Shown: positions 1 through 64,000 of the stretch, piece by piece
Layout of the letters: the number at the start of each line of letters is the position of its first letter
Numbering within the stretch: position 1 is the stretch's first letter
Source: Planctomycetota bacterium
GTDB lineage: Bacteria > Planctomycetota > SZUA-567 > H5-PLA8
Assembly (NCBI GenBank): GCA_038227875.1
Contig: JBBRPR010000007.1
Location: 128,001-192,000, forward strand
DNA length: 64,000 bases
Direction of reading: 5' to 3'
The notes under the pieces: model-generated
Told to the model about the DNA's origin: nothing
Database searches by the model: none
What the model saw: only the letters and a program-made list of their open reading frames with translations
Program-made: the position numbers and the translations under genes

Positions 1-76
1 CGTCCTGATCCGCGCGAGCTGCGAAGCTCAGTGCAAGGACGAGCAAAATCATGGTGGCGGAGAATTTCGTGCGCAT
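1..76 (-). CDS. N-terminus of a secreted protein (runs off the window)
   Basis: Hand translation MRTKFSATMILLVLALSFAARADQD: Sec signal with AxA cleavage site; purine-rich RBS (GAGGGGAAGA) upstream. Confidence 0.7.
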   Translation of the reverse strand, partial: MRTKFSATMILLVLALSFAARADQD

Positions 77-247
77 GAATCAGCTCCGAGTCTTCCCCTC
101 ACAAAACAACTTTATTACTATAACCAGCTAGACGGGCCTGAGTATTTAAAATCGCAGGAAAAGAGCAGAAAACTTTTTGTGTAAGCACGTGTGACACGGG
201 ATTATTTGCACAAATTGCTTGGTAAACAACACGCGCAAGCGGTCGCA

Positions 248-1678
248 CTACATGTCTTCCAGCAGATGCCCCAGCTTGTTCTTCTTCGTCTTCAAATACC
301 TGGCGTTATGACTATGAGCCACCATCTCGATCGGAACGCGTTCGATAATCTCCAAACCGTAACCGCCGAGTCCTACAATCTTGCGCGGGTTGTTGGTCAA
401 CAGGCGGATCTTGCGGATGCCCAGGTCGACCAGCATTTGCGCGCCGATGCCGTAGCGGCGCAGGTCGGGCTTGAAGCCGAGTTCCTCGTTGGCCTGCACC
501 GTGTCGCGACCTCGCTCCTGCAGTTCATATGCCTTGAGTTTGTTGACGAGACCAATGCCGCGACCTTCCTGCCGCATATAGAGGATGGCCCCCTTCCCCG
601 CCTTCGCCACGGCGGCTTGCGCGGCGGCGAGTTGCTGGCCGCAATCGCAGCGCAGGCTGCCCAGGGCGTCGCCGGTCAGGCATTCGCTGTGGACGCGAAC
701 CAGGACGGGGGCCGTCTGAATCGTACCGGGCTTCAAATCGCCCATGGTCATCGCAAGATGGTGTTCGCCGGTGTCGCCCAGCGCCGACTCGTAGGCGAAG
801 AGCCGGAATTCACCGAAGCGTGTGGGCAGCGCAATTTCGGCGACGCGGTTGACCAGCTTCTCCGTGGCGCGGCGGTATTCGATCAGGTCGCGGATCGAAA
901 CGATTCGGATTTTGTGCTCGGCGGCGAAGAGCTCGAGATGGCTCAAGCGCGCCATGCTGCCGTCGTCGTTCATGATTTCGCAGATCACCGACGACGGATT
1001 CATTCCCGCCAGGCGGCAGAGGTCCACGCTGCCTTCCGTCTGGCCGGCGCGGACGAGCACCCCGCCGTCGCGGGCGCGGAGCGGAAACATGTGGCCGGGG
1101 CGCGCGAGATCTTCGGGGCCGCTGCGCGGATCGATGGCCGTTTTGATGGTGTGCGCGCGGTCGGCGGCGCTGATGCCGGTAGTCACGCCTTTTCGCGCCT
1201 CGATGGTGACGGTGAAGGCCGTGCCGAAGCGCGCGGTGTTGGCGTGCGTCTGGAGCGGAAGCTGGAGCTCATCGCAGCGCTTTTCGGTCAGCGAGAGGCA
1301 GATCAGTCCACCGCCGTACTTGCGCATGAAGTTGATCGCCGCCGGCGTGATCTTTTCCGCGGCGATGACCAGGTCGCCCTCGTTCTCGCGGTCTTCGTCG
1401 TCGACGAGGATGATCATCTTACCGTCGCGCAAATCGGCGAGCGCATCGGGGATCGAACAGAAGGGGGAATTTTGATCGGGATGCGGCTGGCCGGGCTGCA
1501 GGGGCTGCAAGGGCGGGTGCTTTTTGCCGTGTGTCGCCTTGCCGGCCTTCTTCCAACGCGCCGCAACGGCCGCGCTGGCGATCGAGCTGCGCTGATTGGG
1601 CGTCAGCGCTCGGGCCCGAGCGTCTCCGCCCTTGGCTGCCGCTTGCGACGATCCAAACCCTGCCTGCTTTTTGCGCAT
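248..1678 (-). CDS. ribBA: Bifunctional DHBP synthase / GTP cyclohydrolase II with a ~70-aa N-terminal extension
   Basis: [54 protein letters not shown] motifs; AAAGGAG RBS upstream of the extended ATG. Confidence 0.97.
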
Positions 1679-1698
1679 TCGATTTCTCCTTTGCCCTC

Positions 1699-1771
1699 AA
1701 TTTACCGACGCAGGCAAGAATGTCAAAATGCTTGCTGGAGCAAGTACGACGATACATGCCAGGCAAGAATG
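1699..1771 (-). promoter_or_regulatory. Sigma70-type promoter of ribBA overlapped by an operator-like GCAAG array
   Basis: TTGACA (1726-1721)-N16-TAAATT (1704-1699); exact 12-bp direct repeat CAGGCAAGAATG at 1711 and 1760; inverted repeat GCAAGAAT-N6-ATGCTTGC centred on the -35 box. Confidence 0.65.
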
Positions 1772-1933
1772 AGATCCACGAAAAGTGACCCAAAGCGGCT
1801 ATGGAGAATCAGCCAGACAGCGCGTCCTAAGCAATTTAATTTTGAGTTTTGATTTTTGATTTACTTCACAACGGCAGCAATTGGGAATTGTCGTTAGGTG
1901 ATGGCAACGACTCAATACAATCAACGCGGCAAT

Positions 1934-1964
1934 AAAAAAACGCGCCGCTTGCGCGGCGCGTTTT
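1934..1964 (-). terminator. Rho-independent terminator of the small lipoprotein gene
   Basis: 8-bp GC stem CGCGCCGC/GCGGCGCG, GCAA tetraloop, 7-U tract on the minus strand. Confidence 0.85.
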
Positions 1965-1987
1965 AATTCAAACTTTCAACGTCCAAA

Positions 1988-2122
1988 TTAGTTGGACGCG
2001 ACGGACGGCGAGTTGACGGTGCGGCGGTAGTTGTCGCTGTGACAAGAATCGCAGTGATCACCACAGCCAGCAGTCACGACCAAAGCGACGACGGCGGCCA
2101 AAAGAACGAGAGCTTTGCGCAT
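1988..2122 (-). CDS. 44-aa lipoprotein with a CxxCH motif (absent from the ORF track)
   Basis: MRKALVLLAAVVALVVTAG-CGDHCDSCHSDNYRRTVNSPSVASN*; GAGGAGG RBS; lipobox TAGC; own terminator. Confidence 0.85.
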   Translation of the reverse strand: MRKALVLLAAVVALVVTAGCGDHCDSCHSDNYRRTVNSPSVASN

Positions 2123-2339
2123 TGCAGTACCCCTCCTCATAAAGTTTTTCGCGCCACACGGCGCATGGGTTAATTTTCAACAGCGCACGGTAATGCAAAA
2201 GTTAGACCTGATTTAAAATGCGTCTTGTGCACCTATAAAGATGTCTATTTTGATCCCTAAAGACTAGTCGAAATTCGATCAACGTACACACTAAAATCAA
2301 TCGCTTGCTGTTGATTTTTTGAAGGGCAGAATATGGATT

Positions 2340-2684
2340 ATGGAGCCCGATCCCCCGAGGAAAATTCAGTTCCATCTCACCACCGCGCTGTTTGTCATGG
2401 TAGCGCTCGGCGTACTGACGCCATTCCTGCTGCGTTCGTTCCGCGTGTCCTTCCTGGACGGCGCGGCATTGGCGTATGCGTGCGCGCTGCCCATCCTGAT
2501 CGGCGCGCTGGAAGTCGAGTCCTACCTTCTGCGTCGCGCCGATCCCGACGCGAAATGGGAACGCCCACGCCAGGCCGCCACGCGGTTAATGGGCGTTTTG
2601 CTCTGTCTGGTTTTCGAATGGGCGGCGATCGGGCTATGGGCAATCTGCGTGGCGAAAGTCGTGGGTCCGGTCTTCCAGAAATAG
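2340..2684 (+). CDS. Small membrane protein, about 3 TM helices, unknown function
   Basis: Three hydrophobic stretches; fills the gap between neighbouring genes; start uncertain. Confidence 0.7.
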   Translation: MEPDPPRKIQFHLTTALFVMVALGVLTPFLLRSFRVSFLDGAALAYACALPILIGALEVESYLLRRADPDAKWERPRQAATRLMGVLLCLVFEWAAIGLWAICVAKVVGPVFQK

Positions 2685-2739
2685 TACGCCGAGGCAGGCA
2701 GATCCGCGATTCTGCTTTTCCCTTATTAAGGCTACACGT

Positions 2740-2781
2740 GGTAGCCCCGGCAGTTCATTTAAAGAGACTGCCGAGGCTACC
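2740..2781. repeat. Intergenic hairpin (REP-like or terminator) between convergent genes
   Basis: GGTAGCCCCGGCAGT / ACTGCCGAGGCTACC, 15-bp arms with one mismatch. Confidence 0.6.
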
Positions 2782-2818
2782 GTTACTTCGCGAATTCCGT
2801 GTTACGATGCGATTACGT

Positions 2819-4222
2819 TTACTTAATCTTCTTGTGGCCCGGGCGCTTGGCAGCCGCGTCCCAGCTCTTGCGCAGATCCTTCGGGTTGACCGTGCCGTAG
2901 CTCTTGCCGCTGCCGGGAACCAGCGTCTTCTTCGTGTCCAGGTTCGGCAGCGCGTCGCCGTGTCCTGCGATCAATTCATCGCACATTTCGACGATCTGGT
3001 CGAGCGTCAACGTAGCGGCTGTCAACGGATCGAACATCGCGGCCTGGTAGACGTGGTCGCGGCGGCCTTCCAGCGCGGCGCGGATGAACAGCTCATGCTG
3101 CGTGATGTGCGGCTGCATGTAACCGACCAACTGCGGCGGCAGTTCGCCGACGGTCGTGAACTGCAAGCCGGCGCGGTCGACCAGCGTCGGGACTTCGGCG
3201 ATGGCGCTGTCGGGCAGGTTGGAGATCGCGCCGTTGTTGCGCATGTTGCCGTAGACGACGCTGGGTTTGCCGGTGACCATCGAGTGGATGATCGTGCTGC
3301 CGTATTCGTGGCTCTTGCAGACGTTCATCTTCTCGTCGGACTTGCTGAACGTCTTCATCCGTTCGAATTCGTCGATGATGTTGTCGCAGCGGTAGAGGTA
3401 CTCGTCGATCGGCACGTCGTACTTCTTGAAGTGTTCCTCGCCGTGCGGGATGAAGTACGGGCAGTATTCGGCGTTGTGTTCGCTGGATTCGGTGATGAAG
3501 TAGCCGAGGCGCTTCATCAGTTCGAAGCGGACCTTGTTCTTCTGGTAGATCTCCGGGTTCTTCATCGCTTCGAACAGGCGCGGGTAAAGGTCAACGCCGT
3601 TCTTCTCGAGCTTCTGGTAGAAGGCCATGTGATTGATGCCGGCGCAGACGAACGAGATGTCTTCCGACTTCTCGCCGATGTAGCTCATCAACTGGTCGAG
3701 CGTGCCCTGGACGCTGTGACAGAGACCCACGGCCTGAATGTTGCTCGTCCGGGTGATCGTCTGCATGTTCATGGACATCGGGTTGGAATAGTTGAGCAGC
3801 GTGGCCTTGGGGCAGACCTGCATCATGTCCTTGACCAGACCCGAGAGCATCGGGAACGTGCGGAGCGCGCGGAAGAAGCCGCCGGGGCCGGTGGTGTCGG
3901 CGATGGTGAAGTTCAAGCCGTACTTGCGCGGAATTTCGAAGTCGACCAGCGTGCTGTCGAAGCCGCCGATCTGGACCATGTTGATCACGAAGTCGGCGCC
4001 GCGGAGCGCGTCCTTGCGGTCGAGGGTCGTTTCAATTTTGGGGCTGGCGCCGACGGCCTGAGCGACCTTGCGGCAGAGGTTCCCGCCGACTTCCAGTCGT
4101 GCCTTGTCGATGTCCATGTACGAGAACGTGGCGTTTTTGAATTCTGGAAAACCCAGAATGTCGCCGGTTAGATTTTTGGAGAACACGACGCTTCCTGCGC
4201 CGATCAGTGCAACTTTGATCAT
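2819..4222 (-). CDS. melA: NAD+/Mn2+-dependent family 4 glycoside hydrolase (alpha-galactosidase-like)
   Basis: IGAGS Rossmann motif, DTTGPGG, NYSNPM, GLCHS, GINHM, TESSEH; start set at MIKVAL. Confidence 0.9.
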   Translation of the reverse strand: MIKVALIGAGSVVFSKNLTGDILGFPEFKNATFSYMDIDKARLEVGGNLCRKVAQAVGASPKIETTLDRKDALRGADFVINMVQIGGFDSTLVDFEIPRKYGLNFTIADTTGPGGFFRALRTFPMLSGLVKDMMQVCPKATLLNYSNPMSMNMQTITRTSNIQAVGLCHSVQGTLDQLMSYIGEKSEDISFVCAGINHMAFYQKLEKNGVDLYPRLFEAMKNPEIYQKNKVRFELMKRLGYFITESSEHNAEYCPYFIPHGEEHFKKYDVPIDEYLYRCDNIIDEFERMKTFSKSDEKMNVCKSHEYGSTIIHSMVTGKPSVVYGNMRNNGAISNLPDSAIAEVPTLVDRAGLQFTTVGELPPQLVGYMQPHITQHELFIRAALEGRRDHVYQAAMFDPLTAATLTLDQIVEMCDELIAGHGDALPNLDTKKTLVPGSGKSYGTVNPKDLRKSWDAAAKRPGHKKIK

Positions 4223-4349
4223 CGAAAGTTCCTCTCCCTGAAAAAGGGTGTGATGGAGACTGCAGCATGTGACAACGGTGACTAGACTAGCCAATCCTCC
4301 CACCTATACGCCATAGCATTTAGATGACATTACTAGTACAAATGTGACC

Positions 4350-5210
4350 ATGGCTAAGCTGCCGCAGAACCCTGAAACTCAGGCGCCGTGGGTGCGTACC
4401 GGCGAACCGCTGATGTGGATCTCCGGTGCCGGTCGCGAGCGCCGCACGCGAGAGGAAGACTACTACCACGACGCGCGCAAGCGCCCCGATCCCTTTCATC
4501 TGGTGCTGCAATTGACACTGAGTGGCGCGGGATTTTACGAACGGCGCGGTCGCCGGACACTGTTGCGTCCGGGAATGGCATTCTTCGATCACATTCCGGG
4601 AGACTTCATCTACGGATACCCGCCCCACGCAACGGAGGTTTACGATCAGGTTTACCTCTCGCTGACCGGCGCAGTTTCCAAACGCTGGTGGCGGAGGATC
4701 ACGTCGCGGTTTGGTACAATCTTGAACTTCGGCCCGATCAACCCCATCGCACCGTTAATGCTCAGCATCGTCCAGCAGTTTAAGGAACGCAGCGTGCCCG
4801 ACCGCTACCTGGCGTCCGCGCAGGTGTATCAATTGTTGATGACGGTCTTAAGTACGCTCAACCGCAGCAGCGTGACAACCGCGCCACTGGTCAATTCGGC
4901 GCTGGAGCAAATCGAGCGGCGCGGACGGGACGCGGGATTTAACGTCGCAACGCTGGCCCATGAACTGCGCTGCTCGCGCGAATACCTCTCGCGGCAATTC
5001 CGCGGGAGCCTCGGGGTTAGCCCGCTCGATTATCTCACGCAACATCGGCTGCGCCTGGCCGCTCAGGAACTGCGCGGCGACAACGAAAAGCTGGACGTCA
5101 TCGCCCAGCGCGCGGGCTTCGCGGGCGCCAACTATCTCTGCCGCGTTTTTCGTAAACAGTACGGATTGTCGCCCATGGAATTCCGCAAGCGGCCATGGAT
5201 GCTCTCCTGA
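4350..5210 (+). CDS. AraC family transcriptional regulator, divergent from the GH4 gene
   Basis: C-terminal double HTH (SREYLSRQF...IAQRAGF...YLCRVFRKQYGLSPMEFR). Confidence 0.92.
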   Translation: MAKLPQNPETQAPWVRTGEPLMWISGAGRERRTREEDYYHDARKRPDPFHLVLQLTLSGAGFYERRGRRTLLRPGMAFFDHIPGDFIYGYPPHATEVYDQVYLSLTGAVSKRWWRRITSRFGTILNFGPINPIAPLMLSIVQQFKERSVPDRYLASAQVYQLLMTVLSTLNRSSVTTAPLVNSALEQIERRGRDAGFNVATLAHELRCSREYLSRQFRGSLGVSPLDYLTQHRLRLAAQELRGDNEKLDVIAQRAGFAGANYLCRVFRKQYGLSPMEFRKRPWMLS

Positions 5211-5218
5211 AGACCGTG

Positions 5219-6088
5219 TTACTGTTCCCGCCAGATCAAGGGATGAAATTCGTCGCGGAACTTCTCGCCCTTCTTTGGACGCGGATAGAAGTTGATCTCG
5301 CTGTGCTTCTGAATCGGACCGAGGTAACGCGCTTCTGCTGGAAGAAGATGGGCAATCACCGACAGCCGCGGTTCATTCGTCAGATTCGGACCGGAGCCGT
5401 GAAAGCAGAGCGAATGATGGAAACTCACCTGCCCTTTTTTCAGGATGCAGGGCTCCTCAATCCACACTTTGCCCGGTGGTGTGAACTGGGCGCGCAACGC
5501 GTCCATCTGCGTGTTGTAGAATGCTTCATCCTGGTCGATCAGACCCCAGCGGTGTGAACCCACAACGCTGGACATCCCGCCATTGCTGACGTTGGTGTCC
5601 TGCAATGCAATCCAAGCCGTGCACATTTGCGTGGCCGACGAACATTTCCAGTAGGCGTAGTCCTGATGCCAGCCAATGTTTCCAGCGCTCGAAGCGCCTG
5701 CGGAGCCCTGGCCGGGCTTGACGACGATCTGATCATGCCACAGCCGCACTTCCTGGGTATCCATGAGGACCGCGCCAATTTTTCCCAGCGCCGGATGCGT
5801 GACCATCTTCAGCACCCGGTCATTGATCCACCACGCGGCATCGATTTTCCGAATCGCCGTGGGATCCGCCGGGATCTGCTGTTGCTCCGGTTTCGAGAGA
5901 AACCCGTCGCCGTCGTTGGCGCCGCTCCAGATGCGGTCGAACTCCTTCCGCATCAGCTCGATTTCCGCGTCGTCGAACAGCACCGGGCTGATCCAGTAGC
6001 CCTTCTCCTGGTAGCTGGCAAGATCCCCGGCCGTCATCAGGCCCTCACGAAAGGCCGCCTGCGTCTGAATTTCCGCACTCGTCGTCAT
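5219..6088 (-). CDS. Phytanoyl-CoA dioxygenase (PhyH) family Fe/2OG oxygenase
   Basis: WHQD (HxD), TAWIAL, VGSHRW, HGSGPN...R motifs; GGAGG RBS before MTTSAE. Confidence 0.92.
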   Translation of the reverse strand: MTTSAEIQTQAAFREGLMTAGDLASYQEKGYWISPVLFDDAEIELMRKEFDRIWSGANDGDGFLSKPEQQQIPADPTAIRKIDAAWWINDRVLKMVTHPALGKIGAVLMDTQEVRLWHDQIVVKPGQGSAGASSAGNIGWHQDYAYWKCSSATQMCTAWIALQDTNVSNGGMSSVVGSHRWGLIDQDEAFYNTQMDALRAQFTPPGKVWIEEPCILKKGQVSFHHSLCFHGSGPNLTNEPRLSVIAHLLPAEARYLGPIQKHSEINFYPRPKKGEKFRDEFHPLIWREQ

Positions 6089-6178
6089 CGCCTTGCCTCC
6101 AATCCGTTCCGCAGGAAACACAGTACGCTGAAGGTCACCCCATTGTCTTCCAATGTTGTTCATGATACAAAATCATAC

Positions 6179-7078
6179 ATGCCGCGAAACCCGTCCGGAC
6201 CGCGCAAGCCGCGCCACGACCTCCGTCCGCCCTATGAGGCGTGGCATCATCCCCTGCCCGGAATTCCAGAACTGATCACGCTAGGCCGCGATTCGCTGCG
6301 CAAGGTCGTGGACCTCCGGGAACACCGCCATTCCGGCGCCTACGAAATTTGTTACGTCGAGCGCGGAGCCGTGATGTGGTGGGTGGGCGACGAGATTCAC
6401 GAAGTCAAAGGCGGCGACGTCTTCGTGACCTGGCCCGATGAGCGCCACGGCGGCATCGACGATGTACTCCATCCCTGCAAATCGTATTGGATCGAATTCG
6501 ATTTTCCGCGCGTCTACAAACCAGGCTGGCTGGGTCTGCCACGCCGCGAGGGCAAAAGCATTCATGCGGGTTTGAAAAATCTGCCCCGTCGACGTTTTGC
6601 CGGATCGGATGCGATGGCCCGCCTGCTCGATAGCGTGTTCGCGGCGCTCAGCCGCTCCGGCCCGCTCACTGCGGCGAGCGTGCGAGCCAAAGTCGTCACG
6701 CTGCTGGCCGATGTCATCCAGGCGGGAAGAGAGTCTATCGCCGGTGAACCCATCTCGCCACCCGTTGACACCGCGATGAAACTGATGCGTCAGCATCTCG
6801 AAGACCCGCTGCCGGTCCCCGGAATCGCGGAGCGCATTGGCTGGAGCACCTCTCACTTCAAGCGGCAGTTTCGGCGCGAAATGGGTGTGGCACCGGCGGA
6901 ATTTTACCTTCGGCTGCGCCTTGCCGCGGCCCGCAAGCGGATCGAACTGGACGGCAACGCACTCTCCCAGGTGGCGGCGGCGCTGGGCTTCAGTTCCAGT
7001 CAGTACCTCTCCACCTGTTTCCGGCGCGTGACGGGGCGAACGCCATCCAGTTTCCGGAGGCGCCGCGACGATGCCTAA
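6179..7078 (+). CDS. AraC family regulator with a cupin ligand-binding domain
   Basis: HRH...EICYV cupin, C-terminal GFSSSQYLSTCFRRVTG HTH; the upstream part of the 5627 ORF is antisense to phyH. Confidence 0.92.
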   Translation: MPRNPSGPRKPRHDLRPPYEAWHHPLPGIPELITLGRDSLRKVVDLREHRHSGAYEICYVERGAVMWWVGDEIHEVKGGDVFVTWPDERHGGIDDVLHPCKSYWIEFDFPRVYKPGWLGLPRREGKSIHAGLKNLPRRRFAGSDAMARLLDSVFAALSRSGPLTAASVRAKVVTLLADVIQAGRESIAGEPISPPVDTAMKLMRQHLEDPLPVPGIAERIGWSTSHFKRQFRREMGVAPAEFYLRLRLAAARKRIELDGNALSQVAAALGFSSSQYLSTCFRRVTGRTPSSFRRRRDDA

Positions 7079-7262
7079 TACTCCCTAATAAGGGGTAAAC
7101 TTAAATCTAGCCGCCAAATACCGTGTCCCGTTCTGTGCTCATTCCGGAAGTTATTATGAGTCAATGCTTTAGAGCGCGCTTTTCAAATTTGGCACAGAGC
7201 GGCAAAATCGTCTGTCTGGATACAGCGTTTTACCCTACTACTAGTAGGAGGTATTCGATACA

Positions 7263-8390
7263 ATGGCCAGCGCATACGGACCGGGACACGTTGAGAGGAC
7301 GGATATGGACGAATTGCTGGGGCCTGACGACCCGGTCGTCGAGCAACAACCAGAGCCGGAAGTTGAGCCGATCATCGATCAGTCGCTGAAGGAAGCGGTG
7401 CGGGTGGAAGTGGCCCACGCACGCTCCAAGGCGATGCTCAAATTCATGGCCGTGCGCGATCGCGCCGCCGAGATCATCGGTGGCACCATTTTTCCGCATA
7501 TCCCGACCGCCTCCCTGGTGATTGCGATTGTGGCCCTCGCGTTGGCGTATCCGTTGGCGCTCTCAGGACTGGGACACGCGTTGGCCGTTATTATTCCCAT
7601 GGCTTTGATCGGCGCCTTACTGGGATTGGTCAGCAGTCAGAGCAACGTGGGCGTGCTGGGCGTGGGGTTGTCCGTGGCGTCCATCGTGCTGGCATTGAGT
7701 TGCGGAATTTACCTGCGGCATGAAGACCAGGTCGGCCGGAACCAACTGATTCACGAAGGCGTCCAGCAGGCGCAGGAAGCTGGCAAGAAGAACGAAGCCG
7801 AAGTGAAAGCTGCCGAAGAGGCACGCCTGAAGGCCGAAGCCGCGGTCGCCGCCAAGGAAGCGGAAGCGAAAGCCATTAAGAAAGCCGAAGAAGATAAGCA
7901 GGCGGCTGAATTCCTGGCGCAACAGAAGGCGGCCGCAGAACTCGTCGCCGCCAAGGAAAAGAAGCGCAAGGACGACGAAGCCGCCGCCAAGCAGCGTGCG
8001 GATGACGAAATCAAACGGAAGAACGCCGCGGACCTGGCCAAGCAGGCGCAGGACATCCGCAAGTCGGAAGACATCGAGAAGGCGAAGACCGCCTTCCGCG
8101 ACAATTCGCTGAAGGCCGAAGAACTCACCGCCGCGCTGGAAAAACTCGAGACCGCCGCGCAGGTCGCCAAGGATCAGAAGGAAAAGAAGTCGATCTTCCT
8201 CGACCGTCGCAACAGCCCTTCGCCGCCGTCGGAAGACGACCTGAGCAAGGCGCAGAAACAGTTCGACGAATGGAAGGCAGAATACACGCGCCTGATGACG
8301 GAAATCCCGAACACCAAGGCGGAACTCGATAAGGTGAACAAGGCCAAGAAACAGGCCTCGGATCTGCTGGATTCGCTCCAGAAGCCGTAA
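7263..8390 (+). CDS. Membrane protein with about 3 TM helices and a long Ala/Lys/Glu coiled coil (TolA-like composition)
   Basis: AGGAGG RBS; hydrophobic block at aa ~83-150; AEAKAKK-rich helix. Confidence 0.85.
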   Translation: MASAYGPGHVERTDMDELLGPDDPVVEQQPEPEVEPIIDQSLKEAVRVEVAHARSKAMLKFMAVRDRAAEIIGGTIFPHIPTASLVIAIVALALAYPLALSGLGHALAVIIPMALIGALLGLVSSQSNVGVLGVGLSVASIVLALSCGIYLRHEDQVGRNQLIHEGVQQAQEAGKKNEAEVKAAEEARLKAEAAVAAKEAEAKAIKKAEEDKQAAEFLAQQKAAAELVAAKEKKRKDDEAAAKQRADDEIKRKNAADLAKQAQDIRKSEDIEKAKTAFRDNSLKAEELTAALEKLETAAQVAKDQKEKKSIFLDRRNSPSPPSEDDLSKAQKQFDEWKAEYTRLMTEIPNTKAELDKVNKAKKQASDLLDSLQKP

Positions 8391-8409
8391 CGCCATGGAG
8401 TCTCAGCTC

Positions 8410-8445
8410 CAGAAAAGCCCATGGCGCAAGCCGTGGGCTTTTCTG
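8410..8445 (+). terminator. Rho-independent terminator
   Basis: CAGAAAAGCCCATGGC-GCAA-GCCGTGGGCTTTTCTG. Confidence 0.8.
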
Positions 8446-8525
8446 TCTGGAATTGAATAAACTTACCCCAGTATTACATTGTAATAATTAAGCGCGATCA
8501 GGCGCTTTCCTGAGGGTAATTTCCC

Positions 8526-9548
8526 ATGCTGAAACTCATTAACGACGACCACGGCAGTCCGGCCAATTCCAACCCGTCTCCCGTGCCCGCTCCACCGTCC
8601 GACGATCACCTGCTCGACGCCTACTCGCGAGCCGTTTCCGGCGCGGCGGAGAAGATCGGGCCGGCGGTGGTCAACATCGAAGTCTACCAGCGCCGCAGCG
8701 GCAAACCCGGCGGCGGAAAAGGAGGCCACGGCAGCGGCTCGGGCTTCATCTTCACACCCGATGGCTTCATCATCACCAACAGTCACGTGGTCCACGACGG
8801 CATCGACATCCAGGTCGGCTTGCAGGACGGGCGGAAGCTCCAGGCCGTGCTCGTCGGCGACGATCCGGAGACCGACACGGCCGTGATCCGCGTCCACGCG
8901 CACAACCTTCCCGCCGCGCCGCTGGGCGATTCGAAAACGCTGCGACCGGGCCAGTTGGTCGTGGCCATCGGCAATCCGTACGGTTTCCAGTTCACCGTGA
9001 CCGCCGGCGTGGTCAGCGCACTGGGCCGTTCGATGCGCTCCAACAGCGGCCGCCTGATGGACAACATCATCCAGACGGACGCCGCGCTCAATCCGGGAAA
9101 CTCCGGCGGCCCGCTGGTCAATTCGCGCGGCGAAGTCATCGGCGTCAACACCGCCGTGATTCTCCCGGCGCAGGGCATCTGCTTCGCCATCCCCATCGAC
9201 ACGGCCAAGCACGTCGCCGCGCTGCTGGTGCGCAACGGCCGCATCCGCCGCGCGTGGCTGGGACTCGGCGGACAGGTCGTGCCGCTCTCGCGACGCACGA
9301 TCCGCCTGCACGACCTGACTGTGGAAACTGGCGTGCTGGTGCTCTCGGTCGACAACGTCAGTCCGTCGGCCGCCGCTGGTCTGGAGGAAGGCGACCTGGT
9401 CGTCGGCTTCAACGCGCAGCCCGTCGCCGATATCGATCAACTCCACAAACACCTGACCGAAAGCGCGATCGGATTGAAGTCCCAACTGACCGTAATCCGC
9501 CGCGCCGAGAAGCTGACTGTGGAGATTACGCCGATCGAGTCGAAGTAA
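8526..9548 (+). CDS. HtrA/DegP-family serine protease with one PDZ domain and no signal peptide
   Basis: GSGFI, TNSHVV, D(T)AVI, TDAALNPGNSGGPL catalytic triad; C-terminal PDZ. Confidence 0.95.
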   Translation: MLKLINDDHGSPANSNPSPVPAPPSDDHLLDAYSRAVSGAAEKIGPAVVNIEVYQRRSGKPGGGKGGHGSGSGFIFTPDGFIITNSHVVHDGIDIQVGLQDGRKLQAVLVGDDPETDTAVIRVHAHNLPAAPLGDSKTLRPGQLVVAIGNPYGFQFTVTAGVVSALGRSMRSNSGRLMDNIIQTDAALNPGNSGGPLVNSRGEVIGVNTAVILPAQGICFAIPIDTAKHVAALLVRNGRIRRAWLGLGGQVVPLSRRTIRLHDLTVETGVLVLSVDNVSPSAAAGLEEGDLVVGFNAQPVADIDQLHKHLTESAIGLKSQLTVIRRAEKLTVEITPIESK

Positions 9549-9551
9549 GCA

Positions 9552-9998
9552 TTACTTATCCTCTGCCGCCGGAGCCTTTGAAACCGGCGGCAGTTCACCG
9601 GTCCACACCACGACCGACGTGGAGTCTGTCTTGAACTTGGCCAACTCTTCTTTCGTGCAGAAGAACACCGACGCAGAGGTATCAGTTCCCGTTTTCACTG
9701 CAGGACGCCAGAGCGCCACGCAAGCCGCTTCGCTCTTGATGCGATTGAGAATGTCAACCAGTCGCGAGCCCCCCATTCCGAGTTGCAGTGGATGATCGCC
9801 AATAGCTTTGGAACAGGTCAACCGAACCTCCCATTGATTCTTTCGCACGATGCGACCCAGCACTTCGCCCACGGTTTTCGTCTCCGGATTGAATGCAAAC
9901 ACTTCTCCGAGATTCACTTTGACATCCAACAGCTGAGCGTCCGCTTCGCCTGTCGGAAATTCTTCGAACAACGCGCGCACGTCTTCGACCTTTGGCAT
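9552..9998 (-). CDS. Hypothetical protein, possibly the frameshifted C-terminal half of the upstream gene
   Basis: ATG lies 5 nt after the upstream stop; the frame stays open upstream as DSAERLALVGVKI. Confidence 0.65.
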   Translation of the reverse strand: MPKVEDVRALFEEFPTGEADAQLLDVKVNLGEVFAFNPETKTVGEVLGRIVRKNQWEVRLTCSKAIGDHPLQLGMGGSRLVDILNRIKSEAACVALWRPAVKTGTDTSASVFFCTKEELAKFKTDSTSVVVWTGELPPVSKAPAAEDK

Positions 9999-10003
9999 AA
10001 TTT

Positions 10004-10540
10004 TCACGCCCACCAGGGCCAGACGCTCCGCGGAATCTTGTCGAATTTCCCAGACTCAATGCTGTAGGCACGATCATCGGTCCAGATCAACTTGTAGCCG
10101 TAGTCGGTGGAGGTGCTCGTATCGGGAATATATTTGGCTGTGCCTGCGTCGATGGCCGCGAACCGCGCCGGCGTGGCGAATAAAATCGCACCGTTTAGCA
10201 CGCGGTAGTCCAGCTTTGTGGCGTCCTTCATTTTGCGCAACGCTTCGCCGATGGTCACGTTCTCGACAGCAAGTGTGACCTCCACTGCGCTGTCTTCCTG
10301 CGCCACAGTCATGGGTATGCCGGTTGTGCGACTAAAGAATTCCACAGCGTCGCCCATGCGGGTCGCCAGTCGCAGCTTGATTCTCGAGAGCAGTATTTCG
10401 GCTGTGGCATTCACTACTTTGGCTGGCGGATGTCCACTTTCGCCGTCGGTCGTTTTGCCCGCATCCACTTTTTCCGCAGTCAGGCCTTGCAGCATGGTCA
10501 GAGCAGCCATTGCTGCGGCACACATCATTCCTGCTTTCAT
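10004..10540 (-). CDS. Secreted protein with an STN/N0-like domain
   Basis: GGAGG RBS, signal peptide, MGDAVEFFSRTTGIPM...VTLAVENVTIGEALRKM...DYRVLNGAILF pattern. Confidence 0.75.
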   Translation of the reverse strand: MKAGMMCAAAMAALTMLQGLTAEKVDAGKTTDGESGHPPAKVVNATAEILLSRIKLRLATRMGDAVEFFSRTTGIPMTVAQEDSAVEVTLAVENVTIGEALRKMKDATKLDYRVLNGAILFATPARFAAIDAGTAKYIPDTSTSTDYGYKLIWTDDRAYSIESGKFDKIPRSVWPWWA

Positions 10541-10559
10541 GTCGCCTCCTTGATTGCGA

Positions 10560-11672
10560 TTAGAATTCCGAATCCTTGCGCGGGGCCGACTTCTTTCCGG
10601 GCGGCAGTTCAAAGAGCACAGCGCCATTCATCACACGCATTTTCAGCTGCATCCGTTCTGCCAGTCTGCTCAGCAATTCCGCCGCGGTCACGTCGTCTAC
10701 GTGGAAGGAAATCAGTTCGCTGCCCATCGCCGCTTCAACATCAGAAGAGAGGCGAATGTTTACGCCCAGGGATTGCTGCAACGCGGTGGTAATCTCAGAC
10801 AGGGATTTGTGTTCAAACGTGCAACTCGCCGGCTTCAACAGGCTTCCGGATCCAGCGTCCAGCGGGGCGGCCTTGCGCACGGGCGAACGGTTCAACTTTT
10901 TCACTACTGCCGGAGTGATCAGCGTTTCATCGAGCAGTGCGAATCCGTCGAGTTGAATCGTGGCCGTGCCGCCGTTCTGCGCCTCAAAATAGGCGTATTC
11001 ATTATTCTGGGCGTTCTCCGCCACCACGGTGAAATAGTGCACCGGCCGCCGCTCGCCATTGATCTGATCCAGTTGGACGGCATGTTCAGGACTTGCCGAG
11101 ACGGAAAGCGTGCCGCTCCACAGTTCAATTCGCAACGGTTCGTCGCTGGTACCCAGGCGGATCAGCGTCCCCGGCGCAAGGGATACCCAGCGCTTGGAAG
11201 ACAGATAGATCTCGTTGAATGTCGTTGCTGACGCATTCTGAATCCAGTCGCCCGCGAAGCATTTCCCCCCGGGCAGCATGCGCGTCCAGGTTTCTCCGGT
11301 TCCGCGCCGGAACAAAGCGGGCGATTCAGAGTCCGCGGTACCCATCACCACCGCGTCGCCGTCTGCCGCCGCGATCTTCTGTGACGGATGGCGCGGCGTG
11401 ACCTGGGGCGTACCGCTCCAAGCCAGCGCGAGCCCCAACATTCCCGCCATCAACCCCGCTACGAGTGCTGACGGCCAGTGGCTTACCGGCTTTTGCGATT
11501 TGAAATCGGAAACAAATGCCTTGACTGGCGCGGTTCTTTGACCGGCGGCGCGGATCTTTTTCAAGCGCTCGGAGGCCGTCACGGGCACTCCTCCTTCGCG
11601 CACCCAGATCCCAGCCGCGGCTTCCAGTGCGCGCACATCCCCGGCTCCCAGGCCGATGTCGTCGTCGCTCAT
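10560..11672 (-). CDS. FecR-like anti-sigma factor (one TM, FecR beta domain, C-terminal STN-like domain)
   Basis: Overlaps the ECF sigma stop (ATGA); TM at aa ~68-85; VSLAPGTLIRL...IELWSGTL FecR pattern. Confidence 0.8.
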   Translation of the reverse strand: MSDDDIGLGAGDVRALEAAAGIWVREGGVPVTASERLKKIRAAGQRTAPVKAFVSDFKSQKPVSHWPSALVAGLMAGMLGLALAWSGTPQVTPRHPSQKIAAADGDAVVMGTADSESPALFRRGTGETWTRMLPGGKCFAGDWIQNASATTFNEIYLSSKRWVSLAPGTLIRLGTSDEPLRIELWSGTLSVSASPEHAVQLDQINGERRPVHYFTVVAENAQNNEYAYFEAQNGGTATIQLDGFALLDETLITPAVVKKLNRSPVRKAAPLDAGSGSLLKPASCTFEHKSLSEITTALQQSLGVNIRLSSDVEAAMGSELISFHVDDVTAAELLSRLAERMQLKMRVMNGAVLFELPPGKKSAPRKDSEF

Positions 11673-12256
11673 GATGGATCCTCTTCAGTCAGCACGGCGC
11701 GAATCGCGTGAACGGCGCGAAAGATTCGCGAGCGCACGGTGCCCGCGCGCTGGCCAACGATGCGGCCAATCTCACCACACTCCAAATGGTGGAAAAATCG
11801 CAACACAATGATCTCTCGCAGGTCTGGCGGCAAACGGTCCAGCGCAGCGGCAATGCGGCCCAGATCTTCCTGGGCGATTAGCGCGTCTGACGGAAGCGCC
11901 GTGGCCTGGGTTTCCTCGTCGCGCGGCGCGTACTCTTCGCGGACGCGGTGTTTGCGCAGCAAGCTCAATCCCGTATTGCGCGCAATGCACAGCAACCACG
12001 TGTCGAAGACGTCCGCTGAGTGCGCGAATTCGGGAAGCTTTTGCACCATCCGCATCAGCGCATCCTGCGTGACATCCTCAGCCCAATCCGGGCGCCTAAC
12101 GATGGCTCGAGCCAACGCGTAGACGCGCGGCTGCATGCGCTCGATCAAGGCCTCCAACGCAGGCTCATCGCCGCGCAGAGCCGCCGCGATCAGCGTGCGC
12201 AACTTCGCGTCGTGCGTTGAGGATGTAGACCGAGGGATGTCCATGACGTGTGCCAT
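11669..12256 (-). CDS. ECF sigma-70 factor
   Basis: Region 2 AEDVTQD...FDTWLLCIARN; region 4 LDRLPPDLREIIVLR...GTVRSRIFRA. Confidence 0.95.
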   Translation of the reverse strand: MAHVMDIPRSTSSTHDAKLRTLIAAALRGDEPALEALIERMQPRVYALARAIVRRPDWAEDVTQDALMRMVQKLPEFAHSADVFDTWLLCIARNTGLSLLRKHRVREEYAPRDEETQATALPSDALIAQEDLGRIAAALDRLPPDLREIIVLRFFHHLECGEIGRIVGQRAGTVRSRIFRAVHAIRAVLTEEDPS

Positions 12257-12266
12257 CGTAGAGGAA

Positions 12267-12292
12267 TACGCGGCGGAGTGGCACGCGTTACA
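12267..12292 (-). promoter_or_regulatory. Putative autoregulated ECF promoter
   Basis: TGTAAC-N16-CGTA, 10 nt upstream of the sigma ATG; matches the general AAC/CGT ECF consensus. Confidence 0.65.
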
Positions 12293-12313
12293 GATTCTGA
12301 AGAAAAATCCGCG

Positions 12314-12676
12314 CTACTTCGCTGGCGATGTCAACGTTTCAACGGGCGCAGCCTCGTCCGCCTCCACATGCCAGAACGTCATCACCAACCCACCGGCGAT
12401 GATCAGTGCTCCGCCGGCGAGCATCGGCGTCTTGATTTTCTCGTGGAAGAAGAAGTACGAGATCAATTGCGCGACGACGAAGAAGACGGCGATGTAGACA
12501 CCCATCAGGCGGCTCATTTCCCACTTCGGCACGTTGACGACCAGCCCGTACGAAAAGAGCACGATCGCGCCGAGCACAAAGCCGAGCGTCTTCCCCTGCT
12601 GCACGCCCCAACGGACCAGCGAATCGCCGCCCACTTCCAGCACGGCCGCCACCACAAGAATGAACATTTCGCGCAT
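12314..12676 (-). CDS. Small 4-TM DMT/SMR-like protein (YnfA-like)
   Basis: AAVLEVGGD membrane Glu in TM1, SRLMGVY motif, four TM helices. Confidence 0.8.
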   Translation of the reverse strand: MREMFILVVAAVLEVGGDSLVRWGVQQGKTLGFVLGAIVLFSYGLVVNVPKWEMSRLMGVYIAVFFVVAQLISYFFFHEKIKTPMLAGGALIIAGGLVMTFWHVEADEAAPVETLTSPAK

Positions 12677-12927
12677 GACGCATCGACCCTCAAGATTGGA
12701 GATTCGGGTCAGCGTAGAGGATGCGACGACGGACGCAAATCGGTCTAGGTTACTGCGACACCTGCCGCGACGATAATTAGATGCGGCGAGAAATGCCCCG
12801 TGGGTCCTGGCAACGGAAGCGGAAATACCGCGTGACACCCGTTTTGGGACCCACTTGGGAAAAGATTCGTCGGGGGTTCCCGGCCCCCGCCCTTTTCGCC
12901 CTTGCTTCGTGCGCAAATTCTGCAACC

Positions 12928-12956
12928 TTTACGTTCTTCAGCGCTTCTTTTACACT
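12928..12956 (+). promoter_or_regulatory. Putative sigma70 promoter of the liv operon
   Basis: TTTACG-N17-TACACT about 45 nt upstream of the ATG. Confidence 0.4.
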
Positions 12957-13000
12957 GCTCGCTTCAAGGCCCAGTTTCCGCGTTGGTTTGGAGATCTCGA

Positions 13001-14158
13001 ATGTCCACATCTGTACGAGTCCTGATTGGAGCGATTGTCGTCGGTCTCGGCTTAATCCTGGCGTCCTGCAGTTCCCCCGGAACGCCGGCGAAGGCCAACG
13101 AAAACGAAGCGCTGATCGGCGCGAATCTGGAACTCTCCGGCGAGTCTGCGCCGTGGGGGCAGGATTCCAAGAATGGCATCGAACTGGCGCTGAAGGAAGT
13201 CAACGCCAACCCGCAGCAACGTGTGAAACTGAAAGTCATTTTCGAAGATGACAAATCCGAACCGGCTGCTTCCAAGAATGCGATGAAGAAACTGATCACG
13301 CAAGACGGTGTCATCGCGGTGATCGGCGCGGTCGGCTCCAACCGGACGCTGGCGGCCTGCGACGTGGCCAAGGAAGAGAAAGTTCCGCTGATGACCCACG
13401 CGTCGACCAATGTGACGATTACCGAAAAGGGAGGCGAGTACGTCTCGCAGATCTGCTTCGACGACAATTTTCAAGGCTCCGTGATGGCCAAGTTCGCGCG
13501 CAACAGCCTGAAGGCCGATACTGCCGTGATCATGGTCTCCAAAGGCAACGCCTACTCCGAAGGCCTTGCCGATTCCTTCCGCAAGACGTTCACGGGACTC
13601 GGTGGCAAGATCGTCGATGAACTGGCGTATCAGAAAGGCACGCAGGATTTCAAAACCCACGTCACGACGTTGAAGCAGCAAAACCCGGCGGTGGTGTGGC
13701 TCCCGGGGTACTTCAACGAAGTCGGATTGATCGTAAAGCAGGCGCGCGAAGCCGGATTCCAGGCGCCGTTCCTCGGCGGCGACGGTTGGGACGACAAGGA
13801 ACTCTTCCGCCTCGCCGGCGTCGCGATCAAGGGCAACTACGTCTGCAATCACTTCGATCCGGGCGATCCCAATCCGGTCGTGCAGGATTTCGTGAAGAAG
13901 TACGAGCAGGCCTACAAGACCAAGCCCGGCGCGATGGCTGCGCTGGGTTACGACGCGCTCTTTGCCATGGCCGACGCCGCCAACCGCGCCTCACCGCTGA
14001 CGCCCGAAGGGATGAAGAACGCGATCAATTCCATGAAGGGCGTCAAAGGCGTCTGCGGCACGATCACCATGGAAGCCAACCGCGAAACGATCAAGGACGC
14101 CGTGGTGCTCGAGACCGATGAGAAGGACTTCAAGTACAAGGAAACGATTAAGCCTTAG
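13001..14158 (+). CDS. livK: Branched-chain amino acid ABC transporter substrate-binding lipoprotein
   Basis: Lipobox LASC; ELSG, EDDKS, GGDGW, ALGYDA motifs. Confidence 0.9.
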   Translation: MSTSVRVLIGAIVVGLGLILASCSSPGTPAKANENEALIGANLELSGESAPWGQDSKNGIELALKEVNANPQQRVKLKVIFEDDKSEPAASKNAMKKLITQDGVIAVIGAVGSNRTLAACDVAKEEKVPLMTHASTNVTITEKGGEYVSQICFDDNFQGSVMAKFARNSLKADTAVIMVSKGNAYSEGLADSFRKTFTGLGGKIVDELAYQKGTQDFKTHVTTLKQQNPAVVWLPGYFNEVGLIVKQAREAGFQAPFLGGDGWDDKELFRLAGVAIKGNYVCNHFDPGDPNPVVQDFVKKYEQAYKTKPGAMAALGYDALFAMADAANRASPLTPEGMKNAINSMKGVKGVCGTITMEANRETIKDAVVLETDEKDFKYKETIKP

Positions 14159-14260
14159 CAGCCCGTTGATAAGCCCCTGTACTGCGCCGCGAAACGCCTT
14201 TACTGCCAGGCGTTTCACGGAGAAATTCGGCGGAATTGACTTTTTTCAACGGGCTGTTAG
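14155..14260. mobile_element. MITE (98 bp, 14159-14256) with 14-bp TIRs and a TTAG target duplication
   Basis: TTAG|CAGCCCGTTGATAA ... TTTTCAACGGGCTG|TTAG (13/14 match); internal hairpin GAAACGCCT/AGGCGTTTC. Confidence 0.75.
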
Positions 14261-15376
14261 ATGCTGCAATTCATCAACTATCTTCTCAACGGCCTGTCGC
14301 TGGGCTGCATCTACGCCTTGATCGCCGTCGGCTACACCATGGTCTACGGCATCATCAAGTTGATCAACTTCGCGCACGGCGAGTTCTACATGTTCGGCGC
14401 GTTCGTCGGCTACTTCGCGCTGATCGCCATGGGCGGCGACGCCAACGGACATGACCTCGGCCTGCTGGCGCTGCTTGGCGCGATGATCGTCGGCGGACTT
14501 GGCACCGGTATGCTCGCGCTGATCGTTGAGCGGATCGTTTACCGTCCACTGCGCAAATCCGGGCGCATCGTGGCGCTGCTGGCGGCGCTGGGCGTCTCGC
14601 TGTTCCTCCAGAACAGCGCGCAACAGACAGTAGGGGCAAAGGACCGCACCTTCGTTCACACAATTACCAGCGAACGCTACCCGCGCTGGGCGCTCAAGCC
14701 CGAGGACCTGCACGAACACCAGGTCGCCGAAAGCGACATTGCCGTCGTTTATTCGCGGCCAGTGGAAGACGGACGGATCACGCTGGTCGAGAACATCGCT
14801 ACGCGCGGCAACACGATTGAAAAGGCCGACGTCGAACGCATGAACGCTATCTTGAAAGCGGATCAGTCCGGCGCGACGGTCTACGGTTACCCGGCGATCA
14901 CGGTCTCCAACGCGCAAGGCTTGATCGTCATGGTGCTGATCATGACCACGATGGCGCTCTACGTTCTGGTCCAGCGGACGCGCTTCGGCCGCGCGATGCG
15001 CGCCGTCTCGCACGATTTCGAAGCGGCGTCGCTGATGGGCATCAACGTCGACCGCGTCGTGGCCGGAACGTTTTTCGTCGGCGCGGTCGTGGCGGGATTT
15101 GGCGGCACGCTGGCCGGCGGGATGTACTACAACCAGATCGGTCCGCTCATGGGATTGATGCCAGGCCTGAAAGCGTTCGTCGCGGCCGTCTTCGGTGGGA
15201 TCGGCAGCATTCCCGGCGCGCTACTGGGCGGCGTGCTGCTGGGAATTTCGGAGAAGCTGGTCGAAGCCTACTTCTCGTCGCTCTACTCCGATGCGTTTAC
15301 GTTTACGATTCTGATTCTGGTGCTGCTCTTCCGGCCCAGCGGTCTGCTCGGTCGGCCGGGAACGGACAAGGTCTAG
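14261..15376 (+). CDS. livH: Branched-chain amino acid ABC permease with a hydrophilic insertion
   Basis: YALIAVGYTMVYGIIKLINFAHGE, GRAMRA, KAFVAAVFGGIGS, RPSGLLG. Confidence 0.95.
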   Translation: MLQFINYLLNGLSLGCIYALIAVGYTMVYGIIKLINFAHGEFYMFGAFVGYFALIAMGGDANGHDLGLLALLGAMIVGGLGTGMLALIVERIVYRPLRKSGRIVALLAALGVSLFLQNSAQQTVGAKDRTFVHTITSERYPRWALKPEDLHEHQVAESDIAVVYSRPVEDGRITLVENIATRGNTIEKADVERMNAILKADQSGATVYGYPAITVSNAQGLIVMVLIMTTMALYVLVQRTRFGRAMRAVSHDFEAASLMGINVDRVVAGTFFVGAVVAGFGGTLAGGMYYNQIGPLMGLMPGLKAFVAAVFGGIGSIPGALLGGVLLGISEKLVEAYFSSLYSDAFTFTILILVLLFRPSGLLGRPGTDKV

Positions 15377-15379
15377 CGC

Positions 15380-16381
15380 ATGAATTTCGACCGCATGCTC
15401 TCGTTCTGGGGTCACCACGGCATCATGCTGTGCATCTGGTTGACGCTGACCTTGTCGCTAAACCTGATCAACGGCTTCTGCGGTCTTTTCTCACTGGGCC
15501 ATCAAGGTTTCTGGGCCATCGGCGCGTACGCCGCTGGCGCGACGATGGTCTACTTGCCACCGCATATCGGCGCGAGCTGGATCGGTTTTGTCTTGAGCTT
15601 CGGAACCGGCGCGCTGGCGGCTGCTGCGTTCGGATTTCTCGTCGGCCTGCCGTGCCTGCGACTCAAGGGCGACTACCTCGCCATCGCCACGCTCGGCTTC
15701 AGCGAGATTCTGCGCAACGTCATTCAGAATTCCCAGACGCTCGGCCGCTCGCTGGGACTGAGCGTTCCCAATGTCGTCCACGATCAATTCATCAACCTCG
15801 ATAACGCACGTCGCCTGGGCTACTACTTCTATCTCACGATCGCCGTCGTGCTGGTGCTGGGCACGCTGCTGATCCTGAGCAACTTGATCCGCTCGGCTCA
15901 CGGGCGTGCGATACAGGCCATTCGCGACGACGAACGCGCCGCAGAGCTCGTCGGCGTCAACCTCACGTACTACAAGATGATCGTCTTTATCATCGGCGCG
16001 GGTTTCGCTGGTCTGGCCGGCGCACTCTATGCCAATTACAACGGCCTCGTCACGCCAGACGACTTCAACTTCAACGCCGGCGTGCTGATGGTCGTAATGG
16101 TCGTGCTCGGCGGCATGGGGAGCTTTACCGGAACCATCCTGGCGACCACGATCCTCTACTTTCTTCCAGTGCTGCTCGCGATGTTTCTGCCCAACACGAA
16201 GGTGCCGATCTTCTGGGATCCGACGCAGGGCGGCGTGGTCTACCGCGAAGTCAAAGAACTCTGGCAGGCACTCTTCTCGCTGCTGCTGATCGCCGTCGTG
16301 CTGCTCCGTCCGCAAGGCATCATGGGCAGCTGGCGGTTCCGCAAAAAGCGCACGGCTCCGGTTTCCGGAGCGCCGTCATGA
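15380..16381 (+). CDS. livM: Branched-chain amino acid ABC permease
   Basis: LRLKGDYLAIATLGF, GRAIQAIRDDE, VVLGGMGS, RPQGIMG. Confidence 0.95.
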   Translation: MNFDRMLSFWGHHGIMLCIWLTLTLSLNLINGFCGLFSLGHQGFWAIGAYAAGATMVYLPPHIGASWIGFVLSFGTGALAAAAFGFLVGLPCLRLKGDYLAIATLGFSEILRNVIQNSQTLGRSLGLSVPNVVHDQFINLDNARRLGYYFYLTIAVVLVLGTLLILSNLIRSAHGRAIQAIRDDERAAELVGVNLTYYKMIVFIIGAGFAGLAGALYANYNGLVTPDDFNFNAGVLMVVMVVLGGMGSFTGTILATTILYFLPVLLAMFLPNTKVPIFWDPTQGGVVYREVKELWQALFSLLLIAVVLLRPQGIMGSWRFRKKRTAPVSGAPS

Positions 16382-17193
16382 CCGAGTCTGCCGTCGCGTC
16401 CCCCACTCCATCGGCCAGCACGGAAGCGCCCATGCTGAACGTCACCGGTATCAGTAAGCGCTTCGGCGGCCTCACGGCCGTCGCGGACTTCTCCGTCAAG
16501 CTCGCACCCAACGAAATCATCGGCGTCATCGGCCCGAATGGTGCCGGCAAGACCACCGTCTTCAATTTGCTCACCGGCGTCTACACAATCGACAGCGGTT
16601 CGATCCTGCTCAACGGAATTAGCATCACCGGACAATCGCCAGACCGCGTCACCGCCTGCGGCATCGCGCGGACCTTCCAGAACATCCGTCTCTTCCGTGA
16701 AATGACGGTGCTCGAGAACGTGAAAGTCGGCTTCGAATCGCGTCGCTCCGCGAACCTGCTGAGCACGCTGGTGCGGCACTCCTCCTTCCGCAGCGAAGAG
16801 CGCGACATCGAAACCAAGGCGCTGGAACTGCTCGCGCTATTCGGCCTGGACGCAGTCGCCGACGACATCAGCCGTAATCTTCCTTACGGTCAGCAGCGCA
16901 AATTGGAGATCGCCCGCGCGCTGGCCTCCTCACCGCGCGTCCTGCTGCTCGACGAACCGGCCGCTGGCATGAACGAATCGGAATCCGAAGCGCTGCGCGA
17001 GCTGCTCACGAACGTCCGCCAGCGCTTCAACCTCTCGATGCTGGTGATCGAACACGACATGCCCTTCGTTATGGGCCTGGTGCAGCGCCTCATCGTTCTC
17101 GATCACGGCACGATCATCGCGCAAGGCACGCCGAAGGAAGTGCGCGAGAATCCCGCCGTGATCGAAGCGTATCTGGGCAAAGAGGACGCATGA
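16378..17193 (+). CDS. livG: Branched-chain amino acid ABC ATP-binding protein
   Basis: GPNGAGKTT, RTFQNIRLF, LPYGQQR, LLLDEPAAG, IEHDM. Confidence 0.95.
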   Translation: MTESAVASPTPSASTEAPMLNVTGISKRFGGLTAVADFSVKLAPNEIIGVIGPNGAGKTTVFNLLTGVYTIDSGSILLNGISITGQSPDRVTACGIARTFQNIRLFREMTVLENVKVGFESRRSANLLSTLVRHSSFRSEERDIETKALELLALFGLDAVADDISRNLPYGQQRKLEIARALASSPRVLLLDEPAAGMNESESEALRELLTNVRQRFNLSMLVIEHDMPFVMGLVQRLIVLDHGTIIAQGTPKEVRENPAVIEAYLGKEDA

Positions 17194-17930
17194 GCGACGC
17201 GCCAACAAACTCCCTCTCCAACGTGCTGCTGAAAGTCGACGCAATGGACGTCCACTACGGCGGCATCCACGCGGTGAAGAATATCTCGCTCGTCGCGAAG
17301 GCCGGAGAGCTCACCACGCTGATCGGCGCCAACGGAGCCGGAAAGACGACGACGCTGAAAGCAATCTGCGGACTGCTCAAGCCCTCGCGCGGCACCGTGG
17401 AGTTCGCCGGCCGCGACATCGCCGGCTCGCCGCCGAACATCAATGTGCAACGCGGCCTGGTTTTGTGTCCCGAAGGCCGCCACATTTTCCCAGACCTGAC
17501 AGTCGACGAGAACCTCGATCTGGGCGCGTACACGCGCCACGATCACGCCGAGATCCGCGCCGACGTGCGTAAAATGCACGATATGTTCCCCATCTTAAAG
17601 GAGCGTGCTTCACAATTGGCCGGCACGTTGTCGGGGGGTGAGCAGCAAATGCTGGCGATCGGACGCGCCTTGATGGCGCGTCCTAAGTTGTTGATGCTCG
17701 ATGAGCCGAGCTTGGGACTCGCGCCGCTGCTGGTCTCACGTATTTTCAGTGTGCTGAAAGACTTAAAGTCAGCGCACGTCACCATTCTACTCGTGGAGCA
17801 GAATGCGCGTCAGGCACTGGAAATTGCTGACCAGGCGTACGTTCTGGAAACAGGGCGCGTTGTGAAGACCGGCCCCGCCAAGCAATTGGCCAGCGATCCG
17901 CACATTATGCACGCCTACCTTGGCGGCTAA
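17190..17930 (+). CDS. livF: Branched-chain amino acid ABC ATP-binding protein
   Basis: GANGAGKTT, PEGR, LSGGEQQMLA, LDEPSLGLAP, VEQN. Confidence 0.95.
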   Translation: MSDAPTNSLSNVLLKVDAMDVHYGGIHAVKNISLVAKAGELTTLIGANGAGKTTTLKAICGLLKPSRGTVEFAGRDIAGSPPNINVQRGLVLCPEGRHIFPDLTVDENLDLGAYTRHDHAEIRADVRKMHDMFPILKERASQLAGTLSGGEQQMLAIGRALMARPKLLMLDEPSLGLAPLLVSRIFSVLKDLKSAHVTILLVEQNARQALEIADQAYVLETGRVVKTGPAKQLASDPHIMHAYLGG

Positions 17931-18067
17931 TCCAAGTCCTTTAATTGCATATATTTATATCATGAATGAAGTTTGAGAAACGTCGCGCCTGCACGCGACA
18001 TTTCGGGCTTATCGGTTATCATCTGAAATTGTTAAGTTGTTTCGCACACGGCGCTTCGGTGGGCGTT

Positions 18068-18835
18068 ATGATCGGTCGAATCTTCACAGCGCTTCGTTCC
18101 TTTATCCGCGCGAACTTGATTGCGGGTCTGTTTGTCTCGGTTCCATTCACAATCACAATCGTATTTCTGATCTATGTCTGGTCGAAGGTAAACGGTCCGC
18201 TCTCCCAAATTTTCACCACGTTCAACCAAACACAGGAAGAGATGCCGTGGTCCAGCATTCTCTTCGCAATCAAGACTTCCGATTACTACAAACTGACCAT
18301 TCCCATCATCAGTCTGCTCTTGATCTTCATCGGCGTCCTGTTTCTGGGAATCATTGCGCGCAGCATCATCGGCCGCGTGCTCCTGGCGGGCATCGAGAAC
18401 ATCGTCGGCCACCTGCCCGTGATCGGGATGTTGTACTCCTCTTTGAAGCAGTTCGGCGAAGCGTTCATCGGGCCGGACGGCACCAATAAACTCAAGCGCG
18501 CGGTCGCGGTGCAATTTCCGTACAAAGGTGCGTGGACGATCGGTTTTGTAACCGGCACGGCCTCGGCGATCATGACCAAGTCGCCGGACGGACACGATCC
18601 GGCGAAGGGTGAACGACTGACGGTCATCGTGCTCACCACGCCGTTGCCGACGCAGGGCTTTCTGTTAATGGTCCCTGAAGAAGAAACGATTCCGTTGGAC
18701 ATGAGCGTTCAGGACGCGATTAAACTGGTCGTCTCGGGCGGCATTCTCAATCCGGGCGAAAGTCAGCGCCAGAAGAAGCACAACGACATCACGCAAATCA
18801 TTCGCAAGGCGACGTCCAAAGCCATGGATGCCTGA
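18068..18835 (+). CDS. DUF502 family membrane protein
   Basis: AGLFVSVPFTIT, LPVIGMLYSSLKQ, IGFVTG, TTPLPTQG, IKLVVSGG. Confidence 0.9.
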   Translation: MIGRIFTALRSFIRANLIAGLFVSVPFTITIVFLIYVWSKVNGPLSQIFTTFNQTQEEMPWSSILFAIKTSDYYKLTIPIISLLLIFIGVLFLGIIARSIIGRVLLAGIENIVGHLPVIGMLYSSLKQFGEAFIGPDGTNKLKRAVAVQFPYKGAWTIGFVTGTASAIMTKSPDGHDPAKGERLTVIVLTTPLPTQGFLLMVPEEETIPLDMSVQDAIKLVVSGGILNPGESQRQKKHNDITQIIRKATSKAMDA

Positions 18836-18870
18836 GCATCCGTGCACTATGAAAAAAGAAGGAGGTTGCT

Positions 18871-20751
18871 GTGGAGGACTCTCTCTCAAAGATCGCGGCT
18901 TTTATTAACGCCAAGGACTCGCGCCTGGCGTGCGCCGCCGCAGTGGTGCTGACGGAACTGGCGCCACGCGACCCACAGCTCACCAAGCAGCTCGCCGCCG
19001 CGCTGGATCATGCCGACGGCGTGCGGCGTCCGTTCATCATTGAAGCACTCGGCCGTATCGGCACCGCCGAAGCCGCCGCAGCGCTTGTGCCGCTGATCAA
19101 ATCGGAAGGCCCTTCAAGCGACCTGGCGCTGCGCGCCATCGCGCACACCGGTTCGGCGGCACTCAAGCCGCTGCTGAAGCTCGTCGGCACCGTCCCGCCG
19201 GCCTTGCTGGAACGGATCGCCGAATGCGCCGGCCGCACCGGCAAGCCCGAAGCCTTCGCCGCGCTGCTGGGACACCTGCAGGGCGCCGACGTCGACATCT
19301 GCCGCGCCATCCGCAACGGTCTGCGCACCGCGATGACCAACTGCGATGCGGCGTTCAAAGAGCATCTCCGCAAGCAGCTCGAAAAATCGTTCAAGGAAGA
19401 AGCGCTAACCAAGCATCACCCGTCACTGATCGCGCTGATGAAGGTCGCCGGTGATCTGGGCGACATTTCGATGCAGAAGAACATCACCGATCGCATCCGC
19501 GACTCGTACCCGATGAACGTCCGCCGCGCGGCGCTGCAATCGCTGACGCTGCTCCATCTCAGCGGCGATCAGCGTGGACGGCTCGCGCCGCTGCTGCTGC
19601 CGCTGCTGCTCGACCGCGATATCTCGAACATCGCCGAACCGGCGCTGGAAGCCATCCGCCAGGGCCAGTTGAACAGCGATCATCAGGCGATCCTGCGCAA
19701 GATGCTCACCTCCACCGCGCACCGCATCCGTGAATTCGCGATGCAGCAACTGGCGGTGCTCGGTTCCGGGCGGACGATGACCGACCTGATCGCGTGCCTC
19801 GACAATCCCGACCGCGCCATCCGCGAAGAAGCGCTCAGCGCGCTCTCGCGTTCGGCCACCGCGTCGGGAGTCCTCGCCGAACGCCTGTTGAGCCTCGACG
19901 GCGGCGAAGCCGCGCTGGAGACGGCCAAAGCGCTGACGCCGCAGGCCGCGCACATCCCGAAGAAGCTCGCCGAAAGTCTCGCCGACAAATATGTCGCGCT
20001 GGCGATTCCCGAATCGCGCAAGAATCTCGATCTCGACGCGCTGCGCAAGTCCGACGAAGCGCGCCGCGCGATCCTGACCGTCTTCCGCGCCGGCACGTCA
20101 CCGGCGCTGGCCGAACGCGTTCTGGAAACGGCCCGCAAGCTCCGCTCCAAGGACGAACCACAGCGCGCCAGCGATCTGCTTAAGGCGATCCAGGGCGTTG
20201 CCGGCTGGAATGACGATCACCGCATCGAAGCGTCGCTCGCGGCGATCACCTATGGACCGAAGGACCTCGCGCGGTCCGTGCGCGTCAATGACTCGCATCT
20301 ACGCGCGCTGGAAGACGTGATCGGCTCCGGCCGCCGCAGCGCCAAGGACATGGCCAAGCTGATCCTGAAAGACTCCAGCCTGAGCAAACGGATGCTGCAT
20401 TACCTCGGCTTCCACTTCGTCGAGCGGATGCAGAACGAACGCCAGTTCGGTCAGATGTTGCTGGAAAACCTCGCCGCGGGCCGCACCGAAGAAGGCAAGC
20501 TGGCGAAAGAAAAGCTGATCATCGAAGGCCTGCTCAAAGACAAAGGCGGGAAGAACGGCATCCTGGAAGAGCGCGCGAAAGTGATGCTGGCGCCCGCCGA
20601 TCTGGCCGCGTCCGCCGCCGCAACCACCGCGCGTCCCCGCCCCCGCCCGGCCTCCCGCGCCAGCACCAAGCCGCACAAGAAAGTGGCCGCGAAGAAGCCG
20701 GATACGAAGAAGGGCAAAGGCGGGAGTTTGAAGTCGCGCGCGGCGAAGTAG
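18871..20751 (+). CDS. HEAT-repeat protein with a Lys-rich tail
   Basis: Repeated IEALGRIG / VRRAALQSL / IREEALSAL helices; GGAGG RBS before a GTG start. Confidence 0.85.
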   Translation: MEDSLSKIAAFINAKDSRLACAAAVVLTELAPRDPQLTKQLAAALDHADGVRRPFIIEALGRIGTAEAAAALVPLIKSEGPSSDLALRAIAHTGSAALKPLLKLVGTVPPALLERIAECAGRTGKPEAFAALLGHLQGADVDICRAIRNGLRTAMTNCDAAFKEHLRKQLEKSFKEEALTKHHPSLIALMKVAGDLGDISMQKNITDRIRDSYPMNVRRAALQSLTLLHLSGDQRGRLAPLLLPLLLDRDISNIAEPALEAIRQGQLNSDHQAILRKMLTSTAHRIREFAMQQLAVLGSGRTMTDLIACLDNPDRAIREEALSALSRSATASGVLAERLLSLDGGEAALETAKALTPQAAHIPKKLAESLADKYVALAIPESRKNLDLDALRKSDEARRAILTVFRAGTSPALAERVLETARKLRSKDEPQRASDLLKAIQGVAGWNDDHRIEASLAAITYGPKDLARSVRVNDSHLRALEDVIGSGRRSAKDMAKLILKDSSLSKRMLHYLGFHFVERMQNERQFGQMLLENLAAGRTEEGKLAKEKLIIEGLLKDKGGKNGILEERAKVMLAPADLAASAAATTARPRPRPASRASTKPHKKVAAKKPDTKKGKGGSLKSRAAK

Positions 20752-20754
20752 GGG

Positions 20755-20949
20755 CGAACGGATGGCATCGGGGATCGGGCATCTGGCATCTGGCATCGGT
20801 TAATGGGAGCGCTTGAAGCCAAGTCGCAAACTCTCAGCGCGTTGAGGACGGTTTAAAGAATTTTTCCAACGCGGAGGGGATCATGCTTCAACAACCGATC
20901 ACACCCTCTGACCGATGCCTGATGCCCAATCCCCGATCCCATCCGTTCG
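20755..20949. repeat. Heptad-periodic inverted repeat (GGCATCT/GGGATCG units) flanking about 110 bp
   Basis: Left arm 20755-20800 pairs with right arm 20911-20949; the left arm has one extra 7-nt unit. Confidence 0.85.
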
Positions 20950-21021
20950 TACGTTCGTATTTCACTTCCATTTCCATAGCGTAGAGTAGAGTGCGTACAA
21001 CGGCCGGAGGACACCCCTGCG

Positions 21022-23286
21022 ATGGTTGAAATCAACGACTTCATCAAACGCCTGAACGATCAGTCCGTCGAAGCCTTCAAAGGCCAGAAACGCATCCTCT
21101 CCTTCCAACAATACCTGGAACTCTTCTGCGCCAATCCCATGCGACTCGGGCGAAATGCCGCGCAGTACGTGCTGGATGTCTTCGATTTTTTCGGCACGGA
21201 CAAGGTCAACAGCATCGGCGGCAAAGCCACGCGCTGGAAACTCTTCGACGCGCCGTTCGACAACGGCCGCGACCCGCTGATGGGCCAGGAACAGCTCCAG
21301 TTCGAACTGCACCGCCATCTCGAACGCTTCGCCGCGACCGGCCGTGCCGACAAGCTGGTGCTGCTGCACGGCCCCAACGGCTCGGCCAAAAGCACGGCGC
21401 TCAATCTGCTCATCCGCGCGCTCGAACATTACTCGATGCTCGACGACGGCTCGCTCTTCCGATTCAACTGGATCTTCAGCGATCGCACCGAAGGCAAGGA
21501 TCACATCGGCTTTGGCCCCAACCGCAACGACCTGCCGCGCGAGACTCTGGCGTTCATCGACGAGGCGCAGATCTCCTGCAAACTCGGCAGCGAACTGCGC
21601 GAGCCGCCGATTTTTCTCGTGCCGGTCGAACACCGCGCCAAGCTGCTGGACGATCTGCTCGCTGGCGACACCGGCAACGCGCTGCGCACCGAACGACTGA
21701 AGGGCCAGTACCTGCGCGAAGGCATTCTCTCCGCCAAGAACAAACAGATTTTCGACGCGCTGATGAACGCCCACCGCGGCGACTGGACCAAGGTGATCCG
21801 CCACGTGCAGATCGAACGCTATTTCATCTCCAAGCGTTATCGCACCGGCGCCGCCGCGATTGAGCCACAGCAAGCCGTTGACGCCGGCGCGCGGCCGATG
21901 ACCTTCGAACACGGCGTCGCACTGCCGCCCGTGCTGCAGGGATTGCAGCTGGTCGAATTGATGGGCGAACTGATCGAAGCCAGCGGCGGGATCGTCGAGT
22001 ACTCCGATTTCCTCAAGCGTAACTTGGAGCTCAATAAGTACCTGCTGAGCACCGTGGAACGCGGCGAGGTCTCGCTGCCCGGCGCGGTGGCGGAACTCAA
22101 TTCGGTCATGCTCGGCACGTGCAACGAGAAACAGCTCTCTGCGTTTAAAGGCACGCCCGATTTCACCAGCTACAAAGGCCGCATCGAACTGATCCGTGCG
22201 CCGTACCTGCTGGAATGGAGCAAGGAAGTCGTCATCTACAACGCGTTCATCGCCGAAATCCGCCAGACGCGCCACGTTGCTCCGCACACCGCGGAAGTCC
22301 TGGCGCTCTGGGCGATCCTGACGCGACTGCGCCGTCCCGACCCGGGCAAGTACCCCAGCGAACTGGCCGGTGTCATCCGCCACTTAAGCCCGCTGGACAA
22401 GGCCAAGCTCTACGACAATGGCACGGTGCCCGACGGCCTGAGCACCGAAGAGAAGCGCCTGCTGCGCGCGTTCGTGCCGCAGCTGCGCGACGAACACCGC
22501 GACACGCTGGCGGAATTCGAAGGCTTCGTCTGCGCCGGCTACGAAGGCCGCCGCGGCGCGTCGGCCCGCGAGATGCAGTCGCTGATCGCCGAAGCGTCGT
22601 CAGATCCGGCGCGCAAGTTCCTCTCGCCGCTGGCCATCTTCAGCGCGATGGAACGGTTGCTGCGCGACAAGTCGGTCTACGATTTCCTCCGCCTGGAGGC
22701 CGACGAGGGCTACCACGATTGCGAAGCGTTCATCGAAGACGTGCGGGGCGAGTATTTCCGTCGCGTCTCGGTGGAAGTGTACGATTCGATGGGCCTGGTT
22801 GAGGAGACCGAATACGACCGGCGCGTCGACGACTATTTCAAGCATGTCCGCGCGTATGTCGCCGGCGAGAAAGTCCAGAACCCGCGCACGAACCAGTACG
22901 AGGACCCCAACGTCGGCATTCTCGAAGGCCTTGAGAAGCTGATGTCGTTACGCGAATCGCCTGACGCGTTCCGCCGCAACTTGATCACCAAGATCGCCGC
23001 GTACTCGCTGGAACACCCGAAGGAGAAGATCGACTACCACGAGATCTTCGCCGACCTGTTCAAGAATCTGCGCAACAGTTACTACAAGGAGAAGAGCAAG
23101 CCGTTGATTCAGCTCGCCCAGTACGTGCTGGTCTTCAACACCGACGACGCGAGCATGATTCCCGCCAGCGAGCGCCCGAAGGTAGAGCGTACGCTGAAGG
23201 TGATGCGTGAGAAATACAACTATTCCGATGACAGCGCCAAGGAAGCAATCAGCTTCGTGCTGCGCTCAATCCAGGAGAAAAGTTGA
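21022..23286 (+). CDS. prkA: PrkA/YeaG-family AAA+ serine protein kinase-like ATPase
   Basis: LLHGPNGSAKST Walker A, GIVEYSDFLKR, RIELIRAPYLL, VAPHT, GASARE. Confidence 0.88.
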   Translation: MVEINDFIKRLNDQSVEAFKGQKRILSFQQYLELFCANPMRLGRNAAQYVLDVFDFFGTDKVNSIGGKATRWKLFDAPFDNGRDPLMGQEQLQFELHRHLERFAATGRADKLVLLHGPNGSAKSTALNLLIRALEHYSMLDDGSLFRFNWIFSDRTEGKDHIGFGPNRNDLPRETLAFIDEAQISCKLGSELREPPIFLVPVEHRAKLLDDLLAGDTGNALRTERLKGQYLREGILSAKNKQIFDALMNAHRGDWTKVIRHVQIERYFISKRYRTGAAAIEPQQAVDAGARPMTFEHGVALPPVLQGLQLVELMGELIEASGGIVEYSDFLKRNLELNKYLLSTVERGEVSLPGAVAELNSVMLGTCNEKQLSAFKGTPDFTSYKGRIELIRAPYLLEWSKEVVIYNAFIAEIRQTRHVAPHTAEVLALWAILTRLRRPDPGKYPSELAGVIRHLSPLDKAKLYDNGTVPDGLSTEEKRLLRAFVPQLRDEHRDTLAEFEGFVCAGYEGRRGASAREMQSLIAEASSDPARKFLSPLAIFSAMERLLRDKSVYDFLRLEADEGYHDCEAFIEDVRGEYFRRVSVEVYDSMGLVEETEYDRRVDDYFKHVRAYVAGEKVQNPRTNQYEDPNVGILEGLEKLMSLRESPDAFRRNLITKIAAYSLEHPKEKIDYHEIFADLFKNLRNSYYKEKSKPLIQLAQYVLVFNTDDASMIPASERPKVERTLKVMREKYNYSDDSAKEAISFVLRSIQEKS

Positions 23287-23311
23287 GACTGCCCGAACGG
23301 ATGGCAGTCCG

Positions 23312-24076
23312 TCACTTCCAGTTCGCTTCGTAAATCTTCTTCTCCGCGTCGCGCGGCTTCTCGGCGACGTCCATGTAGGCGGAGTAGCCTTCCTTTTTAA
23401 AGAACGTGAAAAAATCGATCAGGCGCGTGACCTGCTTGCCGGCGCGGACGTCGTGGATGTTGTCGCGCGTTCGGGTGAGCGTGGAAATGCGCGACGGTGC
23501 GAGAATGCCACTGGCTGTCTCCTGGATCTCGAACGACTTTCCCTTGGGCGGGCGGCGGTCTTCGCCCACGACGTCAAAGCTGCGGATGCGGGCCTCGCCG
23601 GAGACGCAGGAGAGCACGCCGATGTAATCGCGGTGATCGTGAAACGGAATCGCGGCCAGCGGTTGCAATTGAAATTGAGCCGCGATCAACGGCAGCTTGT
23701 GGTGGACGTCGACCATGATCACCGGCTTGTCGCCCTTGAATTGTGCGTCGGGAATCGGCTTGAGTCGCGCAACTAGCGCCGCAAGTTGGAAGAGATAGGC
23801 CTCTTCGTTGGGTTTGGCGCTGGTGGCGATTTTCTCCGCCATCGGCAGCGCCTGCTTAATGAGTGTGTCCCACGCCAGATCGCCATTCTCCGGCTCGTTC
23901 GGCGGAGCCACGCCGTCTTCGGCCATCGCCAACTGCGGCCAGCCCAGGCACCACACCGCCAGCGCACCCAACGAGATGCGCAGTATGTCCCGACGCTCGA
24001 CGAGGACGCCGTCGGCGATCAATGCGCCTTCTCTTTCGTCATCTTCTTGTGGAGGAACTTGATGAAACCAACTCAT
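23312..24076 (-). CDS. Tat-exported cupin, ADO/PCO-like thiol dioxygenase
   Basis: ERRDIL twin-arginine signal ending in AMA; IPFHDH...G...IRSFD...LTRTRDNIH...LIDFF. Confidence 0.75.
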   Translation of the reverse strand: MSWFHQVPPQEDDEREGALIADGVLVERRDILRISLGALAVWCLGWPQLAMAEDGVAPPNEPENGDLAWDTLIKQALPMAEKIATSAKPNEEAYLFQLAALVARLKPIPDAQFKGDKPVIMVDVHHKLPLIAAQFQLQPLAAIPFHDHRDYIGVLSCVSGEARIRSFDVVGEDRRPPKGKSFEIQETASGILAPSRISTLTRTRDNIHDVRAGKQVTRLIDFFTFFKKEGYSAYMDVAEKPRDAEKKIYEANWK

Positions 24077-24330
24077 GGCACTCTCTCAAAGTGTGATCTT
24101 TAGTTCTACAGCCAAAATACACCTGCGTTTGCTATATAGAGGTGCGAAAGCCTCCAGTTTTTTGCACGGGGGTTGTCAGGATTCGGACGCTTATTTTCAA
24201 AACTGAAAGCGCGATGGAATTGCAACTTTGCAAAGCATGAACACACAATACTTTGCGAATTCTTTCGAATGGCCTGAAGACTGCAGGAATGCCACTACAG
24301 AGAATCCAGCCACGTGAAAGGTACACACCG

Positions 24331-24798
24331 ATGAGCCATGTCTCCTGTAAGCCCCCCTTGATGCTGCACTGCCATTCCGCGCGCGAGATGATGTCACCCA
24401 ATCCGATCTCGATTCCTGCAGTCTCAACGATCAAACGCGCCGCCGAGTTTCTCGCGGATCATCACTTCGGTGCGGCACCGGTGATCGATACCGCCGGCAA
24501 AGCGATCGGCGTGATTAGCATGACTGATATCGCCCGACACGTGAAGAAACAGCAGCCCGCTTCATCCATCCACACAGAGTGCGGAAATGTAGCGACTGAG
24601 CTGCCGGCGGAATCCGAGGTGGAAGTTCAGGACGTCATGACTCCCATGGTTTTCTCGGTCACCCCAGATACTTCACCAAAGCAAGTGATTGATGCGATGC
24701 TGAATGAAAACGTACATCGCCTGTTTGTAGTGGATCACGCGGGGCTGCTGATTGGAGTGATCAGCACGTTCGATATTTTGCGTCACATGAAGTCCTAG
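24331..24798 (+). CDS. CBS-pair domain protein
   Basis: AREMMSPNP...APVID...IGVISMTDI and VQDVMTP...HRLFVVD...GVISTFDI; start uncertain. Confidence 0.9.
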   Translation: MSHVSCKPPLMLHCHSAREMMSPNPISIPAVSTIKRAAEFLADHHFGAAPVIDTAGKAIGVISMTDIARHVKKQQPASSIHTECGNVATELPAESEVEVQDVMTPMVFSVTPDTSPKQVIDAMLNENVHRLFVVDHAGLLIGVISTFDILRHMKS

Positions 24799-25051
24799 GC
24801 GATTTCGATCTCGCAAATATCGATCGATACATGGTTTGTGTCTTTTCAAAATTGTGATCTCTCAATTCAAATTTTTGCACCATGAAGCGGATTATGGTAG
24901 TATATAAATTAGTGCACAATGCGCCAAGTCGGCGTAATTGTACTTAGTATAATGCTAACTTTTTCTAATTCCTGAAACATTTGTGTGCATGGTTAGTCTT
25001 AAAAAACACGTCTTTAATGAACAGGTGCGTTTCTTTGTTTTTGAGGTGCCT

Positions 25052-26257
25052 ATGTCCGTGAAAAATCTGAGCTTATTTCTATTGCCACTGACCTTCGTGG
25101 TCTGCGTGAGCGTTCATGCAGATCCGGCGGGCGAAGTCGAGAAACTCAAGAGTGAGGCGCTCGATATTCTGAAGGCCAACGCTCAGCGCCAAGCTTCGCC
25201 GGAACAATACGCCGATTGCATTTACAAGCTTGAGAAGGCTCAGCAGCTGCTCGATAAATCCAACGACAACGATAGCGCTCTGGCGCAGGAAGTCAGTTCA
25301 TCCCTCTTCTGGGCGCGAAAGTTTTCCGATGTTCACGTGATGGCGGCGCTCGACAAGCTTCATGGCGGCGCCAAAGAGCCGGCTCCGCCACCGACCCCCA
25401 TTAAGAAGGTAGAGAAAACGCCCGACGAGGCCACGCCTGAAGCGCCGTCAGCCATGGCCGAAGCCAAGAAGGCCTTCGACCACGCCCAATCGTTCGCGAT
25501 TTCGCACCAGTCCGACGACTACGCTGTGGCGCTCTGCTGGTTCAAAGTCGCCAACGACAATTCGGGCACCGATTACGCGCTTAAAGCGCTGGAACTCGCC
25601 CGCGCCGCCCAGTCCCGTTTTGCCTCAAAATCAGCTCCTGAAGCTCCGAAAGAAGTGCTGCCAGACACGCCGGAAATGAAACTCGTGACCGAAGCGGATG
25701 AGTTGGTGAAATCCGGCAAGTTCACCGAAGCGGTGGCGCTCTACAAAGCGTCAATCGACAAGAAGGAATCGATCATCGCTCACCGCAACATGGGCAAAGC
25801 GATGTTCGCGCGAGGCCAGCTGGCCAAGGACAAGCTACTGCCCGAGATGGAAGCCGCGGACAAGGCGTATCAGAGTGCATACAAGGCGGCGTTGGTCACC
25901 CATCACACCATGGGCGGGCGCAATTACGTGGTGCTGGACCGTAACAACGCAGGGCTTCAGGCTGCGGTTCAAAAATGCAACGAACTCTCGAAGCAGTCCT
26001 ACAAGATCGTGAACGACGACTACGATAAAGCACAGTTCGAATTCAAAGCCGTGCTGCGCATGACGCCCGATAATAAGGATCTGGAGGCTGATGGCCACAT
26101 CGGCCTGTGCCTGGCCGTCCGGGGAGATACCAACTATCGCTCGCTGGCTCGTCAGCACATCGTTAAGTTTCTGGCCAACTACAAGCCAGTGACCGATCTG
26201 GAGCGTTCGCTCTATGAGTACTGTAAGACGGAATTGGTCCGACTGAACAAAAACTAA
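25052..26257 (+). CDS. Secreted helical/TPR-like protein
   Basis: GAGGTG RBS, signal peptide ending in VHA, TPR-like GKFTEAVALYKASI. Confidence 0.8.
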   Translation: MSVKNLSLFLLPLTFVVCVSVHADPAGEVEKLKSEALDILKANAQRQASPEQYADCIYKLEKAQQLLDKSNDNDSALAQEVSSSLFWARKFSDVHVMAALDKLHGGAKEPAPPPTPIKKVEKTPDEATPEAPSAMAEAKKAFDHAQSFAISHQSDDYAVALCWFKVANDNSGTDYALKALELARAAQSRFASKSAPEAPKEVLPDTPEMKLVTEADELVKSGKFTEAVALYKASIDKKESIIAHRNMGKAMFARGQLAKDKLLPEMEAADKAYQSAYKAALVTHHTMGGRNYVVLDRNNAGLQAAVQKCNELSKQSYKIVNDDYDKAQFEFKAVLRMTPDNKDLEADGHIGLCLAVRGDTNYRSLARQHIVKFLANYKPVTDLERSLYEYCKTELVRLNKN

Positions 26258-26450
26258 TCCAGACCCTTTATCCCCCGCCCATCCAACAGGTATTTTATTT
26301 GCTCCCGCTTAAGACGACAGCGGGAGTGGTTGTTGTCGTCTGACTTCAACTTCGGCTCCCATGCAATGGATCCGGCCGAGTTATGACAAGGCCGGCTTGT
26401 GCATGCTTTGTATAGCGCTGCATAAATGCTGAATAGGAGCGTGTACGCGT

Positions 26451-27677
26451 ATGAAATACATACATGCCATCCCGATTTTCGTTGCCATGCTGGCCATGGC
26501 GAGTGGCTTCGCTTCAGATGACCCCAACCTGCAGTTAGTTTCGGCCCATAACCCCGTGGCCCCGTCATCGCTGCCTCCCTATATGTTCCGTTGTGAAAAC
26601 GGCCTCTCCGCGACAATCAATGGGTACCTGAACGTCAAAGGCGTCCAGATTCCCGGGCAGCAGACACACCTGCTGACGGTGCCGGGTCTGGCGGCGCCAC
26701 TGCCGGTCAGCGTCGTGATGCAGGATCGCCCCGCGCCACTGGTAGTGGTCCTGCTGGGCATCAGCGGAGAAGCGAAGAGCGATTTCAGCAAGCTCTGGCC
26801 CTCGTATTTTGCCGACGCCGGTTACAACGTCCTGACCTTCGACTCCTCGTTCCGGCCGGAATTTATCGAACTGGGCGGCTCGAAAGTGGGCGTCCCAGGA
26901 AACGTCTGGGCTGAAACGGCCTTGGACCGGGACATCATTCAGACTTTTCTTGAGCGCTTTGGCGAACGGACCACGAAAATCGGTATCGTCGGCATGAGTT
27001 ACGGCGGAACCGAAGCGTTGATCCTCGGTCAGATGGCGATGGAAGGAAAAGTTCCGTTCAAGATCGACGCGATTCAAGCCTACTCGCCGCCCGCCGACAT
27101 GCGCCAGTCGGCAAAGATCATCGACGGTTATTACAACAATCACCGCTTCGACTACACCTTGATCGAAATGAAGACTGAAGTTGAAAAGCATCATCAGGCA
27201 TGCGGCGAACTGTCTGATGACCTGATGCGCGCGGTGCTCGCCACGTCGTTCGAGTCGGCGCTGAGCGACGCCGTCCTGGCCACCGATCACCACTTCGGCC
27301 TGAGTCTCTTCTCAAAAGATCCGGAACTGCGCAAGGATGAATCGAAGCAGTGGGGCTTTGAGCGCTATGCCTACGATCTGGCCCTGCCGTGGTGGCGCCA
27401 GCGTCTGGCCAAAGATCAGATCGACGATTTCGTCTTCGCCTCAACGCTTGAAAATCTGCTGAAGCATCAGCCGCCCTGCAGCCAGGCGATCATCGCGGCG
27501 GACGACCCGCTCAATGACCCGGTGGATACGCGGGTGTTGCGCGCCCATTTGGCCGAGACGCCGCTTACGATTCTGCCGAATGGGGGACACTTGGGTTACA
27601 TTGCCGATCCATGGACGCGAGCGAAGCTGCTGACCTTGTTTGATTGTGTGGCGGATAAGACGGCCAAGTCGCGTTAA
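26451..27677 (+). CDS. Secreted alpha/beta hydrolase
   Basis: Signal peptide; GMSYGG nucleophile elbow, DDP Asp, GGHLG His. Confidence 0.88.
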   Translation: MKYIHAIPIFVAMLAMASGFASDDPNLQLVSAHNPVAPSSLPPYMFRCENGLSATINGYLNVKGVQIPGQQTHLLTVPGLAAPLPVSVVMQDRPAPLVVVLLGISGEAKSDFSKLWPSYFADAGYNVLTFDSSFRPEFIELGGSKVGVPGNVWAETALDRDIIQTFLERFGERTTKIGIVGMSYGGTEALILGQMAMEGKVPFKIDAIQAYSPPADMRQSAKIIDGYYNNHRFDYTLIEMKTEVEKHHQACGELSDDLMRAVLATSFESALSDAVLATDHHFGLSLFSKDPELRKDESKQWGFERYAYDLALPWWRQRLAKDQIDDFVFASTLENLLKHQPPCSQAIIAADDPLNDPVDTRVLRAHLAETPLTILPNGGHLGYIADPWTRAKLLTLFDCVADKTAKSR

Positions 27678-27704
27678 CAGCGATTGATAAAACCTGATCC
27701 ACGC

Positions 27705-27740
27705 CGAGAAACGCCTCTCCAACGGGGCGTTTCTCGTTTT
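27705..27740 (+). terminator. Rho-independent terminator
   Basis: CGAGAAACGCCTC-loop-GGGGCGTTTCTCG followed by TTTTATTTT. Confidence 0.75.
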
Positions 27741-27753
27741 ATTTTACGGTTCG

Positions 27754-27978
27754 CTAACGGCTGGTGGATGCGTCAGGTTGATCGTGCGGAATACGCGTGC
27801 GGCCGATCTCCGGCCAACTGAGAAATACCATGAAGGCCAGCCAGATCGCCCACAGCGCGAGCACGACCCATGTTACACCCGACGTTTGTGAAGGTTGCGC
27901 CGTGGATGCCACGCGGCCATCGGTCGCGCTCACGGAGGACGCTGGCGTAGCGGAATTGGCGGCGGTGACGTCACTCAC
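27754..27978 (-). CDS. Small single-TM protein
   Basis: GTG start overlaps the upstream stop (GTGA); WVVLALWAIWLAFMVFLSW helix. Confidence 0.6.
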   Translation of the reverse strand: MSDVTAANSATPASSVSATDGRVASTAQPSQTSGVTWVVLALWAIWLAFMVFLSWPEIGRTRIPHDQPDASTSR

Positions 27979-29210
27979 TGCGCGCCTACCTTCTCCCCCT
28001 TGTCGCCTTCCTTGCCGTCCTTCCCGTCCTTGGGCGTCTGCGTATTGGCGTTCGCGGCGGGAGTCGTCGGCTTGACGTCGTCCGGGAAGAAGAAGTCCAC
28101 GGTCATGGGAATTGCGACGCCATTTTCGAAGCGCTGAATCAAATTCGTCGCGACGGCCTTGCGGAACCACTCGTCTTCCTTGCGCTGCGACTTGGTGCGC
28201 AGCAGTTCCTTGTAAATCTTGTCGTAAAGGGGGCCTTCAAGCGGCTCGACACCAGCCTCGCGCTTATCGACGACCTGGGCAATCGCCCAGCTGTCCTGCA
28301 GGTATTCGAACACGCCACTGACTTCGCCCGGCTTCAACGCGCGGATCGCTTTCGAGAGCTTCGGATTGCAGCTATCGAGATCAAAGAAGGGGTCGGCGTT
28401 TGGATCCTTGGCGTCGGGCAGAATCAAGCCGCCGCGTTCGCGCGTTTCCAAATCGTCTGACTTGGTCCGGGCAACTTCTTTGAAGTCCGCGCCGTAATCG
28501 TGCACGTTCTGATAGATCTCAACGGCGCGATCATAGGCGTCTTCGCGGACGGAGCGGACGTTCGTGAGTGAATTGGTGACGATCCGGTCGACGCGGATGA
28601 GGCGAACCATCACGCCAGCCTTGCGCTGGTAGCGGCTGAGATTGGCCTTGTAGTACGCCGACACTTCCGGCCGCGTCGGCTGTTCCATGATGCCGTAAAA
28701 CTTGCTCTGGTACGTTTGAATCGTCTGATTGTCGCGAATGGCCTTCTGGACGTCGGCGGACGTGAAGCCTTTGGAGCCCAGCAGCCCGGCTTCCTTCAGG
28801 CGCTTCATCTGATTGGCGACTTCCTTCTCGACTTCCTTGTCATCGGCCGCGATCTTTTCGTTCTTGGCGTACTGCAGCATCAACCGTTCCCGCACCACCC
28901 CGCGCAACGCATCGCGGAACGGCGGAATGTACGCGTCGTACCACTGCTTCATGTTTTCCGGCGTGCACATCTTGTTGCGTTCCCACTCCTGCTTCTTGGC
29001 GCGCAGCATGGAGGCAATGCCGGGAGGCGACATGCGGTCTTCGATGTCGCGCTTGCTGATCATCTCGGTGTTCACGCGGCAGACGAGTTCGTTGTCGAGG
29101 TCCAGCGCCTTGGGTTCTTCGCCCGAGCAAGTCAGAGGCATCAATGCCGTGATCCCGGCAAGGACCATCCCGGTGGCCAGTTCCGAAACGATGCAACGCA
29201 ATCCCTTCAT
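27975..29210 (-). CDS. SurA/PrsA-like parvulin peptidyl-prolyl isomerase
   Basis: RVNTEMIS SurA N-domain, DFKEVARTKSDD...RGG, ALKPGEVS; start set at MKGLR. Confidence 0.88.
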   Translation of the reverse strand: MKGLRCIVSELATGMVLAGITALMPLTCSGEEPKALDLDNELVCRVNTEMISKRDIEDRMSPPGIASMLRAKKQEWERNKMCTPENMKQWYDAYIPPFRDALRGVVRERLMLQYAKNEKIAADDKEVEKEVANQMKRLKEAGLLGSKGFTSADVQKAIRDNQTIQTYQSKFYGIMEQPTRPEVSAYYKANLSRYQRKAGVMVRLIRVDRIVTNSLTNVRSVREDAYDRAVEIYQNVHDYGADFKEVARTKSDDLETRERGGLILPDAKDPNADPFFDLDSCNPKLSKAIRALKPGEVSGVFEYLQDSWAIAQVVDKREAGVEPLEGPLYDKIYKELLRTKSQRKEDEWFRKAVATNLIQRFENGVAIPMTVDFFFPDDVKPTTPAANANTQTPKDGKDGKEGDKGEKVGAQ

Positions 29211-29350
29211 CGGTGGCAAACCTCTGTGTGTGGGCAGATTCGTGTAACGTATTCCCAAGTTGGACGAGCCAATGACACGCGTCTTCAGGTTATCGGCAAA
29301 ATTCCACAAAGGCAACAGTGGTAACCAGATGCGCAGAGTTTGCCGCCTGC

Positions 29351-30415
29351 TCACGCCGACGGATAGAGATGGTAGAGCATCACGTACACGATCACGCCGG
29401 TGATCGAGACGTACAGCCAGATCGGGAATGTCACCTTCGCGATCTTGCGATGCTTCTCCCAATTGCCCTGAAACGCGCGCCAAAATGTCAGCGGTACAAG
29501 CACGCCAATGACTCCAGCGAGGACCACATGCGTAATCAAAATGGCGAAGTATAGCGTGCGCACACTGCCCTGCCCGAGGAACTTCACCGAGCCCGCGTGA
29601 TAGTGGTAGAGGAGATACGACGCGAGGAAGATGGCCGACGTGACGCCGGCGATCATCATCACCGTCTGATGTCCCAGAATCTGCCGGCGGCGAATCAGCA
29701 CGTAGCCCACGATCAGGAATACCGTGCACAGCGCGTTAAGCGACGCATTCAGGGCTGGCAGCGAGAATACGCAGAGTTCGTGCTCCAGCGCCTGAGCCGT
29801 ATTGGCCGCCTGCGCGACTTCCTCGGGAACCAATCCCGAATACGTGCCGCGCACGCGGCCCTGGCGGTCGACGACCATCAGCATCGAACTGTGGATGATC
29901 GGCTCATCGCCCGGCGCGGCCTTATCGACGATGGGAAGTTTGAAGTTGTCGTGCGTCAGCTTGATCATCTCGTCTTTGTGGCCGGGACCGGAAGTGACGA
30001 AGTGCCAGCGGGGACTGTCCGCGCCGTGCTGCTGAGCGTAATTGGCCAGCACCGCGGCCGTGTCGAATTCCGGGTCCATGCTGAAGGAGACCAACTGAAC
30101 GCGCGGCTCATTGGCGAGCCGCTGATTGACCTCCCGCATCCCCGTCACGATCATCGGACACGTGCCGGCACAACGGGTGAAAATGAATCCAGCAACCCAC
30201 GCATGGCCTTTCAAACTCTTGAGTGTGACTTCGCTCCCGGTCTGATCGGTCATCGTAAAGTTACTGAGCGGTAACAGGAGCGGGAGCTTGTTGGTCTCCG
30301 CGTTGAGCCGATTGACTATCGCCGCGCCAAACAGCCCGAGCATCGCCGCAATCAAAATCACCCAGACAAGCCGGTGTTGCGGAAGTTGGGCGATAGGTTC
30401 GGAAATCTGGGTCAT
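29351..30415 (-). CDS. SCO copper chaperone fused to a DUF420 (CtaM/YozB-like) membrane domain
   Basis: FIFTRCAGTCP (CxxxC), DPEFDT, IIHS; then LPALNASLN...YLLYH...ILITH...HRKIAK..FPIWLYVSITG. Confidence 0.92.
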   Translation of the reverse strand: MTQISEPIAQLPQHRLVWVILIAAMLGLFGAAIVNRLNAETNKLPLLLPLSNFTMTDQTGSEVTLKSLKGHAWVAGFIFTRCAGTCPMIVTGMREVNQRLANEPRVQLVSFSMDPEFDTAAVLANYAQQHGADSPRWHFVTSGPGHKDEMIKLTHDNFKLPIVDKAAPGDEPIIHSSMLMVVDRQGRVRGTYSGLVPEEVAQAANTAQALEHELCVFSLPALNASLNALCTVFLIVGYVLIRRRQILGHQTVMMIAGVTSAIFLASYLLYHYHAGSVKFLGQGSVRTLYFAILITHVVLAGVIGVLVPLTFWRAFQGNWEKHRKIAKVTFPIWLYVSITGVIVYVMLYHLYPSA

Positions 30416-30528
30416 TTTGCTCTTAGCTCTTGGTTCTTGGACCTGACGGGAAATCGACGTTCACTCTAGCAATAGCGCACCATCGACAGGCCCCAAAGCC
30501 AGGAGCAACCAGCCAAGGGCCGCCATCC

Positions 30529-31395
30529 CTATTGCAAATCTGCGCGCGTTCGCGCCTTTGCCATGAACGAGGCACCCAGCAACGTCGCCACGCCGAACGC
30601 CACTGTAATCGAAAGCGAGAGTTTAAAGTCGGGCAAATCCGTGGGCTGATGAGCACTGGCGCTGTAGAGAATGTGCCGGAACGCCGCCAGGCCGTACGTC
30701 AGCGGATTGATCGTGATCATCGCGCCCAGCCAGACCGGCACGCCCTTGGCCGGAAAAAGCGCACCGGAGAGCAGCCACATCGGCAGCAGAAAGACGCTCA
30801 TGATGGCGTGAAACCCCTGCGTCGATTCCATTCGCCAGGCGATCATGAAACCCAGTCCGGTCAGCGCGAAGGCGATCACGAACATCACGGCCAGCGCTTC
30901 GACGAACATCAGCGGCGTAATCGTGATGCTGGGGATCGTCAGCGCCAGGACCAGGAAGAGCACGCCCTGCATCATCGCCAGGATGGTGCCGCCGAGAATC
31001 TTGCCCATCACCATCGTCAGCGGCGAAATGGGCGCGACGAGCACCGACTGGAGAAAGCCTTCCTTGCGGTCTTCGATGATCGAGATCGTCGAGAAAATCG
31101 CGGTGAAGAGCAGGATCATCACCACCGTGCCGGGGAAGAAGTACTCCTGGTACGACATGTCCGGCGGCGAACCCTCCGGCGGCTTGAACGATTTGGTGAA
31201 CGCCGCGCCGAAGAGCACCCAGAAAATCAACGGCTGCAGCAGCGCGCCGACGACGCGGTTGCGCTGCCTTAAAAATCGGACGATCTCGCGGCGCGTCAGA
31301 GTCATCACCGGCAACAGCACACCGCCACTGGCAGCGCGTTCCGGGATGTCACCGCTCATGGCGGCGCTGGGCGTTGGCAACGTGCTGGCTTGCAT
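30529..31395 (-). CDS. ABC-2 type permease
   Basis: YFFPG, IIEDRKEGFL, LSGALFP, NPLTY. Confidence 0.92.
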   Translation of the reverse strand: MQASTLPTPSAAMSGDIPERAASGGVLLPVMTLTRREIVRFLRQRNRVVGALLQPLIFWVLFGAAFTKSFKPPEGSPPDMSYQEYFFPGTVVMILLFTAIFSTISIIEDRKEGFLQSVLVAPISPLTMVMGKILGGTILAMMQGVLFLVLALTIPSITITPLMFVEALAVMFVIAFALTGLGFMIAWRMESTQGFHAIMSVFLLPMWLLSGALFPAKGVPVWLGAMITINPLTYGLAAFRHILYSASAHQPTDLPDFKLSLSITVAFGVATLLGASFMAKARTRADLQ

Positions 31396-32399
31396 CAGTG
31401 TTTGCCCTTCTTTCCCTTGGGCGTGTCTTCCTCTGCCGCTTCGACCCAGAATTTGTGGCCGGTGCGCCGGATGAAGACGTCTTCCAGCGTGGGCTTGGAA
31501 ATAGTCATCGCTTCGATGCGCCCAGGCAGCGCCATTCCCAGCGCGCCGATCAGTTCGGGTCCGTTCTCGCGTTCGATGCGCAAACTGCCGTCGACGATCG
31601 TGGCGTCAAGCTTCAGCTTCTCTTTGATCTCCGCGCGCACGGCTTCGGGATCCTTCGCCTGAATCGTGATCACATCGCCGCCAATGGTTTCGCGCAGCTT
31701 GTTGGGTGTGTCGAGCGCCACCAATTCGCCCTTGTTGATGATTCCCAGGCGGTGGCAGTGCGCAGCCTCTTCCATGTAATGCGTGGTGAGCAGACTGGTG
31801 ACGCCTTCGTCGCGGCTGAGTTGCTCCAGGTACTGCCACAGGTCGCGCCGCGCCCCGGGATCCAAACCCGTGGATGGTTCGTCGAGCAGCAGTAGTTGCG
31901 GCCCGTGAATCACGCCCTTCGCAAGCTCCACGCGGCGCCGCATGCCGCCGGAGAACGTCTCAACGTATTCGTTGGCGCGATCGGAGAGCTTGACGCGTTC
32001 CAGCAGCAGCTTGATGCGGGCGTCGAGCGCCGCGCCGCTCAGACCGTAAAGATGGCCCTGATGCATCAGGTTTTCGTACGCGGTGAGCTTCTTATCCAGG
32101 CTCGGCGATTGGAAGACGACGCCGATACGACGTCGGATTTCCCGTGCCTGCGTCGCCAGGTCGAAACCGAGCACGCGAACAGTTCCCTGCTGCGGTGGAA
32201 TCAGCGTGGAGAGGATACGGAATGTGGTGGTCTTGCCGCCGCCATTGGGACCCAGCAGGCCGAAAATTTCACCGCGTTGAACGGTGAAATTCAACCCATT
32301 GAGCGCTCGACGCGAACCGTACTCGTGAATGAGGCCGCTAACATCAACGGCCGGTGAGCCTGAAGCGTGGGCAGAAGGAGTGGGCAGAGTTGATGTCAC
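31395..32399 (-). CDS. ABC transporter ATP-binding protein (DrrA-like)
   Basis: GPNGGGKTT, FSGGMRRR, LDEPSTGLDP, TTHYMEEA; start uncertain. Confidence 0.92.
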   Translation of the reverse strand: MTSTLPTPSAHASGSPAVDVSGLIHEYGSRRALNGLNFTVQRGEIFGLLGPNGGGKTTTFRILSTLIPPQQGTVRVLGFDLATQAREIRRRIGVVFQSPSLDKKLTAYENLMHQGHLYGLSGAALDARIKLLLERVKLSDRANEYVETFSGGMRRRVELAKGVIHGPQLLLLDEPSTGLDPGARRDLWQYLEQLSRDEGVTSLLTTHYMEEAAHCHRLGIINKGELVALDTPNKLRETIGGDVITIQAKDPEAVRAEIKEKLKLDATIVDGSLRIERENGPELIGALGMALPGRIEAMTISKPTLEDVFIRRTGHKFWVEAAEEDTPKGKKGKH

Positions 32400-32433
32400 A
32401 TGCGTTACTAAAGTAAACCGGAAGACGATTTCC

Positions 32434-32478
32434 GTTTTGAGCAACGCAACTCAAAACTAAAAATTCAAATTTCAAACT
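32434..32478. repeat. Heptad (CTCAAAA-type) repeat element
   Basis: GCAACGCAACTCAAAACT identical to 33547-33564, followed by three more degenerate heptads. Confidence 0.75.
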
Positions 32479-32485
32479 GCCGTGC

Positions 32486-32803
32486 TTAGTGGTACTGCCC
32501 GTAGACTATATCCGGGAACAGCGCAAAGAGGAGAATCGCGGCCAGAACGTAGGGAATCAGGCAGATGACGACCATGGTCTTCTTTTCGAACTTCAAATGC
32601 ATGAAGAACAGGATCACCAGCGAGGCCTTGAACGAGGCGATGGCCATCGCCAGGATCACATTGCCGGTCTTGCCCAGATTCACGAACGAGACGGCGACGG
32701 TGATGATAGTCATCACGAACAACGTTGCCGCGATCGCCACGTACGGAACCTTCGGGTGTTCGTGGTGATCGCCGTGCGCCGGGATATGTGCTGCGTCAGA
32801 CAT
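32486..32803 (-). CDS. ctaF: Cytochrome c oxidase subunit IV
   Basis: IASFKASLVILFFMHLKFE motif, three TM helices. Confidence 0.92.
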   Translation of the reverse strand: MSDAAHIPAHGDHHEHPKVPYVAIAATLFVMTIITVAVSFVNLGKTGNVILAMAIASFKASLVILFFMHLKFEKKTMVVICLIPYVLAAILLFALFPDIVYGQYH

Positions 32804-32874
32804 GGTACTCTCCGTGTTTCGAATTTTTTACAGGCGGCGCAACCGCCACCCGAGTGGAGTTCGTCTCTCGAAGG

Positions 32875-33465
32875 TCAGATCAGGTATAGCAACGGGAAGA
32901 GGAAAATCCAGACAAGGTCGACGAAGTGCCAGTAGAGACCGACCATCTCGGTTTCCTTGGAGACATCGTGCGTCTTCGAGAAATGCGCGAGGCCCAGGAT
33001 CGGAATGACGCCACACAGAATGTGGAAGCCGTGCAGACCCGTCAGCGTGTAGTAGAAGGCGAAGAACACGTCCGTGTTCGGCACCTGTCCGGCGGCGATG
33101 TGCGTGCTGTACTCGTAGAACTTCAGCAACAAGAACGCAATCCCCATCAGCGCCGTCAGCACCAGGAACATGCGCTGCTTGGGTTTGTCCCCGGCCTGCC
33201 CGCGGACTACGGCCATCGCCATGGTCAAGCTGCTGGTGATCAGCAGGAGCGTATTGAAACCCGCAAGCCACATGTGGTGATGCAGATGCGTCTGGCTGGC
33301 TTCAAAGCGCGACGGATCGCCCGTGCGGAGCGTAATGTACGCGCCCAGCAGTCCGGAGAAGAACATCACTTCCGAACACAGGAACAACCACATCGCCAGC
33401 TTGCCATTGTAAACCGACTCAATCGCCGGTTCCGACGGTTCGACTATTGCGTGCGCCTCACTCAT
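32875..33465 (-). CDS. ctaE: Cytochrome c oxidase subunit III (short form)
   Basis: WLFLCSEVMFF, NTLLLITSS, TGLHGFH, LYWHFVDLVW. Confidence 0.96.
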   Translation of the reverse strand: MSEAHAIVEPSEPAIESVYNGKLAMWLFLCSEVMFFSGLLGAYITLRTGDPSRFEASQTHLHHHMWLAGFNTLLLITSSLTMAMAVVRGQAGDKPKQRMFLVLTALMGIAFLLLKFYEYSTHIAAGQVPNTDVFFAFYYTLTGLHGFHILCGVIPILGLAHFSKTHDVSKETEMVGLYWHFVDLVWIFLFPLLYLI

Positions 33466-33504
33466 GAAAACTTCGCCTCCCTTTAGTTACTGCGTTTCTA
33501 CAAC

Positions 33505-33577
33505 AGTTTTGAGTGATCAGTTTTGAGTTTTGAATTACTGCCTTCTGCAACGCAACTCAAAACTCAAAATTAAAAAC
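33505..33577. repeat. Heptad-periodic inverted repeat (TTTTGAG / CTCAAAA)
   Basis: AGTTTTGAGTTTTGAATT ... AACTCAAAACTCAAAATT. Confidence 0.8.
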
Positions 33578-34482
33578 TATCCGTTAGAGTCCACCATCAT
33601 CAACGCCAGCAGCAGCGGCAGGTAGATCACCGATGCCAGGAACAACTGGCGCGCCGTTGTGTCCGTCCGCTTGAGGGCGAACTTTACGCCGTACACCAGA
33701 AAACCAATGCCGAACAACACCGCGCCCAGCGCGTAAATCGGGCCGGTCATGTGGAGCACCCACGGCGCGAGCGTCACCGGGATTAACATCAGTGAATTGA
33801 CGACCACCTGCCGCCCGCAACTGACGCCTTCCGTGTCAACTTTCGGCAGCATCACCAGACCGGCCTGCGCGTAATCCTGGCGGTACAGCCACGCGATGGC
33901 CAAAAAGTGCGGCAACTGCCAGACAAAGACAATCGCAAAGAGCGCCCATGCCTGCGGCGTCAAATGACCGCGAGCGGCGACGTAACCGATCAGTGGCGGA
34001 ATCGCGCCGGGGACCGCGCCGACCAGCGTGTTCAGCGAAGTCTTCTGCTTCAGCGGCGTGTAGATGAAAATATACGTCGCCAGCGTAATCGTCGCCCAGA
34101 GCGCAGCGTCCGTGTTCACGCGAATCGCCAGGTAGAACATTCCGGCGATCGAGGAAATCGCACCGAAGTAGAGCACGCTGCCCGGGTTCATTCGTCCGGA
34201 CGGTAAGGGCCGATTCTTCGTGCGATCCATCCGCGCGTCGATGTGGCGTTCGAGCAACTGATTGAGCGCGCTGGAACCGGCGGCGACGAGCGTGATCCCG
34301 ATCAGCGCATCGACGAGTAGCCCGACGTCGAGGTGGTCGGGCGAGCCGAAGTAAAATCCGACCATGACCGACAGCATCACCAGCGTGGTGAGCCGCGCTT
34401 TGGTCAACGTCATTAAATCGGACAGGCGCACGTAGAAACCAGCGGCGGGGTTGTTGAGAGTCTGAGGCTCCATCGTGTTCAC
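33577..34482 (-). CDS. ctaB: Heme O synthase (protoheme IX farnesyltransferase)
   Basis: LTKAR, NQLLERHIDARMDRTKNRPLPSG, YTPLK, WQLPHF. Confidence 0.96.
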   Translation of the reverse strand: MNTMEPQTLNNPAAGFYVRLSDLMTLTKARLTTLVMLSVMVGFYFGSPDHLDVGLLVDALIGITLVAAGSSALNQLLERHIDARMDRTKNRPLPSGRMNPGSVLYFGAISSIAGMFYLAIRVNTDAALWATITLATYIFIYTPLKQKTSLNTLVGAVPGAIPPLIGYVAARGHLTPQAWALFAIVFVWQLPHFLAIAWLYRQDYAQAGLVMLPKVDTEGVSCGRQVVVNSLMLIPVTLAPWVLHMTGPIYALGAVLFGIGFLVYGVKFALKRTDTTARQLFLASVIYLPLLLALMMVDSNG

Positions 34483-35513
34483 GCGGCCACCCCCATCAAC
34501 GGTGTGGCGGAGCTGGGTGCCTTTTGAGTCGCGGGCACAGGCGAGGTAAAGCGGCGCGCGCGGAGTGCCAGCGTGACACTCAGCGCCAGCAGCAGCGCAC
34601 CGATGGCCAGATGCACCGTCGCCACCACCACCCGTTCCAGCGGCGGCATGTTGTAATCTTCAATCGTCAGAATTTTTAGAGCCGCGGCGCCCGGACCGAG
34701 CAGAAACTGGAAGCTCAGCAGAATCATCAACATCCGCGCCGGCCAGAGCAGTTCTTTCTGCGGACGGTGGAAGTTGAAGACACGCGAGATCACGCGGAAG
34801 ATGAAAAACGTTACCGTGAATGCGCCGACAATGTGCGCGATCAGGTGCCAGACGAAGACAAACGAACGTCCGTTACGAATGGCCGCGCCCTGATCGTCAT
34901 GGCGCAACGCCGCGCCCAACAGCAACTGCACGCCAACGGCAATCACGCAGTACACAGCCAGCCGGTAGAGCGACGGCGAATTCTGGCTGGGCAGCGCCGG
35001 CGCATCGGACATCCATGATTTGGACGTCATCATTGCCATCGAGACCATCAGGCAGAAGAACGTCTGGCCCATCACCGCATGCGGAATGGACGTCTGCGCG
35101 TGCGCGAAAAAGCGCACCGTCAGATAGCCCAGAAACGCCTGCGCGAAAAGGCCGACCACGAGAAAACACGCGAGTGTGCGCACCGACTTGCGCGTGTCCT
35201 TCCAGAGCACCATTCCGACCACGGCGAGCGTCAATCCGGTCAGGATCGGCACCAGCGCGCGGTGGATGTATTCGGTATTGAGATTTTGAATGAAGAGCCA
35301 GTCGTAATGCCACTGATAGTAAAACGGCTGCGGAATCGTCAGCCCTGCTTCGCGGCTCTTGACCGTGCCACCCATGCACACGACCAGAAACGCCCAGCAC
35401 GACCCCAGCACCGCCAGACGGTGAACCCACGGATTATGCGCAGGCATGACGTCCCGCCCCTGCTCTACTGCAGGCGAGACACCTCCGCGATCCTGATTCA
35501 CCGTACTGCTCAT
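34479..35513 (-). CDS. ctaA: Heme A synthase (COX15/CtaA) lacking the loop Cys pair
   Basis: GGTVKSREAGL, EYIHR, three further conserved His, eight TM helices. Confidence 0.88.
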   Translation of the reverse strand: MSSTVNQDRGGVSPAVEQGRDVMPAHNPWVHRLAVLGSCWAFLVVCMGGTVKSREAGLTIPQPFYYQWHYDWLFIQNLNTEYIHRALVPILTGLTLAVVGMVLWKDTRKSVRTLACFLVVGLFAQAFLGYLTVRFFAHAQTSIPHAVMGQTFFCLMVSMAMMTSKSWMSDAPALPSQNSPSLYRLAVYCVIAVGVQLLLGAALRHDDQGAAIRNGRSFVFVWHLIAHIVGAFTVTFFIFRVISRVFNFHRPQKELLWPARMLMILLSFQFLLGPGAAALKILTIEDYNMPPLERVVVATVHLAIGALLLALSVTLALRARRFTSPVPATQKAPSSATPLMGVAA

Positions 35514-35543
35514 GGGTTCTTAATTCCGTCCCAGTTCGTCCGC

Positions 35544-37352
35544 TTAGTGCGTCGAGACAACCTGATGGCCCGCACCGATCTGCCCCTGCCCGCCGATCAC
35601 CAGACTCTGCGGCAACCAGTCTTCCTTGACGTCCGGCGAGCTGTATTCGTACGGAGGGCGATGCACGGTCGGGATTGCGCCCGGCCAGTTGCCGTGACCC
35701 GCCGGGGACGGCGCTTCGGTCCAGTCCAGCGTGTTGGCCTTCCAAGGATTCTGTTCGGCCTTCGGACCGGCGAACATCGAGTAGAAGAAGTTGATCAGGA
35801 ACAACAGCTGCGAAAAGCCGAGCGCGATCGCGCAGACGGTGATCATCACGTTGTACTTCTGCAGGCTCCACAGATTCTGATACAGCATCACGCTGGCGAT
35901 GCGGCGATGGTGTCCGCCGATTCCCAGGATGTGCATCATGAAGAACGTGCCGTTCATGAAGATGAACGTCAGGAACCAATGCAGCTTGCCCAGTCCTTCA
36001 TTCATCATGCGTCCGAACATCTTCGGGAACCAGAAAGTGATTCCGCCGAAGATCGCCATCACCGTGCCGCAGAACACGACGTAATGGATGTGCGCGACGA
36101 TGAAGTAGGTATCGTGGAGGTACATGTCGACGGGCGTCGCGGCCATGAAGATACCGGACAGACCGCCGATGATGAACATCGAGACAAACGAGAGCGCGAA
36201 CAGCATCGGCGTCTTAAAGGTGATATTGCCGCCCCAGAGCGTGCCCAGCCAGTTGAAGGTCTTGATCGCCGAAGGCAGTGCGATGAACATGGTCGAGACC
36301 ATGAACGTCATGCCCAGCGCGGGATTCATGCCCGACTGGAACATATGATGCGCCCAGACGATGAATCCCAGTCCGGCGATCGAGGCCATCGAGTAGACCA
36401 TCGGCTTGTAACCGAAGATCGGCTTGCGCGCGAAGACGGGGAGAATGTCGGAGACGATTCCCATCGCCGGCAGGATCATCAAGTACACGGCCGGATGCGA
36501 GTAGAACCAGAAGAGATGCTGCCATAGCAAGACCTGGCCGCCGCCGGGCGAAAGAATTTCATGATTGCTGGGGAAGAGATTGCCCGGGTTGAAGAACGTC
36601 GTGCCCGCGTAGCGATCCATCAACTGCATGAAGAGCGTACCCGTCAGCACCGGCGTCGAGAAGAGTGAGAGAATCGCGGTGATGAACAGCGACCAGACCG
36701 TCAGCGGCATGCGGAAGAGCGTCATTCCCGGCGCACGCAGCTTGATGATTGTGACCACGTAATTCAATGACCCGAAGACCGACGAGAAGCCGACGATCAT
36801 CACGCCGATCAGCCATAAATTCTGGCCATTGAGGAACGTTGGAGTAAGTGTCGTTTGCCGGGAACCGACAGCGATGATGCTTAAGGGAGCATACGACGTC
36901 CAGCCGCCCTGCGCCGGGCCGCCGGGGACGAAGAAGCTGGTGACCAGACAGATAATCGATGGCCACATTAACCAGTACGATGCGGCATTAAGCCAGGGGA
37001 AGGCCATGTCGCGTGCGCCTATTTGGAGCGGGATTACAAAGTTGCCGAACGCGCCGGCGAGCATCGGGATGATCACCATGAAGATCATCACCGAGGCGTG
37101 CATGGTGAAGAGCTGATTGTATTCATTGCCGTTCACTTCGCCGTACAGCGGCACTTTCGTGTTCGGCCACGCCAGATGCCAGCGCACCGCCAGCGCCAGC
37201 GCGCCGCCCAGCAGGAAGAAGAACAAGCTGGTGATCATGAACTGCTTGCCGATCATCTTATGATCGGTCGACCAGATGTACTTGAAGAAGAAACTGGGCT
37301 CGTGATGCGCGTGATCGCCGTGCCCGCCATGATCCAATGCTGCTGTAGACAT
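35544..37352 (-). CDS. ctaD: Cytochrome c oxidase subunit I, A2-type
   Basis: TDHK, TMHA, WFYSHPAVY (YS motif typical of A2), WAHHM, VAHIHY. Confidence 0.98.
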   Translation of the reverse strand: MSTAALDHGGHGDHAHHEPSFFFKYIWSTDHKMIGKQFMITSLFFFLLGGALALAVRWHLAWPNTKVPLYGEVNGNEYNQLFTMHASVMIFMVIIPMLAGAFGNFVIPLQIGARDMAFPWLNAASYWLMWPSIICLVTSFFVPGGPAQGGWTSYAPLSIIAVGSRQTTLTPTFLNGQNLWLIGVMIVGFSSVFGSLNYVVTIIKLRAPGMTLFRMPLTVWSLFITAILSLFSTPVLTGTLFMQLMDRYAGTTFFNPGNLFPSNHEILSPGGGQVLLWQHLFWFYSHPAVYLMILPAMGIVSDILPVFARKPIFGYKPMVYSMASIAGLGFIVWAHHMFQSGMNPALGMTFMVSTMFIALPSAIKTFNWLGTLWGGNITFKTPMLFALSFVSMFIIGGLSGIFMAATPVDMYLHDTYFIVAHIHYVVFCGTVMAIFGGITFWFPKMFGRMMNEGLGKLHWFLTFIFMNGTFFMMHILGIGGHHRRIASVMLYQNLWSLQKYNVMITVCAIALGFSQLLFLINFFYSMFAGPKAEQNPWKANTLDWTEAPSPAGHGNWPGAIPTVHRPPYEYSSPDVKEDWLPQSLVIGGQGQIGAGHQVVSTH

Positions 37353-37423
37353 GCTTTCCCCTGAATGAAGTCCAAATCGAAGCTGTAATCTTTACCAACC
37401 AAACTTTTCAGACCGCTGCTCAC

Positions 37424-38443
37424 TTACTTTCCTTCTTTTTCCTCTGTCACTTTGCGCGGCGGGAAGTCTCGGTCGCCGGTTTCCGGATTCTTCGTCTTCC
37501 AGTGTTCCCAGATTTCCGGCTTGTCAAAATCGACGGCATCCTTGGACGCCTTTTCCAGCCACGCCTTGTACTCGTCTTCGCTGAGCACCGTCAGGCTGCC
37601 GCGCATTTCACCGTGCTGAATGCCGCACAGTTCCGCGCAGACGACTTCGTAGTTCCAATCGAGGCTCGACGCCGCGGGGTCTTCGCCCTCTTTCAGGAAT
37701 TCCTTGGGCTTGACATACTTCCCGTGAGTCTTGCGCATTTCATCGGTCGTCTTCGTCGCTTCAAACCAGACCCGGATCTGCATGCCCGGCACCACGTCCT
37801 GCTTCAGGCGCATGTTGGGCAGGAAGAAGGAGTGGATCACGTCCAGCGACGTCTGTTCCATCACGATCGGGCGGTGGACCGGGACGACCAGCTTGTTGTT
37901 GAGCGTAATATCGTCGGGCGTGCCCCATTTGCCGTCGGCGCCTGCGTAGCGGAAATTCCATTCGAACTGCTTGGCGAATGTCTGGATGTGGACGACCTTG
38001 TCGCCCGTCGGAAACTTTTCGGGCTTCTTGATGTCGTCCCACGTCCCCTTCTGGAGAATCGCGATCGTGCCGAGAATGCCGGCCGGAATCAGCGTCCACG
38101 CCAGTTCGAGCTTGTGGTTGCCATGCGAGTAGATGCTCTTGGCACCTTCGCGCGCGCGGTATTTCAAAATGAAAAGCAGCAGCAGGGCTTCGGTGATCAC
38201 AAACACGCCGCCGGTCAGGTAGAGAATGCCGTAGAAGAGATTGTCAATCGCGTCGGCGTAGGTGCTCGTGCCTTCCGGCAACCAGGGCATGCCCATGTAC
38301 TTTTCCGGATTGGAAGGCAGTTCTTCGCCCCGCGCGGTGGCGCTCACGACTACGCCCAGCACCATCAGCAGCGCGGCGACTTTTCCCACCGTACTCCAGC
38401 GACCCAGCAAACCCGGTTGGCCCAGGCGTCCTCGTTGTGTCAT
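37424..38443 (-). CDS. ctaC: Cytochrome c oxidase subunit II (CuA), no fused cytochrome c
   Basis: LELAWT, QFEW, DVIHSF, CAELCGIQHGEM; no CxxCH. Confidence 0.96.
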   Translation of the reverse strand: MTQRGRLGQPGLLGRWSTVGKVAALLMVLGVVVSATARGEELPSNPEKYMGMPWLPEGTSTYADAIDNLFYGILYLTGGVFVITEALLLLFILKYRAREGAKSIYSHGNHKLELAWTLIPAGILGTIAILQKGTWDDIKKPEKFPTGDKVVHIQTFAKQFEWNFRYAGADGKWGTPDDITLNNKLVVPVHRPIVMEQTSLDVIHSFFLPNMRLKQDVVPGMQIRVWFEATKTTDEMRKTHGKYVKPKEFLKEGEDPAASSLDWNYEVVCAELCGIQHGEMRGSLTVLSEDEYKAWLEKASKDAVDFDKPEIWEHWKTKNPETGDRDFPPRKVTEEKEGK

Positions 38444-38480
38444 CGAATTTCCCTTTTGAATCGAATCTGGATTTTGAATC

Positions 38481-38517
38481 CGCAGGGCACACAGGATTGA
38501 ATCCCGTGTGCCCTGCG
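38481..38517. repeat. REP-like palindrome inside the oxidase operon
   Basis: CGCAGGGCACACAGGATT-G-AATCCCGTGTGCCCTGCG, one mismatch. Confidence 0.75.
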
Positions 38518-38552
38518 CTCATCTTGCGAGTACTACGATTTGTCGACGTGAC

Positions 38553-39401
38553 TTACTTCACCTTGTATGTGAAGTTCTGTTCCTTGGCTTCCTTGTCGCC
38601 GACCTTGACCTTGACCGGGTCGAGCTTGGTCAGCTTGGCGCCTTCGCTTTCCTGCCAGACCGCAACTTCGTAATCGCCGGCGGGAACGCCCTTGATTTCG
38701 TAGCTGCCGTCTTCCTTGGTCACCGCGAACAGCTTGTGCGGGAAGACCCACAGGTACGCCTTCATCCAGCCGTGGATGTTGCAGGCGATCGCGGCGTGTT
38801 CATCGGGTTCCGAGAACTTCACGGCCTTCTTCGAGCCGGCCTTCTGCTGGCTTTCGTTGAATTCCGGGTTGTTGCCGATGTAGTGGATGTTGTGCGCCAG
38901 ATCGTCGTCGCTCTGGACATTGACCGGCTGATCGGTGGTCACGGCCAGCACGTGGGGAATGTACTGACAGCCCTTCTGGTCAAGCGTCACTTCTTCCGTC
39001 GCCGGATCGAAGCTCCAGGTGTCGGCGATCGCCTTGCCGTTGACCGTCGTGACATAGACGACGACATTGGCCAGCTTGCCATCCTTGGAGACGACGTCTT
39101 CCTTCGTCACCGCGTCCTTGTGCAACGCCGCGCAAGAGGCCGCGCCGCTCATGTCGATCTTGTTCATCTTCGGCGCTTCGCCTTCGAGCGTCACAACGCC
39201 CTTGATGCTGCCCGTCGCCTTGTCAGCCGGGAACTTCTCGGCCGTCGCTCCACCCTTCTTGGGCGTATCCTTCTTGACTTCCGGCTTCTTGTCGCCGCCA
39301 CCCGAGGTGGGAGTCGTGGTCGGGGTGGTTTCCGGCGCACCGCAGCCGACCAGGACGACAAACGTCAACACTGAAATGAGGGCACAGACCCGCTTCAACA
39401 T
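38553..39401 (-). CDS. Lipoprotein with carboxypeptidase-regulatory-like and cupredoxin-like domains
   Basis: Lipobox LVGC; GSIKGVV, LDQKGCQYIPHV, HNIH, CNIHGWM; AAAGGAG RBS. Confidence 0.85.
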   Translation of the reverse strand: MLKRVCALISVLTFVVLVGCGAPETTPTTTPTSGGGDKKPEVKKDTPKKGGATAEKFPADKATGSIKGVVTLEGEAPKMNKIDMSGAASCAALHKDAVTKEDVVSKDGKLANVVVYVTTVNGKAIADTWSFDPATEEVTLDQKGCQYIPHVLAVTTDQPVNVQSDDDLAHNIHYIGNNPEFNESQQKAGSKKAVKFSEPDEHAAIACNIHGWMKAYLWVFPHKLFAVTKEDGSYEIKGVPAGDYEVAVWQESEGAKLTKLDPVKVKVGDKEAKEQNFTYKVK

Positions 39402-40047
39402 CGTTCTTGCTCCTTTGTAAAAAAAGCCTACCCGCTCGCTGACGCGAACCTGATGTTTCAATAGGCGCGGTTTGGTTTATCTCCCGCGCTTATACACTCA
39501 GGCCATAGGGACTGTCAATCGAAAGCGAGTGATCCCCAAACCAATCTTTAACTTCCGGCGTGCTATCGCGAATGTTTCGACTTGGGTCGAATCGCAACAA
39601 CGCGCACAAATTAGTAGTCCGCTCGGTCAGGCAATGCAAGTCGCCGTCCATAACACAATGAGCTTCGGTAATATTCATCGCGCTGGGCAATGGGGAACCT
39701 TGTCGACAAGGTCTTCGTGCGACACGCCCTTACAAGGTGCGGCCCGTTCTTTGCTTCCTCAGAATTACGAAGGTTCGCAAGGTGGAGAAAGTGTGTCGTT
39801 ACACTCCACTTATTGTGGCGAGCAGGGATAGAGTTTCGTGCAACGTGGCACGAAGCACTCTATAAGTTTTCACTTTCTGTTGACCGCTGAACGGCGCCCG
39901 ATAAAGTTCCACACATTGCCGTTCATGTCCGTGAAGACGAGTCCCAACGCTGAGCGTAAAATCAGCGCGGCGTTCGTTTGTCATTTTCATGCGTTTGGCG
40001 GACTGCACTTAAAAAGTCCGAAGCGATTACGCGAGGAAGTTCAGCTC

Positions 40048-40986
40048 ATGTCCGACACACCCAATCCAGTACCTGCACCCGACGCCCCCAAACCGCCCGC
40101 TCCCGGCACTCCTGAACCGCCCAAAGTCTTGACGGCGGAAGAGAAAATGGCGCGTCTGGCCGCTGTCCGAGCTGCCAACGCGGCCAAGGCCGCCGCGGCG
40201 AAAGGTGGCGCTGCTCCGGCTGCGCCTGCCGCCCCAGCTCCCGCGGCCGCTGCACCTGCTGCCGCCGCGACTCCGGCCGCGGCTCCCGCTGCTGCTGCTG
40301 CTCCGGCCAAACCGTTTCCGCCGAAAGCCGGCGAAGCGAAAGATTCCGGCATCGACGCCAAGGGCACTCCCGCCAACAAGCCGGCGGTCGAGCACCTTGC
40401 CGCCGCTACTGCTGCCAAGCCGGCCGCGGGTGGCGCCAAGCCGCCGAAGACTCCGGAAGTCCCGCTCCCTCCCCCGCCGCAGTTGCAGACCCGTCGCACG
40501 TTCCTTGAATGGGGTTTCGCGGCGTGGTTGTTCTTCTTCACGTTCCTGGGTGCCGTCGGCGCGTTGTTCCTGCGCTTCATGTTTCCGAACGTACTCTACG
40601 AATCCGATCCGCGTTTCATCGCCGGCAAGCGCTCGGAATACCCGGAGCTCAACAAGGTCTACGAAAACTTCAAGCAGGCGCAGGCCGTCTGGCTGGTGCG
40701 TCTGGGTGAAGAAGGTCAAGACCGCCTCGTTGCGCTCTCGACGGTCTGCACCCATCTGGGTTGCACGCCCAATTGGCTCGACGCCGAACGCAAGTTTAAG
40801 TGCCCCTGCCACGGTTCAGGTTACTACCTCAACGGCGTGAATTTCGAAGGCCCGACGCCCCGCCCGCTCGAACGTTTCCGCATCTACCTCGATTCGGCCG
40901 GCAACATCATCGTCGACAAGTCGAAGAAGTTCCGCCAGGACTTGGGCCAGTGGAACGAAAACGAATCGTACCTCGTGATGGGCTAA
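40048..40986 (+). CDS. qcrA: Rieske iron-sulfur subunit of a quinol:cytochrome c reductase, with a long Ala/Pro N-terminal extension
   Basis: TRRTFL Tat motif plus TM, CTHLGC, CPCHGS, GPTPRPL; GAGGA RBS before MSDTP. Confidence 0.93.
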   Translation: MSDTPNPVPAPDAPKPPAPGTPEPPKVLTAEEKMARLAAVRAANAAKAAAAKGGAAPAAPAAPAPAAAAPAAAATPAAAPAAAAAPAKPFPPKAGEAKDSGIDAKGTPANKPAVEHLAAATAAKPAAGGAKPPKTPEVPLPPPPQLQTRRTFLEWGFAAWLFFFTFLGAVGALFLRFMFPNVLYESDPRFIAGKRSEYPELNKVYENFKQAQAVWLVRLGEEGQDRLVALSTVCTHLGCTPNWLDAERKFKCPCHGSGYYLNGVNFEGPTPRPLERFRIYLDSAGNIIVDKSKKFRQDLGQWNENESYLVMG

Positions 40987-41075
40987 GCCACGGCAAAACA
41001 GTCGTCGTCATCCATACAGTGAAAGTCAGTTCAACACTCAAATGAAAATGTAAGGCGCAATACCGGAGAGAAATA

Positions 41076-44000
41076 ATGGCCAAGAAGGGCGGTCCGTCCA
41101 TCAAGAACATGCACATTGCCTTCGGCGCAGCCAGTGTGGTGCTGGTGCTGGCGACGGTGTATGCATTCGTTCAGGACTACACACGCGATTTCACGCCGTA
41201 CCAGAAGCAATACAACAAGTTGGAAATGGCGCGCCTCGAAAAGGAGAAAGCGACCGCCGACGAGCAGGTCCAGGAGCCGGATTACTCCAAGGAAGTTTCC
41301 GACGTCAACGACAAGATCAAAGCCGGCAAGGAAGCGCTCGACGCCAAGAAAGCCGACGTCGACAAGGCCAACGCCGACATCAAGACGATCGACAACAAGC
41401 TGCAGCTTGAAAAGCGCAACCTGAACTTCCTCAAGGCCGACTTACAGACGAAGAACTACGAAGTCGACGCCGCCAAGGACGAGAATTCGAAAGCCGCGCG
41501 TCGCAAAGAACGCGATGAGCTGAGCAAGAAGGTCGATGAAAAATTCGCACTGGTCGAAGACCTCAAGGCTCAACGCGAAGCCGCGACGAAAGTGATCGTC
41601 GACGCCACGGCCGACTACAAAAACGCGCTCAAAGAACACGACGTTCTGCTCGCTTCCGAGACCGACCTGGCCGCCAAGATCAAGAAGGCCAAGGGCAGCA
41701 CGATCATCAACCTGGCCAAGGACGCGCCGGGCATCAATTTCATCGCGCCCAATTACCACATCGAACAGGCCGTGCTCACCGACCTTCCGGAAGACCGTTT
41801 CTTCGCCAAGACCATGCGCGTCGATCGCTGCGTCAGCTGCCACAAGGCCATCGAAAATCCCGACCCCAGCTACGCCAACCGGCCCGAAGGACTGGACAAG
41901 GTCCTGCGCTCGCACCCGCAACTGGATCTGTTCGTCAGCCCCAATTCCAAGCACCCATACAACAAGTTCGGCTGCACGGTCTGCCATCAGGGCAAACCGA
42001 TGGGCACGACCTTCACCCGCGCCGCCCACTCTCCGCAGAATCCCGAGCAAGCTGAAGAATGGGAGAAGAAGTTCGGCTGGGAGTACCTGCACTATTGGGA
42101 CAACAAGATGCTGCCCCTGCAGCACACGGAAGCCAGCTGCCTGAAGTGCCATCGCGGACTGGACGAAGTGCCGAAAGCCAGCAAGCTCAACGAAGGCCGC
42201 TACCTCTTCCGCGACCGCGGCTGCACCAACTGTCACATGGGCGCCAGCGGTGACAAGGACATGGCCTGGGTCGGACGCATCGGACCGGACCTGCGCCGCA
42301 TCGGCGAAAAGACGAACATCGAATGGGCTCGCAACTGGATCCTGAACCCCTGGGATTTCCGCGCCACCACCAAGATGCCGCGCTTCTTCGGCCTTGAAAA
42401 TCGCACTGACGAAGACATGAAGCTCGCCGTCGGCAGCGACCACCTGCCGCGCGATCCGGTCGAAGTTGAAGCGATCGCCACGTACCTCTTCACCACCAGC
42501 AAGCTGCGCGAAACGCCCCCGCCTGACGCACCGGCCGGAGACGTGGAAGCCGGACGCCTGCTCTTCTCCGGCATCGGCTGCCTGGGCTGCCACGCCACGA
42601 TCGATCAGAAGGATCCGAATAAGTTCGACGTCAACCATCACGGCCCGGACCTGAGCCGCGTGGGCGAGAAGCTGACGCCCGGCTGGCTCTACGCGTGGCT
42701 CAAAGCGCCGCGCAATTACTGGCCGGAAACGAAAATGCCCAACCTGCGCCTCTCCGATAAGGAAGCCGCGGACCTGACCGCGTACCTGATGACCACGATG
42801 AAGGTGCCGGGCAAGAAACTCGAAGCACAGAAGGAAGCACCCGAAGACGCGTTCGATCAGGTGATCCGGGATAAGCTCGGCGCCACCACGCCGGTCGTGA
42901 AGTTGACGGAAATGCTCGGCGATCCGATCAAGCTGATGGACGAGTCGCTCCACAACAAGGTCAAGATGGCCAGCAAGAAGGAAGCCGATGGCACCAGCAA
43001 GATGGTCGACACCGGTGAAGGTGAATGGACCGAAGGCCAGATCGCGAAGCTGAAGGAGTTCATCAACAAGAGCCCCAACCCCAAGCGCACCGCCAAGGCT
43101 TTCTACACGGGTGAAACGTTGATCCAGCATCACGGCTGCTTTGGCTGTCACAACATCCAAGGCTGGACCTTCGCGCCGCTGACCTGCGTCAATCTCGCCG
43201 GCGAAGCGGACAAGGATCTGGAAAAACTCGACTTCGGCAAGACCCAGACGGATAAGCATCCGATCGGGCATACGAAGTGGGACTGGTTCTACACCAAGAT
43301 CGCCCGCCCCCGCGTCTACGACATGGGCAAGCTGGAATTGATCAAGCCCTTCGACCGTCTCCGCATGCCGTGGTTTGGCTATTCCAAGCCCGAAGGTGAA
43401 GCCGCCAAGGAAGGCGATCATCATTTCCATCCGGAAGACAATGCGGATCTGGAAAACAACAACACGCCCAACGGCTTGAATCCCCGCCAGATCGAACGGC
43501 TCGTGACCCACATCCTGAGCCTGACGATGGAACCGATTCCGGTGGAGAAGCAGCACGCTCCGTCGCCGCAGGAAGTGGCCATCGACCGCGGCCACCGCGT
43601 CATCCGTGAATTGAACTGCACGGGCTGTCATCTCGTCGGCCTGAATGGAAGTCCCGAACCGGGTGGAGAACCGCTGCCGGAGGAAATTCCGGTCGAAGGT
43701 CTCGTCGCGTTGTTGCCACAGGCAGGACCGGGTTCACCGTCAGAAATGCGCAAACCTGGAAACTTGTTCTACGTCGATGAAGACGTGGTCTCGCTGACCT
43801 ACGAAGAGAAGACCGACGGCACGAAAGAACCGTTCACGATGCCCGGCTACCTCAACGTGCTGCGCGGTTCGTACATTACCGACAAGACCGCGCCGATCAT
43901 CCTGGCCGAAAAGCGCGTCCGCGCCAATTCGTTGCTGCCGTTCATTCCCGTGGGCTTCACCTTCCAGGACAAAGCGAATCCGAAGAAGGGTGTGGTCAGC

Positions 44001-45068
44001 TACGGCGATGTCGTCAGTGAAGCGCGCTTCCTCGAAGTCACGAAGTACTTCTACGCCGACGAGAAGGCCGCCTCCACGTCCTACGCGAAGCTGGCCAAGA
44101 AGTTCGTCGAGAAGGATGCCTACGAACGTCTGGCCGGTACCGATGCGCTGGCCAAAGCCCCTGGCGATGACGTCAAGCTCACAGCTCTGCAGATTGAAGA
44201 GCGCAAGGTCAACAAGACGTACTATGAACCGATGAAGATCAAGGTCCGCTTCCAACGCGGCGAAGGCCGCATCGCCGATCACATGATCAAGTTCGAAACG
44301 GCGCGCGGAATCGACGGCGCCAGCCAGCAACAGGCGCCGCCCAGCCTGAGCTACGAAGGCGGCAAGGTTCAGCCGGACTGGCTGTACCAGTTCCTCCACA
44401 GCGTTTACCCGCTGCGCCAGGGGCTGTACATCCGCATGCCCAGCTTCTGGACCGATGGGCCGTACTCGAAGTACAAGTCGATCTACCCGGCGGGACATCT
44501 GTCGGCGATCGATCCGCTCAAGCGCGGTACCGGCTTCGCCGGCGAGCCGCTGCCCTCGGCGGAAGCCGTCAAGCTGGCCGATCTCCCCGACGATGCCGCG
44601 CAGGTCGTCGATTACTTCATCGCCGACTCCGGTCAGAAGGCCTACGGCACACAACCCGGACCGGTGGGCGACACCGACAAGAAGCAGTATACCGACGGCC
44701 AGTTCCTGATCTTCGGCGACGAAAAAGCCGGCGGCATGGGCTGCGTCAACTGTCACGCGGTCGGCACCAAGATTCCGAAGGAAGCGAAGTGGGCGCCGAA
44801 TCTCGCCAGCGCCAAGCGCCGCCTCCGTCCGGAATGGGTCCAGCGATTCCTGATCTTCCCCGCGGCGATCTACCCGTGGACGAACATGCCCAACAATTTC
44901 CATTTCGATTGGGACAACTACAAATACTCCACCGATCCCAACAATCAGTTGAAGGGCATCCAGGAAGGCAACGAAGAGAACCTGAAGACGTGGGGTTCGA
45001 AGATCCAGGCCGCCAAGTTCTACCTGATGCACTCCGGCGAAGCTGAAATCGGCGGCGACGGGAAGTAA
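41076..45068 (+). CDS. Membrane-anchored octaheme c-type cytochrome
   Basis: Eight CxxCH (CVSCH, CTVCH, CLKCH, CTNCH, CLGCH, CFGCH, CTGCH, CVNCH); N-terminal TM and coiled coil; repeated GPDL...W...MP class I signatures. Confidence 0.93.
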   Translation: MAKKGGPSIKNMHIAFGAASVVLVLATVYAFVQDYTRDFTPYQKQYNKLEMARLEKEKATADEQVQEPDYSKEVSDVNDKIKAGKEALDAKKADVDKANADIKTIDNKLQLEKRNLNFLKADLQTKNYEVDAAKDENSKAARRKERDELSKKVDEKFALVEDLKAQREAATKVIVDATADYKNALKEHDVLLASETDLAAKIKKAKGSTIINLAKDAPGINFIAPNYHIEQAVLTDLPEDRFFAKTMRVDRCVSCHKAIENPDPSYANRPEGLDKVLRSHPQLDLFVSPNSKHPYNKFGCTVCHQGKPMGTTFTRAAHSPQNPEQAEEWEKKFGWEYLHYWDNKMLPLQHTEASCLKCHRGLDEVPKASKLNEGRYLFRDRGCTNCHMGASGDKDMAWVGRIGPDLRRIGEKTNIEWARNWILNPWDFRATTKMPRFFGLENRTDEDMKLAVGSDHLPRDPVEVEAIATYLFTTSKLRETPPPDAPAGDVEAGRLLFSGIGCLGCHATIDQKDPNKFDVNHHGPDLSRVGEKLTPGWLYAWLKAPRNYWPETKMPNLRLSDKEAADLTAYLMTTMKVPGKKLEAQKEAPEDAFDQVIRDKLGATTPVVKLTEMLGDPIKLMDESLHNKVKMASKKEADGTSKMVDTGEGEWTEGQIAKLKEFINKSPNPKRTAKAFYTGETLIQHHGCFGCHNIQGWTFAPLTCVNLAGEADKDLEKLDFGKTQTDKHPIGHTKWDWFYTKIARPRVYDMGKLELIKPFDRLRMPWFGYSKPEGEAAKEGDHHFHPEDNADLENNNTPNGLNPRQIERLVTHILSLTMEPIPVEKQHAPSPQEVAIDRGHRVIRELNCTGCHLVGLNGSPEPGGEPLPEEIPVEGLVALLPQAGPGSPSEMRKPGNLFYVDEDVVSLTYEEKTDGTKEPFTMPGYLNVLRGSYITDKTAPIILAEKRVRANSLLPFIPVGFTFQDKANPKKGVVSYGDVVSEARFLEVTKYFYADEKAASTSYAKLAKKFVEKDAYERLAGTDALAKAPGDDVKLTALQIEERKVNKTYYEPMKIKVRFQRGEGRIADHMIKFETARGIDGASQQQAPPSLSYEGGKVQPDWLYQFLHSVYPLRQGLYIRMPSFWTDGPYSKYKSIYPAGHLSAIDPLKRGTGFAGEPLPSAEAVKLADLPDDAAQVVDYFIADSGQKAYGTQPGPVGDTDKKQYTDGQFLIFGDEKAGGMGCVNCHAVGTKIPKEAKWAPNLASAKRRLRPEWVQRFLIFPAAIYPWTNMPNNFHFDWDNYKYSTDPNNQLKGIQEGNEENLKTWGSKIQAAKFYLMHSGEAEIGGDGK

Positions 45069-45095
45069 TCCGCTCGACGAAGTCGCAGGCAAATT

Positions 45096-45131
45096 CAAAA
45101 CGGACAAGCGTGAAAGCGCTTGTCCGTTTTG
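45096..45131 (+). terminator. Rho-independent terminator closing the Rieske-octaheme unit
   Basis: CAAAACGGACAAGCG-TGAAAG-CGCTTGTCCGTTTTG. Confidence 0.85.
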
Positions 45132-45180
45132 CTTTCACACACGTGGTACTTTTACTCCGTCGCCGGTATACTCTGAAACC

Positions 45181-45966
45181 ATGCCCTCAAAGAAATCTCC
45201 GCCCAAGGAAATCGATCCCGTCGCCAGCAGTAGCAGCAAAGCGCTGACGCGTGGCTTGGAAATCCTGCGGTTGCTGGTCGAATCCGAGCCGATGACGTCA
45301 ACAGAAGTCGCCGCCAAGCTGGGCCTGCATCAAAGTTCCGCGTCGCGCATTTTGAAAGTCTTGAGTACCGCCGGCTACGTACGCAAGCCGACGTACCAGA
45401 GCTTCACCGTCGACTACGGCGTGCTCACCATGGTCGGCCGCGCGGTCCACAATTTCAAAATGATGACCCGGCCGCGCGCGATCATCGCTCAGCTGGCCGA
45501 AAAGCATCCCGATTTCCTGATCACGCTCGGCACGCTCTGGCAGGGCGAGCTGCTCTACCTGCTCCGCGCGCAACACGGCCAGGACGTCATCTCCGGCTAC
45601 GCCGGCAGCTATCCCGTGCACCTTTCGACCGTCGGCATGCGCCTGCTGCTCGATCGACCGGAAAAAGAAGCGATCGAAGTCCTCAACGCCAGCAAGCGAC
45701 GCTACGGCTGGGAACGCCCGACGCCGCTGGTGCCGCAGACGCCCGCGGAGTGCCTCAAGATCGTCCGTACATTTCTGCGCGAGGACTGCCTCCCACTGGT
45801 GAATTGGCAGAACAAGACGACCTTCGGCGTCTCCATTCCGATCAGCGTGCCAGGTGAACCCGTTTGCGCGCTGGCCTTCTCCGGCAAACCCGGCAGCGAA
45901 CCGGTCGATCAAATCCTGCTCTACCTGCACGATGGAAGGCGCGCCATCGAAGCCGCGCTGACTTAG
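45181..45966 (+). CDS. IclR family transcriptional regulator
   Basis: ALTRGLEILRLL...EVAAKLGLHQSSASRILKVL..AGYV HTH; PVHLSTVG. Confidence 0.9.
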   Translation: MPSKKSPPKEIDPVASSSSKALTRGLEILRLLVESEPMTSTEVAAKLGLHQSSASRILKVLSTAGYVRKPTYQSFTVDYGVLTMVGRAVHNFKMMTRPRAIIAQLAEKHPDFLITLGTLWQGELLYLLRAQHGQDVISGYAGSYPVHLSTVGMRLLLDRPEKEAIEVLNASKRRYGWERPTPLVPQTPAECLKIVRTFLREDCLPLVNWQNKTTFGVSIPISVPGEPVCALAFSGKPGSEPVDQILLYLHDGRRAIEAALT

Positions 45967-45988
45967 CAGTTACGTAACTTCTTGACAC

Positions 45989-46022
45989 AAAAAAGCGCGG
46001 CAGATTTCTCTGCCGCGCTTTT
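45989..46022. terminator. Bidirectional terminator between convergent genes
   Basis: AAAAAAGCGCGGCAGA-TTTC-TCTGCCGCGCTTTT. Confidence 0.85.
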
Positions 46023-46046
46023 CTCATTTTAAAAGTCTCAGTATTT

Positions 46047-46964
46047 CTACGGCAACGACGCGCTGCTGCTTGATGTCGCGGAAGTCCGGTGAGCTACATG
46101 CGGCGTCGCGCTGTGCGTGCCGATCGACGTGTGCGCGGTGTACTGGATCGGGACGCCAATCGCGCCGTCGCCGAGCGACGCGCGGAAGGAACCGACGTCC
46201 AGCGCGCGGCCGGGGCACTGCGTGCTCTTGCCTGGGACATTGCCGTGGCCAATCACTTCGGACGAAGGCACGCCCGTCTTGACCTGCAGGAAGCGGACGA
46301 GCCGGCGCAGGCTGGCCATCTGGTTGGGCGTTGGTGTGCCGCCATTTTCGAAATCGCCGACCAGGCAGATGCCGATTCCGTGCTGGTTGTATTCAATGTT
46401 GCCCGCGTGAGCACCCTGCATCTGGCGGCTCCAGCGGAATCCGACTTCGACTTCGCCATCGCCCGACGCCGAGCCATTGCCGATCACGAAGTGGTAGCCC
46501 AGGCCGTCCCAGCCGCGGTCGCGATGCGCCTTATCGAAAATCGACGCCGAACCCACCGCGCTGGCCGAGTGATGCACCACGATATGCCGCCATTCGCGCG
46601 TGATCGGAATATCCCACGCCGGATCAGCCGAGACGCCCGTATCCTGAACCACGCGAGTCCGCGTAGGCGGCGCGATCACAATCGGCGCCGGCGCAGGCAT
46701 GGAATAAATGCGGTCGATGTCTTCCTGGGATCGTGGACGGTAAATGGTGGTCTGCGAGGCCGTCGGCGCTTCCACCGGCGGAGCGGCTTCGGCGACGCGC
46801 TGCAATTCCGGGTTGGGCGTGCGCGAGGAGTCGGCGTGGTTGCTGCTGCTGCACCCGGAGAGCATCAGCGCGAACGCTCCAGCTCCTCCGGTGATCCACA
46901 GCGGCATGCGACTGAAGCGATTAAGTGTCCCGGTCTTCGAATTCAGCGCGCCGCTGTGGTTCAT
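46047..46964 (-). CDS. N-acetylmuramoyl-L-alanine amidase (Amidase_2/PGRP-like) lipoprotein
   Basis: Lipobox LSGC; IVVHHSA, GYHFVIGNG, GAHA, IGICLVG, GH...TQCPG. Confidence 0.92.
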   Translation of the reverse strand: MNHSGALNSKTGTLNRFSRMPLWITGGAGAFALMLSGCSSSNHADSSRTPNPELQRVAEAAPPVEAPTASQTTIYRPRSQEDIDRIYSMPAPAPIVIAPPTRTRVVQDTGVSADPAWDIPITREWRHIVVHHSASAVGSASIFDKAHRDRGWDGLGYHFVIGNGSASGDGEVEVGFRWSRQMQGAHAGNIEYNQHGIGICLVGDFENGGTPTPNQMASLRRLVRFLQVKTGVPSSEVIGHGNVPGKSTQCPGRALDVGSFRASLGDGAIGVPIQYTAHTSIGTHSATPHVAHRTSATSSSSASLP

Positions 46965-46979
46965 CTGTTTTGACGCTCC

Positions 46980-47843
46980 TCAAGTGATCCTGTTGACTAC
47001 TTTTCCCAGTCCCTGAACTTCCAATTCCACTGTATCGCCGCGCTTCAACAACTGCGGCGGCTTCAAAAACACGCCCACGCCCGAAGGCGTTCCCGTCGCG
47101 ATCACATCGCCCGGCTGCAGCGTCACGCCGCGCGTGATATACGCGATGATTTCCGCGACGGAGAAGATCATTCTTTCCGTCGACGAATTCTGACGCAGAT
47201 CTCCGTTCACTTTGCAGGTCAGCTTCAGCGCCTGCGGATTCCCCACTTCATCCGGCGTCACCAGCGCCGGCCCGAATGGCGCAAAGGTGTCGAACGACTT
47301 GCCGCGGTACCACTGCTTGTCCCCGAACTGGCAACAGCGCGCCGAGACGTCGTTCAGCGTGCAGTACCCGGCGACATACTTCTCAAAATCGGCGGCCGCC
47401 ACGTTCTTCGCCGTCTTGCCGATGATCACGCCCAGCTCGACTTCGTAATCCAACTGCTCGACGCCGTCGGGGTAGATCACATCATCATTCGGTCCAGCCG
47501 CCGCCATCGGCGACTTGCCGAACAGCAGCGGAGCCTTCGGGTACGGCACGTTCTGTTCGTCGGCGTGGTCCTTGTAATTCAGCCCCACACAGACGATCTG
47601 TCCCGGCCGAGGCACCGGCGCGCCCAGTCGCACGCCCTCAGCCTTAAACCAGGCTTTACCTGCTGTGGATGGTGTATCGGCCAGAATTCGTCTGGCCCTT
47701 TCCCAAAAATTGCCGCGAAGAAATTGTTTCATCGAAGGCGGAATGGTCCCGTCGGCCGCATTCAGGTCCAGAATCCGCTTTCCGTCCTCAACCCAGGCGC
47801 CCAACCGCTCTTCGCCAGCCGGCCCAAAGCTCACTAATCGCAT
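46980..47843 (-). CDS. Fumarylacetoacetate hydrolase family protein
   Basis: GLNYKDH, DYEVEL, NDVSAR, GKSFDTF, TGTPSGVG. Confidence 0.95.
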   Translation of the reverse strand: MRLVSFGPAGEERLGAWVEDGKRILDLNAADGTIPPSMKQFLRGNFWERARRILADTPSTAGKAWFKAEGVRLGAPVPRPGQIVCVGLNYKDHADEQNVPYPKAPLLFGKSPMAAAGPNDDVIYPDGVEQLDYEVELGVIIGKTAKNVAAADFEKYVAGYCTLNDVSARCCQFGDKQWYRGKSFDTFAPFGPALVTPDEVGNPQALKLTCKVNGDLRQNSSTERMIFSVAEIIAYITRGVTLQPGDVIATGTPSGVGVFLKPPQLLKRGDTVELEVQGLGKVVNRIT

Positions 47844-47904
47844 TTGCGTTTCTCCTCGATTTTTGATGTCAGTAATTGCGAAATCAGAGAACGAATCACT
47901 ACCG

Positions 47905-47978
47905 ACCCTGTCGCGAATTCGTGACAGGGTGCCCGATTTTAACCACCCGGTAAATTTACCGGGAGGTCAAAATGACCT
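47905..47978. promoter_or_regulatory. Three closely spaced palindromes upstream of the FAH gene
   Basis: 26-bp near-perfect (47905-47930), 18-bp perfect (47946-47963), AGGTCA-N3-TGACCT (47964-47978). Confidence 0.5.
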
Positions 47979-48055
47979 ATTTAGAAATTAATGAGTTGCG
48001 CCTTAACCTTGTTCACCGCGCTTTCGACATTCATCGTTCATCCTTCGCCGTTCAG

Positions 48056-49726
48056 TCAATATTCCCTGAACCGATGCGCGATCGGCATCCGTCGTCCGGT
48101 GCCGAACGCCTTCGGACTGATCTTCAAACCTGGTGCGCCCTGCCGGCGTTTGTATTCGTTGAGGTCGATCATGCGCAGCACTTTCATCACGATCGCGCGG
48201 TCGTAGCCCTGCTTCACAATTTCGTCAGCGCTGACGTGGTGCTCGATCGCTTCTTTCAGGATGGCGTCGAGCATGTCGTAGGGCGGCAACGAATCCTGAT
48301 CCTTCTGGTTGAAGCGCAATTCCGCCGTCGGCGCCTTGGTGATGCTCGATTGCGGGATCGGCGGGTTGGCCGGATTCATCGCATTGAGGTGATTGGCCAG
48401 GCGATAGACCATCATCTTGTAGACGTCGCTGATTACCGCCAGGCCGCCGCACATGTCGCCGTAGAGCGTACAGTATCCGGTGGCCAGTTCCGATTTGTTC
48501 CCCGTCGTCAGCAGCAGGTGTCCGAACTTGTTCGACATCGCCATCAGCAGCACGCCACGGATGCGCGCCTGCATGTTTTCTTCCGTCACGTCTTCATTCC
48601 GGCCCGCGAAAACCTGCGAAAGCGCGTTCTTAATTTCCGTGAATGGCCCTTCGATCGCCACCTCGTGGAACTGGATCCCCAGCCGTTGCGCGAGGTCCTT
48701 CGCGTCGCTGAGACTCTCCGGCGAATTAAAGCGAGACGGCAGCGCCACGCCGGTGACGTTCTGTGGCCCGAACGCTTCCGCCGCGATCACCGCGACAACC
48801 GCCGAATCGATACCGCCCGAGAGACCCAGCACCGCCGATTTGAAGCCGCACTTCCGCGCGTAATCGCGGGTACCGAGCACCAAGGCGCGGCGAATTTCTT
48901 CCTCGACCGCCAGATGCCCCTTCTCCAGTTCGGTCGCCACGGGCGGGGCACGCAGATCGACCACTGTTACCGCGTCTTCAAATGCCGGTCCGCACGCGAT
49001 CACTTCGCCCCGGGCGTTGAAGGCCATCGAACGGCCGTCGAAGACCAGGTCGTCGTTGCCGCCCACTTGATTCACATAGATCAACGGCCGCTCGTATTTT
49101 TTCGCGATCGCCGAGAGCATCGACTGCTTGGAGGCGTGCTTTTCCATGCTGTACGGCGAGGCCGACAGATTCAGCAGCACTTCCGCGCCGCGGCGGACGA
49201 GATCTTCCATCGGGTCGAACGCATAGCGGCGCTGCGCCCAGAAATCCTTGTCGTTCCAGCAGTCTTCGCAGATCGACAACCCCAGCGTCATCCGACTGCC
49301 TGCGCGACGCTGCAGTGTCGTCACCAGAGGCGCCGAGCCGCTCTGAAAATAGCGGTCTTCGTCGAACACGTCGTACGTCGGCAACAGCGATTTGTGCCCG
49401 ACGTCGATGATCTTGCCGTCCTGAATCATCGCGCAGGAATTGAACAGCCCCCGCCCCACGCCCTGCCCGCGACGATGGACGATGCCAATCACCGCTGGCG
49501 TTCCGCGCAGTTCGTCGCGGAGCCGTTCGATGGCGCGGTCCTGAGCTTCCAGAAACGCCGGTTTCTCAAGCAGATCGCGAGCCGGATACCCGAGCAGACA
49601 CATCTCGGAGAAGACCGTGAGTTCCGCACCCTGCACAGCCGCCTTCTTGGCCGCCGCGACAATCTGCGCACAATTCCCGTCAAAATCCCCGACGGTGGGG
49701 TTGATCTGAGCCATGCCGATTTTCAT
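48056..49726 (-). CDS. nadE: Glutamine-dependent NAD+ synthetase
   Basis: Nitrilase E/K/C triad (SEM, HKSLLP, ICED); GLSGGIDSA, ENMQARIR, TGNKSE, PTAEL. Confidence 0.96.
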   Translation of the reverse strand: MKIGMAQINPTVGDFDGNCAQIVAAAKKAAVQGAELTVFSEMCLLGYPARDLLEKPAFLEAQDRAIERLRDELRGTPAVIGIVHRRGQGVGRGLFNSCAMIQDGKIIDVGHKSLLPTYDVFDEDRYFQSGSAPLVTTLQRRAGSRMTLGLSICEDCWNDKDFWAQRRYAFDPMEDLVRRGAEVLLNLSASPYSMEKHASKQSMLSAIAKKYERPLIYVNQVGGNDDLVFDGRSMAFNARGEVIACGPAFEDAVTVVDLRAPPVATELEKGHLAVEEEIRRALVLGTRDYARKCGFKSAVLGLSGGIDSAVVAVIAAEAFGPQNVTGVALPSRFNSPESLSDAKDLAQRLGIQFHEVAIEGPFTEIKNALSQVFAGRNEDVTEENMQARIRGVLLMAMSNKFGHLLLTTGNKSELATGYCTLYGDMCGGLAVISDVYKMMVYRLANHLNAMNPANPPIPQSSITKAPTAELRFNQKDQDSLPPYDMLDAILKEAIEHHVSADEIVKQGYDRAIVMKVLRMIDLNEYKRRQGAPGLKISPKAFGTGRRMPIAHRFREY

Positions 49727-49807
49727 GAATTTCGTTTCTAGCACAGCCCCGCGCGCCATTCAACGCGCGTAGCGCGGCAGCGTTTTACCTTTGCCGCGAG
49801 TCGAAGC

Positions 49808-50773
49808 TCACTTCTCTTTACGCGTAAACGAGATCGCGGACTTCCCTGTCACGTCCATGCCCTGCCGCTGGCCTTCGATTTCGCCGTCGATGTGGTACTT
49901 CACGTCGTTATTGATGGTACCTTCGACGAAATATCCGGTAGCGGGATCGAAGAGCGCGGTGCCGGTGACGGTGTCGGTGACGTGGCTGATTTCGGCGAGC
50001 ATACCTTTGGGATTTTCGCCTTTCAGGTCGGTGTGCTCCATGGCGGAGACCAGTTCGAGCTGCGCCAGTTTCTTGCCGTCTTTCGTCTCCCATTTTGCAA
50101 ACGTGACTTTGGAATGAACGATGGCCGGCTTGGCCAGTTTGAAGTCGCCGATGCTGGGCATCGTAAACGTGTCCTGCCACGATTCGCCGGGCTTGACGCT
50201 CTTGCCCGCCAGCAGCGGGAAAATCGTCTGCGCGCCGCCGGAGCGGAACATCTCAACCATGGCACTTTCGCCCTGCATTTCCGACTGGCGGCCCGTTCCG
50301 TCCATCATCGTGTGCGCTTCGCCGGTCTCCAGTAGCTTCATCTGGTCCAGGTAGGTGTTGACCGAATCGGTGCCGATGTCGTTCTCACTGTCGATCAGCA
50401 CTTTCCCGTTCTCGGTATATTTTACTTTCTCGCGTGAAACGGTCAGATCGGTCTTCATCTCATCGCCGATCGATCGCCGGTCGGTGTAGTTGATGTTCTG
50501 CAGCCGCAACGCCACCGGCGTCTGTTCGCCCTTGGCCGGAAGTCCTTTGATCTGCAGCGTCATCGCGAACACAAATTCGCTCGAGATCGTGAACGGCTTG
50601 CCTTCCGCGCGCCCATTGGAAATGCTGTTGGACGTGATCGTCCAGGCATAATGAAGTGAATCGCCGGACTTGATGCGTAATTTGAGTTCCGCCGCCTCAT
50701 CGTCAGCCGCGAAACAAACCCGCGCCACCACGAGTACAATCAAACCCAGTGCTGCGATTTTTCGCATACGCAT
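49808..50773 (-). CDS. Secreted beta-rich hypothetical protein
   Basis: GAGG RBS, signal peptide, VKPGESW and GTALFDPATG beta-strand motifs. Confidence 0.8.
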   Translation of the reverse strand: MRMRKIAALGLIVLVVARVCFAADDEAAELKLRIKSGDSLHYAWTITSNSISNGRAEGKPFTISSEFVFAMTLQIKGLPAKGEQTPVALRLQNINYTDRRSIGDEMKTDLTVSREKVKYTENGKVLIDSENDIGTDSVNTYLDQMKLLETGEAHTMMDGTGRQSEMQGESAMVEMFRSGGAQTIFPLLAGKSVKPGESWQDTFTMPSIGDFKLAKPAIVHSKVTFAKWETKDGKKLAQLELVSAMEHTDLKGENPKGMLAEISHVTDTVTGTALFDPATGYFVEGTINNDVKYHIDGEIEGQRQGMDVTGKSAISFTRKEK

Positions 50774-50897
50774 AACCTCAAAGGAACCTTAGTCGAAACA
50801 CTGTACGCGAGCTTTTACACGGCGCAATGCCGCCCACTGTGCCATGGATGAGCGACTGTATTCGCTACGCTCACACATTCGCACATCCATGGCACAA

Positions 50898-51677
50898 TCA
50901 CGCCGGCCGCTGATCTTCCGGCAGCGCCGACTTCACCGCCTCAAAAACCTTCTCGAGCAGCGCGTCGCGATCCTCACGCGATGCGTTTTCATCGAGCAGA
51001 ATCGGCTCATGAAAGACAACGTGAACCGTGCCCTTGCGCACCACGTACCGGCCCTTCGGGTTGACCCGGCACGCATCGATCAACGTGACCGGAACGACCG
51101 GAATTCCCAGCCGCACCGCCAAGCCAAAACTTCCCTTCTTGAAGGGCTGCAACCGTCCGTCCGGGCTGCGCGTGCCTTCTGGAAAGATGATGTACGAATA
51201 CGGAATCGCGCGCTTTTTCTGCATCAGCTTCTGGAACATCTCCGCCGAATGCCGCGGACTTTCGCGCCGGATCGGGATGAATCCCGTGGCGCTCATCGCC
51301 CACCCCATGAACGGAACTTTGAAGAGCGATTCTTTAGCCATGAAGCGCACGTTGAATTCCGGCAGACACGCATTCATCAGAATCGGAATGTCCATGGCGC
51401 TCTGGTGATTGCTTAAGAATACGTACGACTTTCCGGATTCCATTTTTCCGCGGCGCTCAACGACGGTGCGCACACCGGAGACGGCCATCGTTCCTCGCGG
51501 CCACATCATCACGCCGAATTTGGCCAGCGTCTGCAGATTCAGCAGCCCGAAAATCGTGCACCAGATGCCCCAGACCGAGCACCAGAAGATCGAAAATAAA
51601 AACATGAACACACCCCGCAACCCGCCGCCAGTGTTGGCGGGGCGCGAAGTCAATTCAGGTACGTGAAAGTCCGACAC
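50898..51677 (-). CDS. plsC: 1-acyl-sn-glycerol-3-phosphate acyltransferase
   Basis: NHQSAMD (HX4D), FPEGTRS. Confidence 0.93.
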   Translation of the reverse strand: MSDFHVPELTSRPANTGGGLRGVFMFLFSIFWCSVWGIWCTIFGLLNLQTLAKFGVMMWPRGTMAVSGVRTVVERRGKMESGKSYVFLSNHQSAMDIPILMNACLPEFNVRFMAKESLFKVPFMGWAMSATGFIPIRRESPRHSAEMFQKLMQKKRAIPYSYIIFPEGTRSPDGRLQPFKKGSFGLAVRLGIPVVPVTLIDACRVNPKGRYVVRKGTVHVVFHEPILLDENASREDRDALLEKVFEAVKSALPEDQRPA

Positions 51678-51692
51678 GATGACTCCAGCAAA

Positions 51693-51767
51693 TGCAGGCG
51701 GGACGCCTGGGCCACAACTTTATTGCCGCGCGTCAGCGCGAATTGTGTTGCAGGCGTCCCGCCTGCA
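51693..51767. repeat. Inverted REP doublet (REPIN/BIME-like)
   Basis: TGCAGGCGGGACGCCTGGGCCACAA ... TTGTGTTGCAGGCGTCCCGCCTGCA; each unit is itself an imperfect palindrome. Confidence 0.75.
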
Positions 51768-51771
51768 ACCC

Positions 51772-52392
51772 TTACGCGCGTGTCAGATCCGCCCAGTGCG
51801 ATTTCGGCCGCACCGCCTGCGAACCCTTCTTACACAGTGGACATTCCTCCGCCTTCCACATGTGGATGTCCGGAGAGAGCAGCGAACGGATCTCGCGTCC
51901 GTTCAACTGCGTCGATCCCGACCGATTCACGAGGCAAATGATGTACGGCAGAATCCGCGCGTCGTCCACCCCGCTCTGCTTGATGCCCTCGATGGTCTTC
52001 AACGTCGAACCGCCGGTGGAGATCGTGTCTTCTACCACGAGCACGCGTTCCGTCGGACCGACTTCGAAGCGCGAGAGTTTCATCGCGTCGCCGTCTTTCT
52101 CCGTGAACGCCGCATTCACCTTCAACGCCAACGCCACCGCGTATGCAAACGTGACGGCGCCGGCCGCCGAGCCGATCACCCAATCAATTTTCTCGGTCGG
52201 CAACTTGGGCTGCAATCCATGCGGATCGGAAAGGATGCGCTGGAGCAGTTCCGGCGTCTGCGTCACTTTCGTGCAGTTCACAAATCCGTCGGAATGCATG
52301 CCGCTGGTCAGCAGCGCGTGCGGACGCGTCGGTTTGCCATCGTGAATCCAGACTGCCCCTTTTTCCTGAAACACATTCTGCCACTGCGTCAT
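51772..52392 (-). CDS. pyrE: Orotate phosphoribosyltransferase
   Basis: HALLTSGMHS, VLVVEDTISTGGS PRPP loop, C-terminal CPLC...KP; GGAGG RBS. Confidence 0.88.
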   Translation of the reverse strand: MTQWQNVFQEKGAVWIHDGKPTRPHALLTSGMHSDGFVNCTKVTQTPELLQRILSDPHGLQPKLPTEKIDWVIGSAAGAVTFAYAVALALKVNAAFTEKDGDAMKLSRFEVGPTERVLVVEDTISTGGSTLKTIEGIKQSGVDDARILPYIICLVNRSGSTQLNGREIRSLLSPDIHMWKAEECPLCKKGSQAVRPKSHWADLTRA

Positions 52393-52463
52393 TGCGACCT
52401 CCGTGCCCGTACAAACAACTGCGCTTGCGCCCCAGTCAACCTTCGCCATTATGTTCAGAAGCC

Positions 52464-53285
52464 ATGACGATACATCCTTCCGCAATAATTTCGAGTCGCG
52501 CTGAGTTGGGCGCGGATGTTCAGGTCGATGCCTACGCCATCATCGAAGACGGCGTACACGTCGGCGAGGGCACGCGCGTCCGCGCTCGCGCGCAGCTGTG
52601 CTCCGGCACGGTGTTGGGCAAGCGCTGCGACATTCACATGAATGCCGTAATCGGTCACACGCCGCAGGATTTCTCATTTAAGGGAGAGCCGATCGCCACG
52701 ATCCTCGGCGACGGCGTCACAGTCCGCGAAAACGCCACGATTCACGGCACCAAATCCGAGGGCGGAAAAGCCACGCGCGTCGGCGACAACTGCTACCTGA
52801 TGGTCGGCAGCCACGTCGCTCACGATTGCCATCTCGGTCATAACGTGCTGCTGGCCAACGGTGCGTTGCTCGCCGGCCACGTTCACGTTGATGACGGCGC
52901 GATGATCTCCGGCAACGTGGTCATCCACCAGTTTGTACGCGTCGGAACTCTGGCAATTTTGTCCGGTGGCAGCCGTTTCGGCATGGACATTCCGCCCTAC
53001 CTTATAGGCGACGGCGCCAACGCCGTGACCATCTTGAATGCCGTCGGTCTGCGCCGCGCCAAACATCTTTCCGATCAAGATCGCAGAGAAATTAAGGCCG
53101 CATACCGGCTACTCTACCGCACCGGTTTAGACCTTCAAGACGCCTTGGTCCGCATCCAGGCCGAACTCCCAAGCCCCGCCGTCCAGCGCTGGGTTGAATT
53201 CTTTAAATCGCCTAGCCGTCGAGGTTTCTGTCGATTCCGGGCGGGCGGAAGACGCCAGGCAACCCCTGAACCCGACGCCTCATAA
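52464..53285 (+). CDS. lpxA: UDP-N-acetylglucosamine acyltransferase
   Basis: IHPSAII, hexapeptide repeats, PQD, HVAHDC, LAGHV, HQFVRVG, LNAVGLRR. Confidence 0.93.
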   Translation: MTIHPSAIISSRAELGADVQVDAYAIIEDGVHVGEGTRVRARAQLCSGTVLGKRCDIHMNAVIGHTPQDFSFKGEPIATILGDGVTVRENATIHGTKSEGGKATRVGDNCYLMVGSHVAHDCHLGHNVLLANGALLAGHVHVDDGAMISGNVVIHQFVRVGTLAILSGGSRFGMDIPPYLIGDGANAVTILNAVGLRRAKHLSDQDRREIKAAYRLLYRTGLDLQDALVRIQAELPSPAVQRWVEFFKSPSRRGFCRFRAGGRRQATPEPDAS

Positions 53286-53438
53286 ACGCACCGCTCCAAG
53301 CCCGACAGGATCCCCAAGAGCCAAGTGCCGGAATCCAAGAGCCACGACGCCAGCGATAATCCTAAATAATGCGTTGACACCTGCCGAAAAATAACCATAC
53401 TTTCGACGTTCTTCACGTGTTCAAGCCGGAGGGTATTT

Positions 53439-54269
53439 ATGCGATTCGTCGCAGCGTTGGCCATGTTGTTCGTGTTGTCCCCCGTCGTGGTGATGGGCGT
53501 TGAAGCAGGCGGACTCGATAGGAACAACAGCCAGCACGGTTCCGAAATGGGTGCCGGTTCGCAGAGCGGCTCGCGTTCGTCGTCGGACATCGCGATCGAA
53601 GCGCGTCTGATCAGCGGCGGTTCGCGTTCGTCTTCGGACATCGCGATCGATTCGCGTCTGGGCAGCAGCGATTCTCATGAAGTCAGAGTCAGCGGTTGTG
53701 GTGGCGGTAGCGAAGGCACCGCTGCCGGCGGACTTGAAAAAGAAATGGGCAAAGAGTCCAGCCACTCGGCCGGCAACGGTCCGAGCGTCAGCAAGCAGGC
53801 CTCGCATTACTTCCTCAGCCGCTGGTACGATCTCTGCGACTGCGTCGACTTCTCCGTCGGCGGTGGTCCCGGCTTCCTGATCAACGCGCACGCCACCAAG
53901 CTCGCCCAGGTTGGCTTCGGTTACTCCGATGCCTACCACGTCGGCTTCCGCGGCCGCAGCGCGGGTTTCTGGCGTGAAAAGCGCCACGAAATCGGCGTTA
54001 GCCTGCTCTACTACCAGAAGATCAAGCGCGAACGCATCACCGGCTGGGTCGAAAGCTTCCGCAGCGAAAAGATGGACCTCGACACCTCCGCCGTCTACGC
54101 CAACGCGGTCGATCGCGGCTTCACCGGCGTCGGCCTGACCGTTCACGCCCTCGTCCTGGTTGATGTCAACGTCCGCCCGATGCAGGCCGTGGACTTCGCG
54201 CTCGGCTGGTTCACCATCGACATCCTCGACGACGACACCGGCCACCCGCACCGCAACAAAGATCTGTAA
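53439..54269 (+). CDS. Secreted protein with a Gly/Ser-rich duplicated linker and a conserved-looking C-terminal domain
   Basis: GGAGG RBS, signal peptide, TTGACA-N16-CATACT upstream (53374-53401), C-terminal DFALGWFTIDILDDD. Confidence 0.8.
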   Translation: MRFVAALAMLFVLSPVVVMGVEAGGLDRNNSQHGSEMGAGSQSGSRSSSDIAIEARLISGGSRSSSDIAIDSRLGSSDSHEVRVSGCGGGSEGTAAGGLEKEMGKESSHSAGNGPSVSKQASHYFLSRWYDLCDCVDFSVGGGPGFLINAHATKLAQVGFGYSDAYHVGFRGRSAGFWREKRHEIGVSLLYYQKIKRERITGWVESFRSEKMDLDTSAVYANAVDRGFTGVGLTVHALVLVDVNVRPMQAVDFALGWFTIDILDDDTGHPHRNKDL

Positions 54270-54290
54270 GCGGTTCGGAAACGATCAACG

Positions 54291-54323
54291 AAAAAGGCGG
54301 CCCATCACTGGGCCGCCTTTTTT
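54291..54323 (+). terminator. Rho-independent terminator
   Basis: AAAAAGGCGGCCCA-TCAC-TGGGCCGCCTTTTTT. Confidence 0.88.
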
Positions 54324-54365
54324 ATTGGTACGGATTGGGATTCTGAAATCCAGTTTCGGAATAAA

Positions 54366-54698
54366 ATGAGAAGTGCACGTATGGATAAAAACACGCCCTT
54401 AAACAATACTTCAATTTTCCTCGCAGTCACGCTTTCCATATTGCTATTTTTCTTTGGAGGCCTATGCGCCTTCATGGCAGTTCTACAGGTCAAAAATGGA
54501 AATTGGATTTACGCCATACTTCCCTTCTTCGCCAGTATCGCGTGCTGCATATATGGAGTTCGCACTTCGAAGCCGCTTTATTTAGCTATTAGAAATGATC
54601 CAACAGTGATTCTGAAGGTTGTCCTCATTTTGTTGATGTACGCAACTCTGTTGTATCTTCATCGAACCGGGATAATTCCATTGCCGGTTCGATATTGA
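54366..54698 (+). CDS. Small AT-rich 3-TM membrane protein
   Basis: Three hydrophobic helices; visibly lower GC than its neighbours. Confidence 0.65.
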   Translation: MRSARMDKNTPLNNTSIFLAVTLSILLFFFGGLCAFMAVLQVKNGNWIYAILPFFASIACCIYGVRTSKPLYLAIRNDPTVILKVVLILLMYATLLYLHRTGIIPLPVRY

Positions 54699-54706
54699 AT
54701 ATTTGC

Positions 54707-55711
54707 TCAATCGCGTTTGTGATTCCGCGCTTTTACCGCCGCGATAATCAACGGCGCATGCTCGCGCGAGTTCTCAATAAAAATCCGCCCCGTGTCCAAC
54801 CCCGCCTGAATCGTTCCGGCGATGTATAGACCCGGCACGTTGGTCTCGCACGTTTCCGGATTGAACTTCGGCACCAGCGTCACGGAATCGACCTCGACGC
54901 CGCAGCGCCGTTCCAGTTCCGCATCCGGTTGAAATCCGATGAACGCGTAGACCGCATCCGCGGGAACGAACTGCGTGCCGCCGGCACCATCACGGATCTC
55001 CACACCGCGCGGATGTTCCTGAATCTTCACCACCGTCGAATTGAAGTGCGCCGCGATCGAACCTTCGGAGATCCGGTTTTCGACGTCGGGGCGCACCCAG
55101 TATTTTACGCCGCTCTTCAGCTCCGGCCCGCGCACCACCATCGTCACGCGACCGGCCTGGTTGCGCCACAGATCCAAGGCCGTCTCGCAGGCCGAATTTC
55201 CGCCGCCGATCAGCACCACATTTTCACGAAAGTGCCGATACGGTTCCCGGTAGTAACGATGAACAAATGGCAGATCCGAGCCCGGAATCGTAAACGCGAG
55301 TGGCTGATTGAAGTACCCTGTCGCCAGCGCCACAGCACGAGCCCGGCGCTCACGCGTCTGGCCTTCGCTACGCGTGCTGACGACAAAGACGTCGCCAGCG
55401 CGCCTGGCCTGCAACACTTCTTCGTACAGCGCCAGTTCCAGTTCATACTTTGCCGCGACCGCGCGGTAGTACATCAGCGCGTCTTGTCGCGTCGGCTTCT
55501 CCTGCGGCACCGTGAGCGGGATGCCGGCGATCTCCAGCTTGTCGCGGGTCGTGAAGAAGGTCATGTACGTCGGAAAATTCAGAATCGCATCCGTCAACTG
55601 CCCGCGATCAACGAGAATCACGGAGAGCCCCGCCTTGCGAGCCTCCGCTCCAATCGCAATCCCCGTCGGCCCGGCCCCGACGATCAGTAAATCGTAAATC
55701 GTCTCGCTCAT
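54707..55711 (-). CDS. ypdA: YpdA-family putative bacillithiol disulfide reductase
   Basis: GAGPTG, FPTYMTFFT, KPTRQDALMYY, ATGYF, IGGGNSA, VKYWV.P, IFIENSREH. Confidence 0.88.
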   Translation of the reverse strand: MSETIYDLLIVGAGPTGIAIGAEARKAGLSVILVDRGQLTDAILNFPTYMTFFTTRDKLEIAGIPLTVPQEKPTRQDALMYYRAVAAKYELELALYEEVLQARRAGDVFVVSTRSEGQTRERRARAVALATGYFNQPLAFTIPGSDLPFVHRYYREPYRHFRENVVLIGGGNSACETALDLWRNQAGRVTMVVRGPELKSGVKYWVRPDVENRISEGSIAAHFNSTVVKIQEHPRGVEIRDGAGGTQFVPADAVYAFIGFQPDAELERRCGVEVDSVTLVPKFNPETCETNVPGLYIAGTIQAGLDTGRIFIENSREHAPLIIAAVKARNHKRD

Positions 55712-55776
55712 GAGCTCACTTCTAGCAGCCCGAAAAGAATTGTCCATTCAGCCACAAACGGAGCCACAAACAGATT

Positions 55777-55880
55777 CATTGGTCATCGGTCATTTTCATG
55801 AGTCATTTACGAGAGCGTAAGTTCGGACCGCGAAGCGCTGCATCACGTCCTCGTAAATGAAAAATGACGGATGACCAATG
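55777..55880. repeat. Heptad-periodic inverted repeat (TTGGTCA / TGACCAA)
   Basis: CATTGGTCATCGGTCATTTTCATGAGTCATTTACGAG ... CTCGTAAATGAAAAATGACGGATGACCAATG. Confidence 0.8.
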
Positions 55881-55958
55881 CCCATTAACCAATGACTCCG
55901 TTCATTGATTTTCTCCGCCGCTCGCCCTACGATCAGCCCAACACAGGAGAACCCTTGA

Positions 55959-57416
55959 ATGCCCGCCACGGCCTCTGATTTCGAAGTCATTATCGGTCTG
56001 GAAGTCCACGCGCAGGTCAAGACCAACACCAAGATGTTCTGCAGCTGCGCGACGTCTTTCGGTGAAGCGCCGAACACGCAGGTCTGCCCCGTCTGCCTCG
56101 GGCTGCCTGGTTCACTGCCGGTCCCGAACGGCAAGGCGTTCGACCTCGCGCTGAAAACCGCGCTGGCCCTGCATTGCGAAATCGCGTCGTTCACCAAGTT
56201 CGATCGCAAGAATTATTACTACCCGGACTTGCCCAAGAATTACCAGATCAGCCAGTTCGACCTGCCCTTCTCCAAGAACGGGTATCTCGACATCAACGTC
56301 AACGGCACGACCAAGCGCATCGGCATCACGCGCATTCATATGGAAGAAGACGCCGGCAAGCTGGTCCATTCCGAAGGCGGCGGCTCGGGCGTCGACTTGA
56401 ACCGCGCCGGGACGCCCTTGATCGAAATCGTGAGCGAACCGGATCTGCGTTCAGCCGCGGAAGCCCGCGCCTACATGGAAGCGCTTGCGCATATTCTGGA
56501 ATTCATCGACGCCTGCGACTGCAACATGCAGGAAGGTTCCCTGCGCTGCGACGCCAACGTCTCCATCCGCCCGTACGGTCAGAAGAACTTCAACACGCGC
56601 CGCGAAATCAAGAACATGAACTCGTTCCGTTTCGTCGAGCAGGCGATTCTGACGGAAGTTCTGGAACAGAAGGCGATCTACGACGCCGGCGGCACCGTCC
56701 ATCAGGAAACGAGGTTGTTCAACGGCGAGACCGGCAAGATCCGGACGATGCGCTCCAAGGAAGACGCGCACGATTACCGCTACTTCCCCGAACCCGACCT
56801 GCCGCCGATCACCATCACCCCCGAGATGATCGAAGCGATCCGCGGCAAGCAGGACGAATTGCCGGAAGCGCGCAAGCAGCGTTACATCGGTGAACTGAAA
56901 TTGAGCGAAATGGAAGCGAAGGTGCTCACCGATTCCAAGGAGATGGGCAACTACTTCGAAGCGACGCTCAAGCACGGCGTCTCCGCGAAAGTCGCCTACA
57001 ACTGGATCGCCAACGACCTGCAGGGCATCCTCAAGGAACGCAACCTGGCCATCCAGGACTGCGGCCTCTCCACTGAAGCCGTCGTCGCGCTGATCAACCT
57101 CGTTGAAAAAGACAAGAAGATCAACCGCGCCGCCGCGAAGGAAGTGGTCTTCCCGAAGATGCTCGACACGAAGAAGTCCGCGCTGCAGATCGCCCAGGAA
57201 GAAAACCTGCTGATCGTCGTCGACACCGGCGCCGTCGACAAAGTGATCGACGACGTCCTGGCCAAATTCCCAAAGCTGGTCGCCGATTACGTCAGCGGCA
57301 AGGACGCCGTTGTCAACGCGATCTTCGGCAACTGCATGAAGGAATTCAAAGGCAAAGGCGATCCCGCCGTCATCCGCCCGGCGCTGGAAGCGAAGCTCAA
57401 GGCATTGCGGAAGTAG
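55959..57416 (+). CDS. gatB: Asp/Glu-tRNA amidotransferase subunit B
   Basis: IGLEVHAQ, RKNYYYPDLPKNYQISQ, EEDAGK, NRAGTPL, EIKNMNS, DYRYFPEPDL. Confidence 0.98.
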   Translation: MPATASDFEVIIGLEVHAQVKTNTKMFCSCATSFGEAPNTQVCPVCLGLPGSLPVPNGKAFDLALKTALALHCEIASFTKFDRKNYYYPDLPKNYQISQFDLPFSKNGYLDINVNGTTKRIGITRIHMEEDAGKLVHSEGGGSGVDLNRAGTPLIEIVSEPDLRSAAEARAYMEALAHILEFIDACDCNMQEGSLRCDANVSIRPYGQKNFNTRREIKNMNSFRFVEQAILTEVLEQKAIYDAGGTVHQETRLFNGETGKIRTMRSKEDAHDYRYFPEPDLPPITITPEMIEAIRGKQDELPEARKQRYIGELKLSEMEAKVLTDSKEMGNYFEATLKHGVSAKVAYNWIANDLQGILKERNLAIQDCGLSTEAVVALINLVEKDKKINRAAAKEVVFPKMLDTKKSALQIAQEENLLIVVDTGAVDKVIDDVLAKFPKLVADYVSGKDAVVNAIFGNCMKEFKGKGDPAVIRPALEAKLKALRK

Positions 57417-57420
57417 CACT

Positions 57421-57499
57421 GCGGGATTCGGGAATTGGGAATCGGGATTCGCCATCGCCGACACGCGGCGATTCCCGATTCCCGATTCCCGAATCCCGC
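57421..57499. repeat. Heptad-periodic hairpin (GGGAATC / GATTCCC)
   Basis: 33-bp arms with 2 mismatches and a 13-nt loop, starting 4 nt after the gatB stop. Confidence 0.9.
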
Positions 57500-57550
57500 T
57501 TCTCGTTTGCAGTTGCCGTCTCCCCCCTCCCCCCGTAAGAAAGCTCCCTT

Positions 57551-59188
57551 ATGACAACCCCACACGCCGCTCCCAACTCCAGTGTCAAAGCGTTCCGCGC
57601 CATCGCTGACGGATACGTCGAGGAAAGCTTCGAACGCTTTCCGACCTACGGCTCGTCCGTCGGCCGCAGCGAATTCAATGGTTTGCTTGAGAAGCCCGAC
57701 CTAAGACTCTACGCAGCGCATCAGAGTCTCGTCCGCGAAACGCTCGCGGCGGTTCAGAATCTTCCCGAGTTCGATTTCACCCACGACGACTGGCTCGACC
57801 GCCGCGCGCTGATCAGTGAACTGCGCACGGAACTCTGGTCGATGGAACGCGAGACCCACCGGCGCAACCCGGAGATGTGGGCCTCCGGCGCGCTCAATTG
57901 CATCTACAACCTGATGGTGAAAAAAGCCGACGCGATGGGCGAAGTCGCCATCGACGTGCTGTCGCGCATGCAGAAACTGCCCGCGTATCTCGAACACGCC
58001 GCGTCGATGATCAAAGACCCGGTGCCGCTGTGGAAGAACATGGCGATCAAATCCTGCGAAGGTGCGCCGTCACTCTTCGACGCGCTGGCCGATCCGCTAA
58101 TCGCCACCGGCAAGGCGCCGGAACAGAAGATCCGCAAGCTCACTGCCGACGCCAAAGCCGCGTTCGCCGCGTTTGCGAAGAAAGTCGACAAGACACCCCC
58201 CGGGAAACCCGGCAGCTTTGCCGTCGGCACCGAACGCTTCGAAGGCCTGATCCGCGAGCGCCTCGGCTGGGACCTGACCGTCTCGGAAGCGCTCGCGCTG
58301 GGACAGACGCTGGCCGAACGCATCCAGGGCGAGATGGAACAGGAAGCGCGGAAGCTCGGTCGCGGCAAGTCGCCCCGGGAAATTCTCGACCGCGCCGCCG
58401 AAGAGTGGAAGCCCGAACGCGGCACGCTGATTGAAGAGTACCGTTTTCAGACGCTTCGCGTGCGCGACGCGTTCAAGCGCGCGGGACTCGTCAGCTTTCC
58501 GAAGGACGAAAAACTGGCGGTGAAGCCCGTGCCGGATTTCCTGCGCCATCACTTCCCGACTGCCGCGTACTCCTCGCCGGGCTGCTACGAAAAAGACCAG
58601 ACCGGAATCTTCTGGGTCAACGATCTCAGCCTGATCCGCGAGACCGAAAAGGAAAAGCGCGCCGAAATTCAGCAGCACTTCGGTCTCGGGGCGACCTGCG
58701 CCCACGAAGCGTATCCGGGACATCATCTTCAGTTCTGCACCGCCAACCGCCATCCGAGCAAACTGCGCCGCCTCTTCGCGCACGCGATTTTCTACGAAGG
58801 CTGGACGTTGTGGTGCGAAAAGATGACCGTCGACTTCAAGATCGCCAAAGAACCGACCGCGCGCTTGAATCAACTCCACGACGCACTCTGGCGCGCGCAC
58901 CGCATCATCATCGACTGCGGGTTGCAGACCGGGCGCATGAGCTACGACGACGCCGTCAAGCACCTCGTCAAAAACGTCGGATTCACAAAAGGACGAGCGG
59001 AAGGCGACGTCAACTGGTACACTAGCAGTCCCACCGTCCCGATGAGCTACCTGCTGGGCCGCACCGAACTGCTGCGTCTGCATCAGAAAAAAGTCGGAGA
59101 GCAGGGATGGTCGGTGAAGCGCTTCAACGATTGGATTCTGTCGTTCGGAACCCTGCCGTGGCGCTGGATGGAGTTAAGCGGACTGTGA
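57551..59188 (+). CDS. DUF885 family putative zinc peptidase, no signal peptide
   Basis: HEAYPGHHLQ, EGWTLWCE, LWRA.RI..D.GL, SYLLG. Confidence 0.92.
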   Translation: MTTPHAAPNSSVKAFRAIADGYVEESFERFPTYGSSVGRSEFNGLLEKPDLRLYAAHQSLVRETLAAVQNLPEFDFTHDDWLDRRALISELRTELWSMERETHRRNPEMWASGALNCIYNLMVKKADAMGEVAIDVLSRMQKLPAYLEHAASMIKDPVPLWKNMAIKSCEGAPSLFDALADPLIATGKAPEQKIRKLTADAKAAFAAFAKKVDKTPPGKPGSFAVGTERFEGLIRERLGWDLTVSEALALGQTLAERIQGEMEQEARKLGRGKSPREILDRAAEEWKPERGTLIEEYRFQTLRVRDAFKRAGLVSFPKDEKLAVKPVPDFLRHHFPTAAYSSPGCYEKDQTGIFWVNDLSLIRETEKEKRAEIQQHFGLGATCAHEAYPGHHLQFCTANRHPSKLRRLFAHAIFYEGWTLWCEKMTVDFKIAKEPTARLNQLHDALWRAHRIIIDCGLQTGRMSYDDAVKHLVKNVGFTKGRAEGDVNWYTSSPTVPMSYLLGRTELLRLHQKKVGEQGWSVKRFNDWILSFGTLPWRWMELSGL

Positions 59189-59409
59189 GTCGCAATCCGC
59201 CGAGTGAAGGTTTGAGAGCCGTCAATCTGCTGCACGAAATTCGTTGGACCCACCGAAATCCGGGCGGTCTCGCCGCCGTAGCTTGCTGTATCTCGTGCTA
59301 CTAAGGTTCGTTGATCTCCATCTTTAAGCATCGAATTTCCAATCTTTGCGCGATTGGCCTGCCAATCGCGCATTGGCAATGATAGCGGTACTGAGGAGGA
59401 GCTGTGTTG

Positions 59410-60024
59410 ATGAGGATTGTCGTTTTATTTCATCTAATATGCATTCTGGCTGCGTCGGCGTTTGGCGCAGAACCTTTTCATTGCGACGGTAACGGCTGCG
59501 GCGAATATGTGGAGACGGTCCCCGAATTCTCACTCAAAGATGCGGCAGGTGTAAATCATACCAGCGCCTCGCTGTACAAAGACAGCGGCATGTTGTTGAT
59601 GATTACCGTTCCCAATCTCACTCAATACGAACGCCAGAAGCGCTGGGAAAAACTGCTCAAGAACGAAAGCTGGCCTGAAATCCACGCACCCCGCTGCGTG
59701 GTGCTGGAAGACTTGAGCCAGCAGGACAGCTACAAGGATAAAGCGCGCCACTTGATGCAGGAAAAGTCGCGCGAAGAAAGCCGCGAGACCTTCCTGATCG
59801 ACGAAACCGGAATCGTGCGCCGCAAGTTCGGTGTCCAGCAGAATGAAACCGTGATCCTGCTCGTCGACGCACACGGCAATGTGGTCCACCACGAATTCGA
59901 TGACGAGGAAACCGAAACGGAAGCCGCGCGCCGCATCTCCCGCATCGTTCATCAGCTCTCGCATGCCATGTCCGCCACGGTCGCCGCGGCAATCAAGTCC
60001 ACCACGGAACCCCGCGGCAAATAA
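59410..60024 (+). CDS. Secreted thioredoxin-fold protein without a catalytic CxxC
   Basis: GAGGAG RBS, signal peptide, PEFSLKD, FLIDETGIVRRKFG, ILLVDAHGNV. Confidence 0.75.
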   Translation: MRIVVLFHLICILAASAFGAEPFHCDGNGCGEYVETVPEFSLKDAAGVNHTSASLYKDSGMLLMITVPNLTQYERQKRWEKLLKNESWPEIHAPRCVVLEDLSQQDSYKDKARHLMQEKSREESRETFLIDETGIVRRKFGVQQNETVILLVDAHGNVVHHEFDDEETETEAARRISRIVHQLSHAMSATVAAAIKSTTEPRGK

Positions 60025-60106
60025 CGCGTTTTTGCTCGCTCGCACAACTTGCTCCGCATGATATTCTCAAGTGCTCATCCCATTTAACAGGGAGGGCTCC
60101 GGCCTC

Positions 60107-62470
60107 ATGCAAGACGTGCGCTTCGACGACCAACGCCTGATCACCGACGACGATTTTCTCGACCACCTGCGGCTTCCCGGAGCCGCAGGGAAACAACTGG
60201 CCTCCGCGCGGAGCGCACACGACACCGCGGCGCTTCACGACGTCGTGGCGACCCATTTTCGCACCCGCAGCGCCCCGCGCTGGCCGTTTTACATGCACGG
60301 CTCGGCGTGGCTTGAAATTAACGGCCGCGGCAAAGCTCTGGAGAAAGCCGACGACGTCCTGCGCGGCCGCTTCCGCAGTTCGTGGCCGCCATTCCAGATT
60401 GCCGACCTCAACGCCAGCGGCGGCGGTATCGACTGGAGCAAAGGCACGGAGCTCGGCGCGTCCTTCAGTCGCGTCACGTTTGTCCCCGAACTCACCACGG
60501 CCTTCGCGCTCACGGGAAAGGTTGAATACCTCGTACGCGCACGCGATCTGATCAAGTCGTACGTCGCCGCCACGCCGTTCGTACTCGAAGAAGGCTTCCA
60601 TGAAGACCACGACCGCTACTTCGGTGGCGGGCCGAACAATTCCGGCGATGTCTTCAGCCGCTCGCTGCGCTGGCTGGACATGATGCACAGCGGCGCGTTC
60701 CAGGTTCCCGGAGTCTGGAACGATGCGGACCTGTTCTGGCTGATCAAACAGTTCTGGTTCAACTGCATGCAGTACGCCCGCTTCATCGGCGACGAGATGC
60801 GCCGCGACAATCATCATCTTACCGACCACGGTTTGGCGCAGTTCGTACTCGGTGCCGCGTTTCCGGAATTCTCCGTCTCCGACGCGCTGATCAAGCAGGG
60901 CCGCGAGACCTATCAGTTCCATTTCAAAAACAACGTCTACCGCGACGGTTGCTACGCCGAGCACTGCACCAAGTACCAGTACCACGTGATCTACTCGTAC
61001 CTCTGCGCGCACAACCTCGCCAGCGCCAACGCGATTCCGCTGTTCACTCCGCAGCAGGTGGAACGCCTTACCAAATGGGTCGAATTCAGTGCCCGCGCCT
61101 GCAAACCCGACGGCTACATCGCGGAGTTCGGTGACGAATTCGGCGGACAGCTCGGCCACCTTTTCTGCACGCTCGCCGCGGGAGTCCTGAACACGCCGCT
61201 GGCCGCGATGTCCCGCGCGCTGGGCTATGAACCCGGTGAACTCAGTTCCGAGACGCCTGCCGACCTGACGCGGAAATTCAAAAACTGGCAGCCCGGCACC
61301 GCGTTGCGCATCGGACTCTCGCCGTGGTACACCGACGACTATTCCAAGAAAACAATTTCGATGCGCGATCTGCCCAAGCCCGCGAGCATCCAGTATCCGC
61401 ACGGCGGATTCTCGTTCTTCCGCACCAAGTGGACGCCCGACGCCGATTTCCTCGCTGTCGCGCACTACACCGAATCGCTCCCGCACTCTCACACGCACTG
61501 GGACATGCTCTCGTTCGTGCTCCACACCCAGGGCCAGACGCTGATCGGCGACCCCGCCACGTGGCTCTACACTTCCGACCGGCTCTACGGCCCTCAGAAC
61601 GCCGAGAACCGCGGCTACATGTACGCCGCCGATTCGCACAACGTCCTGGTGATGAACGACGACACACTGAAGCCGCTGAAAGCCCTCGGCCACGGCTGCT
61701 GCTGGGGCGGCTATCCGCCGAAGCACGGTCTGGGACTTTTCGAAGCCGGCGGCCCGATCGAAGTGCTGGAAGCCTGGCACGATGCGTACGCTCCGACGCG
61801 CCACCGCAGATTCACGATCCACATCGTCGGGATCGGCTTTGTTTTCGTCGATCTGCTCGCGCGCACCGGACTGGATCTGCGCCCGCATCAGTATTCGCAG
61901 CGATACCATTTTGAAGGCGATGTCGAAATCACGCCGGAAACACCTGGCCCCGCCGCCCCCCTCAGCGCGTCGAAAAATGGCGCGCGGTGCGTGATCGTCC
62001 CCGGCCGCGAAGCGCAGAATTCCTGGAAGACATGGCACGACGAACGCCTCGCCGGCGTCTACGGCATCCCCGAGACGAAAGTGAAGGGCGGCCCATGGGT
62101 CGCCGAACTAACGCGGCGCATTCAAGGCCCTGCCGTGTTCACTAATTTTATCTTCACACAACCCTGCGCCGGAAGCTTCACACCCCACGCAATTTACCTG
62201 GGTTCGAAAAGCGCCAAGAGCGAATATCAGCAGCACGAAGCCTTCTCCGCTCATGAAGTGGGCCTCGGCGAACACGGCACGCTTTTCGTCGCAAGCTGTC
62301 CCTACGGCAAAAACCTCGACAGCCCGGAACTCGCCACCGATGGGGAATTGGCCGTGGTACATCTCGACGTCCGCGGCGTCGTGAAATCCTGGGTGCTGGC
62401 CCGTGGCTCAAAACTCTTCGTTCGCGGCAAAAAGCTCACCACTGGCCGCAAACGCGATTGGCAAAGTTAG
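60107..62470 (+). CDS. Heparinase II/III-like polysaccharide lyase, no signal peptide
   Basis: DNH, DGCYAE..KYQ, KPDG...FGD, HSHTHWDMLSF, LIGDP, SHNVL; GGGAGG RBS. Confidence 0.85.
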   Translation: MQDVRFDDQRLITDDDFLDHLRLPGAAGKQLASARSAHDTAALHDVVATHFRTRSAPRWPFYMHGSAWLEINGRGKALEKADDVLRGRFRSSWPPFQIADLNASGGGIDWSKGTELGASFSRVTFVPELTTAFALTGKVEYLVRARDLIKSYVAATPFVLEEGFHEDHDRYFGGGPNNSGDVFSRSLRWLDMMHSGAFQVPGVWNDADLFWLIKQFWFNCMQYARFIGDEMRRDNHHLTDHGLAQFVLGAAFPEFSVSDALIKQGRETYQFHFKNNVYRDGCYAEHCTKYQYHVIYSYLCAHNLASANAIPLFTPQQVERLTKWVEFSARACKPDGYIAEFGDEFGGQLGHLFCTLAAGVLNTPLAAMSRALGYEPGELSSETPADLTRKFKNWQPGTALRIGLSPWYTDDYSKKTISMRDLPKPASIQYPHGGFSFFRTKWTPDADFLAVAHYTESLPHSHTHWDMLSFVLHTQGQTLIGDPATWLYTSDRLYGPQNAENRGYMYAADSHNVLVMNDDTLKPLKALGHGCCWGGYPPKHGLGLFEAGGPIEVLEAWHDAYAPTRHRRFTIHIVGIGFVFVDLLARTGLDLRPHQYSQRYHFEGDVEITPETPGPAAPLSASKNGARCVIVPGREAQNSWKTWHDERLAGVYGIPETKVKGGPWVAELTRRIQGPAVFTNFIFTQPCAGSFTPHAIYLGSKSAKSEYQQHEAFSAHEVGLGEHGTLFVASCPYGKNLDSPELATDGELAVVHLDVRGVVKSWVLARGSKLFVRGKKLTTGRKRDWQS

Positions 62471-62597
62471 CGCGCTATGTACCTCTTCGAGAAGTCTTCG
62501 AATCGGTGTAGCAGATTGCACCGTCCGCCCTGGTGCGTTTTGACGGCCTGAAATTTGCCTGTTAGTCTCATGTTTCATTTTTACGTGGGAGTACGGT

Positions 62598-64000
62598 ATG
62601 GAAATCGCGCACTGCGACAGCTGTGGTTGCAAGATCAGCGACGATCGCTCCAAGCTCACGCGCTCTGCCGACGGCCGGATTTATTGCGCCAAATGCGCTC
62701 CACTGCAAAGTAACAAGCTTGCACCCTCTTCCTCACTAAACCGCCTGGGTGCCGACGAACCCACCGGCGAATACGCGCCCATTTCCGCTCCGGCACCTGC
62801 TCAGAGCGTGACGAAATTCTACTTCTGCGAAACCTGCGGCAAGAGAATCACCGACGCGCAGATCCTGGAAGGTTTGGGGCGCGATAAAAAGCTCAAGGGC
62901 GTCTTCTGCGCCACCTGCGCCGTCGGCGTTCAGACCATGGAATTCGAAGCGATCTCGGAAGCAGAGGTGCGCAAGCCTATTCGCAAATCCAGTGGCCAGG
63001 TCTTGCCAAGCAAACACGACGAGCCGCTCGATCACGGTTCTCCGATCAAGAAATCCAGAGCGGGCATTACGCCTGCCCGGCGTCTGGAATCGCATGTCCC
63101 TCAGGTTTCAGCGCATCCGCGACCGGCACGGCAGAAAGGAAATAGGCCGCTCATTGCCGCGCTTGCCGTGATGCTTATCCTGGCCATCCCGTCTGCGCTG
63201 CTTTTGATTTCACACCGCACTGACGCCAAAGACATCCGGACCGCGATAGCTCCAACCAGTCAAAACACGCACACTGCGGTTGGGCCGATCAAAGAGGCAG
63301 TCGTGCCGCCGCCAACCCCTACGGTCGAATCCAAAATTCCAACCACTCCAGTCTCGAGCACCGATCCCAATCCCAACCCCGAATCACTGCCAAAAGAAGG
63401 CATCGAGAAAAGAGAGCCCCTTGACAAAGGCGAATCGCGGGCGCCGGTGGAACCAGCCAGCAGCGTGACGCCCGCGCAGACCATCATCGAGATTCCGCCA
63501 AGCCCGGCTGTAACGGATCAACCCAAGGCGGTCGCAGATGCGCCGTCACCAGCAAATCTCGTGAAGCCCGCCGCACCGGCTTCCGTCTCACGCGTCGCGT
63601 ACACCGAATACCTCTCGAAACTCATGAGCGACGCCAGTGAATTCAAAAGTGTCGACGCAGCCAGCCTTCTCGCGCGCTCAGAACGGGATGCGGCAATGGA
63701 GCCGTTCAAAGCGCAGCTCGCAGAGGATCATCGCGCACTGACGTGGTTGCAGGAGATCGAGAACGCCGTCGAAGCGGGCGCAAAAAAGCTGGTGGATGCC
63801 GACGACTTTTCGATGGCCATGGGGACGACCACGTTTCGCGTGGGACGGCGCGGCGCATACAAAGTGAATGCGGTGAAAGACGGCACAATTGAATTAACCA
63901 GTTCCGGCGTGGTGTTGCCCGTCAAGGTGGACCGCCTCGCCGCTGAAACGCGGTTCCGTCTGGCCGCTATGGGCTTGGAACCCGGCGAGCGGCAGGCGCG
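62598..64000 (+). CDS. Single-TM protein with two N-terminal Cys4 zinc-finger modules and a Pro-rich linker (runs off the window; absent from the ORF track)
   Basis: Frame open from ATG 62598 to the end: CDSC-x20-CAKC and CETC-x23-CATC, TM LIAALAVMLILAIPSALLLI; GGGAG RBS. Confidence 0.85.
   Translation, partial: MEIAHCDSCGCKISDDRSKLTRSADGRIYCAKCAPLQSNKLAPSSSLNRLGADEPTGEYAPISAPAPAQSVTKFYFCETCGKRITDAQILEGLGRDKKLKGVFCATCAVGVQTMEFEAISEAEVRKPIRKSSGQVLPSKHDEPLDHGSPIKKSRAGITPARRLESHVPQVSAHPRPARQKGNRPLIAALAVMLILAIPSALLLISHRTDAKDIRTAIAPTSQNTHTAVGPIKEAVVPPPTPTVESKIPTTPVSSTDPNPNPESLPKEGIEKREPLDKGESRAPVEPASSVTPAQTIIEIPPSPAVTDQPKAVADAPSPANLVKPAAPASVSRVAYTEYLSKLMSDASEFKSVDAASLLARSERDAAMEPFKAQLAEDHRALTWLQEIENAVEAGAKKLVDADDFSMAMGTTTFRVGRRGAYKVNAVKDGTIELTSSGVVLPVKVDRLAAETRFRLAAMGLEPGERQA

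Follow-up and report, generated by a model that had tools for sequence, protein, structure and literature searches.

A planctomycete ribBA gene with a P63C-type 5′ end: putative capture of promoter, half-site array and N-terminal module, and possible autoregulation

From where did a riboflavin biosynthesis gene obtain a front end like that of P63C-family genes, and does the enzyme use it to control its own promoter? The question is raised by a ribBA gene in the 64,000-nt stretch of planctomycete DNA analysed here (the window; assembly GCA_038227875.1, contig JBBRPR010000007.1, positions 128,001 to 192,000). The coding sequence (248..1678, minus strand; 476 aa in the ORF list) gives the sole RibBA match in the genome. 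Its product is a bifunctional RibBA with both catalytic domains in one chain: DHBP_synthase (PF00926) covers aa 78-268 (E 3e-85, 285 bits) and GTP_cyclohydro2 (PF00925) aa 278-449 (E 5e-71, 238 bits) in Pfam, and the curated NCBIfam model NF006803 scores 598.8 bits, above its cut-off of 569. The RibBA of the closest relative is 81% identical. Ahead of the enzyme core is an N-terminal extension of 70 residues that contains the module GG.ARA..L....R..IA..AA.ARW. No Pfam or NCBIfam match was found for aa 1-77, and the P63C domain is absent from the 476-aa protein, in which the Pfam search detected just the two enzyme domains.

The extended ATG had been favoured by the first-pass annotation on account of a good ribosome binding site, and this is borne out. 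A Shine-Dalgarno sequence, AAGGAG (1686..1691, minus strand), is 7 nt 5′ of the ATG, and GC3 over codons 1-58 is highest in frame (0.76, versus 0.65 and 0.63 in the other two). No further ATG occurs before the enzyme core; the sole alternative in-frame start is the TTG of codon 57, and reading of the sequence upstream of this TTG revealed nothing resembling AGGAG. A draft genome of 176 contigs (9.34 Mb, 88% complete, 4% contamination) could still mislead, either because the extension is untranslated and the true start is at the enzyme core, or because the junction is an assembly chimera. However, a 1,625-nt contig separately assembled from the likely source run is continuous through the junction and without difference over 1384-2300. 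A 151-nt contig from another study also covers the junction (1422-1572), with three differences that include one synonymous change and one H50R, and all relatives examined have an N-terminal extension ahead of their SPF core, K/R-rich in most. An artefact of either kind is highly improbable.

The core of the module (aa 16-44; 1547..1633, minus strand) is predicted to form two helices. In the AF2 model these are at aa 9-24 and 27-45, block-mean pLDDT is 91-92 over aa 21-40, and the module is confidently modelled as a helical hairpin. All 13 of the 13 invariant or nearly invariant columns in a 60-sequence alignment (A7) are intact in RibBA. The core matches Phrog_2384 (E 4.5e-6), the module profile retrieves 15,227 cluster representatives at E <= 0.001, and 2-4 copies occur in tandem in P0002, P0005 and P0012. 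By these profile searches the module is a very common mini-domain, as yet uncharacterised and represented in neither Pfam nor NCBIfam. The first-pass annotation had assigned it to the N-terminus of P63C proteins and to small basic proteins, and in both it was found. Neither Foldseek nor VIA-align gave a significant structural match of the model to a known DNA-binding fold: the Foldseek search of PDB had no match at E <= 10, while the best VIA-align Z, 4.2, was to generic helical hairpins, and the Z of 3.9 for a DNA-binding STPR repeat is too weak to use. A profile search of PDB gave a chance match only (E 0.22), word-indexed protein searches with aa 1-60 (against proteins of near length) and aa 1-50 (against longer ones) returned nothing at E <= 10, phage sequences queried with aa 1-50 by tblastn contained no match, and ESM Atlas scores, at <= 0.86, are leads only. 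There is a resemblance to the KGG repeat stress proteins (PF10685), with their short, Gly-Gly-led, basic helical units, possibly in tandem. PF10685 matched neither RibBA aa 1-78 at E <= 10 nor seven module proteins at E <= 1, and we know of no link between KGG proteins and DNA sites.

What does the DNA 5′ of the gene offer such a module? The promoter, TTGACA-N16-TAAATT (1699..1726, minus strand), is sigma-70-like with 10/12 matches, its −35 box at 1726-1721 and, 16 nt further on, its −10 box at 1704-1699. It is the single promoter-like site within 1500-2200, where shuffled sequences have a mean of 0.4. Positioned about it are GCAAG at 1714 (in the spacer, where it reads CTTGC on the gene strand), CTTGC at 1731, GCAAG at 1740, CATGC at 1755 and GCAAG at 1763, an array of four CTTGC/GCAAG half-sites plus the CATGC variant. 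The palindrome TACTTGCTCCAGCAAGCA (1729..1746, minus strand) is directly upstream of the −35 box, and a 12-bp direct repeat, CAGGCAAGAATG, is exact at 1711-1722 and 1760-1771. Copy 1 of the repeat (CATTCTTGCCTG on the gene strand; 1711..1722, minus strand; family D2) overlaps the −35 box and spacer, and copy 2 with the CATGC variant takes up 1755..1771 (minus strand; read from the sequence and from a repeat search). Promoter, five half-sites and repeat are all present just as the first-pass annotation described them. The 110 nt upstream of ribBA hold four CTTGC/GCAAG cores, one full GCAAGCA and one palindrome; the sites are degenerate, only one being a perfect GCAAGCA 7-mer and the others having the CTTGC core only. 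The regulatory region, bounded by the intrinsic terminator of the upstream small gene (1937..1964, minus strand), is 45% GC versus 64% for the gene.

Judged within one genome, the array is rare yet not overwhelming. There are 34 clusters of at least four GCAAG/CTTGC within 70 bp genome-wide, many of which are a REP-like repeat. The 12-mer has three copies in the 9.34 Mb, two of them at ribBA, and the palindrome CTTGCTCCAGCAAG has a single copy. It is because of a cross-genome match to P63C promoters that the array is more than chance. Other genome copies of the palindrome and 12-mer are, as judged by eye, apparently in coding sequence. As a marker of module genes the palindrome alone was tried and rejected, since 0/30 other sites examined had a module nearby. 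CTTGCTNCAGCAAG is at 64 distinct sites in 54/401 genomes of the phylum, a count for which the reversed-pattern control also matched many genomes.

The match to P63C genes includes both protein and promoter. Codons 1-52 of ribBA, Met1 through KATHG (1523..1678, minus strand), are homologous to the N-termini of the P63C family, 14 of which align with aa 1-52, including the ATH.G that follows the module (alignment A6). Identity is 55% between aa 1-47 and the L087 P63C protein, aligned from Met1, and 65% (26/40, BLASTP) with the L136 protein. When three P63C proteins were used as tblastn queries against the genome containing this ribBA, the sole match was ribBA codons 1-52 (C7:129532-129678), in one case from Met1. 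Further 5′, the palindrome TACTTGCTCCAGCAAGCA is matched at 17/18 positions by TACTTGCTACAGCAAGCA in the L045 P63C promoter and aligns with TGCTTGCCCGGGCAAGCA of L087. The L136 gene has a TTGACA-N16-TATAAT promoter with a half-site in its spacer, as at ribBA, three ATACTTGCTCG sites in the promoter region, and ACTTGCTC sites at TTGACA-N16 promoters.

Related ribBA genes have none of this. Among 12 of them there is neither a module (HMM <=1 bit) nor an upstream GCAAGCA 7-mer; their tails are short and K/R-rich, a −10 box precedes the ATG by 6-7 nt, and the genes look leaderless. That the K/R tails are decayed modules was considered and ruled out on the HMM scores of <=1 bit for the 12 tails. 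The module is also without a match at E <= 0.01 in 19 genomes of the order. What is native begins with the Pro/Gln-rich linker (1463..1522, minus strand), which is common to related RibBA proteins (e.g. ..LAPGQPHPDHNSPFCS) and is where DNA similarity to the closest relative (G001) starts, the G001 DNA being alignable from GCCCGGCCAGCCGCATCC onward. Because P63C 5′ ends are homologous and the 12 related ribBA genes are without module or array, there is strong support for the earlier suggestion that a cassette of promoter, operator and module was captured from a mobile element. These comparisons establish a chimeric origin, and the source of the ribBA 5′ end was very probably a P63C-type gene. 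A donor P63C gene still in the genome was looked for and rejected, tblastn finding no P63C body in this 88%-complete assembly; a Pfam search of the genome also found no P63C, in a run whose control likewise matched nowhere. The fusion is known from one genome plus one short contig. No further module-RibBA was present among the six loci, of 80 kept in a metagenome scan, whose match reached the N-terminal part, the patterns used having retrieved mostly unrelated RibBA cores.

Does the module go with the array elsewhere? That GCAAG/CTTGC arrays would accompany the module and be missing from plain ribBA had been put forward as a check in the first-pass annotation. The module is in 15/19 P63C loci found in genome contigs, and its HMM matches 23/26 P63C genes tested. 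Module-P63C promoters have 1-5 (A)TGCTTGC(A)/GCAAGCA sites each: the GCAAGCA/TGCTTGC 7-mer occurs 37 times in the 2,480 nt upstream of 16 such genes versus 10 times in the remaining 57,448 nt, an 86-fold enrichment, and at 0/12 related ribBA genes. Repeated sites are present at all six of the phage P63C genes with the module (6/6), and in Escherichia phage vB_EcoP-611R6 the P63C protein has a module-bearing N-terminus and its own promoter contains ATGCAAGCAT. Variant modules are paired with variant sites (ACGTGCA in 933W, TAGATAT in vB_E192a), and co-occurrence of module and array in P63C genes extends over many phyla and phages, including 933W L0095 and ST104 orf23. The association of the two is thereby established at the level of sequence. 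Module-less P63C genes lack arrays in 3/3 cases, though with just these three controls the presence/absence contrast has a Fisher p of 0.063, and at least two phage controls closely follow a repressor gene and may simply lack a promoter of their own. Fewer than two CAAGCA/TGCTTG 6-mers are present at 8/23 module-bearing P63C genes, and no such array precedes the genes of the small stand-alone module proteins examined. The module probably binds these half-sites. The part of P63C proteins that contacts DNA could, however, be outside the 52 residues kept by RibBA. The literature covered, in which most subscription journals are not included, gave no account of the function of P63C-domain proteins, including any antirepressor role or that of 933W L0095.

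The simplest reading of the association is that the module would act as a small DNA-binding domain with sequence specificity, through which the P63C gene regulates itself. A P63C-family gene (antirepressor-like, from a phage or mobile element) would have supplied its 5′ end, comprising the first ~52 codons and about 110 bp of regulatory DNA in which lie the TTGACA-N16-TAAATT promoter and its four CTTGC/GCAAG half-sites, and fusion in frame would have linked this piece to the Pro-rich tail native to RibBA. RibBA would then occupy the sites within and around the −35/spacer region and so repress its own gene. Both DHBP synthase and GTP cyclohydrolase II are dimeric enzymes; should this hold for RibBA, the protein could present a pair of modules whose symmetry suits the palindrome. 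The full combination, a captured P63C 5′ end, binding sites for the module and autoregulation by RibBA, is the best overall explanation, and we regard it as having an even chance of being correct. Autoregulation by RibBA today is consistent with the co-occurrence of module and array in P63C genes; taken by itself, we rate it slightly below even. DNA binding, repression and metabolite response are what we infer for RibBA. In the strongest version, which is rather unlikely, RibBA would be a genuine trigger enzyme and its module one member of a large class, so far undescribed, of DNA-binding units that have two helices, often occur in tandem (15,227 representatives) and recognise (A)TGCTTGC(A)-type half-sites in a sequence-specific way. 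GTP, ribulose-5-phosphate or a flavin would then modulate promoter binding by the dimeric enzyme, and riboflavin synthesis would be under feedback control in a phylum with hardly any FMN riboswitches.

Capture need not have been followed by retention of regulation. A P63C-type recombination could have swapped the ribBA promoter so that only the promoter and Shine-Dalgarno sequence matter, with module and half-sites as tolerated passengers on a variable tail. The RibBA tails of relatives vary freely in length and sequence, so 50 additional residues may be without effect. At ribBA the half-sites are weaker, one perfect 7-mer versus 2-4 in most P63C genes, no other rib gene has sites, and the restriction of the fusion to one genome and one short contig points in the same direction. 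On the other hand, the 13 conserved module positions are all intact, the two copies of the 12-bp repeat are identical, and the −35 box and spacer are still bracketed by four half-sites, although a recent event is compatible with each of these. Loss of regulation after capture is possible but on balance unlikely.

Are the sites instead the operators of a factor acting in trans, so that the module on RibBA is irrelevant? Candidates are a 92-aa stand-alone module protein and an IS1-like transposase with an N-terminal HTH, both encoded on contig C140 of the same genome (G000), where TTGACA-ATGCTTAAGCGGGCAAGCAT is upstream of the transposase gene. Related palindromes, ATGCTTGAGCGGTCAAGCAT, precede the transposase genes of module-bearing elements, a small module gene is 0.1-2.7 kb upstream on the same strand in 10/18 transposase-bearing genomes, and many P63C genes have the transposase gene as their divergently oriented neighbour. 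However, all five genomes that have array and module-P63C gene with no adjacent transposase lack a homologue of it at E <= 1e-5, their arrays being kept (5/5, one genome 100% complete), and the array-carrying phage P63C genes examined have no annotated transposase next door. Nor are the arrays terminal inverted repeats of the IS1-like element, an idea ruled out by finding no copy past the transposase stop in three loci. Control by such a trans factor is improbable. A literature search on ISMhu11 and on passenger genes of the IS1 family gave nothing relevant within its coverage, most subscription journals being outside it.

Returning to captured autoregulation, precedents exist for parts of it. 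BirA, PutA and NadR are trigger enzymes with an N-terminal DNA-binding domain. RibBA is similar to them in being an enzyme with a small N-terminal, putatively DNA-binding part and candidate operators at its own promoter. Theirs, in contrast, are HTH or ribbon-helix-helix domains with conservation over wide clades and proven effector-controlled binding, whereas RibBA has an undescribed, predicted two-helix unit in one genome. With P63C proteins (PF10546; 933W L0095, ST104 orf23) the homology is in the first ~52 residues and the promoter array, but they have no enzyme part and RibBA has no P63C domain. Mobile DNA can supply promoters, both hybrid and outward-reading IS promoters being known. As in IS promoter capture, a housekeeping gene here would have gained a new promoter, its relatives using a different, apparently leaderless one; unlike plain promoter capture, ribBA would also have gained a coding 5′ end in frame, giving a new protein architecture. 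If so, the control region of a mobile gene has passed in frame to a core biosynthetic gene, promoter, repeated sites and protein module together, and the locus illustrates how an enzyme-regulator fusion of the BirA/PutA kind could arise in one step. The common mini-domain and its conserved site array would form a directly testable protein/DNA pair. If the module is inert, the finding reduces to a curiosity of promoter replacement.

How far would such control reach? The first-pass annotation had drawn attention to the lack of an FMN riboswitch. RF00050 is indeed found neither in the window nor in the 88%-complete genome, but the absence is not special and is no evidence for anything special, because RF00050 is in just 1/121 sampled genomes of the phylum (7/14 control genomes were positive). 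A riboflavin regulon with a common operator was ruled out, since the regions upstream of ribH, ribE and ribD hold 0-1 five-mers and are without sites. In a phylum nearly without FMN riboswitches the locus would be one lineage-specific candidate answer to how riboflavin is controlled. The archaeal riboflavin kinase/regulator RbkR (PMC5397151) is reported to be a flavin-metabolism enzyme that also binds DNA and regulates riboflavin genes, and the likeness is that of a flavin enzyme as putative regulator in lineages without FMN riboswitches. RbkR is a kinase that controls a regulon, whereas RibBA, with no sites at ribH, ribE or ribD, would control just itself, through a DNA-binding part of putative mobile-element origin.

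The ribBA gene of the window (248-1678, minus strand, 476 aa) encodes a protein with DHBP synthase (aa 78-268) and GTP cyclohydrolase II (aa 278-449) domains. The protein scores 598.8 bits with the NCBIfam equivalog NF006803, whose cut-off is 569, and is the single RibBA match in its genome (9.34 Mb, 176 contigs, 88% complete). No Pfam or NCBIfam family covers its residues 1-77, and residues 11-47 resemble the N-terminus of PHROG 2384, of unassigned function (E 4.5e-6). The start at the extended ATG is well supported because the Shine Dalgarno sequence AAGGAG is 7 nt before it on the minus strand, no second ATG occurs between it and the enzyme core, and GC3 of the 5′ region is highest in frame (0.76 vs 0.65 and 0.63). 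For a real, in-frame fusion in natural DNA there is thin but independent support: a 151-nt contig (depth 3) from a different study crosses the junction (1422-1572) and differs at three positions, of which one is synonymous and the other two, in a single codon, cause H50R; the same study also holds 1774-1923 at 95% identity. [A separately built contig from what is likely the source run spans 1384-2300 with zero differences, and as the same data it is not independent.]

Upstream of ribBA, TTGACA-N16-TAAATT is the sole promoter-like site within 1500-2200, and the terminator of the upstream gene (1937-1964) bounds the regulatory region. The first-pass annotation had placed five half-sites and an exact 12-bp direct repeat on this promoter. 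Promoter and repeat (1711-1722 and 1760-1771) are present as described, and all five half-sites, partly degenerate, were found (1714, 1731, 1740, 1755 and 1763). The palindrome TACTTGCTCCAGCAAGCA (1729-1746) abuts the −35 box. As ribH, ribE and ribD of the same genome are without array sites upstream, control of ribBA would be a self-contained loop at most; the rib genes are spread over four contigs. Many GCAAG-rich clusters of this genome are a REP-like palindromic repeat, AGCAAGGAGCAAGC-ATACGGCC-GCTTGCTCCTTGACAC, often after CGCTTGCGCG, present at no fewer than 15 places (e.g. C4:10262, C39:42514, C33:47694 and C26:45432). A borderline Rfam match to int-alpA RNA, a motif usually linked to integrase/alpA genes of mobile elements, is 1 kb from ribBA (2674-2751, minus strand; 36.0 bits, just above the gathering score of 35.8; E 9e-4), and no integrase gene is seen there.

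RibBA is present in 30 of 31 related genomes, a count that takes in the unpublished G017. Within the same family the protein always opens with a K/R-rich tail, short and variable, and in many cases a Pro-rich linker comes next (for instance MKKKDASRKAPRRAGIPKLAPGQPHPDHNSPFCS in the closest relative, whose RibBA is 81% identical); the tail is fast-evolving and the linker conserved (loci L002-L020). The module (GG.ARA..L....R..IA..AA.ARW, core aa 16-44) was not detected in the tails of 12 relatives (HMM scores ≤ 1 bit) nor, at E ≤ 0.01, in any of 19 genomes of the order, and the 7-mer GCAAGCA precedes none of 12 related ribBA genes. DNA similarity to the closest relative starts only at the codons for PGQPHPD. 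Judged by these comparisons, promoter, Shine Dalgarno sequence, module and array are all specific to this ribBA. The ribBA mRNAs of seven relatives (L002, with ribBA for example at L002:1501, and L004-L009) may be leaderless, since only 6-7 nt separate a −10-like hexamer from the ATG downstream of it. The lack of an FMN riboswitch before ribBA had been offered as an argument: RF00050 is indeed absent from the window and the genome, but the argument is empty, absence being the norm in the phylum (a lone example, L056 at G125:C91:48984-52124, in 121 sampled genomes, with 7 of 14 control genomes positive).

The counterpart of this front end is found at the 5′ ends of genes for P63C-domain proteins (PF10546) of phages and mobile elements. 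Upstream regions of 200 nt were inspected for 15 module genes. One of these, L045, encodes a 357-aa P63C protein (E 4e-27) with the module at its N-terminus, and has TACTTGCTACAGCAAGCA about 20 nt before its start, 17 of 18 positions being those of the ribBA palindrome. The core CTTGCTNCAGCAAG is rare: of 401 genomes of the phylum 54 have it, at 64 distinct sites in total (about one per 30 Mb, as estimated from genome sizes), and a module is near none of 30 other sites examined, so its presence before two of 28 module places is very unlikely to be due to chance. With L045 as query, genome contigs from many phyla yielded 19 P63C loci, 15 with the N-terminal module. Of the 14 P63C starts that could be fixed, 13 are preceded, within 160 nt, by several sites of the type (A)TGCTTGC(A)/GCAAGCA(T) or near it, often arranged as palindromes. 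[L091, outside the 14 and without such a site before its approximate start, was added with that start for the 7-mer count.] Before 16 module-P63C genes (2,480 nt in all) the 7-mer occurs 37 times, and in the other 57,448 nt of these loci 10 times, an 86-fold enrichment.

At the protein level RibBA aligns with P63C proteins from Met1 through a motif after the module (KATHG; consensus P.ATH.G), which places the fusion breakpoint near residues 52-58. tblastn of three P63C proteins against the genome revealed no P63C body; the sole matches are ribBA codons 1-52, one of them from Met1 at 55% identity. L136, a 342-aa P63C protein from a metagenome scan (PF10546 E 1e-17), is a still closer donor type: its module is 65% identical to that of RibBA (26/40) with a 10-residue string in common, and its promoter, TTGACA-N16-TATAAT, repeats the arrangement seen at ribBA, with ATACTTGCTCG twice upstream as direct copies and once inverted within the spacer. 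The alignment, the matching arrays and the lack of either in relatives bear out the earlier suggestion of a captured promoter, operator and module cassette: the regulatory region of a P63C-type gene, together with its first ~52 codons, was joined in frame to ribBA, a well documented and unusual evolutionary event. In several P63C genes the last array site overlaps the start codon (GCAAGCATG, ACGTGCATG, TGCTTGCATG; the set is L095, L098, L211 from Barco, L210 from 933W, L103 and L087), and in L136 just 6 nt separate TATAAT from the ATG. Leaders may thus be very short or absent, with the start itself as the point of control.

The genome has a second module copy, at the C-terminus of a 92-aa protein on contig C140. 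A profile of the two copies located the module at 28 places in 25 of the 401 genomes, the majority in 75-110-aa proteins, and in one case heading a weakly AbiEii-like protein; with L045 this bears out the first-pass statement that the module occurs at P63C N-termini and in small basic proteins. A 16-sequence profile gave 15,227 matches at E ≤ 0.001 among 1.84 billion representatives (2,727 at E ≤ 1e-10), of which the best 150 are 57-209 aa long, many with 2-4 tandem modules. In P0010 two modules are joined to a Cro/C1 HTH. The tandem proteins P0002, P0005, P0008 and P0012 have 2-4 copies of GG.ARA..L[ST]...R..IA..GG, reminiscent of KGG-type repeats yet without a Pfam match. The RibBA module retains 13 of 13 conserved positions. 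In the AlphaFold2 prediction (60-sequence alignment) helices span aa 9-24 and 27-45, with block mean pLDDT of 91-92 over aa 21-40 (overall mean 74); no significant match to a solved structure or known fold was obtained.

There are two candidates for the putative binder of the sites, an IS1-family-like transposase with an N-terminal HTH and the P63C protein itself. The transposase gene (Pfam DDE_Tnp_IS1 E 1e-7) lies next to many P63C genes in divergent orientation and is preceded by related palindromes. Of the 18 genomes of the phylum with the transposase, 10 (the one with contig C140 included) have a small module gene upstream of it on the same strand, at a distance of 0.1-2.7 kb. However, none of five genomes with module-P63C and arrays but no adjacent transposase has a transposase homologue anywhere at E ≤ 1e-5 (one is 100% complete), and in three loci the arrays have no copy past the transposase stop and hence are not the element's terminal repeats. 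Small module protein, passenger gene and transposase form a recurrent unit, on C140 (L022/L106/L107) the module gene (759-1037, plus strand), an SDH Clp-like protease (1034-2029, minus) and the transposase (2368-3207, plus). Several small module genes have a conserved GGTAGTG..TCAGTTTGAA ~55 nt upstream, a possible element end.

As to the P63C protein as binder, 64 phage records matched, and eight of their P63C genes were examined. All six with the module have repeats at their own promoter: GCAAGCA twice in ST104 orf23 (L216) and four times in vB_EcoP-611R6 (L221), CAAGCA three times in Lodos, GCACGCA twice plus GCAAGCATG in Barco, and, with variant modules, ACGTGCA three times in 933W L0095 and TAGATAT repeats in vB_E192a. 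The module-less genes of phages Javan484 and Si3 and bacterial L100 have no such repeats. Two or more CAAGCA/TGCTTG 6-mers occur in the 155 nt upstream of 15 of 23 module-bearing and 0 of 3 module-less P63C genes (Fisher p = 0.063), a contrast in the right direction with three controls only, of which two closely follow a repressor gene and may lack a separate promoter. No array precedes the genes of the small stand-alone module proteins examined.

On the proposed mechanism P63C genes would be autoregulated through the module, a putative small unit with sequence-specific DNA binding. Attached to RibBA, it would contact the palindrome by the −35 box and the spacer site at 1711-1722, with repression as the result. 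DHBP synthase and GTP cyclohydrolase II form dimers, and dimerisation of the enzyme domains could supply the symmetry otherwise given by the P63C body. Functionally its nearest analogues are the trigger enzymes BirA, PutA and NadR, which have N-terminal DNA-binding domains, that of RibBA being predicted. The front end descends from P63C genes, but RibBA itself lies outside the P63C family. In flavin metabolism the closest analogue is archaeal RbkR (PMC5397151). A literature search of incomplete coverage found no publication on P63C protein function, the N-terminal module or the arrays.

In the well-studied temperate phages 933W, ST104 and 611R6 the module-P63C genes with their arrays are in or near the immunity regions, ST104 orf23 being between cI and gene 24 and the 611R6 gene next to arc/ant; all are annotated as hypothetical.
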